This document shows positions 1 through 64,000 of a DNA stretch of 64,000 nucleotides, in pieces (within the stretch, counting starts at the first letter, position 1; the number at the start of each line of letters is the position of its first letter). The position numbers were made by a program, and so were the translations under genes. This DNA is from Bacillota bacterium. Lineage in GTDB: Bacteria > Bacillota > Sulfobacillia > DUMF01. Below the pieces are notes generated by a model. It did not search any database and was not told the origin of the DNA. It worked only from the letters and a program-made list of their open reading frames with translations. Location: positions 16,376-80,375 of the forward strand of contig DUMF01000017.1 in NCBI GenBank assembly GCA_012840015.1, written 5' to 3'.

Positions 1-807
1 ACCGGAGCTTTCGCGGTGCCGTCTCCTACGATTACTGGCCACATCGGAGAGGACATCGTGATTATGCAAAAGGTACTCGGAGTAAAGGTTGCTATCTGTG
101 ACGCTTACTCTTCGCAGCCGTCGGTCGCGGAACTGGCGCGCATCGCATCAGAAGCGTACGTCGCTGGGCTGCAGGCTGGAAAGCCTGGCTTGGTACACCT
201 TCATGTGGGTCACCACGGCGATCCCTACCGCGTACTGGCAGAAGTGCAGAGGGTTTCGGGCGTGCCTGTAGCACAATTCGTTCCCACGCATTGCAACTGG
301 AGCCGTTCCCTGGTGAGCGGCGCAAAGGAATACGCCCTGAATGGCGGTTTTGTGGATTTCAGTACTGTGCTGGACCCTGCTAGGGGTAGCATCACTTCCG
401 TGAGGGCGAGCGAGGCTGTCATGGAGTTGGTGCACGGGGGAGTATCGCTCGACAGGATAACCCTGAGCTGCGATGGTAACGTCGGCATGCCCCTCAGGCT
501 GCCTGATGGCACGAAGATAGGGCTATACCTGGAGCGAGTGGGCTCGTTGTGGAGCGAACTGCGCCAGCTGGCATTGGGAGAATTGGGATTACGCCAAGCG
601 GTGAGCCTCGGGACGGAGAACCCTGCGAGGAGGCTCGGGCTGTACCCACGCAAAGGTAGCCTACTGCCCGGGGCCGATGCGGACATCATCGTACTGAACG
701 ACGACCTTACCATTCACAGCACTTATGCCAAGGGAGTTCTGGCATATTCAAAAGGACGATGCTTTTTGAAAAGCCAATTTCCAGAAGAGGGGTGTAGGAG
801 AGAGTGA
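1..807 (+). CDS. Isoaspartyl (beta-aspartyl) dipeptidase-like amidohydrolase, C-terminal part. The 5' end lies outside the window; the frame is open to position 1.
   Basis: The frame is open from nt 1 with no upstream stop. The metal-dependent amidohydrolase C-terminal pattern (HLHVGHHGD…; GADADIIVL) resembles IadA-type dipeptidases. Stop at 805-807. Confidence 0.5.
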   Translation, partial: TGAFAVPSPTITGHIGEDIVIMQKVLGVKVAICDAYSSQPSVAELARIASEAYVAGLQAGKPGLVHLHVGHHGDPYRVLAEVQRVSGVPVAQFVPTHCNWSRSLVSGAKEYALNGGFVDFSTVLDPARGSITSVRASEAVMELVHGGVSLDRITLSCDGNVGMPLRLPDGTKIGLYLERVGSLWSELRQLALGELGLRQAVSLGTENPARRLGLYPRKGSLLPGADADIIVLNDDLTIHSTYAKGVLAYSKGRCFLKSQFPEEGCRRE

Positions 808-1754
808 GTCAGGTTTCAGTGAGAGGGGAACGGTGGTTTCCCGCCACCACGCGTTTCGGGGAGGAGATGAAAGAGCTTTGGGGTGACTGGTATTGTGATT
901 CTGAGGTGGGCAAGCTCAGAGCGGTGCTCATGCATCGGCCAGGCCCCGAAATAGATGGCATGACTGACCCGACGCCATACCGGTTCAAGGCACTGATGGA
1001 TCCCGCGAAAGCCAGAGCTCAGCATGATGCTCTTGCAGAGGTATACAGGTCTCACGGGGTGCAGGTTTACTACGTCGAGAATACGAGACCTGATAGGCCG
1101 AACGCGATTTACATGAGAGACCTGATGTTCATGACACCTGAGGGTGCTATCATAGGCAGGCCTGCCATGGCTTCTCGCCGTGGTGAAGAGCGTTACGTAG
1201 CTGAAACTTTGGCACGACTCGGTGTGCCGATAATAAAGACTATCAACGGCGACGGCATATTCGAAGGTGCCTGTGCAATGTGGGTGGACAGGGAGACGGT
1301 ACTCCTGGGTACTGGGTCGCGTACGAATGAATCCGGAGCGGCGCAAGTGGAGTCGGAACTCAAGAATATAGGTGTGAAATACATCATAAGGTTCCAGATT
1401 CCCTATGGGCACGCTCATCTGGATGGACTGATGAATATAGCAGACAAAAAGACTGCCATTATCTTTCCGTGGCAAGTTCCTTACGACGTGTGTAAGCAGC
1501 TCCTCGACCGAGGTTTCACGTTGCTGGAGGCCACAGACATAGAGGAGGTCAAGTTGAGTTTCGGAGTTAACTTCGTGGCGCTCGAACCGGGGAAGGTGGT
1601 GATGCCGAAAGGGAATAAGAACTGCAAGGCGATTTTGGAGGGGGCCGGAATAGAGGTAATCGAGGTAGATATTTCGGAGCTGATGAAAGGTTGGGGAGCC
1701 GTACACTGCATGACGGCATTCCTGAAGAGAGACCCAATAGCCTTATGTGATTGA
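804..1754 (+). CDS. Amidinotransferase-superfamily enzyme (DDAH / arginine deiminase-like)
   Basis: 316-aa ORF whose C-terminal …GAVHCMTAFLKRD contains the catalytic Cys typical of the amidinotransferase/DDAH fold. The start is uncertain: GTG at 804 or ATG at 867. Confidence 0.5.
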   Translation: MSQVSVRGERWFPATTRFGEEMKELWGDWYCDSEVGKLRAVLMHRPGPEIDGMTDPTPYRFKALMDPAKARAQHDALAEVYRSHGVQVYYVENTRPDRPNAIYMRDLMFMTPEGAIIGRPAMASRRGEERYVAETLARLGVPIIKTINGDGIFEGACAMWVDRETVLLGTGSRTNESGAAQVESELKNIGVKYIIRFQIPYGHAHLDGLMNIADKKTAIIFPWQVPYDVCKQLLDRGFTLLEATDIEEVKLSFGVNFVALEPGKVVMPKGNKNCKAILEGAGIEVIEVDISELMKGWGAVHCMTAFLKRDPIALCD

Positions 1755-1770
1755 AAATGGAGGGACGAAA

Positions 1771-2643
1771 ATGAAGTGGTCTAAGAAGTTTATTGCGATT
1801 CTAATTACCGTATTAATGGCTGTAGCTCTACTGGCGGGTTGTAGCTCGGGTGGGGCGCAGAGCGGCCAACAGACAACTGCTCCTGCGGCCGAGACGCCGA
1901 AGACGACAAAATCTACAATCGACAGGGTAAAGGAAAAGGGAGAACTAGTAGTTGGCACAGCGCCTGGATACTTCCCATTCGAGATGATTGACAAGCAAGG
2001 TAACATCATTGGCTTCGACGTAGACATTGCTAAGAAGATCGCTGATACTCTTGGCGTAAAGCTGAGAATCGAGAGGTACGGTTTTGATGGTTTGATCCCT
2101 GCTTTGCAGACAGGCAAAATAGACATCGTAATTGCGGGTATGACCATCACGGGCAAGAGGGCGTTGGCGGCGAGTTTCAGTAATCCATATTACGAGACTG
2201 GACAGACGCTTCTCGTGAGCAAGAAGAACAACCCCAATGTGAAATCATGGAAGGATCTGGACGTTAAGGGCAAAGTCATCGGTGTGTCGCTGGGTACTAC
2301 CGGCGCTATGCTAGCGAAGCAGCTCTTTAAGAATGCAGAAGTACGGGATTTCGATATATTCCCTGATGCCTGCCTTGCGGCCTCTGCGGGTAAGATCGAC
2401 GGCATCGTTTACGATGAGCCTGGAGTAAGGGTCTACGTCTCACAACACCCCGACTCTGTATATGGCATTTATGATCTGCTCTCAAAGGAGAATCTCGGAA
2501 TAGCAGTGCAAAAGGACGATTTCTCAACCATACAGTGGTTGAATTCTTTCCTGTACTCCTTCAAGGATGGCGCGGAGTACAAGGCTATGGTTGAAAAGTG
2601 GTTCGAGAAGATGGACTGGATGAAGGAAGTAGAGGTAAAGTAA
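1771..2643 (+). CDS. Polar amino-acid ABC transporter substrate-binding lipoprotein (family 3 SBP)
   Basis: The lipoprotein signal LLAGCSS comes at the N-terminus, with the GGAGGGA RBS 5 nt before ATG 1771. The rest is a periplasmic-binding-protein fold next to a permease and an ATPase. Confidence 0.8.
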   Translation: MKWSKKFIAILITVLMAVALLAGCSSGGAQSGQQTTAPAAETPKTTKSTIDRVKEKGELVVGTAPGYFPFEMIDKQGNIIGFDVDIAKKIADTLGVKLRIERYGFDGLIPALQTGKIDIVIAGMTITGKRALAASFSNPYYETGQTLLVSKKNNPNVKSWKDLDVKGKVIGVSLGTTGAMLAKQLFKNAEVRDFDIFPDACLAASAGKIDGIVYDEPGVRVYVSQHPDSVYGIYDLLSKENLGIAVQKDDFSTIQWLNSFLYSFKDGAEYKAMVEKWFEKMDWMKEVEVK

Positions 2644-2703
2644 GAAGGGTTAGCGGTTACGGTTAAAAAATTGGGGGTGCTCCTTTTGATCGCAGGATAC
2701 ACG

Positions 2704-3351
2704 ATGGATTGGAGGGTTATCACCGAATACTTGCCCGTATTGCTATACGGGGTGGTGCTTACCCTGAGGCTGTCCGTAATGGCCATAATAGTGGCCATAG
2801 TGGTGGGAGTATTTGCCGGGCTGTGCCGGATATCCCGGAACCCTATAATCTCCTTTCTCGCCACTGCCTATGTAGAGTTCCTGAGGGGCATCCCCCTGCT
2901 CGTTTTCCTTATGTTCATCTACTTCGGTGTGGGCAGCTTCGTGAACCTTGACGTACAAGTGGCATCTGTCTTCGGCCTGGGGGTTTTCGCTGGTGCTTTC
3001 GTGGCAGAAATTGTGAGAGCGGGGATTGAATCCATCCCAAAGGGACAAATGGAAGCGGCGCGCTCCTCCGGTATGAGCTACCTTCAGGCGATGAGGTTTA
3101 TAATCTTGCCACAGGCCTTGCGGAGGATTCTCCCGCCGCTGGCGGGGCAATTCATAGCGCTTATAAAAGATTCATCTCTCGTGTCGGTCATATCGGGCAA
3201 GGACTTGACATTGCAGGCCAGGAACGTAATCATCGCGACGTTTCGCTCCTTTGAGGTATGGTTATTCACGGCGGCATTGTATTTCATCATGACATTCGCT
3301 CTTTCCCAGCTCTCCCATGCACTTGAGCGGAAATTCAAAATAGAACATTAG
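2704..3351 (+). CDS. Amino-acid ABC transporter permease (His/Glu/Gln/Arg/opine family)
   Basis: Multi-TM protein with the EAA-like loop …EAARSSGMSYLQAMRFIILPQALR. ATG at 2704 is preferred over the tool's TTG at 2671. Confidence 0.75.
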   Translation: MDWRVITEYLPVLLYGVVLTLRLSVMAIIVAIVVGVFAGLCRISRNPIISFLATAYVEFLRGIPLLVFLMFIYFGVGSFVNLDVQVASVFGLGVFAGAFVAEIVRAGIESIPKGQMEAARSSGMSYLQAMRFIILPQALRRILPPLAGQFIALIKDSSLVSVISGKDLTLQARNVIIATFRSFEVWLFTAALYFIMTFALSQLSHALERKFKIEH

Positions 3352-3376
3352 GATTCCATGGCTTGAGGTGGTTTAG

Positions 3377-4102
3377 GTGATACAGATTAGGGACGTGGTT
3401 AAACGTTATGGGCACTTACAGGTTTTGAATGGGGTAAACCTGGAGGTTGCGGATGGTCAAGTTGTCGTGATTTCCGGTCCAAGTGGTGCGGGGAAGAGCA
3501 CACTGTTGCGTACTATCAACGGTCTCGAACCCATTCACGGGGGAAGCATCGTGGTGAACGGCACGAACGTTCATGCCCGCGGCACTAACCTTAACAAACT
3601 GCGCCAAGAAATAGGGTTCGTGTTCCAGCATTTCAACCTGTACCCGCATCTTACCGCTTTACAGAATGTGACGATAGCCCCCATCCAGGTCAAAAAAATA
3701 CCTAGAGCTCAAGCTGAAGCAAAGGCGAAGGAGCTCCTTACGGCTCTAGGACTTAAAGATAAGATGCACAACTACCCAGCACAGCTTTCGGGCGGCCAGC
3801 AGCAAAGAGTGGCCATAGCTAGGGCTCTCGCCATGGACCCCAAGGTAATGTTATTCGATGAGCCTACCTCTGCATTGGACCCGGAGATGATAAAAGAAGT
3901 GTTAGACGCCATGAAGGCGCTTGCTGGGAAGGGCATGACCATGGTAGTGGTATCCCACGAGATGGGTTTTGCACGAGAAGTGGCGGATAAGGTGGCCTTC
4001 ATGGAAAGTGGCAAGGTTCTCGAAGAGGCGCCTCCTGAGGAATTCTTCAACAACCCCCAAAACCCTCGTGTGAAGGAATTCCTTAGCAAGATCCTCCGAT
4101 AG
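3377..4102 (+). CDS. Amino-acid ABC transporter ATP-binding protein (GlnQ-like)
   Basis: Walker [10 protein letters not shown], signature [15 protein letters not shown] and Walker [12 protein letters not shown] are all present. Confidence 0.85.
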
Positions 4103-4125
4103 CAAGGCGGTTACCTTTTTGGAGG

Positions 4126-4709
4126 CTATCCCTTGTATGTCTGAGGGACGAGACTTTTGGTGGCGCGATAATAAGCGTACGTGAGTGGCTCACCGTCGTG
4201 GAGTATTCCTGCGCCTAGCACGTCTGCCACAAACAAACTATGTGTACCGGCATCTACCGTCATTTCTGGCCTTACCCTGCATTCGATAAAGGCGATCCCT
4301 GGGAGTACAACTGGGCATCCGGTGTGCTCCGCGAGGAGATAACTGAGCCCGGCGAACTTATCGATTTCCCGACCCGAGCGATATCCGAACCTTCCCACGA
4401 GGGGATGGCCGTCGGTGCCCAGCACAGTAGTAGCGAAAACGCCGCTTTTGGTTATGTACTCGTATGTTAGGTTCTTTTTATTAATACCTATTGCGATCCT
4501 ACGAGGGTTTTCAGTTATCTGAAAGAGCGTGTTGCAGCACTGCCCGTTTAACCTTTCGCCCAGGCGCGATGTGACTATATAAAGCCCGTAGGTTATCTTG
4601 AAAAGGGCCAAACCCACCGGGTCAGAGATGCCACGTAGAGTGATAGGCACGACCGGGGCTGGTGCTTCTGAGATTGCCGTTCGCTTACGCGTCTGGTCGT
4701 GCTCCATAA
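4126..4709 (-). CDS. Flavin reductase-like (FMN-binding split-barrel) protein
   Basis: Internal ATG at 4709 is preceded by GGAGGA. The flavin-reductase-like domain (…GISDPVGLALFKITYGLYIVTS…) follows. It sits directly downstream of the ABC-2 permease. Confidence 0.55.
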
Positions 4710-4729
4710 CACATTTCCTCCTTCGCTGT

Positions 4730-6382
4730 TTAGAACTCGAGCTGTAAATACTGGCTCCTGGCGAGACGACGTACTGCCGCCTGAAGGTAAGCCGATATGA
4801 CCCCGATGACTGGCAACACTGCAAGCGTGGCTACCCTCATTCCTAGCCCCATCCTGAGGAATAGCCAGAACAAGCCCGCTAGAGCAGCGACTAAAAGAGC
4901 GCCGAGCAAACCTGCGATTAGCCCGTTGTAGTTCCCCTTCATCGCTTGCTGCGGGTGAGTCCATTGTAAGCGTGGATGCAGGAGGTCTACGAGCAGCCCA
5001 ATTTGAGTCAAAGGAAGTGTTAGCGCCAAGCTTAGGGATGCGAGCCTCGCTATAGAAGCCACATCCAGGATACGGAAAAAGCACACGCTGATCAGCAGCA
5101 CCAAGAGCTGGGCAGTTCCATAGAGCATTCCGTAGAGCAGCTTTGCGTTGACCTGGATTTCAGGCGGTACCGGAATTAGCCTGGAAATCCAGAACGACTT
5201 GCCTTCCCTCGATACCGCAGTCGACGGTACCTGATTCGTCGCTACCAGCAAGCCAGAGAAACCTGTGATAGCGGGTACAAGCAAGGAGTTGCCACGTAAC
5301 TGATTGAGAAGGCCGGGCAGAGAAGCGGGCCCATGGGAGGTGGCAGCCCTGCTAACCAGCAGCAAGAGGGGTACCACCATTAGGTTCATTATGGCTGTCA
5401 TTAGGAAAGCCGGTGTACGGGTAAGATTCCAGTGTTCTCTGCGCAGCAGCGCTAGAGTAACCCCATCTGGAAGAACCTGAACGATTTGCTCGGCTCTTGC
5501 ACGCCTTCTGAGTTGGGTTTCTGCGGATAGATTGATGACGATATTACTCACGGCTGCGGCGACTACTGTAAGAAACGCCAGCGACGCTGCTAAAAAGCCC
5601 AACGAATACCATAGTGTGTAAGGACCATCGGACGAAAGTGCCCGAGCTGCCCACTGCAGTGGCGGAAATACTCTGCTCAGACGACTGGAGAACGTCTGAT
5701 ACCCATAAAGGGATGAAACGAGTCTTCCTGGATCACTCAAAGAGGTCCCGATATTCGCGTTGATCGACTGAAAGAAGACAATGGCTGCGAAGAAAATCAG
5801 GCTACTGAGTACCCGGAAGAAGTCCTTGCCCGGCAAACGTTCCGTGAGCTTCATCATTAGGGTCAAGCACAACAGAGACAACCCGAGCGGTACCAACGGA
5901 GAAAAGAGATACACCAGGACTGCGTTTAACCAGAAGATTGGGCCCATGTGAAAGGAAATGCCGGTAACCGCCGCAAAAGGCCAAAAGAATACCGCCAGGA
6001 TGAGACTAATACTGAGGTAAAGCGGTGCAAGCTCACCCATAGCTATCTGGAAGGGCGTCAAGGGCAGCACTTTTAACCTCTTTAAGTCTTTGGAGAAGTA
6101 CAATGAGGACAATACGTGGGGTATTCCGAAAAACACACAGATGATTTGGGATAGAGATACAATTAGCACTGCAGGTAGATCCCAAGCTCCTACCATCGAA
6201 GACGCTATAGTTAAGGCCCTGGCGGATACCGCTATGCTCGTAACGAAAGGTACCAGTGCAACTACGATTAGCAGAAGAAACAGGTGTTTATACTTCTGTT
6301 TTCGACCAATCCCCAGTAATTCCAACTGAGCGGCTAGATTAAACTGAGCCTTGATTAGAAACCAGATTACGCGTAGGGTCAC
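4730..6382 (-). CDS. ABC-2 type transporter permease (large polytopic membrane protein)
   Basis: 550 aa, highly hydrophobic with many predicted TM segments. Its start overlaps the stop of the upstream ABC ATPase (TGATG). Confidence 0.5.
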   Translation of the reverse strand: MTLRVIWFLIKAQFNLAAQLELLGIGRKQKYKHLFLLLIVVALVPFVTSIAVSARALTIASSMVGAWDLPAVLIVSLSQIICVFFGIPHVLSSLYFSKDLKRLKVLPLTPFQIAMGELAPLYLSISLILAVFFWPFAAVTGISFHMGPIFWLNAVLVYLFSPLVPLGLSLLCLTLMMKLTERLPGKDFFRVLSSLIFFAAIVFFQSINANIGTSLSDPGRLVSSLYGYQTFSSRLSRVFPPLQWAARALSSDGPYTLWYSLGFLAASLAFLTVVAAAVSNIVINLSAETQLRRRARAEQIVQVLPDGVTLALLRREHWNLTRTPAFLMTAIMNLMVVPLLLLVSRAATSHGPASLPGLLNQLRGNSLLVPAITGFSGLLVATNQVPSTAVSREGKSFWISRLIPVPPEIQVNAKLLYGMLYGTAQLLVLLISVCFFRILDVASIARLASLSLALTLPLTQIGLLVDLLHPRLQWTHPQQAMKGNYNGLIAGLLGALLVAALAGLFWLFLRMGLGMRVATLAVLPVIGVISAYLQAAVRRLARSQYLQLEF

Positions 6383-7164
6383 TAAACGTCACACCATCCT
6401 AACGAGCCAGGTATTCGATCTGTTCCTGGCGGGAGCTTGGCCCCTGTGATCTCCAAGAAAAGCTCTTCCAGGCTCTGGTTTTCTTTCGAAGCAAACAGCT
6501 CTTTCACCTGCTCGAGGGTGCCCGCAGCGATCAGTTTCCCTTTATGGATTATTCCTATCGTGTCACAGATTCTCTCGGCTATTTCCAGCACGTGTGTGGA
6601 GAAAAAGACAGTTCCCCCAGAGGAAGCGTGAGAGCGCATCAGGCCCTTCAGAATAAATGACGAACGCGGATCCAGGCCTACGATGGGTTCGTCCAAAATC
6701 CACACTGGCGGGTTATGAACGAGAGAACCGATTATGGCGAGCTTCTGCTTCATTCCGTGCGAGTAATTCTGTACGATATCGTCGATTACAGGGGAAAGCT
6801 CAAAAGCATCCAATAAAGCGTTTACTCGTTCGAGGTTTTTAGAATCTACTCCGTATACGCTTGCAAGGAACCTAATGTACTCCCTGCCGGTCACCTTGTC
6901 CCATATATCTACATCGTCAGGCACATATCCTAAGACTCTTTTAGCGGAAATCGGATTTTTTACGACGTCGATTCCTTCGACGCGAATGCTCCCCCGGTCA
7001 GGTCTCAGAAGCCCGATGATCATTTTGATCGTCGTGGTTTTTCCTGCCCCGTTAGGTCCTAGAAACCCGAAAACCTCTCCATTTTTGACTTCCAGATCGA
7101 GAGAATCTACCGCTGGTTTGTCCGACCTAGCATAACTCTTGCTGACGGAACGAAGCTCAATCAT
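6382..7164 (-). CDS. ABC transporter ATP-binding protein
   Basis: Walker A GPNGAGKTT, Walker B VWILDEP and an ABC signature-like region are present. Confidence 0.8.
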   Translation of the reverse strand: MIELRSVSKSYARSDKPAVDSLDLEVKNGEVFGFLGPNGAGKTTTIKMIIGLLRPDRGSIRVEGIDVVKNPISAKRVLGYVPDDVDIWDKVTGREYIRFLASVYGVDSKNLERVNALLDAFELSPVIDDIVQNYSHGMKQKLAIIGSLVHNPPVWILDEPIVGLDPRSSFILKGLMRSHASSGGTVFFSTHVLEIAERICDTIGIIHKGKLIAAGTLEQVKELFASKENQSLEELFLEITGAKLPPGTDRIPGSLGWCDV

Positions 7165-7197
7165 CCGTTGGCTCCCTTCGCGGCGAGTTGGCTGAGT

Positions 7198-7674
7198 TCA
7201 AGCGAGTATCTTCTCTAACATTTCGTTAGCAGCACTTTCTTCCATGTTCTTGGCCAAGACTAGTTCGCTGATGAGTATTTGCCTTGCACTATCAAGCATC
7301 TTGCGCTCGCCGGTCGAGAGGCCCTTTTCCTTATCCCTCAGCCAGAGATTCCGGACCACCTCTGCGACTTCGTAGATGTTCCCGGATTTTATCTTTTCAA
7401 GGTTAGCCCTATATCGCCGGTTCCAATTGGTGGACATTTTACCGCTGTGAGCTTTGAGTACCTTTACGACGTTGTCCACTTCTTTAGCATCGATCACTGG
7501 CCGCAGGCCAACGCGTTCGGAGCTCGTTACAGGTATCATCACTTTCATTTCGCCGATGGGAAGCTTCATTATATAGTAGCTTTGTTTCTCTCCGAGTACC
7601 TCCTTTTCTTCAATGGCCTGTATCACACCGGCGCCATGCATAGGATATACCACTTTATCGCCGACTTTGAACAT
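7198..7674 (-). CDS. CarD/CdnL-family transcriptional regulator (RNAP-interacting)
   Basis: The N-terminal MFKVGDKVVYPMHGAGVIQAIEEKEVLGE… matches the CarD_CdnL_TRCF RNAP-interacting domain. Length 158 aa. Confidence 0.7.
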   Translation of the reverse strand: MFKVGDKVVYPMHGAGVIQAIEEKEVLGEKQSYYIMKLPIGEMKVMIPVTSSERVGLRPVIDAKEVDNVVKVLKAHSGKMSTNWNRRYRANLEKIKSGNIYEVAEVVRNLWLRDKEKGLSTGERKMLDSARQILISELVLAKNMEESAANEMLEKILA

Positions 7675-7874
7675 CTCGTTGCCTCCCAGAACCAGTTAGC
7701 TTCATGATAGCATAAAATGCCAGCATAGTCAATAAAACTTGAATTCTATCATCATTACCTTCGGCTTGTCTACTCCCATTATTTTACGGGTTACTGGGAA
7801 AAGCAGTGCCTTCGTCTGTAGCGGTTGGGTTACCATGTATTGTAATATGATCCTCAGGGATCGAAACGGCAGGG

Positions 7875-8327
7875 GTGAGGGATTTGAGAAACGTGGCTTT
7901 ACATAGAGTACGTTATGCGGAAACTGACCAAATGGGTGTGGTGTACTATGCCAACCATTTCATCTGGTTTGAAATCGGCCGGGCCGAGTTTTTGCGGGCA
8001 GCCGGCATACCGTATTTGGAGCTAGAGAAGCGAGGCATCTTCACTCCGGTGGCAGAGGCATACTGTAAGTATAAGACGCCGGCCAGGTATGACGAGCTCA
8101 TAGAGGTGGACACTAGTATCGTCGCGCTAAAGGGTGCGAGAATACGCTTCGAGTACGAAATCAGACATCACGATACGGGGGTCGTAATTGCCGAAGGTTA
8201 TACCGTGATGGCTTTCGTTGACCGTCAAGGGCGACCTATCGCGATAGAAGTTGCATGTCCCGACGTTTTCGAAAAGTTGCGTTCGGTCGTGACTGAGTCG
8301 AGATGGGGGGCTAAACACCATGGATAA
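7875..8327 (+). CDS. Acyl-CoA thioesterase (hotdog fold, YbgC/4HBT family)
   Basis: The …[18 protein letters not shown]… hotdog thioesterase core, about 150 aa. Confidence 0.65.
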
Positions 8328-9261
8328 CCGAGAAGTATACGATGTAGCTATCGTTGGCGCCGGACCGGCGGGATTGACTGCGGCTATTTACTGCGGGAGG
8401 GCAGGGCTGAAGACCTTAGTAATGGAAAGGATGGTCCCAGGGGGGCAGGCTGCAACTACGGATAAAATCGAAAACTACCCGGGGTTTCCAGAGGGAATAT
8501 CTGGCCCTGAGCTCATGCGGAAAATGGAAGCGCAGGCCAGGAAATTCGGGGTGCCTGTAGAAATGACCGAGGTAACCGGCATCGAAAAAAATGGGGATAT
8601 GTTCCGCCTGACGTTACCAGACGGTGAGGTCAGGAGCAGGTCAGTCATCATCGCAACTGGTAGCAGGGAAAGACCGCTGGGGGTACCTGGCGAAAAGGAG
8701 TACCGTGGCCGCGGAGTATCATACTGTGCGACGTGCGATGGAGCTTTTTACAGGGGTAAAGAGGTAGTTGTCGTCGGAGGAGGAGATTCAGCTATCGTAG
8801 AGGCCATCTTTTTAACCAGATTTGCCTCGAAAGTTAGTGTGATACATAGGCGGGACCAATTGCGGGCGGCCGCAGCTCTGCGGGAACGAGCTATGGCCAA
8901 CCCGAAGATACAATTTGTTTGGAATACGGTTGTCACGGGCATATATGGCACTGACAAGGTGGAGTATGTAAGCCTCAAGAACAGGGTGACGGGCGAGGAA
9001 AGCCGGCTTGACACGTCAGGCGTATTCGTTTATGCCGGCCTCGTACCCAATTCGGAGTTCGTAATAGGCAAGCTTGAGCTGACGCAGGATGGCTACATTC
9101 TCACCGATGAGTTTCTCCAAACCACTCTACCAGGTGTTTTCGCAGCCGGAGACGTGCGTAAAAAACCCGCCAGGCAGGTAGCCACGGCAGTAGGGGATGG
9201 GGCTTTGGCCGCGATGAGCGCGGAAAACTTCCTTGCGCTTCAGGTACGGGGGCAGAAATAA
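8320..9261 (+). CDS. trxB: Thioredoxin-disulfide reductase
   Basis: FAD motif GAGPAG, redox-active CATCDG, NADPH motif GGGDSA. Length 313 aa. Confidence 0.85.
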
Positions 9262-10434
9262 ATGGCAGTAGTGCGCCTGAAGCCCGGGGAGCAGAAGAGA
9301 CTGCTGGCAGGTCACCCGTGGGTTTACGCCAACGAGGTCTCCCGGATACACGGCGAGTTCCAGCCAGGCGATATAGTGGATGTAGTCGACTCCAGAGGAC
9401 GGTTCGTGGGACGAGGGTTTATCAACCCTGCCTCACAGATCCTGGTCCGGTTGCTCACGTTTGAGCAGGAGGATGTGGACCGATCCTTCATCGCACAGAG
9501 GGTGCAGCAGGCGGTACAGATGAGAAGGGAGATCCTCGGTGATCTGGATGCCTGCAGGATGGTATTTGGAGAGGCAGATTTCCTTCCCGGACTGATAGTC
9601 GACAAATTTGGGGATGTGTTGGTGTTCCAAACCCTGGCACTTGGGATGGAAGTGCGCAAGGATTGGATCCTTGAATCGCTGAAAGAAGTGCTGAATCCTC
9701 GAGGTTTGTTCGAGCGGAACGACGTGCCCGTTAGGGAACTGGAAGGACTGAGCCTGAAGTCTGGCTTCGCGAGCGATCCGTTCAATACGCTTGTGGAAAT
9801 CGAAGAGGAAGGCCTTCGTTTTCTGGTGGATGTACAGTCCGGTCAGAAGACGGGGCATTTCTTAGACCAGAGGGAGAACAGAGCTGCGATTGCCAGATAC
9901 GTCAAAGGGGCGCGAGTGCTTGACTGTTTCTGCCATACAGGAGGGTTCGCCCTGCAAGCGTTGCGGGCTGGGGCAGAAGCTGCCGAGGGAATCGATGCTT
10001 CCGAACTGGCCATAGACCTTGCAAAAGCCAATGCAGAGAGGAATGGCGTGGCCAGGGCCAGGTTTACGGTGGGCAACGTTTTTGACGAGCTGCGTAGCAG
10101 GGCCAAGCGTGGAGAAAAGTACGACGCCATAATACTAGATCCTCCAGCGTTTGCCAAGAATAGGGCGGCTTTGGCTGGAGCTTTGCGGGGGTATAAGGAA
10201 ATTAACCTGCGGGCAATGAAAATGCTAATTCCCGGAGGGATCCTCGTTACGTGTTCGTGCTCACAACACGTGAGCGAACAGGAGTTTTTCGACACGATTG
10301 CAGCTGCAGCACATGACGCTGGAGTTAGGCTTCGGCTGTTGGAACGGCGGGGGCAGCCACCGGACCACCCAATCCTGGTGGGTGCTCCGGAAACCGCCTA
10401 CTTGAAGTGTTTGATTTTTCGAGTTGAAAAGTGA
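9262..10434 (+). CDS. rlmI: Class I SAM-dependent rRNA methyltransferase (RlmI/YccW-like, PUA + MTase)
   Basis: An N-terminal PUA-like domain precedes a SAM methyltransferase core (…VLDCFCHTGGFAL…DPPAF…). Length 390 aa. Confidence 0.7.
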   Translation: MAVVRLKPGEQKRLLAGHPWVYANEVSRIHGEFQPGDIVDVVDSRGRFVGRGFINPASQILVRLLTFEQEDVDRSFIAQRVQQAVQMRREILGDLDACRMVFGEADFLPGLIVDKFGDVLVFQTLALGMEVRKDWILESLKEVLNPRGLFERNDVPVRELEGLSLKSGFASDPFNTLVEIEEEGLRFLVDVQSGQKTGHFLDQRENRAAIARYVKGARVLDCFCHTGGFALQALRAGAEAAEGIDASELAIDLAKANAERNGVARARFTVGNVFDELRSRAKRGEKYDAIILDPPAFAKNRAALAGALRGYKEINLRAMKMLIPGGILVTCSCSQHVSEQEFFDTIAAAAHDAGVRLRLLERRGQPPDHPILVGAPETAYLKCLIFRVEK

Positions 10435-10463
10435 CTCGCGAAAATGCTACAATGTTCCAAGAA

Positions 10464-10480
10464 GGTCAAGGAAGGTCAAT
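10464..10480 (+). promoter_or_regulatory. CtsR operator (tandem heptad direct repeat GGTCAAG-GAA-GGTCAAT) in the ctsR promoter region
   Basis: Matches the CtsR box consensus (A/G)GTCAAA-NAN-(A/G)GTCAAA. It sits 4 nt upstream of the ctsR ATG, downstream of a TACAAT -10-like element at about 10446. Confidence 0.6.
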
Positions 10481-10483
10481 CCG

Positions 10484-10954
10484 ATGGCAAATCTATGTGA
10501 CTTAATCGAACAGTATATCTTGAGTCTCCTTGAAGAGGCCTCTGGAAGCGTCGAGCTTCAAAGGAAAGAATTGGCTAGGGAGTTCGGTTGCGTGCCATCC
10601 CAGATAACGTACGTCCTGGAAACCAGGTTCACCACTGAGCGTGGATACGTGGTAGAAAGCAGGCGTGGCGGGGGTGGCCACATCAGGATCGTGCGCCTCA
10701 GGAGCTCCGGGCTGCCTGGTGCCTTGAGGGAGTGGTACAGAGAGATAGGTAACTCCCTTTCCAGGGTGAGCGCGTTTCACTGGGTCGATCGCCTGGTGTG
10801 GGAAGGGCTGATTTCTGACAGAGAGGCGCTGCTGTTACGTTCGGCTCTCGAGCACTGCGATGATCTCGGGGACGAAGGAACTGCGGCTATGGTCAGGGCA
10901 GCTTGGCTCAAAGGCATTCTCAAAGGTCTCTGGAGAATGAGGAGTGGTGAATGA
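10484..10954 (+). CDS. ctsR: Transcriptional repressor CtsR
   Basis: The N-terminus MANLCDLIEQYILSLLEE…ITYVLETRFTTERGY is the canonical CtsR HTH. It is first in the ctsR-mcsA-mcsB-clpC order. Confidence 0.85.
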   Translation: MANLCDLIEQYILSLLEEASGSVELQRKELAREFGCVPSQITYVLETRFTTERGYVVESRRGGGGHIRIVRLRSSGLPGALREWYREIGNSLSRVSAFHWVDRLVWEGLISDREALLLRSALEHCDDLGDEGTAAMVRAAWLKGILKGLWRMRSGE

Positions 10955-11454
10955 TGCTTTGTAACAGGTGCGGGAAAAACCCCGCCTCGGTACACGTGCA
11001 GACGATCATCAACGGTGTTAAAACCGAATACGACCTGTGTGATGCTTGTGCGCACGAAGAGGGCTATATCAGCATGTTCCACCCGTTCACTTCGGGTGCG
11101 GGTAACTTCGTGAGTGCTTTTTTGGAAGGAATGCCGTGGACGGGTACTGTGTCCAAACCCGAGCAATGCCCGGTTTGCGGCTGGAGCTACGACGAGTTCG
11201 CGCGTACAGGCTTCGTGGGTTGCCAATCCTGCTATGAGAAGTTCGGGAAAAGGATGGAGGGGGTACTCCGCAGGATACACGGAGCAACGAGACACGTGGG
11301 CAAGACACCTGGTTGGCGCAAGCCCACTGGTGATACGAAACTTGATGCTTTAAAAGCAGAGTTGGAAGAAGCCATTCGCAAAGAAGAATACGAGCGGGCT
11401 GCCGTTCTGCGGGATCAGATCAAGGAGCTCGAGAAGAAGTCGCTATCGCATTGA
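10951..11454 (+). CDS. mcsA: Protein-arginine kinase activator McsA (zinc fingers + UVR domain)
   Basis: Two CxxC zinc-finger pairs at the N-terminus and a C-terminal UVR motif (LKAELEEAIRKEEYERAAVLRDQIKEL). Confidence 0.8.
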   Translation: MMLCNRCGKNPASVHVQTIINGVKTEYDLCDACAHEEGYISMFHPFTSGAGNFVSAFLEGMPWTGTVSKPEQCPVCGWSYDEFARTGFVGCQSCYEKFGKRMEGVLRRIHGATRHVGKTPGWRKPTGDTKLDALKAELEEAIRKEEYERAAVLRDQIKELEKKSLSH

Positions 11455-12536
11455 AGGAGATTGGGGGGCGGCGTGTGGACCTGGATACCGTATTGAATCG
11501 TCCGTGGTCTGGGTGGAGCAAGGATGATGGGCCCGATACCGATGTAGTCCTGTCCAGTCGAATTAGGTTGGCCAGAAACCTGGAAGGGGTGCCGTTCCCC
11601 GTGGCCATGAAGGGGGAACATCTCACTGCTGTAATGGCTGCGGCGGAACGCGTTGTGGAAAGCCTCAATTCTGGAGCAGGCCTCGGACGATATAGCTTGA
11701 TAGCCATCAAAGACCTGAGGCAACTTGACAGAGCTGTACTCGTAGAGAAGCACCTAATGAGCCCACAACATGCTAGTAATGAGAAATATGGTGCGCTGAT
11801 ATTGAGAGAAGACGAATGCGTAAGCATCATGGTGAACGAAGAGGACCACTTTAGAATACAGACTCTCTCTTCTGGACTCCAACTACCGGAAACCTTAAGG
11901 CTTGCCAATGTAGTCGACGATGCCATGGACAGAGTGGTCAGGTACGCTTTCTCGCCGCAGATAGGCTACCTTACGTGCTGCCCGACCAACGTGGGGACCG
12001 GTTTGAGGGGTTCGGTCATGGTGCACGTTCCAGCCCTCGCTTTGACCGGGCAGGCCGGATCCGTATTATCTGCTGTGGGCAAGCTCGGGCTTGTGGTGCG
12101 CGGACTATACGGGGAAGGCAGCGAAGCGGCGGGTAACGTCTTCCAGATATCCAATCAGGTATCTCTGGGGCAAACTGAAGGAGACATTGTGGCGAACCTG
12201 AGCGGGATTGCCAGAAGGATCATTGACCAAGAGAGAGACGCCAGGGCCAGATTGATAAACGGTATACGAATGCAGTTAGAAGATAGGGTGTTCAGAGCGT
12301 TCGGAGTGATGAAAAACGCGAGGATTATGAGTTCCGCGGAAGCCTTGAGGCTATGGTCCGATATAAGGCTCGGTATTTGTGCGGGGCTTATCATGGGGAT
12401 ACCATTGGCCAAGTTGGATGAGTTACTGGTAATGTCCAGGCCCGGGTATATCCAGAGGACTGCGGGCCGGGAGATGGAGCCTTCTGAGAGAGACATAACC
12501 CGAGCCAATATGATCAGAAAGCTATTGGAGGTGTAA
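11451..12536 (+). CDS. mcsB: Protein arginine kinase McsB (ATP:guanido phosphotransferase)
   Basis: Phosphagen-kinase active-site CPTNVGTGLR is present. Length 361 aa. Confidence 0.85.
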   Translation: MKEIGGRRVDLDTVLNRPWSGWSKDDGPDTDVVLSSRIRLARNLEGVPFPVAMKGEHLTAVMAAAERVVESLNSGAGLGRYSLIAIKDLRQLDRAVLVEKHLMSPQHASNEKYGALILREDECVSIMVNEEDHFRIQTLSSGLQLPETLRLANVVDDAMDRVVRYAFSPQIGYLTCCPTNVGTGLRGSVMVHVPALALTGQAGSVLSAVGKLGLVVRGLYGEGSEAAGNVFQISNQVSLGQTEGDIVANLSGIARRIIDQERDARARLINGIRMQLEDRVFRAFGVMKNARIMSSAEALRLWSDIRLGICAGLIMGIPLAKLDELLVMSRPGYIQRTAGREMEPSERDITRANMIRKLLEV

Positions 12537-12539
12537 GCG

Positions 12540-15029
12540 ATGTTCGGAAGATTCACGGAACGGGCCCAGAGGGTGCTGTATTTGGCGAAAGAAGAGGCCC
12601 AAAACCTTGGTCATGACTACGTAGGCACAGAGCATTTGCTCTTGGGATTGATCAGAGAAGGTAACAGTATTGCCGCGCGTGTGCTCAATTCAATGGGTGT
12701 CGACCTCAATAGGGTCAGGCAGGAGATAGAGCAAATCATACCTCGGGGACAGCCGAAGGATATGGGCGATCAAATCGCGATCACTCCCCGCACCAAAACA
12801 GTACTGGAGCTTGCAGGGGAAGAGGCCAGGATGCTTGGCCACAATTACATTGGTACGGAACACCTGTTGCTTGGGCTGGTCAGGGAAGGAGAAGGAGTTG
12901 GAGCTCAGGTCTTGGCCAGGATGGGAGTTAACCTAGAAGCGGTGAGGGCTCAAGTGATGCAAGTGCTGAGCGGGCAAGTCCCGGCTCCGGGAGCGCCCGC
13001 AGGAGGGACTCCTGGCGTGGCTGCCGGTAAGTCTAGAAAAGCTACTCCTACTGTGGATTCTTACGGCAGAGATTTGAGTAGGCTCGCTTCCGAGAATAAG
13101 CTCGACCCAGTCATAGGGCGTGACAAAGAGATCCAAAGGGTAATCCAGATCCTTAGCCGGAGGACCAAAAACAATCCGGTTCTCATCGGCGATCCTGGAG
13201 TAGGCAAGACGGCGATCGTGGAGGGACTCGCTCAGAAGATCGCGGAGGGGAAAGTGCCTGAAATCTTGAGGAATAGAAGAGTGGTAGCACTCGATCTTCC
13301 TTCGCTGGTGGCGGGTACTAAGTACCGGGGTGAATTCGAAGAGCGCCTTAAGAAGGTAATGGACGAGATACGCAGCGCCGGTAACATCATCCTGTTCATA
13401 GACGAGATGCATACAATCATCGGCGCCGGGGCGGCGGAAGGCGCGATTGACGCCTCCAACATCCTGAAACCAGCGCTGGCCAGGGGAGAGCTCCAGTGCA
13501 TTGGAGCTACGACGCTGGATGAGTACCGCAAACACGTCGAGAAGGACCCGGCTTTGGAAAGGCGGTTCCAGCCAATAATAGTGTCTGAACCTAGTGTAGA
13601 GGAGACCATCGCGATATTGCAGGGACTGCGTGACAGATACGAGGCACATCACAGGGTACAGATTACCGATGAGGCCATAATGGCGGCGGCAAAGCTTTCG
13701 GACAGGTACGTGACCGACAGGTATTTGCCAGACAAAGCAATCGACTTGATCGACGAAGCCGCTTCCAAGGTACGCTTATCTTCGTTCGAAGCGCCGCCTG
13801 ACATAAAGGCCATGGAGGAAAAGCTCGAGGCGCTGCACAAGGAGAAGGAGGCTGCAGTAGGTGCCCAAGAATTTGAGAAGGCGGCCCGCCTGCGGGACGA
13901 AGAAAAGAAACTCTCGGAGAAGCTAGAAAAGGCCAAGAGCGAGTGGCAACAGAAGCAGGTTACGGCGAAGAGTGTGGTTACAGAAGAGACGGTGGCCGAA
14001 GTAGTCTCTGCCTGGACCGGCATACCCGTAAGTAGGTTGGCTGAAGAAGAAACACAGCGCTTGCTCCGATTGGAAGAGGAACTACACAAGAGGATAGTGG
14101 GTCAAGATGAGGCGGTAACTGCAGTAGCCAGGGCGGTGAGGCGTGCCAGATCTGGATTGAAAGACCCCAAGCGGCCAATAGGTTCGTTCATTTTCCTCGG
14201 GCCAACTGGAGTTGGTAAGACCGAGCTGGCCAGGGCACTCGCCGAAGCTCTCTTCGGTGACGAAGATGCCATGATACGCTTGGATATGTCGGAATATATG
14301 GAGCGTCACACCGTATCCAGGTTGGTAGGTGCTCCACCGGGATATGTAGGGTACGAAGAAGGCGGTCAGCTCACAGAAGCGGTCAGACGCAGGCCCTATT
14401 CGGTAGTGCTCCTCGATGAGATCGAAAAGGCACACCCAGAGGTCTTCAATATACTTCTGCAGGTGCTCGAGGACGGGCGACTGACTGAGGCCAAAGGCAG
14501 GACGGTCGATTTCAGGAATACTGTAATCATCATGACATCGAATGTCGGTGCAGAGCAGATCAGGGGAGCAGGAGTGGTAGGCTTCAGGCCAGCGCATGAC
14601 GAAGAGGCAAGTTATGAAGACATGAAATCGAGGATAATGGAACAGGTGAAGCGCACATTCAGGCCGGAGTTCATCAACAGAGTCGACGAAATCATCGTAT
14701 TCCGGTCCCTCACGGACGAGGATCTAAGGAAGATAGTGAAGCTCATGATCTCCCAGGTCAGTAAGAGACTGGGCGAAAACGGCATGGAACTTCATGTGAC
14801 ACAAGCAGCAGAGGATGTGCTTTTGAAAGAGGGCATTGATCCCACGTACGGCGCGAGACCTCTGCGAAGAGCGATCCAGCGGCTAGTGGAAGATCCGCTT
14901 GCAGAAGAGATCCTGGCTGGTAAGTTCAAGGAAGAGGACAGGGTGCTGGTGGATGCGACGCCTGAGGGGAAGTTGACCTTCTCCAAGTATGGGGAAAAGG
15001 CTGGGGAGGCGACTAACGCTGAAAAGTAA
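12540..15029 (+). CDS. clpC: ATP-dependent Clp protease ATP-binding subunit ClpC
   Basis: A duplicated Clp N-domain, two AAA+ modules (GDPGVGKT; GPTGVGKTE), an intervening UVR motif and a ClpP-docking loop. Length 829 aa. Confidence 0.9.
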
Positions 15030-16425
15030 GCCTGCATGGGGCAGATTCGTCTGTCAATCCTGCGGTTATGTGAGCCCTGCGTGGTTCGGGCGTTGCCCGG
15101 GGTGCGGGGAATGGAACTCCATACTCGAAGAGGAGCCAGAGCCGATAAAGGCGCGTGGGAAGACTTCCCACGCGCCTTCGCAGGTCCAGCCTGTGCAGAT
15201 CGATTCCATCGACATGACGCCCCAGCAGCGGTTAGATACGGGTTCAGCGGAATTCAACCGCGTATTAGGTGGAGGAGTGGTGCCAGGCTCTCTCGTGTTG
15301 CTGGGGGGCGATCCCGGTATAGGAAAATCTACACTGCTCCTTCAGGTTTGTAGGCATGTGGCCGCCACCGGGCAAAAAGTACTCTACGTTTCAGGAGAAG
15401 AAAGCGGTTCGCAAATCCGAATCAGAGCTGATCGGCTAGGCGCGCTGAGCCCGAACATATTGATACTCTCGGAGACTGAGATGGAAGAAATCGCTGTTGC
15501 AATAGAAAAAACGCAGCCATCTCTCTGCGTGGTTGATTCTATCCAAACCGTGTACTCTTCAAAATGGGAGAGCGCAGCCGGGAGCGTACAACAGATAAGA
15601 CAGAACACCGTACAGCTGATGGAAATCGCCAAGAGCGGGCGGATTCCCATATTCATCGTAGGCCATGTGACCAAAGGGGGGACCCTCGCAGGCCCAATGG
15701 TGCTAGAGCACCTGGTGGACGTGGTGCTTTATTTCGAAGGGGATCGCTCTCAGAGCTTCAGGATAGTTCGAGCTGTCAAAAACAGATTTGGCTCGACGAA
15801 CGAGATAGCCGTATTCGAGATGAGCGAGTCGGGGCTAACGGATGTAGCGGACCCGTCGCAGGTGCTCTTGGAGGACAGGTTGCAAGACACAGTCGGATCG
15901 GTGGTGTGCCCATGCCTGGAGGGTAATCGCGCATTGCTTGTGGAAGTGCAAGCCCTCACCGTCCACTCTCCATTCGGTACTCCCAGGAGGACTTTTGTAG
16001 GCCTTGACTACGGCAGGAGTGCCTTGATTGTAGCGATTGCTGAAAAACATCTCGGCCTTAAGCTGGCCACTCACGATGTTTTCGTTAAGCTGACCGGTGG
16101 GGTCAGCGTGGAGGATCCAGGAGCCGATCTGGCGGTGGCAGCAGCGATAGTGTCCAGCTATTATGAGCGGCCTATACCGTCTGATACCGTCATGTTTGGC
16201 GAATTGGGCCTTGGAGGTGAGCTGAGACCCGTGTCCGGCTCGACGCTAAGGATAAAAGAAGCCGTTAGATCTGGTTTCCGCAAGTGCTTGCTACCGAGGA
16301 CGAACTTCGAGAAGGTCAGGTTACATCTGACTGCCGAGGAACTTGACCGCATAACCTTACTCCCGGCGAAACGCGCTGCGGAAGCGCTACAGCTGTTGAA
16401 ACAGGCGCCTCCAAAAGGTGATTAA
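14989..16425 (+). CDS. radA: DNA repair protein RadA (Sms)
   Basis: An N-terminal C4 zinc finger ([23 protein letters not shown]), the RecA-like Walker [10 protein letters not shown] and a C-terminal Lon-protease-like domain. The true start may lie a few codons downstream of 14989, where the ORF overlaps the clpC 3' end. Confidence 0.85.
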
Positions 16426-16817
16426 CAGAGCTTATAGACTCCGAGAAGCGCGGATTTCTCTTGCTCCTTGAGGATTATGTCGTAAAGGTTTAGATCTAAA
16501 AGGTTACACAGAGCTGCGAGGTAAAAGAGCATGGACCCAATCTCGGTTTCTAAGACATCGCGGCACTGATCACAGAGTTCTCCCTCTATGTGAGTACCTA
16601 AATGGGATTTAAGCTGCTCCATGCAAATCTCACAAGGGAAACGTTGTCGACTGGCGTTTATTTTAATGCAACCACACGAGGTAACGGACTTGGCTACTGC
16701 CCTATTCACTCTAGCGGTGGCTTCTTGGAGTTTGGTAATTACGTCCAATATGCTACGATGCCTTACCAGACATTCACTGACTGTCTCCTGAAAACCATCG
16801 CATAGGAGGTCCTTCAT
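16422..16817 (-). CDS. Hypothetical Cys-rich small protein (131 aa)
   Basis: ATG at 16817 is preceded by GAGGTG. Multiple Cys pairs (CGC…CEIC…CDQC) are present. No confident family assignment. Confidence 0.35.
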   Translation of the reverse strand: MKDLLCDGFQETVSECLVRHRSILDVITKLQEATARVNRAVAKSVTSCGCIKINASRQRFPCEICMEQLKSHLGTHIEGELCDQCRDVLETEIGSMLFYLAALCNLLDLNLYDIILKEQEKSALLGVYKLC

Positions 16818-16838
16818 GATGTCACCTCGTTGAAAAAA

Positions 16839-16913
16839 TGGTGGACGTGGCGGGATTCGAACCCGCGACCTTTCGGATGCGAACCGAATGCTCTCCCACT
16901 GAGCCACACGCCC
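16839..16913 (-). tRNA. tRNA-Ala (anticodon CGC)
   Basis: Reverse complement GGGCGTGTGGCTCAGTGGGAGAGCATTCGGTTCGCATCCGAAAGGTCGCGGGTTCGAATCCCGCCACGTCCACCA folds as a cloverleaf. It has the G3:U70 alanine identity pair, A73 discriminator, anticodon loop TTCGCAT and an encoded CCA. Confidence 0.8.
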
Positions 16914-17254
16914 ACGCTTCGAATGAATTCACAACTAATTCTACATTTGCGCTGAAAGCTTAGTCAAGCGAACACAGAAATCACCATGATTGCTAAAACT
17001 TACAACCAGGTGAGTGCCTGAGCTGTCGGGCTTCACGTAAAAGTAAGGCGCATGGCAGCTGCTTAAAGTAGGGTATTGCCGAGAGCTAGATGCCTCACCG
17101 CGCCCTATCTAACTGTCATATAAAGTTACGCGTAAAAAGAGCAGTGGCCATGTGAGAATAATCGTTACGGATATCACAATTGACTTTGGCCGGGTCAGCG
17201 GATACCATAAATAGGGTACTTAGCTGATTTTAGCAGCCGCTGGAGGGATGGCCA

Positions 17255-18856
17255 TTGGGGTGTACCGTGTTTTGCGGCGCCCGGTTCTATACGATGGACG
17301 CCAGCAATCCAGTGGTAAGTGCTCTGGGCGTTCGAGACGGTAAAATAGTGGCTGCTGGCAGCGTAGAAGCTGTCAAGCGGGCCGTGGGGCGAGGTTGCCA
17401 GGAAATCGAGGTGCCTGGTCCCGCGGCCATTCCTGGTTTGACAGATTGCCACGTTCATTTCGGTGACTTCGCGTTGCGGTTCCTCCGGCTAAATCTGGAG
17501 GGACTCAATTTCCGGCAGATCCTCGAGAAAGTGGCAGGGGAAGCACGGCAGACCAAAGGAAGATGGATCGTTGGAAGCGGTTGGGATGGTAACGGCTGGG
17601 GTCGCGATGAGCGGCCAACTAAGGAGGCCCTCGATGTTGTCGCTCAGGGTCACCCCGTGGCGCTCCTGAGCAAGGACGAACATACCCTTTGGGTGAACTC
17701 AGCCGCGCTTCGCGAGGTAGGGATAGACGAATCGACAGAAGACCCTCCGGGGGGGCGTATTTGTCGAGATGAAGCTACCGGTGAGATCACCGGGTTACTG
17801 AGAGAAAACGCTGTAGCGATGATATGGTCTTCGATACCCGATCCCGAGCCACACGAAGTGCTTCGAGCTTTTCGCAGGGCGCAGAAGCTTGCCAACTCTC
17901 TAGGCCTTACGGGCGTCCACGTGCCTGAAGGAGCTCGCACGTTGCAAGCTTTTCAGGAGCTCAGAAGCTCAGGTGAACTGAGTCTAAGGGTATACATGAT
18001 GATTCCGGGAAAACGGTTGGATGACCTTATACGCCTCGGAATCCGGACTGGTTTGGGAGATGAAATGATAAGGCTCGGCCACTTGAAACTGTTCGCGGAT
18101 GGGTCGCTGGGTTCCCAGACAGCCTTACTGTTAGAACCTTACGAAGGTGAACAGTCGGTCGGGATAGAAGTATTGAGCAAGTCGGAGATGGTAAGCCTGT
18201 TCAAGCGTGCTTCCTCCAAAGGCATTGCTGTGGCGATACACGCTATAGGCGATGCGGCGAATCGAAACGCTTTGGACGCATTCGAAAGTGTTAAGGAGCT
18301 CAGTAGTGCTGCGGGTCTACGCCATAGGATAGAACACGCCCAGCTATTGCATCCCGGTGATATTCCAAGGTTTGCGAGGTTGGGCATAACCGCATCGATG
18401 CAGCCAGTACATGCCACTTCGGATAGGTATATCGCGGAGCGACATTGGGGCAGCCGGAGCGCGAACGCTTACTGCTTCAGGTCTCTGCTTCAATCGGGGG
18501 CGAAGCTTTGCTTTGGATCGGATGGGCCTGTGGAGACGATCGATCCTCTCAAGGGCGTGTATGCTGCTGCCGTGAGGAAGCGCGAGACAGAACCCGAGAG
18601 CGAGCCCTGGTACCCGGCTGAGAGAATCAGCGTGTACGATGCTGTGTATGCTTATACGGCAGGAGCAGCCCACGCATCGGGCGAAGAGAACTGCAGAGGT
18701 ATGTTGAAACCGGGGTTCCTCGCGGATTTTGTTGTGCTTTCTCGCGATATATTCAAGGAGGATCCAGAAGAGATAAAACGGACAAGGGTCACTATGACGG
18801 TCTTGGGCGGGAACATAGTGTGGGATGACCTAAATCAGTCTGAGGGGGAAAGCTGA
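17255..18856 (+). CDS. Amidohydrolase-family metal-dependent hydrolase (Amidohydro_3-like)
   Basis: 533 aa with metal-binding HVHFGD near the N-terminus and a TIM-barrel amidohydrolase pattern. Confidence 0.6.
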   Translation: MGCTVFCGARFYTMDASNPVVSALGVRDGKIVAAGSVEAVKRAVGRGCQEIEVPGPAAIPGLTDCHVHFGDFALRFLRLNLEGLNFRQILEKVAGEARQTKGRWIVGSGWDGNGWGRDERPTKEALDVVAQGHPVALLSKDEHTLWVNSAALREVGIDESTEDPPGGRICRDEATGEITGLLRENAVAMIWSSIPDPEPHEVLRAFRRAQKLANSLGLTGVHVPEGARTLQAFQELRSSGELSLRVYMMIPGKRLDDLIRLGIRTGLGDEMIRLGHLKLFADGSLGSQTALLLEPYEGEQSVGIEVLSKSEMVSLFKRASSKGIAVAIHAIGDAANRNALDAFESVKELSSAAGLRHRIEHAQLLHPGDIPRFARLGITASMQPVHATSDRYIAERHWGSRSANAYCFRSLLQSGAKLCFGSDGPVETIDPLKGVYAAAVRKRETEPESEPWYPAERISVYDAVYAYTAGAAHASGEENCRGMLKPGFLADFVVLSRDIFKEDPEEIKRTRVTMTVLGGNIVWDDLNQSEGES

Positions 18857-20907
18857 TGAAACAATACGCCACATCCATGCTGAGAAATGTTGGCCTGGTA
18901 TCCCATGGCGGTGCCGGGAAGACTTCCCTGGCGGAAGCCATGCTTTTTGCGGCGGGTACCATAGACAGGCTAGGTAAGACCGATGAAGGCAACACTACAA
19001 TGGACTTCGACCCTGAAGAGGTCAAAAGAAAAGTGTCGATCAATACATCGCTGGCGCCCGCCGAATGGGAAGGCCATAAGATAAACATCGTGGACACCCC
19101 CGGGTACTTCGATTTCGTCGGGGAGGTAAAGGCAGCGCTTACCGTCGTGGACGGAGTGCTTGTACTTGTGGATGCGGTGGCCGGCGTTGAGGTAGGTACG
19201 GAAATCGTCTGGGAATATGCCAGTAAGGCCAATTTGCCCCGCCTGATAGTGATCAACAAGATGGATCGTGAAAACGCGAATTTCGAAAAGGCACTCGAAT
19301 CATGCCGTGCCAGCTTCGGGAAGTCTGTACTGCCAGTCGCCCTTCCTATCGGTCAAGAGGCTTCTTTCAAGGGTGTGGTGGATATCATCACGGGAACATC
19401 GCCGGAAGGTGATGTCCCGGGCGAAGTAAAGAAGGCCGTGGAGGAGTACCGTACACAGCTAATCGAAGCTGCAGCGGAATCTGACGACGACCTGCTGACG
19501 AAGTATCTGGACGGGAACGAGCTTACTCCCGATGAAATATGGATGGGCCTGAGGAAGGGAGTAGCTGCAGGCAAGGTTTTCCCTGTAACCTGTTCCTCCG
19601 GGCTTAAGAGCCTGGGAGTTAAGACTCTCATGGGGCTGATCACGAGGCTGCTCCCATCGCCTGCCGATATGAAGGGTGTTGTGGGTAAAACGCCCACTGG
19701 TGAGGAAATCACCCGCCGCTGCGCTGAAGACCAGCCTTTCTCCGCTTTCGTATTCAAGACCATGGCAGACCCGTACGTAGGAAGGCTGAATCTATTCAAA
19801 GTGTGCTCCGGCAAGTTTTCGTCAGATTCAAGAGTATTCAACCCGTCCAAACAGAAGGAAGAACGAGTCGGACAGCTCTATCTGGTTAAGGGGAAGCAGC
19901 AGGAACCCGTGAGCGAGATCGTAGCGGGCGATTTGGGTGCGGTGGCCAAGCTTTCCGTCACCACCACAGGAGATACTCTGTGCGATCCTGCGAACCCAAT
20001 CATTTATCCACCCATAGAGTTTCCCGAGCCGATTTATTCCGTTGCTGTTCAGCCAAAGAGCAAGGGCGACGAAGACAAGATTTCCAGCGGCCTGACTAGG
20101 CTCACTGAAGAGGACCCAACGATTAAGGTGGAGCGCAACGTACAAACGATGCAGACCATTCTGTCTGGCATGGGCGAACTCCATCTGGAGGTAACTACAG
20201 ATAAGCTCAAGAGAAAATTCGGGGTGGAGGTGACGCTGGACACTCCTAAGGTGCCATACAAGGAGACCATAAGAGGTACTTCGAAGGTGGAGGGCAAGCA
20301 CAAGAAACAGACCGGAGGCCGCGGACAGTACGGTCACGTTTTCCTCGAGCTTCAACCTCTTCCTGAAAGCGATTTCGAGTTCGTCGACAAGATCTTCGGT
20401 GGCGCCGTGCCAAGGCAGTATATTCCGGCTGTGGAGAAGGGTGTCCGTGAGGCCATGCAGGAAGGCGTACTGGCGGGGTACCCGGTTACGAACATCCGCG
20501 TCATCCTGTACGACGGTTCCTACCACCCGGTTGACTCTTCGGAAATGGCTTTCAAGATCGCTTCTAGCATGGCTTTCAAGAAAGGTTGCCTGGAAGCGAA
20601 GCCCGTTTTACTCGAACCGATTATGAACGTAGAAGTGATCGTCCCCGAGGTGTTCATGGGCGATGTGATGGGGGATTTGAACAAGAAGCGAGGGCGCATC
20701 CTTGGAATGGAAGCCAGGGGCGCTAACCAGGTCATCAAGGCGCTCGTGCCGCTTGCAGAGATGCGCCGGTACGCTATTGACTTGAGGTCTATAACTCAAG
20801 GTAGAGGCCTCTACACCATGAAGTTCGATCACTATGAGGAAGTTCCTGCCAATGTAGCGGAAACTATTATAGAAGAAGCGAAGAAGGAAAAAGAGGCCGA
20901 GAAATAG
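18856..20907 (+). CDS. Elongation factor G paralog (EF-G2-like translational GTPase)
   Basis: G-domain motifs GHGGAGKTS, DTPGYFDF and NKMD, followed by EF-G domains II–V. Length 683 aa. Confidence 0.8.
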   Translation: MKQYATSMLRNVGLVSHGGAGKTSLAEAMLFAAGTIDRLGKTDEGNTTMDFDPEEVKRKVSINTSLAPAEWEGHKINIVDTPGYFDFVGEVKAALTVVDGVLVLVDAVAGVEVGTEIVWEYASKANLPRLIVINKMDRENANFEKALESCRASFGKSVLPVALPIGQEASFKGVVDIITGTSPEGDVPGEVKKAVEEYRTQLIEAAAESDDDLLTKYLDGNELTPDEIWMGLRKGVAAGKVFPVTCSSGLKSLGVKTLMGLITRLLPSPADMKGVVGKTPTGEEITRRCAEDQPFSAFVFKTMADPYVGRLNLFKVCSGKFSSDSRVFNPSKQKEERVGQLYLVKGKQQEPVSEIVAGDLGAVAKLSVTTTGDTLCDPANPIIYPPIEFPEPIYSVAVQPKSKGDEDKISSGLTRLTEEDPTIKVERNVQTMQTILSGMGELHLEVTTDKLKRKFGVEVTLDTPKVPYKETIRGTSKVEGKHKKQTGGRGQYGHVFLELQPLPESDFEFVDKIFGGAVPRQYIPAVEKGVREAMQEGVLAGYPVTNIRVILYDGSYHPVDSSEMAFKIASSMAFKKGCLEAKPVLLEPIMNVEVIVPEVFMGDVMGDLNKKRGRILGMEARGANQVIKALVPLAEMRRYAIDLRSITQGRGLYTMKFDHYEEVPANVAETIIEEAKKEKEAEK

Positions 20908-20944
20908 CTGGTCATGCCATTACATAGGGGAGGAGGAGTCGGAG

Positions 20945-22141
20945 TTGAAGATCCTAGTTCTCAATTGCGGCAGCTCATCGGTAAAGTATCAACTGCTGGA
21001 CATGGTTACGGAAAGGGTTATGGCCAAAGGTCTCGTGGAGAGAGTCGGGTCCAAGGATGCTTCGTTCCGGCACGAAAAGGGTAATCAGAAGCTCCAGTTC
21101 AACATGGACGTACCCGACCACAAAGTGGCCATCGCCAAGCTATTGGAGTTGCTCACCGACCCGCAGTGGGGAGTGCTGAAGAGCGTAAAGGAGATAGATG
21201 GCGTTGGTCACAGGGTGGTACACGGAGGGGAGAAATTCGCTTGTTCGGTAAAGTTATCGCCTGATGTACGAAAGACGCTCGAGGAATGCTGCAAGTACGC
21301 GCCACTTCACAACCCTGCCAACCTCTTGGGTATTCAGGCAATTGACGAGCTGTTGCCTGAAGTGACGCAAGTGGGTGTATTCGACACCGCTTTCCATCAG
21401 ACAATGCCGCGAAAGGCGTATTTGTATGCGATTCCCTACAAATTCTATGAGGAAAACGGAATACGTCGCTACGGTTTTCACGGGACGTCCCACCGTTACG
21501 TGTCGCAACGGGTGGCCGAGCTCATGGGTCGGGACATCAAAACGCTTAAAATAGTGACTTGCCACCTTGGTAATGGCGCAAGCATAGCCGCTGTTTCGGG
21601 GGGAAAGTCGATTGACACCAGTATGGGGTTCACTCCTCTCGAAGGGCTCGTGATGGGTACTCGTAGCGGAGATCTGGATCCTGCGATCTTGGTGGCGCTT
21701 GGAAGCGAGTACGGTTATTCGTTTTCCGATATCGACAACTTGTTGAACAAGAAAAGTGGATTGCTGGGGCTGTCGGGGCTTTCTAACGACATGAGAGATA
21801 TCGAAGCTGGAATGGAGAACGGGCACGAGGGTGCCACACGGGCTTTTGAGGTATTTACCTACAGAATCATCAAATACATCGGGTCTTACGCTGCCGCGAT
21901 GAATGGAATAGATGCCATCGTTTTTACGGGTGGCATCGGTGAGAATTCAGCCAAAGTAAGAGAATGGGTTCTCAAAGGATTGACGTATTTGGGCTTGGAA
22001 CTGGATGAAGCGCTAAATCGAAGCCCGGAAAAGGAAAAGCTCATTACCAAACCGGGTTCGAAAGTTCAGGCCTGGGTCGTTCCGACGAACGAAGAGCTGG
22101 TTATAGCCAGGGACACGCTGGCTTTGATAAACGAGAAATAA
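20945..22141 (+). CDS. ackA: Acetate kinase
   Basis: The N-terminal MKILVLNCGSSSVKYQL ASKHA-fold signature and the 398-aa length are typical. Confidence 0.9.
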   Translation: MKILVLNCGSSSVKYQLLDMVTERVMAKGLVERVGSKDASFRHEKGNQKLQFNMDVPDHKVAIAKLLELLTDPQWGVLKSVKEIDGVGHRVVHGGEKFACSVKLSPDVRKTLEECCKYAPLHNPANLLGIQAIDELLPEVTQVGVFDTAFHQTMPRKAYLYAIPYKFYEENGIRRYGFHGTSHRYVSQRVAELMGRDIKTLKIVTCHLGNGASIAAVSGGKSIDTSMGFTPLEGLVMGTRSGDLDPAILVALGSEYGYSFSDIDNLLNKKSGLLGLSGLSNDMRDIEAGMENGHEGATRAFEVFTYRIIKYIGSYAAAMNGIDAIVFTGGIGENSAKVREWVLKGLTYLGLELDEALNRSPEKEKLITKPGSKVQAWVVPTNEELVIARDTLALINEK

Positions 22142-22163
22142 AAGTTAAATGGAGGTCGGCCAG

Positions 22164-22754
22164 ATGAAGGAAGGAGAAACTATCCCGGTAGGAGTATCAG
22201 CTAGGCACATCCACGTTACGCAGGAAGACCTCGAGACCTTATTTGGCCCCGGGTACAAGCTGACGAAGCGAAACGATTTAAGTCAGCCTGGTCAGTATGC
22301 AGCTAACGAGTGTGTGGCGTTTGTAGGACCCAAGGGTAAGTTCGATAACGTGCGGATTTTAGGTCCCGTCAGGAGCAAAACCCAGATCGAGCTTTCTGCT
22401 ACCGACGCGAGAAAGCTCGGCGTGGACCCGCCGGTTAGAGACTCCGGCGATGTTGCCGGCAGTCCTGGACTTACTGTAATCGGGCCGAAAGGCAAGCTGG
22501 ATCTCAAAGAGGGAGTGATCCTGGCCAAGAGGCACATACATGCTACGCCAGAAGATGCCGCACGAGTAGGGCTGAAAGACAAGGATATCGTCGCTGTCAA
22601 GGTACTCAAGGGGAACAGGAAAATGATCATGGGAGACGTACTTGTCAGGGTTCGACCTGATTTCAAATGGGAGATGCACGTGGACACGGATGAGGCCAAT
22701 GCGGCTGGGCTGGCCCAGGGGGATGTAGTTGAGATTTGTGAGTGGAAACCGTGA
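22164..22754 (+). CDS. pduL: PduL-type phosphate acyltransferase (phosphotransacetylase/propanoyltransferase)
   Basis: The two PduL repeat motifs …GVSARHIHVT… and …AKRHIHATPEDA… are present. ATG at 22164 has a GGAGG RBS. It lies immediately downstream of ackA. Confidence 0.7.
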   Translation: MKEGETIPVGVSARHIHVTQEDLETLFGPGYKLTKRNDLSQPGQYAANECVAFVGPKGKFDNVRILGPVRSKTQIELSATDARKLGVDPPVRDSGDVAGSPGLTVIGPKGKLDLKEGVILAKRHIHATPEDAARVGLKDKDIVAVKVLKGNRKMIMGDVLVRVRPDFKWEMHVDTDEANAAGLAQGDVVEICEWKP

Positions 22755-22810
22755 GTAAGGGGCACACGACATTAGCGCCGGAGCGGATACTGAGACGAAA
22801 CGGATAGCAC

Positions 22811-22842
22811 CTAAGGGGCCCGCCGAGTTGGGCCCCTTTACG
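22811..22842 (+). terminator. Intrinsic terminator after pduL
   Basis: GGGGCCCgccgagttGGGCCCC stem-loop followed by TTTACGTT. Confidence 0.5.
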
Positions 22843-22936
22843 TTGCGATCGCTTCATTAACTGTTAGAATATAGATTAGGCGGGTATCCTCAGGACAAGG
22901 CTGGAGAACAATAGTAGAAATGGAGGTGATATTCAT

Positions 22937-24034
22937 TTGAACAAGAAACTACAAAAAGTATTCACTGCCATCGGCTTCATTCTAGGGTGCCTGGCCGGCT
23001 TCTACTCGATTGCACCTGCGACTCGTTTGCTAGGTAGAACTCTTCTGCTATGGCAGCAGGGGTTGTGGCTTCTGGCTGCCGGGCTTCTCTTGGCTGCCGT
23101 GGCTTATTGGTTGAGCCCCAAGTGTGTTTCTACTATATCCTCAGGGATACACTGGCTGGAGGCACGCCTTCAGAGGGCCTCTGTACAAGAGATCGTCGCT
23201 GGGACTATCGGGCTCATCTTCGGCCTCATAATAGGTAATCTTATCGGCCAGCCCATGGCGCGAATGCCGTTGGTGGGGACCTATATTCCAGCACTGACCA
23301 CGTTGTTTTTCGGATACCTTGGAGCGACGGTAGGCCAGAAAAAGCGCGACGAGATCCTGGCCATGTTCAATTTCTTGCCCAAACTGGGACCGCGAGAGAA
23401 ACAGCCGTCCAAAAGTCAGTTATCAAAACCGAAAATCCTGGATACCAGCGTAATTATAGACGGACGCATCGCGGATATATGCGTAACGGGGTTCATGGAA
23501 GGCCCCCTGATAGTTCCGGGGTTCGTGCTTGAGGAGCTGCGCCATATAGCTGATTCGTCTGATACTCTCAAACGTAATAGAGGACGACGTGGCCTTGAAG
23601 TGCTGAACCGTATGCAGAAAGAACTCAACACCTCCGTGCACATATACGAGAAGGACGTGCCGGGTGCGGAAGAAGTTGATTCTAAGCTCGTCAAGCTCGC
23701 CAAGGGACTCAACGGAGTAATAGTGACTAACGACTTCAACCTCAACAAAGTTGCCGAATTGCAGGGCATGAAGGTACTAAATATCAATGAACTGGCCAAC
23801 GCTTTGAAACCGGTTGTGCTGCCCGGCGAAGAGATGGCAGTACATGTGATCAAAGACGGAAAAGAAGCAGGACAGGGTATTGGCTATTTGGATGATGGTA
23901 CGATGATAGTAGTGGACGGCGGAAAAAGGTATATCGGAGAGACCATTTTGGTTATGGTCACCAGCGTGTTGCAGACCGCAGCAGGCAGGATGATCTTCGC
24001 GAAGCCAAAGGCAATGGAGAAGGTGGCACCTTGA
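22937..24034 (+). CDS. PIN and TRAM domain membrane protein (YacL-like)
   Basis: N-terminal TM helices, a central PIN-like region (…[12 protein letters not shown]…) and a C-terminal TRAM-like region. This is the conserved position upstream of ispD. Confidence 0.65.
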
Positions 24035-25251
24035 ACAAACCTAAAGCATCCGGCGTGATCCTCGCTGCAGGTGTCGGCAAGAGGATGGGCGCAAGGAAGC
24101 AGTTCCTGTACCTCGGTGGGAAGCCGCTAATCGCGTATTCTTTGCATTCCTTTGACCAGTGCGCAGCCATCGACGAAATAATACTCGTATGCCAACCAGA
24201 GGACATCTACCAGGTGCAATTCACCGTCAACAGAATGGGTTTATCCAAATTGAAAAAGGTGGTTGTCGGAGGAGACACTCGACACGCTTCATCAAGAAAC
24301 GGAGTCCGTGCTGTAAAGCCGGAGGCGGAGTTCATCGCGATTCATGATGCCGCAAGGCCGCTTGTTTCACCAGAGCTGATAGAAAGGCTGATCATGGAAG
24401 CGGAGAAAAGCGGTGCGGTAGTGCCCGGACTTCCTTTGAAGGATACCGTGAAATTTGTTACCCAGAACGATTTCGTCTTTACGACCCCCCGCAGGGAGTC
24501 TTTGCGCTCGATACAGACGCCGCAGGTTTTCAGGGCTTCGTTGATCAAGAAGGCCTTTGAGATGGCTGAGGAGAGAGGTTGGACGAGTAGCGATGATGCC
24601 TCCATGGTGGAGAAGATGGGAGCAAGCGTGAAGGTAATCAGTGGTGAAGAGGATAACATAAAAATCACCACGCCAGAGGATCTAGATTACCTCGAATTCA
24701 GGTTGCGGAAGGAACTCAACAGAATGCCGAGGTGCGAAACTCAGGTAAGAGTAGGCCTCGGGTTTGACGTCCACAGGCTTGGGGAAGGCAGAAAGCTGGT
24801 ACTCGGTGGGGTGGAGATACCGGCTGGCAAGGGCCTCATAGGCCACTCGGACGGCGACGTAGTTTGCCATGCTCTCATGGATGCCATGCTTGGTGCTGCT
24901 GGCATGAAGGATATAGGCCAGCTATTTCCCAACGACGATCCAGCCTACAAGGATGCTTACAGCCTGGAATTGGTGAGCCAGGTGGCTTCCAAGCTGGCAC
25001 AAAAAGGTTACTCTCTTGATTATGCCGACATGACCATTCTGGCCGAGGAGCCTGCTCTGGCCCCTCATTACGATGAGATGCAGAAGCGTCTGGCATCTGC
25101 AGTTGGGGTAAGCCCTGACCAGATAAGCGTGAAGGCCACCACCTCGGAAGGGATGGGTTTCGTTGGCAGAGGAGAGGGCATGTGCTGCTGGTGCGTGGCC
25201 GGCATACGGTTCAGCCAAGGGGAGAAGGGATGGGACGTTGAGAGTATTTAA
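24031..25251 (+). CDS. ispDF: Bifunctional 2-C-methyl-D-erythritol 4-phosphate cytidylyltransferase / 2-C-methyl-D-erythritol 2,4-cyclodiphosphate synthase (IspDF)
   Basis: An N-terminal IspD ([11 protein letters not shown]…) and a C-terminal IspF (…GLGFDVHRL…[15 protein letters not shown]…) in one 406-aa frame. Confidence 0.85.
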
Positions 25252-26716
25252 CACCCTTACCGGGCGAAAAGAAGAGTTCACTCCGGGAGAGCGCGGCTTA
25301 GTCAAAATATATGTCTGCGGAATTACCCCGTACGCGCCCAGCCACATTGGTCATGCTAGGCCGGCGGTGTTCTGGGACGTTGTCCGGCGTTATCTCGAGT
25401 ATGTGGGTTATACGGTGCGAGCGATCCAGAACTTCACCGACATCGACGACAAGATAATTGCTGCTTCCGCTTCAGAGGGGTTGCCTCCCCTCGAGCTGGC
25501 AGATAAGTATGCCAGACAATATTTGAATGAAATCTCGGAGCTGGGAGTAAAGCCCATGCAGCTGTATCCGAAGGCCAGCGAGCACGTTGGGGAAATCATC
25601 ACGATGATAGAGACGCTCATAGCCAAAGGCCACGCCTATGAGGTAGGTGGAGATGTCTATTTCTCGGTGAAGAGTTTCGAGGAGTACGGCAAGCTCTCTC
25701 ACAGGACGCTGGAAGAGATGAAGCCTGGGGCTCGCGTCGAAATCAACGAGATGAAGGAGCACCCGATGGACTTTGCGCTGTGGAAAGCTGCCAAGCCGGG
25801 CGAACCCAGCTGGCCGAGCCCGTGGGGGAATGGTAGGCCCGGCTGGCACATCGAATGCTCTGCAATGTCTGCCAAGTACCTCGGCCTCAGTTTCGACATG
25901 CATGGGGGCGGCACCGAACTGATATTTCCTCATCACGAGAATGAGATCGCCCAGTCTGAAGCTTTCAGCGGCGTCAAGCCCATGGTCAGGTATTGGGTGC
26001 ATAACGAACTGGTGAACATCCGTGGAGAGAAAATGTCAAAGTCCCTGGGTAACGTGATCACGATACGGGAAATGCTGAACAAGTTCCCGGCGCGCGCGAT
26101 AAGGCTGTTTCTCCTTTCGGCGCATTATCGCACACCGCTGAATTTCTCGGAGGAAGGCATGGAGGCAGCCATCAGAGGATGCGAAAGGCTGCAGACAGCT
26201 CTCGACAACCTCGGAGCCTTCTGCCGCGATTCTAAACCAGAGCCCGGAGGAAGCGTTCTCGAGCCTCTCGAGGATGCTTATGAGAAGGCGCAGCTCACTT
26301 TCCACGAGTCCATGCAGGACGATTTCAATACGCCCGGGGCTATAGCGGCTGTATTCGACCTTGTTCGAGAGTTAAACGCCCACCAGGAATGGCTGGCATC
26401 TCATCCCGCGAGTGCCGCCAATTACCTCGATGGGTTAGCGCGGATGGTATCCGTGCTCGGTATAGCGGATGACCCACGGAAAGCTCAAGGCGGCGCGGGG
26501 GACAGCGCCCTCGTGGGGGAGTTGGTTAACCTCACTCTCGAGTTGCGCCAGAAGGCTCGACAGGAAAAGGACTGGGCTACGTCCGACGCAGTCAGAGCGA
26601 GGCTTGGTAAATTGGGGATCCTGGTGGAAGATGGTCCCACAGGTACCAAGTGGAAGAGAATCAACCCGGATGGCGGTGACGTACGTGCAAGTGGAGCTAC
26701 TCGAATACACGCCTAA
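25238..26716 (+). CDS. cysS: Cysteine--tRNA ligase
   Basis: Class I aaRS HIGH motif (…APSHIGHAR…) and KMSKS (EKMSKSLGN). A TTG start at 25238 with an upstream GGGAGAAGGGATGGG RBS gives the canonical N-terminus [14 protein letters not shown]. It overlaps the ispDF 3' end. Confidence 0.85.
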   Translation: MRVFNTLTGRKEEFTPGERGLVKIYVCGITPYAPSHIGHARPAVFWDVVRRYLEYVGYTVRAIQNFTDIDDKIIAASASEGLPPLELADKYARQYLNEISELGVKPMQLYPKASEHVGEIITMIETLIAKGHAYEVGGDVYFSVKSFEEYGKLSHRTLEEMKPGARVEINEMKEHPMDFALWKAAKPGEPSWPSPWGNGRPGWHIECSAMSAKYLGLSFDMHGGGTELIFPHHENEIAQSEAFSGVKPMVRYWVHNELVNIRGEKMSKSLGNVITIREMLNKFPARAIRLFLLSAHYRTPLNFSEEGMEAAIRGCERLQTALDNLGAFCRDSKPEPGGSVLEPLEDAYEKAQLTFHESMQDDFNTPGAIAAVFDLVRELNAHQEWLASHPASAANYLDGLARMVSVLGIADDPRKAQGGAGDSALVGELVNLTLELRQKARQEKDWATSDAVRARLGKLGILVEDGPTGTKWKRINPDGGDVRASGATRIHA

Positions 26717-27386
26717 CCCCGAGACCACCGTGGCGATGGCTGCGCGGCTTTGCTACTCCAGCTCGGACATATCTCAGCTCGCGGCGGGCATGTCACAGGA
26801 GGAAGCTTCAAGGTTGATACGCATGCTTTACCGCATGGGGCACCTTTCTCCATTCGAACATGCCAGCTTCACCTTCGGCATTTCAGGAGTCAGCAGGGCG
26901 ATGAGCCATCAGCTGGTAAGGCACAGGATCGCGTCTTATTCTCAGAAGTCGCAGCGGTACGTGGCGGAGCGCGGCTTCCAGTATGTGCTCCCGCCTTCGA
27001 TTCGCAATAATGAGGAAGCCCGCCGACTGTTTGCGGCAGAGATGGCTGCAATAGAGCAGACATACTCGCGATTGGTTGAGGCCGGTATACCTCGCGAAGA
27101 TGCTAGGTACGTGCTACCGAACGCCTGCGAGACGCAGCTGGTCGCGACGTTCAATGCGAGGAGCCTCCTCAACTTTTTCCGCCTCAGGTGTTGCACCCGT
27201 GCGCAATGGGAGATACGTGCGGTAGCTAACAAGATGCTCCTACTCGTGAGAAAAGTGGCTCCTACGATATTCGAGAAAGCCGGTCCATCCTGCATCAGTG
27301 AAGGAGTCTGTCACGAAGGTAAGATGAGTTGCGGACGTATCGAACGACTACGGAGAACCGGCCGCGCGGGGCTGGGATCTCTCTGA
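26670..27386 (+). CDS. thyX: FAD-dependent thymidylate synthase ThyX
   Basis: ThyX motif RHRIASYSQKSQRY (RHRx7S). ATG at 26670 gives the N-terminus MAVTYVQVELLEYTPNPE. It overlaps the cysS 3' end by about 47 nt. Confidence 0.8.
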   Translation: MAVTYVQVELLEYTPNPETTVAMAARLCYSSSDISQLAAGMSQEEASRLIRMLYRMGHLSPFEHASFTFGISGVSRAMSHQLVRHRIASYSQKSQRYVAERGFQYVLPPSIRNNEEARRLFAAEMAAIEQTYSRLVEAGIPREDARYVLPNACETQLVATFNARSLLNFFRLRCCTRAQWEIRAVANKMLLLVRKVAPTIFEKAGPSCISEGVCHEGKMSCGRIERLRRTGRAGLGSL

Positions 27387-27387
27387 G

Positions 27388-28185
27388 ATGGGCGAAAGGA
27401 TTATCTGGGGCAGGAACGCAGTACGGGAAGCTATTTCGGCTGGGAAGCGGGTCACAGAAGTCATCGTGTTGAGAGAAGCTGCCGACGGCCATGGCGTGAT
27501 TGCAGAGATGGTCAGGGCAGCGTCGGCCGCCGGCACCAGGGTGAGGAAGGTAGGCCGCGAAAGTCTCGACGATATGGTTCGTGAAGTCTCGCGCAGAGAA
27601 AACGTTCATGTAAAGGCGAGCGCACACCAGGGGATCGTGGCCATCGTGGAGGAAAGCAAGCCCATTAGTTTGACGGAGCTTCTCGAGTGGGTCAAGGGAC
27701 GACCGCAGGGGTATCAGGCATTTGGGGTAGCGGTTGACTCCTTGCAAGATCCTCGTAATCTCGGAGCGATCATGCGAACCGCCGATGCCGTTGGCGTAGA
27801 CTTCGTACTGCTTCCATCACGGCGCTGTGTAGGTATCACGGCCACCGTAGTGAAAGCTTCAGCAGGAGGTGCCGAGCATGTGCGGGCAGTAGAGGTGGTG
27901 AACCTCAAGCAAGCCTTGCTCGAGCTGAAGGAAGCTGGGTTTTGGGTGATGGGCCTCGACGCAAGTGCCCGCTTGTCTATTTGGGAAGCTGATTTTAGAG
28001 TACCGCTCGTGCTGGTAATCGGAGGTGAAAGCAAGGGCCTTTCTCGCATCGTAGGAGAAAAATGCGATCAGCTGATCAAGATCCCGATGTTTGGTCACGT
28101 GAATTCGTTAAACGCATCAGTAGCTGCAGCGGTGGCGATGTACGAAGTGCTTCGCCAACGTTGCAGCGCAGAAGCTTGTACTTGA
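27388..28185 (+). CDS. rlmB: 23S rRNA (guanosine-2'-O)-methyltransferase RlmB / TrmH-family (YacO-like)
   Basis: SpoU/TrmH methyltransferase motifs (…LVIGGESKGLS…). Conserved position between cysS and sigH. Confidence 0.75.
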   Translation: MGERIIWGRNAVREAISAGKRVTEVIVLREAADGHGVIAEMVRAASAAGTRVRKVGRESLDDMVREVSRRENVHVKASAHQGIVAIVEESKPISLTELLEWVKGRPQGYQAFGVAVDSLQDPRNLGAIMRTADAVGVDFVLLPSRRCVGITATVVKASAGGAEHVRAVEVVNLKQALLELKEAGFWVMGLDASARLSIWEADFRVPLVLVIGGESKGLSRIVGEKCDQLIKIPMFGHVNSLNASVAAAVAMYEVLRQRCSAEACT

Positions 28186-28210
28186 TACAAGCACAGCATA
28201 ATATTATAAT
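28182..28210 (+). promoter_or_regulatory. Sigma-A-type promoter for sigH (TTGATA-17 nt-TATAAT)
   Basis: Near-consensus -35 at 28182-28187 and -10 at 28205-28210 with a 17-nt spacer. It overlaps the rlmB 3' end. Confidence 0.5.
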
Positions 28211-28256
28211 TCTGGTTGTAGTTCCTTCACGCCAGGCCCACGGGAGGGAAAGCCTC

Positions 28257-28961
28257 GTGAAAATATCTCCCCCGCAGGAAGTCGACCGCGAGTATGGAGA
28301 AATGGGCGATGAGCAGATAGTCCAAGCCGCGAGAGACGGAGATCCAGTAGCACTGGAACATCTCATGAACAAGTACAGGAATTTCGTAAGAGCTAAGGCT
28401 AAGTCGTACTTTTTGATCGGTGCGGACAGGGAAGATATTGTTCAGGAAGGCATGATAGGCCTCTACAAGGCGATTAGAGACTTCAGGGATGATAAGCTTT
28501 CGTCTTTCAGGGCGTTTGCGGAGTTATGCATCACAAGGCAGATAATTACAGCGATTAAGACTGCTACCAGGCAAAAACACATTCCTCTGAACTCTTACAT
28601 ATCTCTCAACAAGCCCATCTACGACGAGGATTCGGATCGTACTCTCTTAGATGTTATATCTGGTACCAAAGTGACGGATCCGGAGGAATTGGTCATAAAT
28701 GACGAAGACTTCGGGGATATCGAAGAAAAAATGGGGGAAATACTGAGTGATTTAGAATGGCAGGTCCTAACTGCGTATCTGGACGGCAAGTCGTACCAGC
28801 AAATAGCAGCCGAATTGGATAGGCACGTGAAGTCGATTGATAACGCTTTACAGCGAGTCAAGCGTAAGCTGGAAAAATATCTAGAGCAGCGTAAGAAGGA
28901 AACCACGCGCGCACTTCGATGCAAACTTCGTAGGGTTTACGTACAGCGTGCTCATTCCTGA
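28257..28961 (+). CDS. sigH: RNA polymerase sigma-H factor
   Basis: Near-identity of long stretches to the B. subtilis SigH core as I remember it (…KYRNFVRAKAKSYFLIGADREDIVQEGMIGLYKAIRDF…AFAELCITRQIITAIKTATRQKHIPLNSY…). GTG at 28257 has a GGGAGGG RBS; ATG at 28302 is an alternative start. Confidence 0.8.
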   Translation: MKISPPQEVDREYGEMGDEQIVQAARDGDPVALEHLMNKYRNFVRAKAKSYFLIGADREDIVQEGMIGLYKAIRDFRDDKLSSFRAFAELCITRQIITAIKTATRQKHIPLNSYISLNKPIYDEDSDRTLLDVISGTKVTDPEELVINDEDFGDIEEKMGEILSDLEWQVLTAYLDGKSYQQIAAELDRHVKSIDNALQRVKRKLEKYLEQRKKETTRALRCKLRRVYVQRAHS

Positions 28962-28983
28962 GATAGGCATTTATAGAACAGAG

Positions 28984-29036
28984 GTGTTACCACGGTGCTG
29001 TTGAATGTAGAAGCGAACCGTGGTAACATGTTTTTG
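28984..29036 (+). terminator. Intrinsic terminator after sigH
   Basis: GTTACCACGG…CCGTGGTAAC 10-bp stem followed by ATGTTTTT. Confidence 0.55.
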
Positions 29037-29058
29037 CGTGGAACGCTTTGACATCTGA

Positions 29059-29133
29059 GCTGGCGTAGCTCAACGGCAGAGCAGCTGATTTGTAATCAGC
29101 AGGTTGTCGGTTCGAGCCCGACCGCCAGCTCCA
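29059..29133 (+). tRNA. tRNA-Thr (anticodon UGU)
   Basis: GCTGGCGTAGCTCAACGGCAGAGCAGCTGATTTGTAATCAGCAGGTTGTCGGTTCGAGCCCGACCGCCAGCTCCA. The 7-bp acceptor stem and 5-bp anticodon stem flank the loop TTTGTAA. The T-arm is GGTTCGAGCCC. Confidence 0.85.
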
Positions 29134-29205
29134 TTGTTTTGCCTGCTAAACGACTTTATGCATCTAACATTTATACCCGAGCATAGCTGAGTTGCTAATG
29201 TTTTG

Positions 29206-30378
29206 CTAATGTACTCGCCCCGAACCGTTTTCGTCGGGGAAGAGAATATGGTCTAGTGAGGTCGCAGCCTGCTCTTGTAGGCCCGGCAGGACATGGGAAT
29301 AAGTGTCGAGAGTTAAGTTTATCTGGGAGTGCCCGAGGCGTTCGGACACAACCTTTGGGTTTACGCCCGCCTGCAGCAGCAAGCTCGCGTGGGTATGGCG
29401 GAGGTCGTAAAAGCGGATATCCGGGAGACCTGCAGCTTTGAGCACAGCCTTGAATTTGCGGGTAAGATTCCTGGCGCTTATCGGCGTGCCATTTGCGGTG
29501 CAGAACACGAATCCATTGTCTTCCCGATAAAAGGGGCGTTCCCGGTTCTGCTGCGCCTTGTGCTTGAGCAAGACCTCGGCTATTCCCTGTGAGATTGCAA
29601 CCTGCCGGCGGCTTTTCGATGTCTTCGTACCCTGTACCAGCAGTTGGCCTTTCCGCTTCTGTAAAGTTTGACGCACCGATATGGTTAAGTTGTCGAAATT
29701 GACATCCTCCCACCTTAATCCCAACAATTCGGACTGCCTCATACCGGTGGCGAGAGCCAAGAGGAAGAGCGCATATAGCCTATCTCCTTCCAGGGCACGC
29801 AAGAGCAGCACTGCTTGTTCGGAAGTCAAGCTTCTCATTTCTTTCTGCTCCATACTTGGAGGATCGGCAGCTTCGGCCGCGTTGTACGGGACTATCCTCC
29901 ACTTGACGGCCGTCCTGAGGGCCTTATGCAGAATGCGATGGTGGTACAGTACCGATCTCGCGGAAAGCCCTCCCGGCTTGCCGTCCTTTCTCCCGGACTG
30001 AAGGGCCCGGAGGTAATACTCTTGGAGGTGGGTCGGGGAGAGCCTGGCTATTGGGATTCTCCCCAAGGCAGGGATAAGATGTTGTTCGATGATTTGCGTG
30101 TAACTCTCCAGAGTCCGAGGGCCCACCTTGGGCTTAGCGTACTTTTCCAGCCATATTCTCAGATACTCTGCCATGGTAAGCTTGCCGGGGTCGGCCGGCA
30201 GCCCAGCTTCAAGCTCCGTGATCTTCTTGGCCAGGAATCGTTCAGCCTCGCGCTTGTTACCGTGGACGGTATACCATTTATACTTCTGCTTCCCCGTCAA
30301 CTCATCGCGGCCGAGGTAGATCACGACGGAATATGACTTTTCGCTACGTTTACGGATGTGGCCTTTCAACGGTGTCAC
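29206..30378 (-). CDS. int: Tyrosine-type site-specific integrase (phage integrase family)
   Basis: An N-terminal SAM-like/arm-binding region and a C-terminal catalytic domain with conserved R…HxxR…Y residues (…LRHTHASLLLQAGVNPKVVSERLGHSQINLTLDTYSHV…). Confidence 0.85.
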   Translation of the reverse strand: MTPLKGHIRKRSEKSYSVVIYLGRDELTGKQKYKWYTVHGNKREAERFLAKKITELEAGLPADPGKLTMAEYLRIWLEKYAKPKVGPRTLESYTQIIEQHLIPALGRIPIARLSPTHLQEYYLRALQSGRKDGKPGGLSARSVLYHHRILHKALRTAVKWRIVPYNAAEAADPPSMEQKEMRSLTSEQAVLLLRALEGDRLYALFLLALATGMRQSELLGLRWEDVNFDNLTISVRQTLQKRKGQLLVQGTKTSKSRRQVAISQGIAEVLLKHKAQQNRERPFYREDNGFVFCTANGTPISARNLTRKFKAVLKAAGLPDIRFYDLRHTHASLLLQAGVNPKVVSERLGHSQINLTLDTYSHVLPGLQEQAATSLDHILFPDENGSGRVH

Positions 30379-30499
30379 CTTTTTACTGCCGCTTTACAAC
30401 CTCAGGGACAAGCCACCAGTCAGCCAATACGAGCTCTTGGAACCCGATTGTAATAGTCCGTATGGCCTAACCCTAAACCGATCACAGTAGTCGGATGGC

Positions 30500-30949
30500 T
30501 TATTTCAGCACCAATTGTGCATTCAACGGAGTTGGCTCCATGATGCGAACGCCTTCAATCTGATCGAATCGAAGCAAATCGTCCTTGTCATATGTATAAA
30601 AGCACTGCGCCCCATAAACTATTGCTGTTGCGAGATGGATGGCGTCTGGTGGCTTAAGTTTGTACTCTCTAGCCAGCTTTCGAGCCTTAATTGCGATTCT
30701 ACGATCCAATACTACAACCCGAAGCCAGGAATGCTCAAAAAATGCATCGATTCTCTGCAATTGTTCATCGATCATGCTGTTGCCGCGGCATGCTTCGGCC
30801 AAGGTCAATACTGAAGAGAGAGCTCTGATTTGGCCCGCTTCTGCTTCTCTTAGAACGGCTTGGCAATCTTCTACTCGCCCATTTTCACCTTTGAAATAGG
30901 CTAGGAAGACACTAGTGTCAAGGTAAATCAGCGGTGGTTCACCACTCAT
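30500..30949 (-). CDS. PIN-domain ribonuclease (VapC-like toxin)
   Basis: Conserved acidic PIN residues are present (IYLDTSVF…; TLAEA…; PPDAIHLATA…; YTYDKD). Length 149 aa. Confidence 0.65.
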   Translation of the reverse strand: MSGEPPLIYLDTSVFLAYFKGENGRVEDCQAVLREAEAGQIRALSSVLTLAEACRGNSMIDEQLQRIDAFFEHSWLRVVVLDRRIAIKARKLAREYKLKPPDAIHLATAIVYGAQCFYTYDKDDLLRFDQIEGVRIMEPTPLNAQLVLK

Positions 30950-31730
30950 CTTTCAGCCTCCTAAGGTAATCCTCAAGTGGCAAACCATTTGTGATGTTTG
31001 GGGCGACTCCAATCATTTCTTCGATGGAAGGCAATTTCGAGTCATCAGAAAGCACGTCGATGCTTTCTGCAACTACCTGAGCAAGTCGGCCAGTTGCAGC
31101 GTACCTGATCAGGCCGCTCACGCTGACCCTTTTCTTCAGACCGGCCTTTACCTTTTCAAGTAATTCAGGTTTGAAATAGCAGCAAATACAATGGCCTGTC
31201 AACTCATCATAAACGTTGAATTGGTTCTTTTCATGGACGGTAACCATCTCAAGCCTACCTTCTACCGAACCAAGATCTTCCCAGAAAGCGTGAAGGATCT
31301 GGTCTGCTGTCTTTGCAGTTTGCAGTGTTAGTTGTACGCGTCGACGAGGGCCGCTGACTACCATACGTGTTTTAGTTTTGTAAGCTAATTCTGCCAATGC
31401 CTTGGCGGCCCTGATGGTATCCTCAGGGAGACAAGCATTCAAATTACCATTTTCGAGCGCCGCTAGTCCGTCCTCTGCGATGTAGCAAATACGTTCTCCT
31501 ACGACTGTTTCTGCAATTGGACTGACTGCCAGGTGGACACTACCCTTCCCCAAGTCCTTTACTAGCCAGTCTAGCTTTTGTTGCGGTACCAGATCGCGGA
31601 GTGTATTTAGTAGATGCACAAATCGCCTGAAGGCGTGCGCCAATGTGGTCACCCGAACAGCTTGCTCTTCAGAATCGAGGTGTAAGACAAGACATGCCTC
31701 GGGCACCAGCATCTCCCTCCCTTGCGCCAC
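30939..31730 (-). CDS. Hypothetical 263-aa protein translationally coupled to the downstream PIN gene
   Basis: Its 3' end overlaps the PIN start by 11 nt. I recognise no known antitoxin fold. The C-terminus is …SIEEMIGVAPNITNGLPLEDYLRRLKDEW. Confidence 0.4.
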   Translation of the reverse strand: MAQGREMLVPEACLVLHLDSEEQAVRVTTLAHAFRRFVHLLNTLRDLVPQQKLDWLVKDLGKGSVHLAVSPIAETVVGERICYIAEDGLAALENGNLNACLPEDTIRAAKALAELAYKTKTRMVVSGPRRRVQLTLQTAKTADQILHAFWEDLGSVEGRLEMVTVHEKNQFNVYDELTGHCICCYFKPELLEKVKAGLKKRVSVSGLIRYAATGRLAQVVAESIDVLSDDSKLPSIEEMIGVAPNITNGLPLEDYLRRLKDEW

Positions 31731-31857
31731 TTGTCATTCCTATTATCGTTTCACCGTGCTAGTGCTGCAAGCGAGCAATACCTGAGATATGCCGACTTCC
31801 CGCTACTTGGCTCTCTTGGACAGCTCATAATTCGGTTTATTCTGACAAGGCGCTCCT

Positions 31858-32166
31858 TTATTCCCTTCGCCTGCACATAAGTTGTCGTATGGTCCAAGCG
31901 TGATCCTCCGCTGCCCATTCTACTGCAGAACTTGGATAATCACCCAGGCAGTGATACGCTTCATGAAAGTAGCTGATTTCCTGCTGCTCCTCGGACCGGC
32001 CGGGATTCACGACTACATGGCAGTGCCCTTTGCTGCAGATGTAGGTAATGCCGTAGACCGTACCCAGATCTGCAGCACGGACATACATGTTGTAAGCGGT
32101 TTCGATCTCTTCTGGACATTCGGGCTTGTCCAGCATCATAAACGCAAATGCTTCTGAAGTATCCAT
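31858..32166 (-). CDS. ImmA/IrrE-like zinc metallopeptidase (HExxH; short form)
   Basis: HEAYH zinc-binding motif. Located immediately downstream of the XRE repressor, the same arrangement as ImmR/ImmA. Confidence 0.45.
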   Translation of the reverse strand: MDTSEAFAFMMLDKPECPEEIETAYNMYVRAADLGTVYGITYICSKGHCHVVVNPGRSEEQQEISYFHEAYHCLGDYPSSAVEWAAEDHAWTIRQLMCRRRE

Positions 32167-32197
32167 TGGGGCATTTCCTCTACTGATACTGAGTGCG

Positions 32198-32636
32198 TCA
32201 TTTCTCGTCGGGCTGGTATGAGCCTTCTTCTTCCTCGATTGCCTTGATAACGCGGATGACTTTCCTGAGAGAAACAGGGTCCAGGTCCTTGATCGTGCGG
32301 AAAGCTAACCTCAACTCACGCTTTGATAAGAAAGCCTCCCAGAACTCCTTGAGCTCGGGATCGCCTTCGACGGCATCTTCGATTTGCTTGCGCAATGGCC
32401 GCGGGTCATCGGTGCGGCCGAGGAGGTAATCCACCGAGACGTCGAAGAAATCAGCAATTTTGGTTGCAATCTCGAAATCCGGCTCGCGCTGCCCCAGCTC
32501 GTACATAGCTAGAGTGCTGGGGGCTATTACAAGTAGTTTCGCGAGTTCCCTTTGGCTGAATCCCTTTGCTTCACGTAATTCTTTTAACCGGCTCGCAAAT
32601 TTCACGAAGCTCACCCGCTCCGATCGCTCTTTCATA
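32198..32636 (-). CDS. XRE-family HTH repressor (cI-like)
   Basis: HTH_XRE motif SQRELAKLLVIAPSTLAMYELGQREPD. The likely start is the internal ATG (MKERSERV…) near 32636. It is divergent from the cro-like gene. Confidence 0.7.
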
Positions 32637-32770
32637 GTATCACCAATTGTGAGCACAGCGACCCATGCACACAAAAAGTGAAAATATCTCGTTTCGTATG
32701 TTGACATTGCTCGCACATCGTGAGTATAATCTGAAGCGAAAGGATGCTCACAGATTGCGAGTGACCACAG
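32637..32770. promoter_or_regulatory. Divergent promoter/operator region of the lysogeny switch
   Basis: TTGACA-18 nt-TATAAT oriented toward cro. Inverted half-sites TGTGAGCA (about 32647) and TGCTCACA (about 32744) lie on either side of the promoter. Confidence 0.4.
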
Positions 32771-33010
32771 ATGCTTGAACGCAAGACACTAAGTGATCTT
32801 CGAAACCAACTAGGCTTATCACAGCGCAAACTAGCCAAGCTGCTTAACCTGAAGCCGAGTACCATAGCAATGTACGAGCTGGGCTTGAGGACACCCCCAC
32901 TTAATACCGCGAAGCGCATTGCGGCCTTCTTTGGTGTAAATGTGGAGGCTATTTATTTTGGCTACGAAGCTCGCATTCTGCGAGCAAAAGCTACTGGCAC
33001 AGACGGCTGA
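32771..33010 (+). CDS. Cro-like XRE-family HTH regulator
   Basis: 79 aa with HTH SQRKLAKLLNLKPSTIAMYELGLRTP. Confidence 0.7.
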   Translation: MLERKTLSDLRNQLGLSQRKLAKLLNLKPSTIAMYELGLRTPPLNTAKRIAAFFGVNVEAIYFGYEARILRAKATGTDG

Positions 33011-33049
33011 TCTTCTCGACCAAGCAACCTCGTGAAAGGAGGTGGAGGC

Positions 33050-33214
33050 GGTGAACCGTGAACTTCGAGCAGAACTACTTACAGGCGATGTGGTTAGCCA
33101 CCTAGCTGACGTGGTTGCGCGCCTGCTTGATGCGCTCAAGCAGGACTGCCCGCAACTCCGTAAAAGGCTCGAAGAGCTTCAGATTCCCGAGAATTGGTTC
33201 GTTCAGGATTCCTG
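33050..33214 (+). CDS. Small hypothetical protein (~54 aa) immediately after cro (cII-like position)
   Basis: A strong RBS AAAGGAGGTGGAGG precedes GTG. Below the 60-aa ORF-track threshold; I translated it by hand. Confidence 0.3.
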
Positions 33215-33415
33215 ATAGCGCTTAAGCTGGACCAGATGACACGACGGACATTCGTAGGCATCAACGAGCAAATTAGGAGTTCCCAGCGGCACGCCACACT
33301 TGTGAGGCTTACCAGTAGCGGCGTCCTTGCCGGAAGAGGGCAATAGATATGGCCAGTTCGGGAGATCACTCAGATTCACACGGACCATCTCAAGGTTGCA
33401 ATATGGACACTTCAT
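33203..33415 (-). CDS. Small zinc-ribbon protein (~70 aa)
   Basis: The internal ATG (MKCPYCNLEMV…) has a GGAGGTG RBS. Two CxxC pairs are present. Confidence 0.4.
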   Translation of the reverse strand: MKCPYCNLEMVRVNLSDLPNWPYLLPSSGKDAATGKPHKCGVPLGTPNLLVDAYECPSCHLVQLKRYQES

Positions 33416-33531
33416 AGGAACACCTCCCTGCTGAATCGCCTCCACCCCAACGGAGGATTCGACAAGGAGGAGGAAAATCCTGGCCCCGCCACGGCGGGGT
33501 GGTGTGGGCGGGGCTGGAAGGAGGCTTAAGC

Positions 33532-33777
33532 ATGGACGATCATCCCCTTCAAGTTCAAGCGCTTCCGGCGGTCCTGCGGGCCCCGGACGTTGCTAAGATC
33601 CTTGGATGTTCCAGGTCAACCGTGTACGAGTTATGCCACCAGCAGAAGATACCGCACATACGGCTTACGGCTCATCGGTTGATTATTCCCCGGGACGCCT
33701 TGATTCTCTGGCTTCAAACCTGCGGCGAGTTCAGGATAACAGAAAAACCCGAGACCTCAAATGAGAAAGTGGGGTGA
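33532..33777 (+). CDS. Excisionase/AlpA-like HTH DNA-binding protein
   Basis: …PDVAKILGCSRSTVYELCHQQKIPHIRL…RLIIPRDAL resembles HTH_17/excisionase-family proteins. Confidence 0.45.
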   Translation: MDDHPLQVQALPAVLRAPDVAKILGCSRSTVYELCHQQKIPHIRLTAHRLIIPRDALILWLQTCGEFRITEKPETSNEKVG

Positions 33778-34294
33778 AAACATGCAAGTCGGTGCGGTAA
33801 TCAGGCAAAAGCGCGAGGAAGCAAACCTGACGCAGGCGACGCTGGCTAGGCGAATTGGGGTCAGCGAAAGCACGCTGAGGATGTACGAGTTGGGGCTCAA
33901 GCAGGTTCCGCACGATGTGGCGAACATGGCAGCGGTAGCGCTCAGGGCCCCGGAGGTATGCTTTGCGAAGTGTTCTGAATGCCCCACAAATTGGCTTTCG
34001 GTGTGTCTCCTCGATACGGATCAGCACCCTGCTGAAGAAGTTCTCCAAGTTCTTCAGGAGGCTCAAGAAGCGATCGAGGCAGTGCGTGCCATGGCAGTTA
34101 AGCCGCACGGCAAAGTTCAGCGCGAACTCGTCGAGCGCGCCTGCGACCAGGTGCTGGACCTAGTGCCTTTGGCGGCAGCCGCGGTGGCTAGTTGGTGCAG
34201 AGCCTACGGGATCTCTATGAGAGAAGTCCACGATCGGCACATGAAGAAGCTTGTTAGTCGCGGATATGTAAAGAACGAGGCTGAAGTGGCGTGA
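33761..34294 (+). CDS. XRE-family HTH protein with C-terminal extension
   Basis: HTH NLTQATLARRIGVSESTLRMYELG. Length 177 aa. Confidence 0.55.
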   Translation: MRKWGENMQVGAVIRQKREEANLTQATLARRIGVSESTLRMYELGLKQVPHDVANMAAVALRAPEVCFAKCSECPTNWLSVCLLDTDQHPAEEVLQVLQEAQEAIEAVRAMAVKPHGKVQRELVERACDQVLDLVPLAAAAVASWCRAYGISMREVHDRHMKKLVSRGYVKNEAEVA

Positions 34295-34463
34295 AAGGAT
34301 GTCGTACTTGTTTCAGTAGCAAATGTCCTTACCCTTCTGACAGGGACTTGCGTGAAGCATTCGCTCGGCGCGGATGGAAAGCAACACCGGAAAGTTTAAG
34401 ACGGCTGATTGTCGAGGAGAGCTGCTACCGGCCGCAACCGCTTCGGAAGGAGGCTAAAGCAAC

Positions 34464-34652
34464 ATGATGTGCATCAAATCAGGATGGTTCAAGGCGCGGG
34501 ATTACAAAGCAAGCTACGGGCGTGTGCTCAGGAAGTGCGCAATGCGCGGGTGGACGATCGTCAGGGACACGGACAGGATACAGCGGGAGCTGAATAGAGT
34601 GGCACTTAAGCTGGCAGTGCAGGCAAAAGCAGAAGGAGGCGATGCCGCATGA
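34464..34652 (+). CDS. Hypothetical phage early protein
   Basis: ORF-track entry only. No recognised motif. Confidence 0.2.
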   Translation: MMCIKSGWFKARDYKASYGRVLRKCAMRGWTIVRDTDRIQRELNRVALKLAVQAKAEGGDAA

Positions 34653-34827
34653 GCTGGCGGGAACTACTCGAAGAACTGCTGGATGCCATCCAGCGCGGAG
34701 TGGAGCGGGGTCTGGTGCGCTGTAATGTTCACTAGGACGACCTTGGCTGGATGGGCGCAGCGATAGAAGCATGCGTTCGCGAGGAGATCGAAAGATGCTT
34801 GGAAAGCTTAGCGGGAGGTACTGAGAA

Positions 34828-35034
34828 ATGACGGAAAAAGAAAAACTGCTCGGGGCAGAGCAGTCAAGCGAGTCAACCACTGGTAATAGTCTAGCAGATC
34901 GGCGGCCGACTGGCAAGTGCATCAGGTGCGGGCGAAGGCTGACAAGGCCTTCATCAGTGGACAGGCGCATGGGGCCTGTATGTGCCGCTAAGGCGATGGC
35001 CGAACTGGCGGAGTGCGGAGCCAATGCAAGTTGA
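34828..35034 (+). CDS. Hypothetical small protein with Cys4 motif
   Basis: CIRCG…GPVC motif. Length 68 aa. Confidence 0.25.
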   Translation: MTEKEKLLGAEQSSESTTGNSLADRRPTGKCIRCGRRLTRPSSVDRRMGPVCAAKAMAELAECGANAS

Positions 35035-35050
35035 AGGAGAGTGAAACGAT

Positions 35051-35401
35051 ATGACAAGCACGATCTATCTATCAGACACAGAGGTAGACAAGATCATCGC
35101 CGATCTGGACCATTTCAACAGGCTATGTGCCAATGGTAGCAACAGCAACGCTGCCGACATTGCAAAGACTCAGGCAATCGCGGACAACTTGGCAATTTCG
35201 GGAGAACTTACAGGGTTCGAGCTTAAGGTTTACAGGGCTGCCGAGGAAATGAAAGCCCATACTGGCTACGCCTCACCCGGCGCAGTCGCCGAGATGATCG
35301 GTGCTACGTTTGAAGCCTGTCGAGACGCCATGATCAGCATAGCGACCAAGGTCACGGAGGTACAGCGTTTGCTGGAGAGGAGGGCTGCACATGCCAATTA
35401 A
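35051..35401 (+). CDS. Hypothetical phage protein
   Basis: ORF with an RBS-like GAAGGAGAGTG upstream. No family recognised. Confidence 0.3.
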   Translation: MTSTIYLSDTEVDKIIADLDHFNRLCANGSNSNAADIAKTQAIADNLAISGELTGFELKVYRAAEEMKAHTGYASPGAVAEMIGATFEACRDAMISIATKVTEVQRLLERRAAHAN

Positions 35402-36431
35402 GGGACTCTCCGAAATCCGCCGGTTGCCCCGGCTGGGCAAGATTCACTTGGGCGTGAAGGTGAGCACCTCGAAAGGGACCACATATCCCAAAGCAGTTGA
35501 TTACTTCGTGATACCCGACGAGCTTAAGCCGATTTACGGGGAACAACCGCGGGATCTGGAAATTGTCTTTCCTGTTCCGGACCGAGAGCTCATATTCCCA
35601 CAATATCTCAAAGCCTACGGTGTCAGCGGGCTACTTTGCAAAGGTGATGGCGAGGTGGCATACCGGGTGAATCGCGACACCGGGGAAATAGACGAGATTG
35701 CATGTTGCCCCGATGAGTGCGAGTTATATAACGCCAAGAAGTGCCGGAAGGTTGCCCATCTGCAGTTCATGCTCCCGGACGCGCCTGGGCTTGGGGTATA
35801 TCAGATAGACACGAGCAGTTATCACAGCATTGTGAACCTCAACTCGTGCCTCGACATGATCGAGTCAGCCGTCGGGCGTGTTCACATGATCCCACTGCAA
35901 CTAAGCCTGAGGGAAAAGCAAGTCCAACCTGACGGGATCAAAAAGACAGTCTGGGTTATGCACCTGACTGCTAAGGTGAGTCTGAGACAGTTGCTAAAGG
36001 CTGTTATGCCCAAGCCTACTCCTTTCGCACTAGATAAGCCTGACGACAGCGAAGCACCGTGGGATTTGTTCGCCATCGAAGAATCACACGATAATCCAGA
36101 GCTAGCCGATGCCAACGGGGCTGCGCAGACAAATCAAACAGAGAGAGAGCCTGCTGAAGTTCTGCCCGAAGTAGACACCCCACAGAACCAGCCAGAGCCC
36201 GTCCCGGAAGAACCAGCCACGAAGCCATCAGCCCGCGAGATGGGTAATCTCAAGAGCTTTTGGCAAAGCGCAGTCAATCTTGGCTTCACCCAAGAGCAAG
36301 TCTACAGCGTGGCCGGCACCGATAATCTGGCCGGCTGGACAAAACAGCAGCTAAATGCGCTGCTGACGCGCTTAGCTGAAATAAAGAGGACCAACTCCAA
36401 CCAGAGTAGCCAAGGCAACCTTTTATCTTGA
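35391..36431 (+). CDS. Phage protein with Cys cluster and disordered acidic C-terminus (candidate recombination/ssDNA-annealing protein by position)
   Basis: 346 aa with a CKGDG…ACCPDECELYNAKKC cluster. It sits in the early-operon position usually taken by Erf/RecT/Sak-type proteins. No confident assignment. Confidence 0.35.
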   Translation: MPIKGLSEIRRLPRLGKIHLGVKVSTSKGTTYPKAVDYFVIPDELKPIYGEQPRDLEIVFPVPDRELIFPQYLKAYGVSGLLCKGDGEVAYRVNRDTGEIDEIACCPDECELYNAKKCRKVAHLQFMLPDAPGLGVYQIDTSSYHSIVNLNSCLDMIESAVGRVHMIPLQLSLREKQVQPDGIKKTVWVMHLTAKVSLRQLLKAVMPKPTPFALDKPDDSEAPWDLFAIEESHDNPELADANGAAQTNQTEREPAEVLPEVDTPQNQPEPVPEEPATKPSAREMGNLKSFWQSAVNLGFTQEQVYSVAGTDNLAGWTKQQLNALLTRLAEIKRTNSNQSSQGNLLS

Positions 36432-36439
36432 AACAACTG

Positions 36440-36590
36440 AATATCCCGCCGCCGGTTCCCGGCGGGCCGGCGGCGGGAAACTGAAGGGAGGAACTATTTC
36501 TTGGGCCCCCAAACCTAAAACCTACCAAAAAATTCAGGAGGTGAATATCCCCTCTCCCGCCGTTGAAGTGTCCTTGGGGGCCCTCTTTTA
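36440..36590. promoter_or_regulatory. GC-rich palindromic structured intergenic element
   Basis: CCCGCCGCCGG…CCGGCGGCGGG, an 11-bp inverted repeat. A second pair GGGCCCCC…GGGGGCCC is followed by TCTTTT. A TGAATATCCC direct repeat is also present. Confidence 0.35.
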
Positions 36591-36635
36591 CAACATGGAC
36601 TGTGCGCATGGTCCGGGCGGCGGAGGTGAAGAGAG

Positions 36636-36839
36636 ATGAGGACGATCTACCTCATCGACGACGGAGGAGCGGTAAAGACGAATAATCTGAGGGCTGTGGA
36701 GTTGCTCAAGAAGCACGGGTACAGGGAATGCAGTCACGAGGAGTATGCGCGGCAGATCAGGTGGCTGCAACTCGAAGAAGAAATTCAGTTATGCCGCGAC
36801 CGGCGGGAAACACAGAGGTGCAAGTGGGATGGACCGTGA
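36636..36839 (+). CDS. Hypothetical phage protein
   Basis: ATG with a GGAGGTGAAGAGAG RBS. Length 67 aa. Confidence 0.3.
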   Translation: MRTIYLIDDGGAVKTNNLRAVELLKKHGYRECSHEEYARQIRWLQLEEEIQLCRDRRETQRCKWDGP

Positions 36840-36993
36840 GCAGGCAATTTCGAAACTGAAAGAAGCTGCCGCGGACGCAGCGGCGGTGCTCGAGAGGATA
36901 GCACGGGCTGTAGAGGCCGAAGAGCCCTGGAAGATCTCGGCCAGCCAGGTCAGGGAGCTATGGTCGAGCTTAACAGAGCACGCTGGATTCTGA
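36829..36993 (+). CDS. Hypothetical small phage protein
   Basis: Internal ATG (MDREQAISKLKEAAADAAAV…) overlapping the previous ORF. Confidence 0.2.
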   Translation: MDREQAISKLKEAAADAAAVLERIARAVEAEEPWKISASQVRELWSSLTEHAGF

Positions 36994-37043
36994 TTGCGGT
37001 TGAAAGGCAAGAAAGGCTACTTGGCCAATAGGAGGAACGCGGT

Positions 37044-38090
37044 GTGAGACTACACAACCGCCAGATAAAAGCTGCGTTCTGGACAGATCCAGATCTCTTG
37101 CAGTGGCCTAGGGAAAAAAGATGGTTCTACATTGGCTTAGTACAATTGGCCGATGATTCGGGCTGTCTAGAGGATTCCCCATTCGCGTTTAAGATTCATT
37201 TGTTTCCTTCACCTTTAGATGCGGACATTACTATAGAAACCATTACCGCTTGGCGGGATGAACTTATTGCGGAAGGGAAGCTTATCCCTTACGAGGTCGA
37301 AGGCAAGAGGTATCTTTTCATAGCTAATTTCCACAAGCACCAAACGCCCGATTATCCTACGCCACCCTCCAGGGCCAGTATACCTTTGCCGCCCTGGGTG
37401 CAGTGGGTGGAAGAAGGAGAAAAGAAGAGGAAAGGACGCTATGTAGTCAGTGACATTCCCCGGGGTTTCCCGGGGAATTCCCAGGGGAACCCCGGGGAAA
37501 CCCCGCCTATAAATATAACCGGAACCGTAACCGGAACCGGAAATATAACCGGAACCGTAACCGGAACCGAAACTATAACTAAAACCGGAAAGGGGTCTGG
37601 GGAAGACCCGCGCGATCCAGTGGATCGCGCTACAGAAGCAGATCCCCCACCAGCGGTTGATACACCCAACTCACAGCAAGAGGGCCAGAACCAACCAGAG
37701 CACGCTGCGCAGGCATCAAATGAAGCACAGGGGACACCAGAGAGGCGAAAGCGCGCATCTGTGGAGTACCCACCCGACTTTGAGGAGTTCTGGAGGGTAT
37801 ACCCGCGTCATGTGGCCAAACTGGCCGCTCTGGAGAAGTGGCGGGCGCGTGTGAGGGAAGGGGTACCTCCTGACAAGCTAATCCAGGCGGCAAAGAACTA
37901 CGCGCTCTATTGCCAGCAGATGGACAAAGACGATGAGTTCATCATGCACGCGGCGACGTTCCTCGGACCCAAGCGCAGGTATGAAGATTTCCTGAACGGC
38001 GTGCCAGGCAAGGCAAAACTGCTGCACATCAGCGCCAACACTCGGCGGGCTCTGAACCTTGTGGCTAAGTACGAGCAGGGAGGTGGCTAG
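37044..38090 (+). CDS. Phage replisome organizer / replication initiator-like protein
   Basis: The N-terminal region resembles phage replisome-organizer N-domains. A Gly/Thr-rich repeat linker is encoded by DNA direct repeats. The C-terminus is a helical domain. Confidence 0.5.
   Translation: MRLHNRQIKAAFWTDPDLLQWPREKRWFYIGLVQLADDSGCLEDSPFAFKIHLFPSPLDADITIETITAWRDELIAEGKLIPYEVEGKRYLFIANFHKHQTPDYPTPPSRASIPLPPWVQWVEEGEKKRKGRYVVSDIPRGFPGNSQGNPGETPPINITGTVTGTGNITGTVTGTETITKTGKGSGEDPRDPVDRATEADPPPAVDTPNSQQEGQNQPEHAAQASNEAQGTPERRKRASVEYPPDFEEFWRVYPRHVAKLAALEKWRARVREGVPPDKLIQAAKNYALYCQQMDKDDEFIMHAATFLGPKRRYEDFLNGVPGKAKLLHISANTRRALNLVAKYEQGGG
37460..37590 (+). repeat. Phased GGGGWWWCCC repeats (x4, ~10-11-bp period) followed by two ~30-bp direct repeats inside the replication gene (candidate iterons/ori)
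   Basis: Read directly: ccccggggtttcccggggaattcccaggggaaccccggggaaacccc, then (aatataaccggaaccgtaaccggaaccg) x2. Confidence 0.6.
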
Positions 38091-38092
38091 CG

Positions 38093-38638
38093 TTGACCAA
38101 AGCTGAGACTGCGCGCTTGCTGGCAATTATGACCGCCGCATGGCCGAGGTTCGAGGTGGACGATGTGAAAGTGCAGATCTGGCACGACATGTTGACGGAC
38201 GTGCCATACGAGATTGCGGTTATGGCGTTAAAGAAGCTGATCGCGGAGAATATACACCCGCCGTCGATCGCTGAGATGCGCAGGGCTGTGTTCGAGGTGA
38301 CCACTCCGCCGCAGGAACGGCTGGATGCAGCGAGCGCGTGGGGAGAGGTGGTGCGAGCTGTGGAGTTGTATGGGTGGCCTCAGCCACAGGCAGCGCTGGC
38401 GAGCCTCTCGCCTCGCACACGACGAGTTGCAGAAATGATCGGCTGGCAGGAGATCTGCTCCGGAAACCCGGACGTGGTTCGAGCGCAGTTCATGCGTATG
38501 TATGAGACTGTGCAGCAGAGGGAAATGCATGACTTGCTACTGCCACAGCCGTTGAGACAGCAGCTTGATGCCGTCTGGCGGAAGGCATTGCGTGCGAAGG
38601 ATGGAGGGGACGAGCTGTGCCAGGCGCAAGCCCAGTGA
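38093..38638 (+). CDS. Hypothetical phage replication-module protein
   Basis: 181 aa, directly downstream of the replisome organizer. No ATPase motifs seen. Confidence 0.35.
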   Translation: MTKAETARLLAIMTAAWPRFEVDDVKVQIWHDMLTDVPYEIAVMALKKLIAENIHPPSIAEMRRAVFEVTTPPQERLDAASAWGEVVRAVELYGWPQPQAALASLSPRTRRVAEMIGWQEICSGNPDVVRAQFMRMYETVQQREMHDLLLPQPLRQQLDAVWRKALRAKDGGDELCQAQAQ

Positions 38639-39123
38639 GTCTCAGGGACGGTAAGCCGACAAGCGATGTGAACACGTACTTCGTAGGCGAGTTTGTCTAC
38701 TACGGAAGCACCAGCACTTATCTGAAGCTCGACCCCAAGGGGGGTGTGCGTTTAAGTACTGCGCTTTCGCGGGAGGTAGAGGCAGCGAATGTGCTCGACA
38801 AACGCTGGAGAGTCGGTGTTGATCGTCAGCGGGGTCTGATTGAGCTCAGGCCCGTACCCGACTCAGGCAGGCGGACGCAGGGGCTATTTGCTGGCTACGT
38901 GTGTAGGCGCAAAGCTGGTGATTACATGCGTATAGGCAGCCCGGCGCTTGTGGCTTGGCTCATCGAGCAGGGCGTGCCGACAGGCAAACGCATTCCCGCA
39001 CGCTGGCAGCCGCAGACAGGCAGCATAGTTGGGCGTTACGTGGACCCGGTGGCGGAGCCGTCTACCAACCCGGCTCTGGCGCTGCACAGGCGGAAGGTGA
39101 TGTCCAGTGCAGCGATGCAGTGA
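38617..39123 (+). CDS. Hypothetical phage protein
   Basis: ORF-track entry only. Confidence 0.3.
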   Translation: MPGASPVSLRDGKPTSDVNTYFVGEFVYYGSTSTYLKLDPKGGVRLSTALSREVEAANVLDKRWRVGVDRQRGLIELRPVPDSGRRTQGLFAGYVCRRKAGDYMRIGSPALVAWLIEQGVPTGKRIPARWQPQTGSIVGRYVDPVAEPSTNPALALHRRKVMSSAAMQ

Positions 39124-39430
39124 GAATGTAAAGGAGCTGCTGTACTTGCTGGAAGCCGCAGCTGCACACGAGGTGCGTGCAAGCGCAGCGGAGGTCGTGA
39201 ACACGTGCATCGACTATGTGCGTGGGAGGTAAGAGGAGCGGCCGCCGCAGGACTGGCGCGTTCGGTTGCGGCACATGCAGAGCGAGCGGCGACGCAGACG
39301 GCAGCGAGCAGCAGATGGTGTATGCATCTACTGTGGGAGTAGGCCAGCTTTGCCGGGGCGGATGCAGTGCCAGTGGTGCATCGACTACCACAGCAAATAC
39401 AGGCAGCGGTGGCTGGAGGGGGGCGAGGAG

Positions 39431-39811
39431 ATGAGCGAGGAGCGAATCAGATTGGTGATCCCTGGGCGGCCTGTTCCGAAACAACGCCCCAGATTGGGAA
39501 TACGGGGCCGTTCGGCGTACGTGTACACACCAGCCGAGACGGTTGCTTACGAGCAGATGGTCCGGGCAGTTGCGATGACCGTCTGCCGGGCTCCGTATGC
39601 GGGCCCGGTTGAGCTGCGGCTTACAGTGTATTTCCGGAAGGGCCGAACACCTGACCTGACAAACGTGGTCAAGGCAATTGAAGATGGGCTGACCGGAGTT
39701 GCGTACATAGACGACGCCCAGGTGAAACGGGTTGTTGCAGAGATGGATAATGACGAATTTGAGCGGGCAGAAGTGGAAGTGGCGCCGTTTGAGGAGGCAC
39801 AGACGGCGTAA
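39431..39811 (+). CDS. rusA: RusA-family Holliday junction resolvase
   Basis: …IRLVIPGRPVPKQRPR…AYVYTPAETVAYE… is the RusA core. ATG at 39431 has a GGAGGGGGGCGAGGAG RBS and gives about 126 aa. The in-frame upstream ORF from 39266 would add a CxxC…CxxC zinc-ribbon N-extension. Confidence 0.6.
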   Translation: MSEERIRLVIPGRPVPKQRPRLGIRGRSAYVYTPAETVAYEQMVRAVAMTVCRAPYAGPVELRLTVYFRKGRTPDLTNVVKAIEDGLTGVAYIDDAQVKRVVAEMDNDEFERAEVEVAPFEEAQTA

Positions 39812-39967
39812 CTGCTGTACTATCGCAAGATGAGAATGCTCGAAGCACAGACGCCCATACTGTTTTGGGCGATAGTTGGCATAATTGGACTCTACATCCT
39901 TTTAGTCGTGCACCAGGTGCTCAAGTAGTGAAAGAGGGGCAAATCGTCGTGACGGAGGTAAGTCTCC

Positions 39968-40162
39968 GTGGGGGACCCGCAAAACAGCAAGACTGACGTT
40001 GTGGAACTTGCTAGAATGTTGACTGAGAGGCCCCAGATTGCGGCAACGCTTCTTGCAGTTGCCAGAGCGATACTGACGGTCGAGTACGGGGAGATAACGG
40101 TAAAGATGCAGGGGGGCAAGCCAGTGTGGGTCGACTCTGTGAAGAGGGAGAGAGTCGGGTGA
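39968..40162 (+). CDS. Hypothetical small protein
   Basis: GTG start after a GGAGG. Length 64 aa. Confidence 0.2.
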   Translation: MGDPQNSKTDVVELARMLTERPQIAATLLAVARAILTVEYGEITVKMQGGKPVWVDSVKRERVG

Positions 40163-40240
40163 TGCGCAAGGGGTAGTTTTTCACCGATCTTACGCTGCGC
40201 AAGTTATAATAGAGATTGTAGACGACGTATTGGGAGTGCC

Positions 40241-41224
40241 ATGGAAGGTGCTCCCGGGAGGTACCGTTTGGTGGACAGGGACAGGTTGTTTCAACGTGCC
40301 TGCAATTACTTCGCTTTGTGGGAATTGACTGGGCGCCGCCCACAGGTAACGGCGAACCTTTGGAGTCGGATTACCTCAATCACAGATGTCAACGAGCCGT
40401 TGCCATTAGAGTTGGGTACTATGATAGACATCCCTGATTGGACTCCTGCTCGTATCCGCAACGTTCAAAAGCAAGTTGAACGTGCAATGAAAGAAGTTCT
40501 ACGGCGCGGTAGTGACCATATTCTGGAGAAAGGTACTCCTCAGTATCCCAGGTTGTTGGGGCAGATAGATGGTGCTCCTGAGTTTCTCTTTGCTCGTGGT
40601 AACCTAGAGTTACTTGATAGACCTGCTCTCGCTGTTGTTGGCACTAGGAATGCAAGCGAAGAGGGATTGCGACGTGCGAGTAAGCTAGCGTGTTTGCTTG
40701 TGAATCATGGGATTGTGGTAGTGTCAGGTTTGGCGCGAGGAATAGATACAGCCGCTCACCGTGGAGCACTGAGCGTAGGCACAGAGACTATCGCTGTAAT
40801 CGGTACCCCACTCGGTATTACTTACCCTCCTGAAAACGCTGACTTGCAAAAGCAGATTGAGAAAGTAGGGCTAGTTGTAACGCAGTTCTATCCCGGGGCG
40901 GGAATCCGTCGACACTATTTCCCTATGCGAAACGCGGTCATGAGCGGCCTTTGCCTTGGAACCGTAATAGTCGAAGCATCGGAGCATAGCGGGGCTTTGA
41001 TACAAGCGCGCCAGTGTCTTAAACAGGGTCGCAAGTTGTTTATTCCCAAGAGTGCGGTCGAGAATCCGGGGTTAAGGTGGCCTAAAGAGTATTTGAAAAA
41101 GGGAGCTTGTGAATTTAGCACTATTGAGGAGCTTATGGGGATATTGAGAAATGAGCATTTGCTTCCGCCCGAAAACAAGCCGGTCTGTGCAGAATCCCTA
41201 AGACGAATCAAGATGGTTTTATAG
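40241..41224 (+). CDS. dprA: DprA/Smf-family DNA-processing protein (phage-encoded)
   Basis: Rossmann-like DprA core …YPRLLGQIDGAPEFLFARGNLELLDRPALAVVGTRNASEEG… and GLARGIDTAAHRGAL. Length 327 aa. Confidence 0.75.
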   Translation: MEGAPGRYRLVDRDRLFQRACNYFALWELTGRRPQVTANLWSRITSITDVNEPLPLELGTMIDIPDWTPARIRNVQKQVERAMKEVLRRGSDHILEKGTPQYPRLLGQIDGAPEFLFARGNLELLDRPALAVVGTRNASEEGLRRASKLACLLVNHGIVVVSGLARGIDTAAHRGALSVGTETIAVIGTPLGITYPPENADLQKQIEKVGLVVTQFYPGAGIRRHYFPMRNAVMSGLCLGTVIVEASEHSGALIQARQCLKQGRKLFIPKSAVENPGLRWPKEYLKKGACEFSTIEELMGILRNEHLLPPENKPVCAESLRRIKMVL

Positions 41225-41228
41225 CCGC

Positions 41229-42485
41229 GTGTTTACAGAAGTCAACGAAATTAAGTGTGTGATAATAAGGCCACCTAACCCTCCTGGGGTAATGACCAGG
41301 GACGAAGGATGGCACAGGCTTGCCCAGCTGTTTGACTGCATTTTCCTAGTTGACCCTGGTGAAGTTGATTTGTGGAGGAAGTACGGACGTTGTGCAATAC
41401 GACAGCATGTAATCCCGTATGTTCAAGGCAACCTCAAATCTATACTATCCTCTGAGGGCTTGCTTCCGTGCGAAACGGTGTATGTGACCTGGGACCCGAG
41501 TGAACTAAACGATGCAGTAAATGCGCGCGTAGGGACTGTGCTGGTCGGAGATGACTCGCTGGTTTGGGACGGGACTCGGCCGAGAGCATGGCCTGATCTG
41601 CTCGTGAGCGAGTTAGACGGTGTTATTAAGTGCTTAGATCTAGTGCGCCAAGGACGCTTGACAGGGTATGCAGGGGAAGTAGGCGGGACTACATGGAAGC
41701 GGTTCAAACGGGGAAGCGGATGGCTGGTAGCTGGTCCAGACTGCGGCAAGAGTTGTCAGATGCAGATACTCGCTTTGGGTCGGTATTTCCCAACGGGTGA
41801 TGCAAGAGCAGCAAAACACCAATATACCCAAAGATTACTGGAAATGAAGAACGGGTGCGAACGGGTTCTAGCTGAAGTTTTGGGTCGCGTACTTGAGAAA
41901 ATAAAAGAGAACATGCCGTTTCAACTTGTTACAGTAGTGCCTCCAAAGCCTAGTAAACACTACCCTTCCGGCCTTCAGGAAACGGTCGAACGAGCCTGCA
42001 ACGAAGCAGGTCTAGGGGGTCTATTCTGCGACACGGCTTTGATTTGTAAAGAAGACTATCCTTCGCAGAAATGTACATCTTGGAGTGCCCGAGAAGAAAA
42101 CGTAAAGGGCAAGTATGAAGCAAGACTTAAAGGTTCGGAGCGGCACGTAGTCGTTATCGATGACATCTATACCAGCGGGTCGACGATTCGGGAGTGCTGT
42201 AAGCAGCTTTTGCAAGCTGGTGCCGGAGAGGTAACGGGAATTGTATTTGGTGTTGACCAGTGCGTGATTAAGTCTACCGAGGAGAAAAGACTACCTTGTC
42301 GACGACCAGGTTGCAACGGAACATACAGATTCAGATGTAACAGGGCTGACCATACTGCGTTTTGGGGTTGTTCCAAATTCCAGAACGGTTGCAAGAGTAC
42401 ACTTGACTGGGAGGATGGACTGCAGGAGCTCAACAGGATGAATACTGTGCTTGGTAGTGCATACTTTGATGACATACCTTTTTGA
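41229..42485 (+). CDS. ComF-like phosphoribosyltransferase-domain protein with C-terminal topoisomerase-type zinc ribbon
   Basis: PRTase PRPP-loop HVVVIDDIYTSGSTIRE preceded by a ComF-like segment. The C-terminal CRRPGCNGT…CN…GCSKFQNGCKST is a zf-C4_Topoisom-like ribbon. It starts 5 nt after the dprA stop. Confidence 0.55.
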   Translation: MFTEVNEIKCVIIRPPNPPGVMTRDEGWHRLAQLFDCIFLVDPGEVDLWRKYGRCAIRQHVIPYVQGNLKSILSSEGLLPCETVYVTWDPSELNDAVNARVGTVLVGDDSLVWDGTRPRAWPDLLVSELDGVIKCLDLVRQGRLTGYAGEVGGTTWKRFKRGSGWLVAGPDCGKSCQMQILALGRYFPTGDARAAKHQYTQRLLEMKNGCERVLAEVLGRVLEKIKENMPFQLVTVVPPKPSKHYPSGLQETVERACNEAGLGGLFCDTALICKEDYPSQKCTSWSAREENVKGKYEARLKGSERHVVVIDDIYTSGSTIRECCKQLLQAGAGEVTGIVFGVDQCVIKSTEEKRLPCRRPGCNGTYRFRCNRADHTAFWGCSKFQNGCKSTLDWEDGLQELNRMNTVLGSAYFDDIPF

Positions 42486-42770
42486 ATGTTTAATACCTTA
42501 AGCTCGGCTACGCAAAAACGCAAGGCCGATCCCGAAAAAAAAGGGGTCGGCCTTGCGCTCTTGAGAGGGGTGGTCAGGCTGATCTCCGTTGGGGCGTACA
42601 TCGCATACTACCAGCCGTATATTTGGCGGCTGCTGCAGCGCAGATTTGGGCTCCAGGGCTGCAATAAAGATAGAGAGCTGGTCCTGACGGCCGAAGAGGC
42701 GAAGCGGCTGATGCAGCACGACGCCCACAGGCGGGTAAGAGGGGCGATACGGCAGGTGAGGTGGGAATGA
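42486..42770 (+). CDS. Hypothetical small protein (94 aa), third gene of the dprA-comF-like unit
   Basis: ATG immediately after the previous stop. The product is a basic protein. Confidence 0.3.
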   Translation: MFNTLSSATQKRKADPEKKGVGLALLRGVVRLISVGAYIAYYQPYIWRLLQRRFGLQGCNKDRELVLTAEEAKRLMQHDAHRRVRGAIRQVRWE

Positions 42771-43183
42771 CAGTAAGCCCGAAAATGATTGACTGGCTGC
42801 TGTACAATCTGGTCGCGTTGCGGCAGCAGGTCAACGCGCTTGAGCCTAAGACCTCAACTTCGGTTGTGGTCTTGTGCCACCGGGGTGGTCACAATCCGGA
42901 TAGCATGATTGAGCGGGTCGCGATCAGGAGGGCGGCAGTGTCTTCGGTTCTCGATGCCGTTGAACGTGGCATAAGATTGCTGCATCCAGAACAGCGCAGG
43001 ATATATCGGATGAAGTATAGGGCGGGGATGACGTACAAGCAGATCAAGCGACGGCTGTTCCTGAGCGACAAGACCGTGCAGAGAAGAGTGGAGGAGATAA
43101 GGTCGGTGGTGGGCCAGTGCTTGGCATCGGTGCCCCCAGGGGACTTGAAAGAATTTGACCGTTTTTTCAGTTCTGGTCCGTGA
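42761..43183 (+). CDS. ArpU/RinA-like phage late-gene transcriptional regulator (sigma-like)
   Basis: A region-4-like HTH (…YRMKYRAGMTYKQIKRRLFLSDKTVQRRVEEI…). Canonical position upstream of the terminase genes. Confidence 0.45.
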   Translation: MGMTVSPKMIDWLLYNLVALRQQVNALEPKTSTSVVVLCHRGGHNPDSMIERVAIRRAAVSSVLDAVERGIRLLHPEQRRIYRMKYRAGMTYKQIKRRLFLSDKTVQRRVEEIRSVVGQCLASVPPGDLKEFDRFFSSGP

Positions 43184-43363
43184 CCGTTTTTTGTCCACAT
43201 CCGACAGCCGGTGAAGCCTTGCGGCTGTTGGGCTTGAGGCCAGTCGGGTTTTCCAGCAAGTTGTCCACTTTTTGACCGCTTTTTGGCCCCCTACCGTGAC
43301 CACTTTGGGCTATAATCTGAGGCGGGCGAAACTGTCCCAAGCTGCCCGAAGGAGGCGGCTTTT

Positions 43364-43597
43364 TTGTTTCCCAAACCGGTACGCATTATAAGCAGGAGCA
43401 CAGTAGAGAAGGCCCGCAAGCCGTACTGTGACCTCTGCGGCGCTGTGGGTCCCGTGCATGTACACCACATTCGCTCCCGTGGAGCCGGAGGGGATGACGT
43501 GCCGGAAAACCTGATTGCGCTGTGCCCGAGGTGCCATGAGCTGGTCCACCGAGGCAAGATTCCGAGGGAGTGGCTGCTTGATGCTAGACGATCTTGA
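43364..43597 (+). CDS. HNH endonuclease (terminase-associated)
   Basis: CDLCG…HVHHIRSRGAGGDDVPENLIALCPRCHELVH is the HNH motif. Located adjacent to terS/terL. Confidence 0.75.
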   Translation: MFPKPVRIISRSTVEKARKPYCDLCGAVGPVHVHHIRSRGAGGDDVPENLIALCPRCHELVHRGKIPREWLLDARRS

Positions 43598-43805
43598 GAG
43601 ATTCGAGCGTGAACCAGTCGCGCTGCAAAGGACACTTCTTGAAATAGAGAAGCAGATTGCATCTCTGACTCCCGATATTGAGGAGAAAAACCGGGCCTAC
43701 CAGGAGGCCAAGGCGGAATACGAGATTGCAGCGCTGAAGCTCAAGCTTCTTAAGGAACGGCGATCCGCCTTGCAGTCGGTGCTGAAGAGCCTGAGTGTGT
43801 TCTGA
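43581..43805 (+). CDS. Small coiled-coil protein
   Basis: Internal ATG MLDDLERFER…. Heptad-rich sequence. Confidence 0.3.
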   Translation: MLDDLERFEREPVALQRTLLEIEKQIASLTPDIEEKNRAYQEAKAEYEIAALKLKLLKERRSALQSVLKSLSVF

Positions 43806-43848
43806 TGTACGTGTACGCGTACATGTTGGATGTACAGGGGTGTACACG

Positions 43849-44268
43849 ATGAGATCAGTAATCGAAGAGCGCGGGCTTGCGGAGTATGTTCTCTCTCTCA
43901 GGGGAGAGGGGCTAAGCTCGCGGGAAATAGCCAAGCGAATAGAGCAGGAGAAAGGGATACGGTTCGCACACACCACCGTAGCCAAGTTCTTGAAAGCCGT
44001 GCGAGAAGAGAGGCGCCAAATCACGCAGGATGTTGTCCAGCGCATGCTGACTCCGACCGTCCCTGCCGACCTTGAAGCGCTTGAACGGGCAAAGCAAATG
44101 CTCCTTGGGTGGCTAGACATGGACCTCAAGGTAAGGGAAAAACTCCAAGTCATAGACCGCCTAGCGAAAATCATCGAAACCCGGCTTAAGTTTGCTGGCG
44201 CAGAGCCCGAGGAGAACGTTACCGTGAAGCTCTATGACTTCGACGACAGCGCCTATCCGGAAGACTAG
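43849..44268 (+). CDS. terS: Terminase small subunit
   Basis: HTH …LSSREIAKRIEQEKGIRFAHTTVAKFLK…. Located immediately upstream of terL. ATG at 43849 has an AGGGGTG RBS. Confidence 0.55.
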   Translation: MRSVIEERGLAEYVLSLRGEGLSSREIAKRIEQEKGIRFAHTTVAKFLKAVREERRQITQDVVQRMLTPTVPADLEALERAKQMLLGWLDMDLKVREKLQVIDRLAKIIETRLKFAGAEPEENVTVKLYDFDDSAYPED

Positions 44269-45547
44269 CCCCTTTAAGTGCCTTCCTGGCCAGCGGCGGT
44301 TCATGGAGTCCACAGCTCCGGAGCTTCTGTATTCAGGGGCATGGGGTGCTGGCAAAAGCCGGGTGCTGTGCGAAAAGGCGCTGTACCTTGCCCTGAAGTA
44401 CCCGGGCAACTTCGTCGGCATCTGCCGGAAGACGTTCAACGCGCTAAAGCAGACTACAATGCGGACGTTTTTCCGGGAAGCGTGCCCACCAGACCATATC
44501 AAGTCGTGGAACAAGACTGACCATCTCCTCACGCTTAAGAACGGCTCACAGGTGTACTTTTTTGGTCTCGATGACCCGCTGAAGATACAGTCGTTGAACC
44601 TGGGTGCGTGTGGGGTCGACGAGGTCGTGGAGCTAACCGAAGAGGACTGGACTGTGCTCGGAGGCAGGATACGTTTGTCGTCGGTTCCGTTCAGGCAGCT
44701 GTTCGCGGCGACCAACCCGGCGAGTCCAAGCCACTGGCTTTATAAGAGGTTCTACATTGACCGCTCCACGCTTCCGGACGGTCGGCCACTGACCGAAGTG
44801 GTTGAGAGCAACTCGTTGGAGAACCCATACCTGCCACCAGACTATGTCGCAAGGATTCAGACGCTGACTGGGCGATACAGGGAACGGTTTGTCCTGGGGC
44901 GGTGGGTTGGCTTCGAGGGGCTGGTATACGACTGCTTTGATCCCCTGATCCACGTTGTCGATAAGATGCCCGAAGGATGGCAGAAGTGGCCTAAAGTGAG
45001 GAGCATCGATTTCGGGTATGCGAACCCGTTCGTGTGCCAGTGGTGGGCGATCTCACCGGACGACGAGTGGTATCTTTATCGCGAGATCTATTTCTGTCGA
45101 AGACTCGTGTCCGAACATGCAGCTCAAATCAAGGCGTTAAGTGCTGGCGAGACGTATCTGGCAACCTACGCGGACCACGATGCCGAAGACAGGGCCACGC
45201 TTGAAGCGTGCGGCATTCCTACGGTTCCGGCTGTGAAGGACGTTTCGCCTGGTATCCAGGAGGTGTACAGCCGGTTGCAGCCGGATGAAAGGGGCAAACC
45301 GAGGCTGTACTTCTTGAGGGGTGCGCTGGTGGAGCGCGATCCGGCTCTCGTTGAGGCCAAGAAGCCGACCTGCACCATCGATGAGATACAAGGCTATCAG
45401 TACCCGAAGCCGAGGGGCGAACGGAACCCCCAGGAAGAGCCGATCAAACTGAACGACCACGGGATGGACGCAATGCGCTACGCGATTTACTCGTTTGCGA
45501 GTTCGCGAAGAGCCAAAAGGACCCTCGACAAGGTGGTAGTCGTATGA
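44234..45547 (+). CDS. terL: Terminase large subunit (PBSX/terminase_6-like)
   Basis: Walker A SGAWGAGKS and a nuclease-domain acidic residue pattern. Length 437 aa. Confidence 0.85.
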   Translation: MTSTTAPIRKTSPFKCLPGQRRFMESTAPELLYSGAWGAGKSRVLCEKALYLALKYPGNFVGICRKTFNALKQTTMRTFFREACPPDHIKSWNKTDHLLTLKNGSQVYFFGLDDPLKIQSLNLGACGVDEVVELTEEDWTVLGGRIRLSSVPFRQLFAATNPASPSHWLYKRFYIDRSTLPDGRPLTEVVESNSLENPYLPPDYVARIQTLTGRYRERFVLGRWVGFEGLVYDCFDPLIHVVDKMPEGWQKWPKVRSIDFGYANPFVCQWWAISPDDEWYLYREIYFCRRLVSEHAAQIKALSAGETYLATYADHDAEDRATLEACGIPTVPAVKDVSPGIQEVYSRLQPDERGKPRLYFLRGALVERDPALVEAKKPTCTIDEIQGYQYPKPRGERNPQEEPIKLNDHGMDAMRYAIYSFASSRRAKRTLDKVVVV

Positions 45548-47001
45548 CCGACCAGAAACGAGTGTTGACCAAAGCGATAACGATACAGGCAGACCAGCGG
45601 ACATCGGCCGGGGGGTCAAAGCAACTCCCGGCGGATCCGTTTTCGAGGCTTTATTCGGAGTACGGTCTGGTGAGGCCTCCGTATCGCCTCGAGCAGTTGC
45701 TCGAACTCAAGGAGTCGAACCCGATCCACTGTGCCTGCATAGAGCAGAAGAGTTCGGATATTGCTGGCCTGGGTTGGCACTGGGTGCCGAGACAGGGTAT
45801 CGATAAGCCCAACGAAAAGCAGCGCGACGCTCTCGAGGAGTTCCTGGCTGGCTGCAACCCCGAGATGACGTTCCGGGAGATTTTGCAAGCAGTCTGGGAC
45901 GATGTAGAAACGCTCGGGTGGGGCATTGTCGAAGTGGTCCGCAATGCTAAAGGCCTGCCGGCTGAACTGTACCACGTGCCGGGCCACACGGTCCGGGCCC
46001 ACCGTGACGGCGTCCGGCTCTGCCAGATACGGGAGAACAAGATGCGGTGGTTCAAGCGCTTCGGTGCGGAGGGTGAGTACGATCTTGAAACCGGTGAACC
46101 GAGAAACGGGCTGCCCGAGGAAAGGCAGGCCGGCGAGCTCATAGTCATCCGCAAGCCCGGTTCCCGGTCCAGCTACTACGGGATACCGACGTACATCAGT
46201 GCGCTGGGCGCCATCGTGGGCAGCCTGGCAGCCAGGGATTTCAACATTACCTGGTTCCGCGAGAAGACGGTCCCGGATATGGCGCTGATTATCGAAGGGG
46301 CCGATGTATCCGAGAAACTGGCGAACGAGCTCCGGACCTTTTTCAACATTGAGGCACGAGGGCAGCATCATAAACTGCTAATTTTGCCCATCCCTTCGGA
46401 TGCCGGTGCAGAAGTCAGAGCCAGGTTTGAGAAGCTGACTTCCGAGCTCAAAGATGCTTCGTTCCGGCTCTACCGGCACGACAACGCGGTTGAGATCCTG
46501 GTGGCTCACCGCGTTCCGCCTTACAGAATCGGTTGGGCAATCGTCGGTTCGCTGGGCGGTTCTACGGCGAAAGAGATGACTGAGATCTACAAGCGCTCAG
46601 TCATCCAGCCTGGTCAGGAGATTCTCGAGCACAGGCTTAACAATCAACTATTCAAGGCCTTCGAGCCCGGCCTTGGTGAGCTGCAGTGGCGCTGGAAGCT
46701 GGACGAGATAGACCTCTCCGACCAGATGCAGGACCTCGAGTACTCCATCAAGGGCGTGCAGTACGGCATATTTACGCCCAACGAGGCGCGTCAGCATCTA
46801 GGCAAGCAGCCTTATCCGGGCGGAGATGTGTACTACATGCCGCAAGCGCTAATACCGGCCGGCCAGGCTGAAGTGTCCAAGGCCGACGAAGATCCGCGGG
46901 ATAAAGAGTGGGACGACTGGGTTCGGGTACATCATCGCTATGAAAAAGACCTGCGCGACAAGGTGGTCGATTTTTTCGCTCCCAGGCGGAGCGCGTGCTG
47001 A
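45544..47001 (+). CDS. Portal protein
   Basis: 485 aa in the position after terL. Typical portal length with ATGA-type coupling. Confidence 0.75.
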   Translation: MTDQKRVLTKAITIQADQRTSAGGSKQLPADPFSRLYSEYGLVRPPYRLEQLLELKESNPIHCACIEQKSSDIAGLGWHWVPRQGIDKPNEKQRDALEEFLAGCNPEMTFREILQAVWDDVETLGWGIVEVVRNAKGLPAELYHVPGHTVRAHRDGVRLCQIRENKMRWFKRFGAEGEYDLETGEPRNGLPEERQAGELIVIRKPGSRSSYYGIPTYISALGAIVGSLAARDFNITWFREKTVPDMALIIEGADVSEKLANELRTFFNIEARGQHHKLLILPIPSDAGAEVRARFEKLTSELKDASFRLYRHDNAVEILVAHRVPPYRIGWAIVGSLGGSTAKEMTEIYKRSVIQPGQEILEHRLNNQLFKAFEPGLGELQWRWKLDEIDLSDQMQDLEYSIKGVQYGIFTPNEARQHLGKQPYPGGDVYYMPQALIPAGQAEVSKADEDPRDKEWDDWVRVHHRYEKDLRDKVVDFFAPRRSAC

Positions 47002-48017
47002 GAGCGCTTCCGCCGGCAGAGAAGATAGAAAAGGCCTGGTTCGACGGGCTGATTGACCCCGTCGAGGAGCAGAAGAAATTCCTCGAAGCCATACTGCCGG
47101 AACTGCAGAAGATCTTTGCCAAGTTCGCCGAAAAGGCCGCGAAGCAGCATCGAGTCAGTTTCGATCCGTCGGAACCCGCGGCTCTGGAGTGGATCAACGA
47201 GCATGCTTTCGAATTAGTCGAACAAGTCACGGACACCACGGTGGAGCAGCTTCGTGCGACGCTGGAGGAAGGATGGAAGGCGGGTGAGGGCGTAGAGGGC
47301 CTGGCAGAGAGAATCAGGCAGGTCTTCGACCAGGCTACGCGTTACAGGTCCTTTGTGATAGCCCGGACCGAGACTACCGCAGCTGCCAACATGGCACAGA
47401 TAGCCGTGATGGAGCGGGCAGGGGTGCAGTACAAGCAGTGGCTTACGGGCAGGGACGAACGCGTTTGTCCTCTCTGCGGTAGCCTGGACGGCAAAGTAGT
47501 GCGGATAGACGAGGAGTTTGCCCCGGGGATATTCAGCCCACCGGCACATCCGAACTGCAGGTGCACGGTTCTGAGTGCGAGCACAGTTCATAAGCACTTG
47601 CCAGGTCGACATGACCAAAAAAGCCACGGTAGACGAGGTCACGGGCGGCCCACAGTGATTGCGTCTATCGAAAGCGGGGATCTGCGACAGCTTGGATTGT
47701 CTGCAACAAGCACTAAAGTAGTTTTGCGCTCACAAATAAGAGCAAAGATTCTAAGAGATCACCCAGATGATGCTGGATACTTGGATAGAATCAGCGAGGT
47801 TATCGAGGCTTGGGAATATCAAGGGAAGTCTCCAAAACATCCAAGGAGACTCGAGCGATACAAGCAGTTAGACGGTATCTGGTTTACGGCAGTGGTCCAA
47901 TTAGCCGGAGAAACATCTGATTACGTTGACAACTTCGTAGTGACATTCCACAGGCTCGACGAACGAAAGGTACGTAGCCGATACAACAAAGGGAGGATAG
48001 TACCAAGAAGCCATTGA
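46995..48017 (+). CDS. Minor head protein (MuF / SPP1 gp7-like) with ~140-aa C-terminal extension
   Basis: MuF-like core ending …CPLCGSLDGKVV…HPNCRCTV, then an additional basic C-terminal region. Confidence 0.65.
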   Translation: MLRALPPAEKIEKAWFDGLIDPVEEQKKFLEAILPELQKIFAKFAEKAAKQHRVSFDPSEPAALEWINEHAFELVEQVTDTTVEQLRATLEEGWKAGEGVEGLAERIRQVFDQATRYRSFVIARTETTAAANMAQIAVMERAGVQYKQWLTGRDERVCPLCGSLDGKVVRIDEEFAPGIFSPPAHPNCRCTVLSASTVHKHLPGRHDQKSHGRRGHGRPTVIASIESGDLRQLGLSATSTKVVLRSQIRAKILRDHPDDAGYLDRISEVIEAWEYQGKSPKHPRRLERYKQLDGIWFTAVVQLAGETSDYVDNFVVTFHRLDERKVRSRYNKGRIVPRSH

Positions 48018-48339
48018 AGTGATCATGTCGACGTGGTACGATTAAATTGCCCTTGAGGTAGGTAAATGGGGACCTACGCCCTCGCGGAGATGCCGGTCTT
48101 TCCCGTCCGGCCAAGGGTGTTTTTTGTTGCTGTTCGCGAGTACAATAATCTTAGTCGCCAGAGGTGGAAAATCTCCAGCCATACCCCTGATTCACATCAG
48201 GGCAAAAGAGATGCCGGGACGGGAGGTCCGGCCTGGCGACAGCAAGCACCTTGAGGTGGACAACGGCTTCCACACGCCCTCTGGGCCAAAAGGGATGCGG
48301 GACACGCCGGACCCGCCAAGGTGTAGCCTAATATAGACG

Positions 48340-48372
48340 CATAAGGAGCCTTCCTGCAGGGCTCCTTTTCAT
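48340..48372 (+). terminator. Intrinsic terminator inside the morphogenesis module
   Basis: GGAGCCttcctgcaGGGCTCC stem-loop followed by TTTTC. Confidence 0.5.
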
Positions 48373-48396
48373 TTGCCCCGAAAGCGTGGTGATAGC

Positions 48397-49011
48397 ATGC
48401 CCAGAGGCGGAGGCTGGGACGAGACTTCTACGAGCTACAGGTATCGGGTTCGTGACCCCTATGAGTTCCAAGAAGGGAGCTTCAGGATCATATCCTTGGG
48501 CGACAGCGGTGTCAAGGCCGTGGTTGGAAAGCTCAAGGGAGAGGACTCAATGACCATCCAGTCGCTCATCTTCCCGAAGGACAAGTTTACTGAAGAAGAG
48601 GCTCGCCAGTGGTTGAAGGATCGCCCCGACACCGTAGGAAAGTTTTGCAAAGCGATCAGCTTCCTCAAAACGGATGAAGAAAAGCGCTACACCCTCGGGA
48701 TCGTCTACGAACCTGACACGGTGGATTCCCAGGGCGACTACGCGAGGGCCGAAGACATTGAGAAAGCTGCTTGGGATTTCATGAGGAAAACCCTGCGGCT
48801 CGGGTACATGCACAAGGAATGGAGCGATGACATCGGCGACATTGTAGAGTCCTATATCGCCCCAGTTGATATGAGAATCGGGGACGACATTATCAAGAAG
48901 GGCACCTGGCTTATCGGCGTGGTGTGGAGCCCGGAGTACTGGGAGAAAGTGAAGAAAGGCGAGATAACGGGGTTCTCGATGGGAGGGAAGGCGAGAAGAA
49001 TACCTGAGTAG
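48397..49011 (+). CDS. Phage protein in XkdF-like position (putative prohead-associated protein/protease)
   Basis: About 204 aa between the minor head protein and the scaffold. Family call is by position only. Confidence 0.35.
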   Translation: MPRGGGWDETSTSYRYRVRDPYEFQEGSFRIISLGDSGVKAVVGKLKGEDSMTIQSLIFPKDKFTEEEARQWLKDRPDTVGKFCKAISFLKTDEEKRYTLGIVYEPDTVDSQGDYARAEDIEKAAWDFMRKTLRLGYMHKEWSDDIGDIVESYIAPVDMRIGDDIIKKGTWLIGVVWSPEYWEKVKKGEITGFSMGGKARRIPE

Positions 49012-49085
49012 GCAGACAGCAGTGCAGAGAATGCGGCAGCCAGGCAAATTGCCCGGCTGCTTTTGTTTTGGGCGGAGGTGGTGAC

Positions 49086-50186
49086 ATGCCGAACAGGCTA
49101 ACGGATATCCAAGTCGAGGAGATAAGCGGGGTAGACAAGGCAGCAAATAGGAGACGGTTCTTGCTCATGAAGCGCGAAGGAGGTGGCGAGGGCGCTATGG
49201 ATAAGGCCGACAAGCCGATGAAGACGGAGGACGGGAAGCAGTATCCCGCAGAGGCCTATCTTTATGTGCCCGATCCAGAAAAACCAAGCACGTGGAAGCT
49301 CCGCATCTGGGAGGATCCGGAGAAAAAGGTAACCGCGGCTCAGGTAGGCAGGGCCATAGCAGCGCTAAGTCCGGGTGGGTTCCGAGGTAACCAGGTGGAT
49401 ATCCCCGAGGATGAGATTCCGAAGATCAAGGCCAAGCTCCGCAGGCTCTGGCGGGAGGTGAATCCGGACAAGGATCCGGACGAGATGCCGGAGACCATTA
49501 AGAAGCAAGGGTTCATCGCTAAGATTGCAGAGACCCTCAAGAAGGCCATCTACGGTAAGGATTTCGAGGCCAACCTAATCCAGTCAAAGATAGACGAGCA
49601 GTGGTGGAGGGCGAATGAAGCCCTGAGAACCGCAATTTCGGAGATTATCCAAGATGAGGGAATGACGCCGCAGGAGAAGATCAGTCAAATAGCCGTGACC
49701 TTGGGGCAGTTTCAGGAGTACATTCTAGGTTTGGCACAGGCACAGTTAAACGTGACCGATCAAGAGACCCAAAGGAGCGATATCCAGAAGATCGGGGCCA
49801 AGATAGCCCGATCACGGCTGGAAAAGATCAAGGCAGCGTACGCGGTGCTGGCCGAGATTTTGGCCGAAGTTGAAGGAGATGAGGAGGGCGATGAAATGAC
49901 CAAGGAAGAGATCACAAGGATGGTGGAAGACGCTTTGAAACCTGTGGTTGAGAGGTTAGAGAAACTCGAGAAGCCGGAGGACGGCGACAAAAATGATCCT
50001 GCGGCCGAGCAGGTCAAGAAGGAAGATGTGCAGGCAATGGTGACCGAGGCGGTCAACAAGGCTCTGGAGCCCGTCCTGCAACGGCTCGAGGTCGTCGAGA
50101 AGGCCAAAGGTATAAAGAAGTCGGTCGACGGCCAGGACGACCCCGACAAGGACGTCAAAAAGAGCATTTGGGCAGGTATTCTGTGA
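49086..50186 (+). CDS. Scaffolding protein
   Basis: Highly charged, helical, coiled-coil-rich protein directly upstream of the capsid gene. A GGAGGTGGTGAC RBS precedes ATG 49086. Confidence 0.55.
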   Translation: MPNRLTDIQVEEISGVDKAANRRRFLLMKREGGGEGAMDKADKPMKTEDGKQYPAEAYLYVPDPEKPSTWKLRIWEDPEKKVTAAQVGRAIAALSPGGFRGNQVDIPEDEIPKIKAKLRRLWREVNPDKDPDEMPETIKKQGFIAKIAETLKKAIYGKDFEANLIQSKIDEQWWRANEALRTAISEIIQDEGMTPQEKISQIAVTLGQFQEYILGLAQAQLNVTDQETQRSDIQKIGAKIARSRLEKIKAAYAVLAEILAEVEGDEEGDEMTKEEITRMVEDALKPVVERLEKLEKPEDGDKNDPAAEQVKKEDVQAMVTEAVNKALEPVLQRLEVVEKAKGIKKSVDGQDDPDKDVKKSIWAGIL

Positions 50187-50211
50187 TCTCGAGTGAGGAG
50201 GAATGACGCAA

Positions 50212-51150
50212 ATGCCAATGAGCAACAAGGAATTGCTGGAGAAAATAGACACCGGATCTCTGGCCGGGGGTGGACTGCTCAACCCTGAGCAGGCCAAGGA
50301 GTTCTTTGAGATGACGTTTGAGGCGACGGAGTTCTCAAAACTTCATCGCAAGGAGCAGAAAACTGCCACCACCGGCGAGCTTGACAAGATCGCGATCGGC
50401 GGCAGGTTGCTGAGGAAGAAGACCGAGGGCGTCGACGACAATTATAGGGCAGGCATCAGCACGTCAAAGATTGAATACTCGACCGTACCCGTGCGTTTGC
50501 CCTGGGACATTTCCGAGGATACGCTGCGGAAGAATATCGAGAGAGAGGCTTTTGAGGACCGCGTCATCAGGATGATGACCACCCAGACCGGTATCGACGC
50601 TGAGGACTTGCACTTTAACGGAGATACCTCCAGCAGCGACCCATTCCTGAGCATCAACGACGGCTGGATCAAGCAGATCAAGACCGGCACAGGTTCACAT
50701 GTGGTAGACTGTTCCGGCGACTCTGCCTTCGGCAAGGCTACACTGTTCAAGATCTCCCGGAACATGCCCAACAAGTACAAAAGCTCAAAGCTCAAGTGGA
50801 TCATGAGCCCGACTAGGCGTGAACTCTGGATCGAGTATCTCACCAGCCGACCCACCGCCGCGGGGGATGCGGCACTGCTCGGGGCCGGGGATCAGGTGAA
50901 CCAGCCTTTGGGATACGGGATCGTGACTGTTCCCTCGCTTCCGGACGACATCATAATCCTTACCAACCCGGAAAACTTTATCGTCGTCTGGACGTACGAC
51001 ATCCGTATACGCAAAACCACCGAGGGCCGTGAGGCCATCATGCAGGATAAGCGTTTCTACGTCATACACTTCGACGACGACCCGGTGATACAGGAACTCG
51101 ACGCGGTGGTGCTGGCGTACGGTATTCCCGAGACCCTGGCTACCTCGTAA
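50212..51150 (+). CDS. Major capsid protein
   Basis: About 312 aa following the scaffold. GAGGAGGA RBS. Confidence 0.65.
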   Translation: MPMSNKELLEKIDTGSLAGGGLLNPEQAKEFFEMTFEATEFSKLHRKEQKTATTGELDKIAIGGRLLRKKTEGVDDNYRAGISTSKIEYSTVPVRLPWDISEDTLRKNIEREAFEDRVIRMMTTQTGIDAEDLHFNGDTSSSDPFLSINDGWIKQIKTGTGSHVVDCSGDSAFGKATLFKISRNMPNKYKSSKLKWIMSPTRRELWIEYLTSRPTAAGDAALLGAGDQVNQPLGYGIVTVPSLPDDIIILTNPENFIVVWTYDIRIRKTTEGREAIMQDKRFYVIHFDDDPVIQELDAVVLAYGIPETLATS

Positions 51151-51163
51151 AGGGTGAGACTCA

Positions 51164-51472
51164 GTGAAGAGACTTAGACTTCTAAGATTGGCCTCGTTCA
51201 GCGGCTACGGAATAGACGTGACGCAGAACGAGCCTGTGATCGAAGTGGAAGACGATTTAGCGGAGAGGCTTTTGGCGACGGGGTACTTTGAAGATCTGAC
51301 CCCAAAGGGCACTACGAAAGTGCCTGCACCAGAGCCCCAGAGTGAGAATGAAAAAGTTCCAGAAGCACCACAGGGCGAAGAAGTGCAGGCAACGGATGAG
51401 ATTGAAAGCGTGGCGGAGCCTTCTGAGGATATGCAGGAGGCTCCTAAGTCTAAAGGGGGTAGGAAGAAATGA
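51164..51472 (+). CDS. Hypothetical acidic phage head-module protein
   Basis: ORF-track entry only. Low-complexity acidic C-terminus. Confidence 0.3.
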   Translation: MKRLRLLRLASFSGYGIDVTQNEPVIEVEDDLAERLLATGYFEDLTPKGTTKVPAPEPQSENEKVPEAPQGEEVQATDEIESVAEPSEDMQEAPKSKGGRKK

Positions 51473-51849
51473 TCACGGTACCATATGATCTGGGCGCTGT
51501 GGGCGTAGAGCAGGTAGCCAGCGCCGACATAACCAAGGCAGATACTACGGTTGAAATTATATCTTTGCCGGCGAACTGCCTCATAACCAGGGTAATCGCC
51601 GAGGTCACTGAGGCGTTCAATGCGGCGACTACGAACGTCCTGACTGTTGGAACGAATGTTGACGTGAATGACCTCTTGGGTGAGGGCGATGTTAACGAGA
51701 GCGCCTCCGGCTTCTACGAGTCGGCCACTGTGAAAGCTAAGAAGTTGACTGCAGCGGCTACTGTAAAAGCAAAGTACGCCTATACCGGCACGGCGCCGAC
51801 TACGGGCAAGGCGACGATATACGTGTTCTTCGTAAGACTGCAGCCGTAA
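51469..51849 (+). CDS. Hypothetical phage structural protein
   Basis: ATGA overlap with the upstream gene. Confidence 0.35.
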   Translation: MITVPYDLGAVGVEQVASADITKADTTVEIISLPANCLITRVIAEVTEAFNAATTNVLTVGTNVDVNDLLGEGDVNESASGFYESATVKAKKLTAAATVKAKYAYTGTAPTTGKATIYVFFVRLQP

Positions 51850-51866
51850 TGGAGAGTAGGTGACGG

Positions 51867-52424
51867 GTGATGGATTACATCACCGTTGCGCAGCTGCGCT
51901 CTAGGCTCAAAACTGATCTGGACGACGGGGCGCTTTCCGATATCATCGCGGAGGAGAGCGCCCTTATTACTGTCACCCTGAGCGCTGAGCCAGCCGATCC
52001 GATGGTTGAGGAATTGCCCGGCGGAGGAACCGCGATCTGGCTCACCTACCGCCCTTCGGTAGTCCAGGAGGTCCGGGACGTCGTGAGCGATACCGTGATC
52101 GACCCGGCAACGTACCTGGTGCGGGGGCGCGCTTTGGTCATGCCGCAAATGGTCATATCGGATCTGGACTTTGAAATCCGATCTGCAACGTGGCCGGAAC
52201 GGGTGAGAGTCACGTACTCCATCGCCGGGCTCGCGGATATCCTCGCCATCTTGAGAGGAGTATGCCTCGACCTGTGCAGGTTGGCGATCACCGACATGGG
52301 GGCGGAGCAGTCGGAGCGCCTCGGAGACTACCAGCACGACTCCAAGGATGTGCAGGCCGAGCGCAAGAAGGTGCTCGCCCGGCTCAACAGGATAAAGGGT
52401 CTACGGCCCGTGATGGCCGGATGA
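51867..52424 (+). CDS. Head-tail connector (gp6-like)
   Basis: The N-terminal ITVAQLRSRLKTDLDDGALSDIIAE pattern and position suggest a head-tail connector. Confidence 0.45.
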   Translation: MMDYITVAQLRSRLKTDLDDGALSDIIAEESALITVTLSAEPADPMVEELPGGGTAIWLTYRPSVVQEVRDVVSDTVIDPATYLVRGRALVMPQMVISDLDFEIRSATWPERVRVTYSIAGLADILAILRGVCLDLCRLAITDMGAEQSERLGDYQHDSKDVQAERKKVLARLNRIKGLRPVMAG

Positions 52425-52744
52425 GCCTGCGGCAACTGCTGAACCAAACGGTCTCAATCCAAAGAAAGGAACGCTCCCCAGACGGAATGGGCGGGTGGAT
52501 TTCAGATTGGGTCACCGTGATCACTACAGTGGCCCGAATCAGCCCTGTCAGCGCAAAAGAACGAATCCAGTACGAGCAGTTGCAGTATCCTGTGACGCAC
52601 AAGGTCTATATGCTGGGCAGTGCGAACGTCAAGCCGGGCGATCAGATTGTGTTTGGGGCCCGCAGGTTCTCGGTCAAGGGCGTAACCAACCCGTCTGAGA
52701 TGGGGCATCACCTCGAGGTTCTGTGCGAGGAGACAGGGATCTAG
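52421..52744 (+). CDS. Head closure / head-tail adaptor (SPP1 gp16-like)
   Basis: ATG 52421 overlaps the upstream stop (ATGA). Length about 107 aa. Confidence 0.5.
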   Translation: MSLRQLLNQTVSIQRKERSPDGMGGWISDWVTVITTVARISPVSAKERIQYEQLQYPVTHKVYMLGSANVKPGDQIVFGARRFSVKGVTNPSEMGHHLEVLCEETGI

Positions 52745-52941
52745 TCATCCTCGTCATCGATTAGTTCGATGTCCATCCAGAGCCCCCTGAGCTTGTCTCG
52801 CTTGTTGATGGTAGCCCTGAGAACGGGTTCGCCCGGGGATACATCGTGAATGCTGGCGATCTCCGTTACGTTCCCATCGACCACCGTCAGGACATCTTTG
52901 CGAACGGGTTTCTTTTTGGGCACGTCCATCACCTCGCTCAT
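52741..52941 (-). CDS. Reverse-strand small ORF (66 aa) in the gap between the head-closure and gp10-like genes
   Basis: ATG start with a weak RBS. It fills a 225-nt gap in the late operon. Acidic C-terminus. Confidence 0.3.
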   Translation of the reverse strand: MSEVMDVPKKKPVRKDVLTVVDGNVTEIASIHDVSPGEPVLRATINKRDKLRGLWMDIELIDDEDD

Positions 52942-52969
52942 TGAATTCGCCGAGAGGAAGCGATTTCCT

Positions 52970-53527
52970 ATGCCGAAACCGCCGAAGGCCGAAATTACGT
53001 TCAAGAGCAACCTAAAGGCCGTAGAAGCCGTGCTGGATCGTGCTGCCTGGGAGCGCATGGAGCGGGCGTGCCAGCATCTTGTCAATGAGACCAAGAAGGC
53101 TATGACTGGGCCGAAGAGCGGGCGTTGGTACATCAAGCCAGGTATTAAGACCATTGCGGAGCGAGTGGCCACTCTTAGGACGGCCAAGATTGCTCGGAAG
53201 GAAAAGAAGCTGGGGAGGCCTCTAACTGAACAGGAGAAGACCCAGATTACTGCCAAGCTCACCCCCGCGCAACTACAAGCCCGCAAATACAGAGCATCTG
53301 CTCCTGGTGAGACTCCGGCCCTGCGTACTGGTCGGCTATTTAATAGTATCGATTACTATGTGATAGGCACAGGGCTGAACCTGCGCGGCATCGTGGGATC
53401 ACCCCTTGAATATGCACCGTACCTCGAATTTGGCACCTCAAAGATGGAACGCAGGCCTTTCCTGCGACCGACCTATGAACGCGAACGCGAGAACGTGAAA
53501 GACATCCTCGGAGGCAAGTGGGTATGA
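52970..53527 (+). CDS. HK97 gp10-family phage protein
   Basis: …GETPALRTGRL…YAPYLEFGT…RPFL motifs. ATG 52970 has a GAGAGGAAG RBS. Confidence 0.6.
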   Translation: MPKPPKAEITFKSNLKAVEAVLDRAAWERMERACQHLVNETKKAMTGPKSGRWYIKPGIKTIAERVATLRTAKIARKEKKLGRPLTEQEKTQITAKLTPAQLQARKYRASAPGETPALRTGRLFNSIDYYVIGTGLNLRGIVGSPLEYAPYLEFGTSKMERRPFLRPTYERERENVKDILGGKWV

Positions 53528-53940
53528 TCCCGGTACTGCAGTATCTCTACAACACACTGACAGCAGATCATGACCTTGTGAGCAGGCTCGCTACTTACAG
53601 AAGCGGGCCTGCAGTGTTCTTCGGGAAAGCGCCTTCAGATGCACAAATGCCGTATGTTGTGCTGCATGCTGATAGTGCTGTGCCGGAGGAAGGGCATGCG
53701 ACGGAGCGGCTGCTGCTGGCTGTTGACGTGTACAACAGGAGCGAGAGCGCGCTCGGCGCACTGCAGATTGCGGGGCGGATTGAGACTGTACTGGATAGGC
53801 AAAAGCCCGGCTTGACCGGCATCACGGGTTTGGCGATTTTCCGCGATTTTCAGGCTTTGGTGGACGACGAGGATCCAACAGTCCAGCACGTCCACCTTGA
53901 GTTCATCGTGCGTTACGGCAGAGATGATTTGTTTGCATGA
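53518..53940 (+). CDS. Tail completion/terminator protein (DUF3168-like)
   Basis: 140 aa between gp10 and the major tail protein. Confidence 0.45.
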   Translation: MGMIPVLQYLYNTLTADHDLVSRLATYRSGPAVFFGKAPSDAQMPYVVLHADSAVPEEGHATERLLLAVDVYNRSESALGALQIAGRIETVLDRQKPGLTGITGLAIFRDFQALVDDEDPTVQHVHLEFIVRYGRDDLFA

Positions 53941-53949
53941 GGAGGATGA

Positions 53950-54543
53950 TTGCAGATGCCAGCCATTAGAACCGGTATTTCGGCGACCACGCCTCAGAAC
54001 TACTTGATTGGGCCAGGGGCAGTCTACAAGGACTTTACGGATCTCGCAACCCTGGGAACGACCGCTAAGTTACTTGGCGCCACCGCGGGCGGCAATCAAG
54101 TAACCGTTACTCCAGAATGGTTCGACCCGAGGCCTGATGGCGCTCCCGGTCCCATCAAAGGCATGAGGCGGCTCATCGGGGTCACAGTGACGGCCAAGGT
54201 CAACCTGCTTGAGATGACGAAGGAAAACCTCATGCTTGCGCTGGGCAAGGCGACGTCTGAGCCTTATCCGGCCACGACCCCGACTCATGACAAGATCAGA
54301 CCTTCTCTCGGGACGCTCGCATCGACTGACTACTTCAACATTGCTATCGTTGGCGACCTTGGCGGCGACACTGACCCGGTCGTGTTTGTCTTAGAGAATG
54401 TCTGCGTCACTGACGCCGTTGAAATCAATATGGGTACCGGCAAGGAGGACATAGTGCTGGCCGTCACCTTTACGGCACACTATGACCCGGCCAATCTAGA
54501 ACAAGTGCCAGCTTACATCCTAAGACCGCAAACTACGCCGTAA
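53950..54543 (+). CDS. Major tail protein
   Basis: 197 aa, immediately upstream of the chaperone G/GT pair. Confidence 0.6.
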   Translation: MQMPAIRTGISATTPQNYLIGPGAVYKDFTDLATLGTTAKLLGATAGGNQVTVTPEWFDPRPDGAPGPIKGMRRLIGVTVTAKVNLLEMTKENLMLALGKATSEPYPATTPTHDKIRPSLGTLASTDYFNIAIVGDLGGDTDPVVFVLENVCVTDAVEINMGTGKEDIVLAVTFTAHYDPANLEQVPAYILRPQTTP

Positions 54544-54556
54544 TGGGGGCTAAACC

Positions 54557-54961
54557 ATGAGCAGGGATAAGAACGATGAAGCTATCATCCTGGAAACTGG
54601 TCAGGAAGTGGAAATCGCAGACCGCAAGTACACGATGAGGCGGCTTACGACGCGGGATGTGTTTGCGTTCTCGAAACTGGTAACCAAGGCTTTGAAAAGC
54701 ACTGGCAACCAGGAGGTTGCCAACCCAGACGCTCTGGGTTTCGTTCTGATGGCAGGTATGGCTGAGAACGACCACGAGGTAGCAGCGTTCTACGGGTCGT
54801 TAATAGGGTTATCTGCTGACGAGTTCTTGGCTCTTCCAGCTGAAGCTTTCAGCGACTTCTTCGACGCTCTGTCTAGGAGCTACGATTTGCAGGCTTTTTT
54901 CGAAGCAGTAACCAAAGCCGTGAGGGCCCTGGGCTCTCTCTGGCAGACGCCCTCGACATAG
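54557..54961 (+). CDS. Tail assembly chaperone (G)
   Basis: 134 aa, followed by an overlapping -1 frame ORF (T). Confidence 0.55.
   Translation: MSRDKNDEAIILETGQEVEIADRKYTMRRLTTRDVFAFSKLVTKALKSTGNQEVANPDALGFVLMAGMAENDHEVAAFYGSLIGLSADEFLALPAEAFSDFFDALSRSYDLQAFFEAVTKAVRALGSLWQTPST
54895..54901 (+). promoter_or_regulatory. Programmed -1 ribosomal frameshift slippery heptamer T_TTT_TTC (chaperone G→GT)
   Basis: XXXYYYZ heptamer in the G frame (…GCT TTT TTC…). The -1 frame is open from here through 55254. Confidence 0.45.
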
Positions 54962-55254
54962 TGGAAGCGAGGTACGGGTGGACGGACGAAGAGGTGCTGT
55001 CTCTTCCGTTCGCCCGCTTCCTGCAGGTGGTGGAACAGGCATCGAAGGCGCAGAGAGAAGAAATGAGGCGCCTGGCGTTTCTCGGCTGGCAGGTCCAGGC
55101 GCCGCTGAGGGAGCGTCAGATAAGCTTCGCCGAGTACCTGGACGCCCTGGGGCTGGGAAACGAACGGCCCGCTCCGGTTAGGGTTACCAAAGAGCAGGCA
55201 GAGAAGAGGGCGGATGAGATTCTGGCGATGTTCGAAGCGACAAATCAGCCATAA
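54961..55254 (+). CDS. Tail assembly chaperone frameshift extension (T part of G-T)
   Basis: Lies in the -1 frame relative to G and is contiguous with the slippery site. Confidence 0.45.
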   Translation: MEARYGWTDEEVLSLPFARFLQVVEQASKAQREEMRRLAFLGWQVQAPLRERQISFAEYLDALGLGNERPAPVRVTKEQAEKRADEILAMFEATNQP

Positions 55255-55661
55255 ATCTCTTGCACTAAAGTATTAAACTGTTTGTCGTTGCATTCAAAAA
55301 TGAGTGAATAACTGAGCTGGCCCTGAATTACCGGGATAGATACCGTGTTTGCCTGTTTGCCTCTGGCTCCAAGTGCACCGCCAATAATCAGTCCAGCTGG
55401 GCCAGCAAGAGCACCCCCGATCAAGGCACCTGCAGCTGCCTTTGTCGTGGATCTTCTTTCTTGGCGGGTGTAATCGAGTGGGCCGAAAGACTCGCGTCCG
55501 ATTATAACGGTGTTGCCCCAGCCGGCCAGTATCTCGACTTTGTCTCCTTTTCTTTGAACGGTGACATCGCGTGGGCCCCTAAGACTCGGATGCCCTCCGA
55601 TGTAACGAACCTTGACCAACCCGATCCCCTCCTTTTCGATGAATTCTGTTTCAACATCCAT
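55245..55661 (-). CDS. Reverse-strand glycine-zipper membrane protein between chaperone and tape-measure genes (candidate moron)
   Basis: Internal ATG with an AAAGGA RBS; TTG at 55727 is an alternative start. Gly-zipper segment AAAGALIGGALAGPAGLIIGGALGARG. Confidence 0.45.
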   Translation of the reverse strand: MDVETEFIEKEGIGLVKVRYIGGHPSLRGPRDVTVQRKGDKVEILAGWGNTVIIGRESFGPLDYTRQERRSTTKAAAGALIGGALAGPAGLIIGGALGARGKQANTVSIPVIQGQLSYSLIFECNDKQFNTLVQEIYG

Positions 55662-55733
55662 GTCAGGAATCCTTTTGAGGTGATTCAAGTGGAGCTGTTC
55701 AGGCTCTTCGGAGTTGTCGACCTTCAAGGTAAC

Positions 55734-58700
55734 ATGGCCTTGATGCAGTTGCGCGAGATCGATCAGCAGGCCCGCAAGGCTGGCAGCACTCTTGGCGGTC
55801 TAGTGAAGCAGGCTGCCAGCTTCGCAGCGGGTATAGGGCTGTGGCAGGGCTTCACAGCAACTGCGCGGGCTCTGGGTAACACGTTTATCGGTCTGAATAC
55901 ACAGTTTCAGCAGGCGGGGATGGCTCTGGAGACGATGCTGGGGTCTTCCGAGAAAGCGAGGTCTCTCCTGAGCGATCTTGAGGCCTTCGCGGCTCGTACT
56001 CCGTTCGAGTTTCCAGAGCTCATGGACGCGACGCAACGAATGATGGCACTGGGCTTTTCTGCTGAGGAGGTGATCCCGACACTACAGGCCGTAGGTGACG
56101 CTGCCGCCGCAATGCACAAGGGTAAGGAGGGTATTGACAGAATCATCTTGGCATTGGGGCAAATGCGTGCCAAGGGCAAGGTCACCGGCGAAGAGATGCG
56201 ACAACTGACGGAGGCCGGCATCCCGGCGTGGGACCTGCTGGCTCGTGCCATCGGTAAGTCCGTGCCGGAGGTCCAGAAGCTCGCGGAGAAGGGGCTCATC
56301 CCTGCTGACAAGGCGGTGCAGGTGCTCGTGCAGGGGATGGAAGACAAGTTCGCTGGGATGATGGATAAATTCGCCGACATGTTCCCCGGTGTTGTCTCTA
56401 CCATTAGAGACAACGTGAAGATGCTGTTCAAAGACCTAACTTCGGGGCCTTTCGCTGACATGACGGAGTGGCTAAAGGGCATAAGAGACTGGACGAGCAG
56501 GATACGGGAAGCGTACGTCGGGGCAACCAAGGCTGCTTCAGGAATAGCGGGCGTGGAGGCCGAGTCGAGACGCAAAGCCGGGCTTGCCGCGGTATACGAC
56601 CTGCTGGTGCCAAAGGGAAGCAAGTTGCGCGAGGAACTGGACCCGGTACTTACCGCACTCAATGATTTCTGGAAGAGCGTCACTTCTGCGGCAAGTAAAT
56701 TCGTACCGGTGATCCGCGATGCGTGGGAATCGATCAGACCCGTTGCGCTGACGATAGCTCGGGCGATCGCGGAAGCTGGAAGCAAGGCGGCTCAGCTTGC
56801 AGGAGTCATCGCAGACAACTGGTCGAAGATAAAACCAGTGATTCTTGGGGTCGCGACAAGCTTCGCGGTTCTGAAGACCTCCATGGCGTTAGAGAAGGCA
56901 GCAAAGGGTATACCCGAGCTGATATCAAGCATAGTCGAGAAAGGCCGGTATCAGGCCAAATTGTTTGATATGGCCATTAGAGACAGCAGCGGTGTGTTGG
57001 GCAAGTTTAAGGCTGCGATTCAGGCTTTGACTGGCGTTAATCCTGTATTCCTCGCGATCGGGGCTGCGGTTACTGCTGTTGCAGTATTGGCCTTCGAGTT
57101 GTACCGAAACTGGAAGGACGTGCCCCCATTCTTCCGCGCTCTCTGGGAGACGATTAAGGCCACGTTTGCACTTGGCTGGAGCGGGATTGCGGTTGTGCTC
57201 CGCGAGATGCAGCTGGGCGTGGCAAAGGTGCTCAATGCCACACTCGGTAACGTGCTTCGCTTTGCTGCAAAAGTAGCGGAGGTTTTCGGTAAGATACCTG
57301 GCGCCAGAGAGTTTGTGGGCGGCATACAGGCAGCACTCGAAGGAGGCGCCGAGTGGTTTGCTGGGTTTGAGGAGTCTTCTGCGAAAGCCTTAGACGAAGC
57401 GAAGGGCGATATCTTGGAAGCCTCACGCAACCTGGGGCAGCGGTGGGAGGAGCTGAAGGCCACGGGCTCCGTGCTGGGCAAGGCAATAGGGTCTGACCTG
57501 GCAGCGATATTCACAGCGGCGAAGGCCAAGGCTAAGGAGGCTTTCGGCGCGATCATCCCCGGGCTCCAGAGTGTCGGTGACAAAGCCACCGAGGCTGGTA
57601 GAAAGGCCGAGACGGGGCTGGGCGACGGCTTCGGACTTGGCGCAGAAGAGGCAAGGCAAGCAGTAGACAAAGCGGTGTCCGCGATCGAGAAGCTCATCTC
57701 GGAAGCCGGCAACACGCTCGGAGAAGGTACTGACAAGGCGGCGGTCAGACTGCAGAACGCGTTAGCGTCGGCGATGGCTGCAGTGAAAGCCCTGGGCGGC
57801 GCCGCCGGACAGGAGCTCGCGGACGACCTGAGCGGGGCAGCAGCGCTAGTTGAAGCGGCAGTCAAGGGGAGATCTGAGGAGGCTGCCGTTGCGCTCCTGG
57901 AGAAGCTCGGCAGGGCTTCAGCAAAAGTCGCATCCCTGATCAAGGATGATTCCGGCGAGGCCGCGCAGTCTTTGAAGAACGCCTTGTCGGAAGCCGCGCA
58001 GGAGGTCCAGGACAGGTTCAAGCAGCTGACCGAGGAGGCTAAGAAGCAACAGATTGAGTCGATCGACAGGCTAAACGATGCCCTCGTCTCTGCGCTGAGG
58101 AAGCGGTACGAGAAGGAAAAAGAACAGCGCACGAGGGCGGTCAGGGATGCCATTGATGCCGAGAAAGAGCGCGTGGATGCAATCATTGCCGAGATCGACC
58201 GCGAGAGGTGGGCCAGGGAAGAAGCCACGAACGACGCGCTGAGGCTCCAGATCCGGTCCATCTGGGCCGAGATCGACGCGATAGAGGAGCTGACACGCAA
58301 AGAGGAAGAAGAAGCGAAGCAAGCCGAGCAAAGAGCTAGGATCCTGGAGCTGCAGGCGAAGATCGCCGAGGAGACTGACCCTGTCGAACGCCAGAAGCTG
58401 CAGATGGAGCTTGCAAAAGAGCTTGCTGAGCAAGAAAGGCAACAGATACTTGCGCAGCGCGAAGAGCGAAAGAAGCAGCTCCAGAAGCAGCTCGAAGACA
58501 TCCGGTACCAGCAGGAGCAGTCCCTGAAGGCGTTCCAGGCGACCAAGCAAAAGGAACTGGATTACCTCGAGAATGAGTACTATCCGCGCCTGTTGCAGGA
58601 CGCAGCGCTCCAGGCCGAAGCAGAGAAGATGATCCTCGCCGGCAAGCATGCCGAGATACTGGAGCTATTGCAGCAATATGGCGAGGGCTGGAAGGACCTC

Positions 58701-59345
58701 GGCAAGACCTTCGGTGAGCGTCTGATCGAAGGCATAGGGCCATACATCGATGAGCTGAACAAGATGGTCTCTTCGGCCCTCACAGCGGCTTCAGGAGCTA
58801 GGACCACTCCAGCTTCTGGGAGCGGTGGAGGCTATGCTGAACAGATAAGCAGAATCTCAGCCTCCGACTTAGCCAAACTCCGGGAAAACAGTCGGCAGTG
58901 GTGGGAGGTCCAAAACAATCCCAACCTCTCGCCCGAGCAGAAGAAGGCAATACAGGACGCCCTGCACGCCGAGAACGCCGCGATCCAGGGCAAATACGGC
59001 ATCCCGGCGGAGGCAAGTGAGACCGAGATTAACTGGTCAAGAATGCACTCGGGCGGAATCGTCAAGTCGAACCCCCTGGCGGAGTTTCTGAGAAACGCAC
59101 TCCTGTTGAAGCCTCAGGAAGTGCCGGTCATATTGCAGGAGGGCGAGATCGTCCTGCCGCGCTCGTTCAGGCTGCCAAATCTTGCGAGCCTGGGTTCGGT
59201 CTCGGTCGCGCCTGCATTTGCGGGTGCGCCTACAATCAACGTGACGATATCAGACTGCACCTTCCAGGACGGCACCGATGCCGGTCGTCAGATAGGCACG
59301 GCCATTGTCTCCGAGCTGCGAAGACGAGGAGTGATGCGGTATTGA
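55734..59345 (+). CDS. Tail tape measure protein
   Basis: About 1203 aa, Ala/Glu/Lys-rich coiled coil (…EKEQRTRAVRDAIDAEKERVDAIIAEIDRER…). Canonical position after G/GT. Confidence 0.85.
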   Translation: MALMQLREIDQQARKAGSTLGGLVKQAASFAAGIGLWQGFTATARALGNTFIGLNTQFQQAGMALETMLGSSEKARSLLSDLEAFAARTPFEFPELMDATQRMMALGFSAEEVIPTLQAVGDAAAAMHKGKEGIDRIILALGQMRAKGKVTGEEMRQLTEAGIPAWDLLARAIGKSVPEVQKLAEKGLIPADKAVQVLVQGMEDKFAGMMDKFADMFPGVVSTIRDNVKMLFKDLTSGPFADMTEWLKGIRDWTSRIREAYVGATKAASGIAGVEAESRRKAGLAAVYDLLVPKGSKLREELDPVLTALNDFWKSVTSAASKFVPVIRDAWESIRPVALTIARAIAEAGSKAAQLAGVIADNWSKIKPVILGVATSFAVLKTSMALEKAAKGIPELISSIVEKGRYQAKLFDMAIRDSSGVLGKFKAAIQALTGVNPVFLAIGAAVTAVAVLAFELYRNWKDVPPFFRALWETIKATFALGWSGIAVVLREMQLGVAKVLNATLGNVLRFAAKVAEVFGKIPGAREFVGGIQAALEGGAEWFAGFEESSAKALDEAKGDILEASRNLGQRWEELKATGSVLGKAIGSDLAAIFTAAKAKAKEAFGAIIPGLQSVGDKATEAGRKAETGLGDGFGLGAEEARQAVDKAVSAIEKLISEAGNTLGEGTDKAAVRLQNALASAMAAVKALGGAAGQELADDLSGAAALVEAAVKGRSEEAAVALLEKLGRASAKVASLIKDDSGEAAQSLKNALSEAAQEVQDRFKQLTEEAKKQQIESIDRLNDALVSALRKRYEKEKEQRTRAVRDAIDAEKERVDAIIAEIDRERWAREEATNDALRLQIRSIWAEIDAIEELTRKEEEEAKQAEQRARILELQAKIAEETDPVERQKLQMELAKELAEQERQQILAQREERKKQLQKQLEDIRYQQEQSLKAFQATKQKELDYLENEYYPRLLQDAALQAEAEKMILAGKHAEILELLQQYGEGWKDLGKTFGERLIEGIGPYIDELNKMVSSALTAASGARTTPASGSGGGYAEQISRISASDLAKLRENSRQWWEVQNNPNLSPEQKKAIQDALHAENAAIQGKYGIPAEASETEINWSRMHSGGIVKSNPLAEFLRNALLLKPQEVPVILQEGEIVLPRSFRLPNLASLGSVSVAPAFAGAPTINVTISDCTFQDGTDAGRQIGTAIVSELRRRGVMRY

Positions 59346-59477
59346 ATGACAGGCTCGACGTAAAATGCTCGGTGAAAATCCAACTGAACAGCGGCAACAC
59401 AGAGCCCCGGAAAATAGAAGTCCCGGGGCTCTTACGTTTGAGGCAGTTAGTTGAGGACCTGAAAAGGAGGAACAAGG

Positions 59478-59945
59478 ATGGCAATATTCGACCTGCTAAG
59501 AAGGCTGAGAAGTAAGTCGGGAGTCCGTGGGCAGTGTCTGGTTGAACTCTTCGACGAGCACGGTAGGCTTAAGGAGCGCAGGCTCGTTAAGAACCTTATT
59601 GTGAACAACGGCAAGTACGCGATTACAGAACAACTGCTTGACTCGCCTAGTATCGCCAAACCGAGTCACATGGGAATAGGCACGGGGACAACTGCTCCTG
59701 CGGCTACAGATACGGCGCTTGGTACTGAGGTCGGGACCCGGGTGTCTGTGACCAAGTCCCGGTCGAACAACGTACTTACGTTGAGCGCAACGTTTGGTGC
59801 TGGTAACGGCACAGGGGCCATAACAGAGGCGGGGATATTCAATGCGGCGACTGCAGGGACGATGTACAGCAGGATCACGTTTGCAGCTATAAATAAAGGT
59901 TCAAATGATTCGCTCACTTTGACATGGACTTGGACTATTGGATGA
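59478..59945 (+). CDS. Hypothetical Gly/Thr/Ala-rich tail-tip-region protein (155 aa)
   Basis: β-rich low-complexity sequence (…TLTWTWTIG). Located immediately after the tape measure gene. Confidence 0.4.
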   Translation: MAIFDLLRRLRSKSGVRGQCLVELFDEHGRLKERRLVKNLIVNNGKYAITEQLLDSPSIAKPSHMGIGTGTTAPAATDTALGTEVGTRVSVTKSRSNNVLTLSATFGAGNGTGAITEAGIFNAATAGTMYSRITFAAINKGSNDSLTLTWTWTIG

Positions 59946-59962
59946 TTCTGGAAGTGGTCTAG

Positions 59963-62900
59963 TTGGCTAGGTTTGGCACAGGGCAATTTGGCAGCGCAAA
60001 ATTCGGAGTAGAGGAGCTTTCTGAGACCCAACTTAGCCTGCTCGAAACGCTGCAGAAGTCTTTTGCTCGTAGCCTGGCTGATTCGATCAGCCTTTCTGAT
60101 GTGCTGCTGACTGCTCTCAAGAAGGTTGTTAGTGAGTTGCTGGCTCTGGCGGAGTCAAGCGTTCGCGACATTGGGCCATCGGTTGCGGATTCTTTTGGGC
60201 TGTCCGACACCGCTTGGCAGGGGTTCTCAACGAATTTGGTCGATGCGTTGACGCTTTCTGAATCTGTGGCCCGTCTGGCTGCAGCGGTCCGAGCCGATTC
60301 AGTCACGTTGAGCGACCTTCTTTCGGCCTCAGCCATGAAGGTTTTGAGCGACGCCCTGAGCCTGGCCGATGCTTGTGCGACAGGAGCAACACTGAGCAAG
60401 GAAGACGTTCTGACTCTGGCAGACGGATTCAGCGTAGCAGTCGCCAAGGCGTTAGCCGACACCCTCGCGCTTGCGGAGGCGATCTCCGCGGTGACTGGGG
60501 CTTCTAGAGCTGAGTCGCTGGTCCTAGCGGATGCGTTGGCGTTAAACGTAGCCAAGGTTCTTGGCGATGATCCGGTGACCCTGGCTGACGTGTGGTTTAG
60601 GCTATTCACGACACGGGTAGAGAGTAACTTGGCTCAAGGCAAGCCGTATACGAAGAGCAAAGCGCCTTCGCCGTCGTATCCCGATACCAACCACTCTGAA
60701 TTCACCGACGGGAATGAAGGAGACAATTGGACCAGCGCTTTTGGTTATACTGCAGCGATTTTGGGCATTCCGGACGGCGCTGTAGGTTCGGTCGAAATTG
60801 TCGTAGACCTGGGATCGCCTGCAACGGTTAGCCGCGTTCGAGTGAAGACTGGCGGAGGCTCGCTGAGTTACAGAGCCGACCAACTGGACGTAGAGGTTAG
60901 CCAGGACGGTGTGGCTTTCATCCCCGTTGGAAGTACGACGCAGTTAATCGATACCTGGTATCACGAAGTAGGCTTCGAGCCAGTTATATGCCAGTTTGTT
61001 AAATTCCGTGTCGCAAAAGACTTTGCTCCAGCGGGCCAGCCTGGCGACTGGCTGTTCATAGGAGAGGGCTGGGTTTACGGTGAATGGGCAATTGATACAA
61101 TTGACAACGTAGCAGTGGCAACAACCAAGTCAGCCTCTGACCTCGTGGAGCTGACAGATACTCTTATCAAATCAGCTTCGACGTCGCTTTCCGAAATGCT
61201 CGCTCTCGTCGAAGCCATGGCAACCACAATCCAAAAAGTTGTTGATGAAAGCGCGAATGGGACCGATTCCCTGCAGGCAAGCACGAGCAAGGTTCTGGCT
61301 GACGTTGCTTCTCTGGCCGACGTAATTCGCACTGTGATAGACGCCTATCCCGGACGATCCGCATTGTTCGGTCTCGCAAGGTTCGGCTACGAGTATTTCG
61401 GCAACCAGCAACCTGGAGAAGCAGTAAGTCTCCGGGATGCGATAGCCAGCGAGATCGGATTTGGTGTGCTAGCAGAGGATCTGGAGGTACTGGCTGATGC
61501 GATAAGGTCCGCTGTGGAGAGGCTGGCTGCAGAGAATCCCGCGCTGCTGGATGCCATTGCGTCGGGCCTGGTGGCGCAGAGGCCGGATGAAACCGCTCTG
61601 GCGAGCGATGCCGTCGCGCTTCAGGTTGCCCGAGCAGTTGAATCGCTGCTGGCTGTCTCAGATGCCCTGTTAAGCATGGCCAGTGAGAAGGGTATTACCG
61701 ACACAGTAGCACCGGTGGTGGATTCTCTGACGAGTAAAGCGACGAAGGTTGTTGAACTGGCGCTCGCGTTGGGCGATCAGGCCGCAGCGCAAGTTGCTAA
61801 GTCTCTAAGTGGCGAGGCAGTAGCTCTGGCTGACGCGATAGCGCAAACTGCGGGTGTACAACTTGAGGACATTGCGCTCGACCTGGGCTCCGTGTTGCAG
61901 TCTGCTGATATGTCTGCAGCAATCGGCGGAGCTAGGTTTGGACGGTCCGCGTTCGGCTCAGTTTCGTTCGGCGACAAAGGGACCCGTGCCGCTACGACTG
62001 ACGACTTGGCAAAGGCAATAAGCACCGTTCTGGGCGATGTCATAAGTCATTTGGATGCTCTTGCACTCCAGGCTATCAAAACTGCTGCTTTGTCAATGAC
62101 GTTGACAGAGGCAGTAGCGCTTGTCGCGCAGAAGGTAGCTGCGGATTCGGCAAGCGTTGTGGACCTGAACACGTTTGCAGTGGCAAAGAGCCTTGGGCTC
62201 TCAGTGGCCGTGGCCGACGATGTTGCCAAAGCCGTTGCGATCGCGCTACAGGGTCTGAGTGTAACTACAGCGGACCAGGTTCAGGCTGCCCTTGCAATGC
62301 TCCGTCAAGCCCAGGACGAAATGGCGATAGTGGACGGTGTAGTCCGAGCGATTAATCTGCTCAGGGACGAACTTGTAGCCGTGGCTGACGAAGCCCGGAA
62401 AGACATCGATGCCAAGCGGGCTGAAACCCTGGCAATAGCGTCGGCACTGGGGAAAGATGTGGCTCACTTCCCACCTGGCGATGTGACAGGTTTACTCGAC
62501 GAGGTTGAATTGCTGGGTGCTCTCCTGGCTGGCGACCTCATGGCTCCCCTCATGGATGCCGTTACTGGCGAGGTGTACGAAGTGTTGAGTCAAGTCTTCA
62601 TAAACGGAATATCTGTGCTGACCAGGGGACTGACCATCAAAGAGAGCGTCGCTTCCCGTGTCGGCGAGTGTTCGTTCGTGATTCCCGATCCGACGCCGCA
62701 GGTTCTTTCCCTCTGCCAGCAGGGTGCAGATGTGCACGTCTACCTCAGCGATTCCGGCGAGAACATCGTCTGGGGCGGCAGGATTGTGTCGGCCAGCGTC
62801 GTATCGGTCAGTTCGCTGGTCCGCGAGATTCGAGTTACAGCCCAGGACTATGCTACACGGGCACAGTCGGTCCTGGTTTCCGGGGCCTGGGTGCAGACAA

Positions 62901-64000
62901 AGTACACGGACACAGTGAAGGCCCTTTGGCAGCAGTACGCACCGGAAGACAACCTGGTCCTTGAAGTAACCGACAACCCTAAAGTCGCCGAAAAGTGGGT
63001 CGTGAAGTGGGAAAGTCTTGCCGAAGCCACCGACAAGATTGCCCAGGTCCTCGGCTGGACCTGGCGCGTGGACTGGGACGGTGGCAAGAAGATATTCCGG
63101 TTCTTCGATCCCGGTGCTGAGGTACATCCGCGGGTCCTCTCTGTAGCGAACCTCAACATCGAGTCCGGCACCGCAGAGTTTGGCCAGGACGAGGAGATAG
63201 TAAACAGCGTCTACGTCCTGGGCGGTCAGACACTATACACACCCGACCCATATCGCAAAGTGGCCGATGGGCAGGAGACGTACTTCATCCTGCCGGCCAG
63301 GCCCTTCGAGCCCATCGCCATCAAGGTGGACGGCGTAGAGAAAACTTGGACCTACGAGGTTCCGTACTGGCCTGAAGGTAAAGACTGCATGGTCAACCCG
63401 GAAGGCAGATACGTGCGGTTCCGTACGGCTCCGGCGAGTGGGGCTGTAGTCGAGGTTACCTATCAGGCCATGCGTCCGGTCCGCGTTCACCTCGAAGAGC
63501 CTGGCAGCATTGCGCTGTACGGTAGGCACGACCGGGTTGTGAACGACTCCAAGATCGCGGACCCATTGCAGGCACGCGAGACGGCACGGAAGATCCTGCG
63601 CGAAAAGGCCTGGCCGAAACAGCACGGCACGATGAATGTCTACGAGCCTGGGCTTCGGGCGGGTAAGATCGTGCACGTGTACCTGCCCGACAGAGGAATC
63701 GATGGGTTGTATCAAATTGCAGAGATGACGTGGGCCGTTGACCGAGCCGTGATAAAGCGCAGCATATCACTCAACAGGGTAGCAGATGCCGGGGCAAGCA
63801 TCGCGCAGGTCATCAAGGCACTGGCGGAGCGTGTGGCTGCACTGGAAGCGGGAGCGGACAGCGAGAATGCAACTGTCGATCGCTTCATTGATCAGTCACA
63901 GCGCGTGAAGATTGCCGTGAACGCTGACTGGGCAGGTAGCATTGTTGCAGCTCCTGGAGCTGATCAATACTCAGCGTTTGACCTTGCGACCCGTGTCCTG
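59963..64000 (+). CDS. Post-tape-measure ORF open to the window end (>1,340 aa, 3' partial). Ala-rich helical regions and a discoidin-like segment.
   Basis: Hand translation shows a stop in this frame at 59960-62 and an open frame from 59963 (TTG) to the end of the window. The ORF track lists no + strand ORFs here. The translation includes …DGNEGDNWTSAFGY…VKFRVAKDF… and a region from …FINGISVLTRGLTIKESV…. Confidence 0.55.
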   Translation, partial: MARFGTGQFGSAKFGVEELSETQLSLLETLQKSFARSLADSISLSDVLLTALKKVVSELLALAESSVRDIGPSVADSFGLSDTAWQGFSTNLVDALTLSESVARLAAAVRADSVTLSDLLSASAMKVLSDALSLADACATGATLSKEDVLTLADGFSVAVAKALADTLALAEAISAVTGASRAESLVLADALALNVAKVLGDDPVTLADVWFRLFTTRVESNLAQGKPYTKSKAPSPSYPDTNHSEFTDGNEGDNWTSAFGYTAAILGIPDGAVGSVEIVVDLGSPATVSRVRVKTGGGSLSYRADQLDVEVSQDGVAFIPVGSTTQLIDTWYHEVGFEPVICQFVKFRVAKDFAPAGQPGDWLFIGEGWVYGEWAIDTIDNVAVATTKSASDLVELTDTLIKSASTSLSEMLALVEAMATTIQKVVDESANGTDSLQASTSKVLADVASLADVIRTVIDAYPGRSALFGLARFGYEYFGNQQPGEAVSLRDAIASEIGFGVLAEDLEVLADAIRSAVERLAAENPALLDAIASGLVAQRPDETALASDAVALQVARAVESLLAVSDALLSMASEKGITDTVAPVVDSLTSKATKVVELALALGDQAAAQVAKSLSGEAVALADAIAQTAGVQLEDIALDLGSVLQSADMSAAIGGARFGRSAFGSVSFGDKGTRAATTDDLAKAISTVLGDVISHLDALALQAIKTAALSMTLTEAVALVAQKVAADSASVVDLNTFAVAKSLGLSVAVADDVAKAVAIALQGLSVTTADQVQAALAMLRQAQDEMAIVDGVVRAINLLRDELVAVADEARKDIDAKRAETLAIASALGKDVAHFPPGDVTGLLDEVELLGALLAGDLMAPLMDAVTGEVYEVLSQVFINGISVLTRGLTIKESVASRVGECSFVIPDPTPQVLSLCQQGADVHVYLSDSGENIVWGGRIVSASVVSVSSLVREIRVTAQDYATRAQSVLVSGAWVQTKYTDTVKALWQQYAPEDNLVLEVTDNPKVAEKWVVKWESLAEATDKIAQVLGWTWRVDWDGGKKIFRFFDPGAEVHPRVLSVANLNIESGTAEFGQDEEIVNSVYVLGGQTLYTPDPYRKVADGQETYFILPARPFEPIAIKVDGVEKTWTYEVPYWPEGKDCMVNPEGRYVRFRTAPASGAVVEVTYQAMRPVRVHLEEPGSIALYGRHDRVVNDSKIADPLQARETARKILREKAWPKQHGTMNVYEPGLRAGKIVHVYLPDRGIDGLYQIAEMTWAVDRAVIKRSISLNRVADAGASIAQVIKALAERVAALEAGADSENATVDRFIDQSQRVKIAVNADWAGSIVAAPGADQYSAFDLATRVL

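Follow-up and report, generated by a model that had tools for sequence, protein, structure and literature searches.

A probable Tal-type tail-tip hub with a built-in, discoidin-bearing N-terminal arm in a Bacillota prophage

The prophage locus and its giant downstream gene

The window (the whole 64,000-nt stretch of DNA analysed here, from a Bacillota MAG) holds a siphovirus-type prophage with an integrase gene adjoining tRNA-Thr and genes for terminase, portal, MuF-like, gp10-like, gp17-like and tape measure proteins, all of which, the integrase excepted, lie on the + strand. The gene considered here follows the tape measure gene with one small gene in between (Table 1), and relatives keep this order of tape measure, 155-aa and hub genes, followed by lysis genes. 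The 155-aa companion protein is 68-96% identical in relatives and is likely a tail-tip partner of the hub. No other large tail gene is present in the locus of one relative, L001, and the locus described here has no sheath or baseplate-wedge genes. Because no classical Dit gene was found between the tape measure and hub genes by Pfam, PHROG or comparison of relatives, the tip architecture may differ from the textbook TMP-Dit-Tal triad. Megablast with 55-64 kb as query had no match among 50,697 phage records. The prophage itself could be defective.

Table 1. Coordinates of the tail-tip genes and of the features within the giant gene.
Feature	Position (nt)	Strand	Residues	Basis or remark
Tape measure protein gene	55461..59345	+	1294 aa	PF20155 E=1.1e-35; several PHROG tape-measure families match
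Companion gene between tape measure and hub genes	59478..59945	+	155 aa	phrog_5417 E=1.7e-30; weak Pfam Gp80 match
Giant tail-tip gene	59963..64000	+	codons 1-1346 of 1408	cut by window end; start conserved in relatives
N-terminal triple-pentad motif FGTGQFGSAKFG	59972..60007	+	4-15	ARFG from nt 59966
Repeat array 1a	60020..60628	+	20-222	18/36-aa units, form xDxLxLxDxLxxxVxxxL
Discoidin (F5/8 type C) cassette, predicted	60638..61096	+	226-378	Pfam above gathering score, aa 238-352
Repeat array 1b	61115..61357	+	385-465	composition, periodicity, comparison with relatives
Internal triple-pentad motif 2 FGLARFGYEYFG	61367..61402	+	469-480	motif comparison
Repeat array 2	61415..61927	+	485-655	93% identical to P0002
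Internal triple-pentad motif 3 FGRSAFGSVSFG	61937..61972	+	659-670	motif comparison
Repeat array 3	62000..62572	+	680-870	runs directly into hub
gp27 / Mu gp44 / XkdQ-like tail hub domain, predicted	62582..63832	+	874-1290	fold and profile searches
Beta-rich insertion within hub	63230..63475	+	~1090-1171	absent from short relative P0010
Amphipathic helix after hub	63788..63853	+	1276-1297	low-confidence tail follows, ending in C-terminal ARFGFARFG past window

Translation from the TTG at 59963 to the window end gives 1,346 codons without a stop, preceded directly by an in-frame TAG (59960-59962), and this re-translation upholds the single long + frame described in an earlier sequence-only reading of the same DNA. 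A database protein, P0001, is 100% identical and uses the same start codon (MARFG...); it gives the full product as 1,408 aa, the last 62 of which lie past the window end. The start position is common to relatives, as ATG in L001, GTG in L002 and TTG in L009, and only two other + ORFs of at least 60 aa fall within the gene span, both of them out of frame (62668-62964 and 62724-62918).

The same reading had allowed for a frameshift that would split the ORF into several genes. This is excluded, since homologues from independent assemblies are collinear with P0001: the continuous repeat-plus-hub architecture recurs in P0002 (from a Kamchatka MAG), P0003 and P0010 (both Logan) and about 20 further clusters at 50% identity drawn from NCBI, JGI, ENA and Logan assemblies, and it is found in P0004 and P0005 (both JGI) as well. 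That a frameshift introduced in sequencing or assembly, or chimerism of the contig, has fused separate fibre genes with a hub gene has in its favour only the unusual ORF length and an N-terminus-like motif that recurs within it; against the collinear alignments and the stop-free frame we regard such an artefact as scarcely credible. The ORF is one real gene of the prophage, encoding 1,408 residues.

Domain organization of the protein

The C-terminal 420 aa gave an AF2 model of good confidence (pLDDT 83.6) with a tail-hub fold. Foldseek with this model returned 62 PDB matches at E<=1e-3, the top ones listed being hubs, VgrG spikes and Tal proteins; its BFVD matches are tail proteins, and the family profile reaches PDB hubs at E=2.7e-14. 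As modelled, residues 874-1290 form a four-domain gp27/Mu-gp44/XkdQ hub fold. Distant standalone homologues match the Pfam families YQBQ, GpP-like and Prophage_tail (P0029 with 35.6 bits on YQBQ); P0001 itself falls below the Pfam threshold for every hub family (YQBQ 16.7 bits vs 27), its hub membership being drawn from the fold and profile searches. The C-terminal part had previously been likened to a siphovirus distal-tail (Dit) component, an identity that we reject: the fold is that of a gp27-like (Tal) hub and not a Dit or tail-tube-like one. The beta-rich insertion of the hub, and no other stretch, also gave weak profile matches with Ig light chains and the GTA Dit.

In front of the hub lies an extension of about 870 aa in which repeats of 18/36 aa, punctuated by an aromatic motif, flank a discoidin domain. 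The discoidin-like character proposed for this internal region from the letters alone was confirmed by Pfam F5_F8_type_C (PF00754), which scores 32.5 bits over residues 238-352 (E=1.1e-7) against a curated cut-off of 28.2, and PF22633 passes on the same region (28.4 bits vs 27.8); the AF2 model here has pLDDT below 50. We read it as a predicted carbohydrate-binding module carried by the hub protein. Discoidin folds bind non-glycan ligands too. Taken with the position after the tape measure gene and the hub fold, the above-threshold discoidin match supports the original suggestion of a tail-tip or host-recognition protein.

What varies and is exchanged in the protein, by sequence comparison, is the discoidin domain together with the N-terminal third. 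The cassette is absent from P0002, an 87%-identical relative in which unit 1 is 55-61% identical to that of P0001, as against 82-96% for units 2 and 3, hub and tail; P0003 carries a different domain at the cassette site, and other family members have CBM_4_9 or GBS_Bsp-like domains in place of discoidin. In P0004 the discoidin copy is 54% identical to that of P0001, the hub only 33%. At the DNA level, identity shows a gap at 59.9-61.2 kb, and blastn against L001 found no match across 60613-61235. Judged by eye, P0004 and P0005 have N-terminal domains that look jelly-roll-like.

Besides discoidin, about 720 N-terminal residues are acidic Ala/Leu-rich repeats, probably helical as judged from their sequence. 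Residues 1-225 and 385-880 contain 17-20% A, 13-17% L, 8-13% S and about 8% D, with only 3.7-7.6% G+P, and their BLOSUM autocorrelation has peaks at 18 and 36 aa; the Ala-rich repeat architecture noticed at the outset is therefore borne out. As for the helical form then ascribed to it, the Ala/Leu/Ser/Asp richness stands and the hydrophobicity spectrum peaks at 3.6-3.76 residues with no period-2 signal, while mean Chou-Fasman propensities are 1.07-1.13 for helix and about 1.0 for strand; helicity is thus favoured rather than proven, the AF2 model of the N-terminal 880 aa (from a 6-sequence alignment) being unusable at pLDDT 33.7. A period-6 component and the LxLxD core of the repeat prompted beta-solenoid readings (left-handed beta-helix hexapeptide, RTX beta-roll, short LRR), which were set aside and are not favoured because D or E would occupy inward-facing positions and Gly-rich turns are lacking. 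Neither the repeat nor the motif is described by any Pfam, PHROG-function or PDB entry. Indeed, phmmer searches of the PDB with P0001 and with the repeat protein P0008 gave no matches, nor did an NCBIfam search; Pfam at E<=10 gave the repeat arrays and P0006-P0008 only assorted sub-threshold matches, mostly to helical families; and a literature search for an 18-residue repeat in phage found nothing.

The ARFGxxxFG motif, which had been placed three times at about 59966, 61376 and 61932, does recur there, with ARFG starting at residues 2, 472 and 657 (nt 59966, 61376 and 61931), and P0001 holds a fourth copy at its C-terminus, at residues 1390-1401 beyond the window end. It is part of a triple pentad, ([FWY][GD]xxx)x3.

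Comparison with known tail hubs

Host recognition by siphoviruses of Gram-positive and of thermophilic anaerobic bacteria is commonly ascribed to the TMP-Dit-Tal triad together with separate receptor-binding proteins. The protein described here falls into a known class, that of tail-hub/host-attachment proteins; what is unusual is the N-terminal repetitive arm with its putatively swappable sugar-binding domain. Among the Tals of Gram-positive siphophages compared (80alpha gp59, p2 ORF16, A118 gp18 and those of S. thermophilus phages), classical ones have an N-terminal hub and a C-terminal extension and evolved ones have CBMs inserted in the gp27-like domain (PMC7291167, PMC7533335), whereas P0001 inverts the order, with the predicted hub at aa 874-1290 of 1,408, the extension N-terminal and no lysin or hydrolase domain detected in Pfam or NCBIfam. 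As in evolved Tals, a predicted CBM sits on the hub protein, but in the N-terminal repeat array and not inside the gp27-like domain (PMC7291167). Here the apparatus for adhesion would be borne on the N-terminal side of the hub, opposite to the usual one.

The Mu gp44, MuSo2 43 kDa tail protein and XkdQ-YqbQ hubs (1wru, 3cdd, 9g8s; PF24032) come from contractile tails and tailocins, sheathed systems with a spike, and at about 310-380 aa they have no extension; the P0001 locus, in contrast, is without sheath or wedge genes. The closest solved hub is gp44 of HFTV1 (Haloferax tailed virus 1; PDB 9h4p), at 13-14% identity. In HFTV1, each hub subunit has a fibre joined to its N-terminus, and the fibres point outwards at about 45 degrees (PMC12494034); these fibres are a separate protein, gp42, and the globular domains of gp44 are C-terminal (PMC12494034; Sci Adv 2025). 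The hub domain of gp44 is N-terminal (residues ~40-395 of 954), while in P0001 a fibre-like part is fused in front of the hub. A likeness confined to the cassette was met in Moorella phage MTATph1, whose host is a thermophilic member of the Bacillota: CDS0046 (691 aa, in the structural gene block) is 47% identical to P0001 residues 221-372, but the carrier protein is unrelated to P0001 and its F5/8 type C (CBM32-like) domain is not on a hub.

Proposed architecture, alternatives and occurrence

We propose that the gene quite probably encodes the Tal-type tail-tip hub of a temperate siphovirus-type prophage, with a glycan-binding arm built into its N-terminus. By analogy with solved hubs, three copies would assemble into a trimer, sealing the tail tube and gripping the tape measure protein by its C-terminus. 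Because the extension leaves the hub at the N-terminus, to which the three separate fibres are attached in HFTV1 gp44, it would act as a built-in fibre or arm, offering the discoidin domain to cell-surface glycans in a first, reversible adsorption step; binding may then cause the hub to open or be lost and set free the tape measure protein and DNA, and a swap of the cassette would retarget the phage.

More tentatively, the triple pentad may be a new assembly element, found at each terminus and wherever modules meet, by which an extensible scaffold of 18-residue repeats is fastened to the hub through trimeric nodes or N/C-terminal pairing, making the hub, in this lineage, a plug-and-play receptor-binding display in place of separate fibre or RBP genes and possibly of a Dit-centred baseplate; this is a possibility that we hold to be considerably less likely than the built-in arm itself. 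The shortest extensions in the subfamily have about 85 aa and the longest about 1,700.

How the extension is arranged is less clear-cut, and two other geometries deserve consideration. The three extensions could zip into one homotrimeric fibre in which helical rods alternate with short beta-type triple-pentad nodes, like segmented trimeric phage fibres. Relatives differ freely in how many motif-delimited segments they have (0 to 4 internal motifs each), as expected for a modular homotrimeric rod, the motif with its three aromatics 5 apart, each followed by G or D, is found in the hub gene only, and the 3.6-residue hydrophobic period of the arrays is in keeping with such rods. However, the closest solved hub has peripheral N-termini, each with its own fibre, none of the solved hubs retrieved offers a precedent for a chain that passes into the hub out of a fibre lying on the three-fold axis, and a 20-column motif profile matched nothing in the PDB, so that we consider a single fibre possible but on the unlikely side. 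Slightly more doubtful is a closed arrangement in which the N-terminal motif pairs with the C-terminal one at the distal hub face, so that the extension is tied down at its two ends as one or more loops and carries the carbohydrate-binding domain close to an apex. The motif stands at both termini even in minimal members of 568-617 aa, and among long members it is found at the N-terminus in 16/25 and at the C-terminus in 22/25; furthermore, whether the N-terminal and internal copies are of the G or the D flavour goes with the flavour of the C-terminal one (rho 0.66, p=4e-4, n=24), although kinship is ignored in this figure and common descent or gene conversion might account for the correlation. 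In the AF2 model the pLDDT of the C-terminal motif is under 50. The discoidin domain of P0004 is roughly centred between two motifs, as an apex would have it, but that of P0001 is off-centre, with ~220 aa before and 95 after.

Two further readings would change the role of the extension altogether. The internal motifs sit exactly at module borders and each resembles the protein's N-terminus, as might protease sites at which the product is cut into fibre proteins and hub during maturation; yet the motif also occurs at residue 4 and ~10 residues from the C-terminus, where cutting would be pointless, and neither the gene nor its neighbours showed a tail-associated protease domain, which leaves a polyprotein improbable. 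It is more improbable still that the extension is an internal, ejected segment akin to a tape measure. In its helix-favouring composition it comes close to the tape measure protein (Chou-Fasman 1.07-1.13 vs 1.09), but BLASTP against the window's own tape measure protein gave a non-significant E=0.33, and we likewise reject a tape-measure-like protein as the identity of the product, there being no tape-measure Pfam or PHROG match. The extension is strongly acidic and has no transmembrane or hydrophobic segments, which together with the dissimilarity to the tape measure protein points to an external location, as proposed for the arm; moreover, a folded domain of ~150 aa cannot share the tube lumen, which the discoidin, CBM_4_9, GBS_Bsp-like and, by eye, jelly-roll-like (P0004/P0005) inserts would misfit.

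If the built-in arm is correct, it points to the cassette at 60.6-61.1 kb as a host-range determinant, offers annotators a rule by which to recognise such giant 'hypothetical proteins', and provides a natural scaffold with exchanged binding domains. Homologues were gathered by exhaustive HMMER; a word-indexed search gave 1 protein with the C-terminal piece and 2 marginal ones with the N-terminal piece, and a scan of genome contigs gave only the Kamchatka MAG, already known. Among cultured phages the subfamily is very rare, with matches in 3/50,697 records, corresponding to two phages at about 24% identity each. Metagenomes, by contrast, yield it often: the hub turns up in 839 clusters at 50% identity, and among the best 150 about 25 bear a long repeat arm.

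Prophage setting and integrity of the giant gene

The window carries a siphovirus-type prophage, and the tRNA-Thr/integrase pair (29059-30378) probably represents its left end and att site, with host genes upstream. In relatives, two to five small genes lie on the 3' side of the giant gene, ahead of a lysis cassette; in the related locus L001, the stretch from the tape measure gene to the lysis genes has no further large tail gene. Three tandem skipping-rope RNA motifs (Rfam RF02924; 43.7-58.4 bits, gathering score 36.7) lie in the gap between the MuF-like head gene and the next ORF (48373-49011).

Prophage features in the window (nucleotide positions; a single number is the only position given)
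Feature	Position	Strand	Remark
tRNA-Thr(tgt)	29059-29133	+	adjoins tyrosine integrase
Tyrosine integrase	29206-30378	minus	beside tRNA-Thr
Terminase	44234
Portal	45544
MuF-like head gene	46995-48017
Skipping-rope RNA motifs	48048-48119, 48154-48240, 48246-48324	+	three in tandem
HK97-gp10-like gene	52850
gp17-like tail completion gene	53518
Tape measure protein gene	55461-59345		1,294 aa
155-aa gene	59478-59945	+	between tape measure gene and giant gene
Giant gene	59963-64000	+	runs past window end
Beta-rich insertion within hub	63230-63475	+	~80 aa (aa ~1090-1171)

Re-translation of the giant gene from its TTG to the window end gives 1,346 sense codons and zero stops, in agreement with the single open frame described in the sequence-only reading. 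The TTG directly follows an in-frame TAG, lies 18 nt from the preceding gene's stop and is preceded by a GGAAGTGG stretch; the start position is common to relatives, with an ATG, GTG or TTG codon. A 100% identical database protein, P0001, encoded on a 113-kb contig from a MAG labelled 'Firmicutes bacterium', has the same start codon and continues 62 aa beyond the window end, for a total of 1,408 aa. That reading had also allowed for a frameshift splitting the frame into several genes. No missed stop or frameshift was found, and a frameshift or fusion artefact is ruled out by the collinear recurrence of the continuous layout in independent assemblies (NCBI, Logan and JGI): P0002 (87% identity, from a Kamchatka Bacillota MAG), P0003 (72%), P0010, P0004 and P0005 all align collinearly to P0001. 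When the C-terminal 487 aa were used as query, exhaustive HMMER searching returned 839 clusters at E<=1e-3; of the 150 best, about 25 share this layout, being 767-2,234 aa long and rich in repeats at the N-terminus, with the matched domain at the C-terminal end.

The C-terminal domain as a tail hub

Residues 860-1408 were modelled with AF2 on a 93-sequence alignment; the mean pLDDT is 83.6, with values above 90 over approximately residues 870-1269. The model's best Foldseek match in the PDB is the HFTV1 baseplate hub (9h4p_BD, E=3.9e-18), followed by an Anabaena contractile-injection-system hub, VgrG1, Mu gp44, MuSo2, monocin, 80alpha Tal and NF5 Tal; the family profile likewise matches the HFTV1 hub sequence (E=2.7e-14). 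BFVD matches carry the names 'tail protein', '43 kDa tail protein' and 'endopeptidase tail', and standalone distant homologues of ~480 aa match Pfam YQBQ, GpP-like and Prophage_tail. Because P0001 by itself scores 16.7 bits against YQBQ, under the 27-bit threshold, its hub membership rests on fold and profile evidence. On the predicted fold, then, the C-terminal domain is a tail hub, and the earlier suggestion of a distal tail protein (Dit) is rejected on the same fold, Foldseek and profile matches. The broader proposal of a tail-tip or host-recognition protein gains support from the hub fold, the tail-module position and the discoidin domain. The hub's beta-rich insertion is present in most family members and deleted in P0010; only there does the profile weakly match Ig light chains and the GTA Dit.

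An N-terminal extension of repeats, motifs and an exchangeable cassette

The Ala/Leu/Ser/Asp-rich repeats noticed earlier are confirmed in composition (A 17-20%, L 13-17%, S 8-13%, D about 8%) and period (18/36 aa). Taking [LIVMAF]x[LIVMF]x[DE] as the anchor gives 1,218 units across the family, most commonly spaced 18 residues apart, with the profile xDxLxLxDxLxxxVxxxL. The hydrophobicity spectrum has its power mainly at 3.6-3.76 residues and lacks a period-2 signal, the propensity is higher for helix than for strand, and G+P is 4-8%; a putative helical rod is the favoured reading. The extension is strongly acidic (net charge -58 over 873 aa), with no transmembrane-like segment and no similarity to the tape measure protein, and the repeat has neither a covering Pfam family nor a matching PDB sequence. 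The same 18-aa repeat occurs in hub-less proteins of 1,197-1,383 aa (P0006 and P0008; L007 5643-9236, L008 1740-5891) whose genes sit among head genes: in L007 the neighbours are portal/MuF and capsid genes, and in L008 the gene lies upstream of one that is Mu Gp36-like. This makes the repeat a general phage spacer module rather than a tail-specific one.

The suspected discoidin-like domain is matched by Pfam F5_F8_type_C at residues 238-352 (32.5 bits, curated threshold 28.2). It is cleanly missing from P0002 and replaced in P0003 by an unrelated ~230-aa domain beginning NLITNGSFEKGF; in P0004 it is 54% identical to that of P0001, against just 33% for the hub, and Moorella phage MTATph1 has a copy of it, 47% identical, in a structural-module protein that is unrelated. 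Identity between P0001 and P0002 is 61% over aa 1-225 and 55% over 379-468, then 93% (469-656), 82% (657-873), 93% in the hub and 96% in the tail; in DNA, a poorly conserved zone at ~59.9-61.2 kb separates two blocks of ~84% identity. Other family members have CBM_4_9 or GBS_Bsp-like domains. Judged from these alignments, the discoidin domain is an exchangeable cassette, and the pattern of loss, replacement and local divergence is the signature of a host-range module.

ARFGxxxFG was indeed found three times in the window, starting at nt 59966, 61376 and 61931, with a fourth copy at the C-terminus beyond it. The motif belongs to a triple pentad, ([FWY][GD]xxx)x3: 25 long members contain 148 overlapping two-pentad matches against 4.6 expected from shuffling, with the motif N-terminal in 16 and C-terminal in 22. 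Minimal members (568-617 aa) also carry it at both ends, so the core design is motif-linker-hub-helix-motif, in which the linker is the expanding part (~85 to ~1,700 aa) through added repeats, motifs and globular domains. When the window and related loci are translated in all six frames, the triple motif is essentially limited to the giant gene. The G-or-D flavour of N-terminal and internal copies correlates with that of C-terminal copies (rho 0.66, p=4e-4, n=24, uncorrected for phylogeny). Perhaps the motif forms trimeric nodes, or pairs the N- and C-termini.

A proposed built-in arm and the genes next to the hub gene

With the hub fold, the discoidin domain, its modular exchange and the tail-module position established, a mechanism can be proposed. 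By analogy with solved hubs, a hub trimer would close the tube and hold the tape measure C-terminus. In HFTV1, the closest solved hub, the subunits anchor fibres at their N-termini, and these fibres spread outwards at an angle of about 45 degrees (PMC12494034); the N-terminal extension is thus best interpreted as an arm or fibre built covalently into the hub protein, which may display the discoidin domain to surface glycans, and the hub would open or be lost after adsorption. Good descriptions exist of Tals extended at the C-terminus and of 'evolved Tals' whose gp27-like domain contains CBMs (PMC7291167, PMC7533335); P0001 shares their fold, locus and CBM logic but inverts the domain order, and its repeat-and-motif scaffold is undescribed. 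Hub matches at E<=0.01 were limited to 3 of 50,697 phage records, each at ~24% identity: two belong to Thermoanaerobacterium phage THSA-485A and one to a Methanosarcinales virus.

In the window, the interval from the tape measure gene to the hub gene (59345-59963) contains no classical Dit gene. The 155-aa gene there is 68-96% identical at the aa level among relatives, well above the hub (33% to P0004), and its product gives weak matches to residues 403-565 of the HFTV1 hub (E=0.11), to Pfam Gp80 (podophage GP4 fibre I) and to a 'tail fiber' family of PHROG. In L001, L003 and L009, the hub gene has a distant paralogue of this gene, 119-141 aa long, on its 3' side, and L001 8016-8393, just after the annotated 150-aa gene, resembles window 59523-59900 (76.7% DNA identity), apparently as a second, uncalled partial copy. 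L003 (8928-9491) and L009 (5768-6346) have an additional 187-192-aa gene after the tape measure gene, which is missing from the window, L001 and L002; in Methanosarcinales virus vir515, the tape measure gene is immediately followed by the hub homologue. L001 (8799-9997) and L002 (8747-9997), the window's two closest relatives, have extra genes of 343-365 aa and 47-48 aa between the 150-aa gene and the hub gene, both absent from the window, and L002 encodes downstream a 388-aa protein with a sub-threshold discoidin match; adhesion modules thus seem mobile between the hub arm and separate genes.
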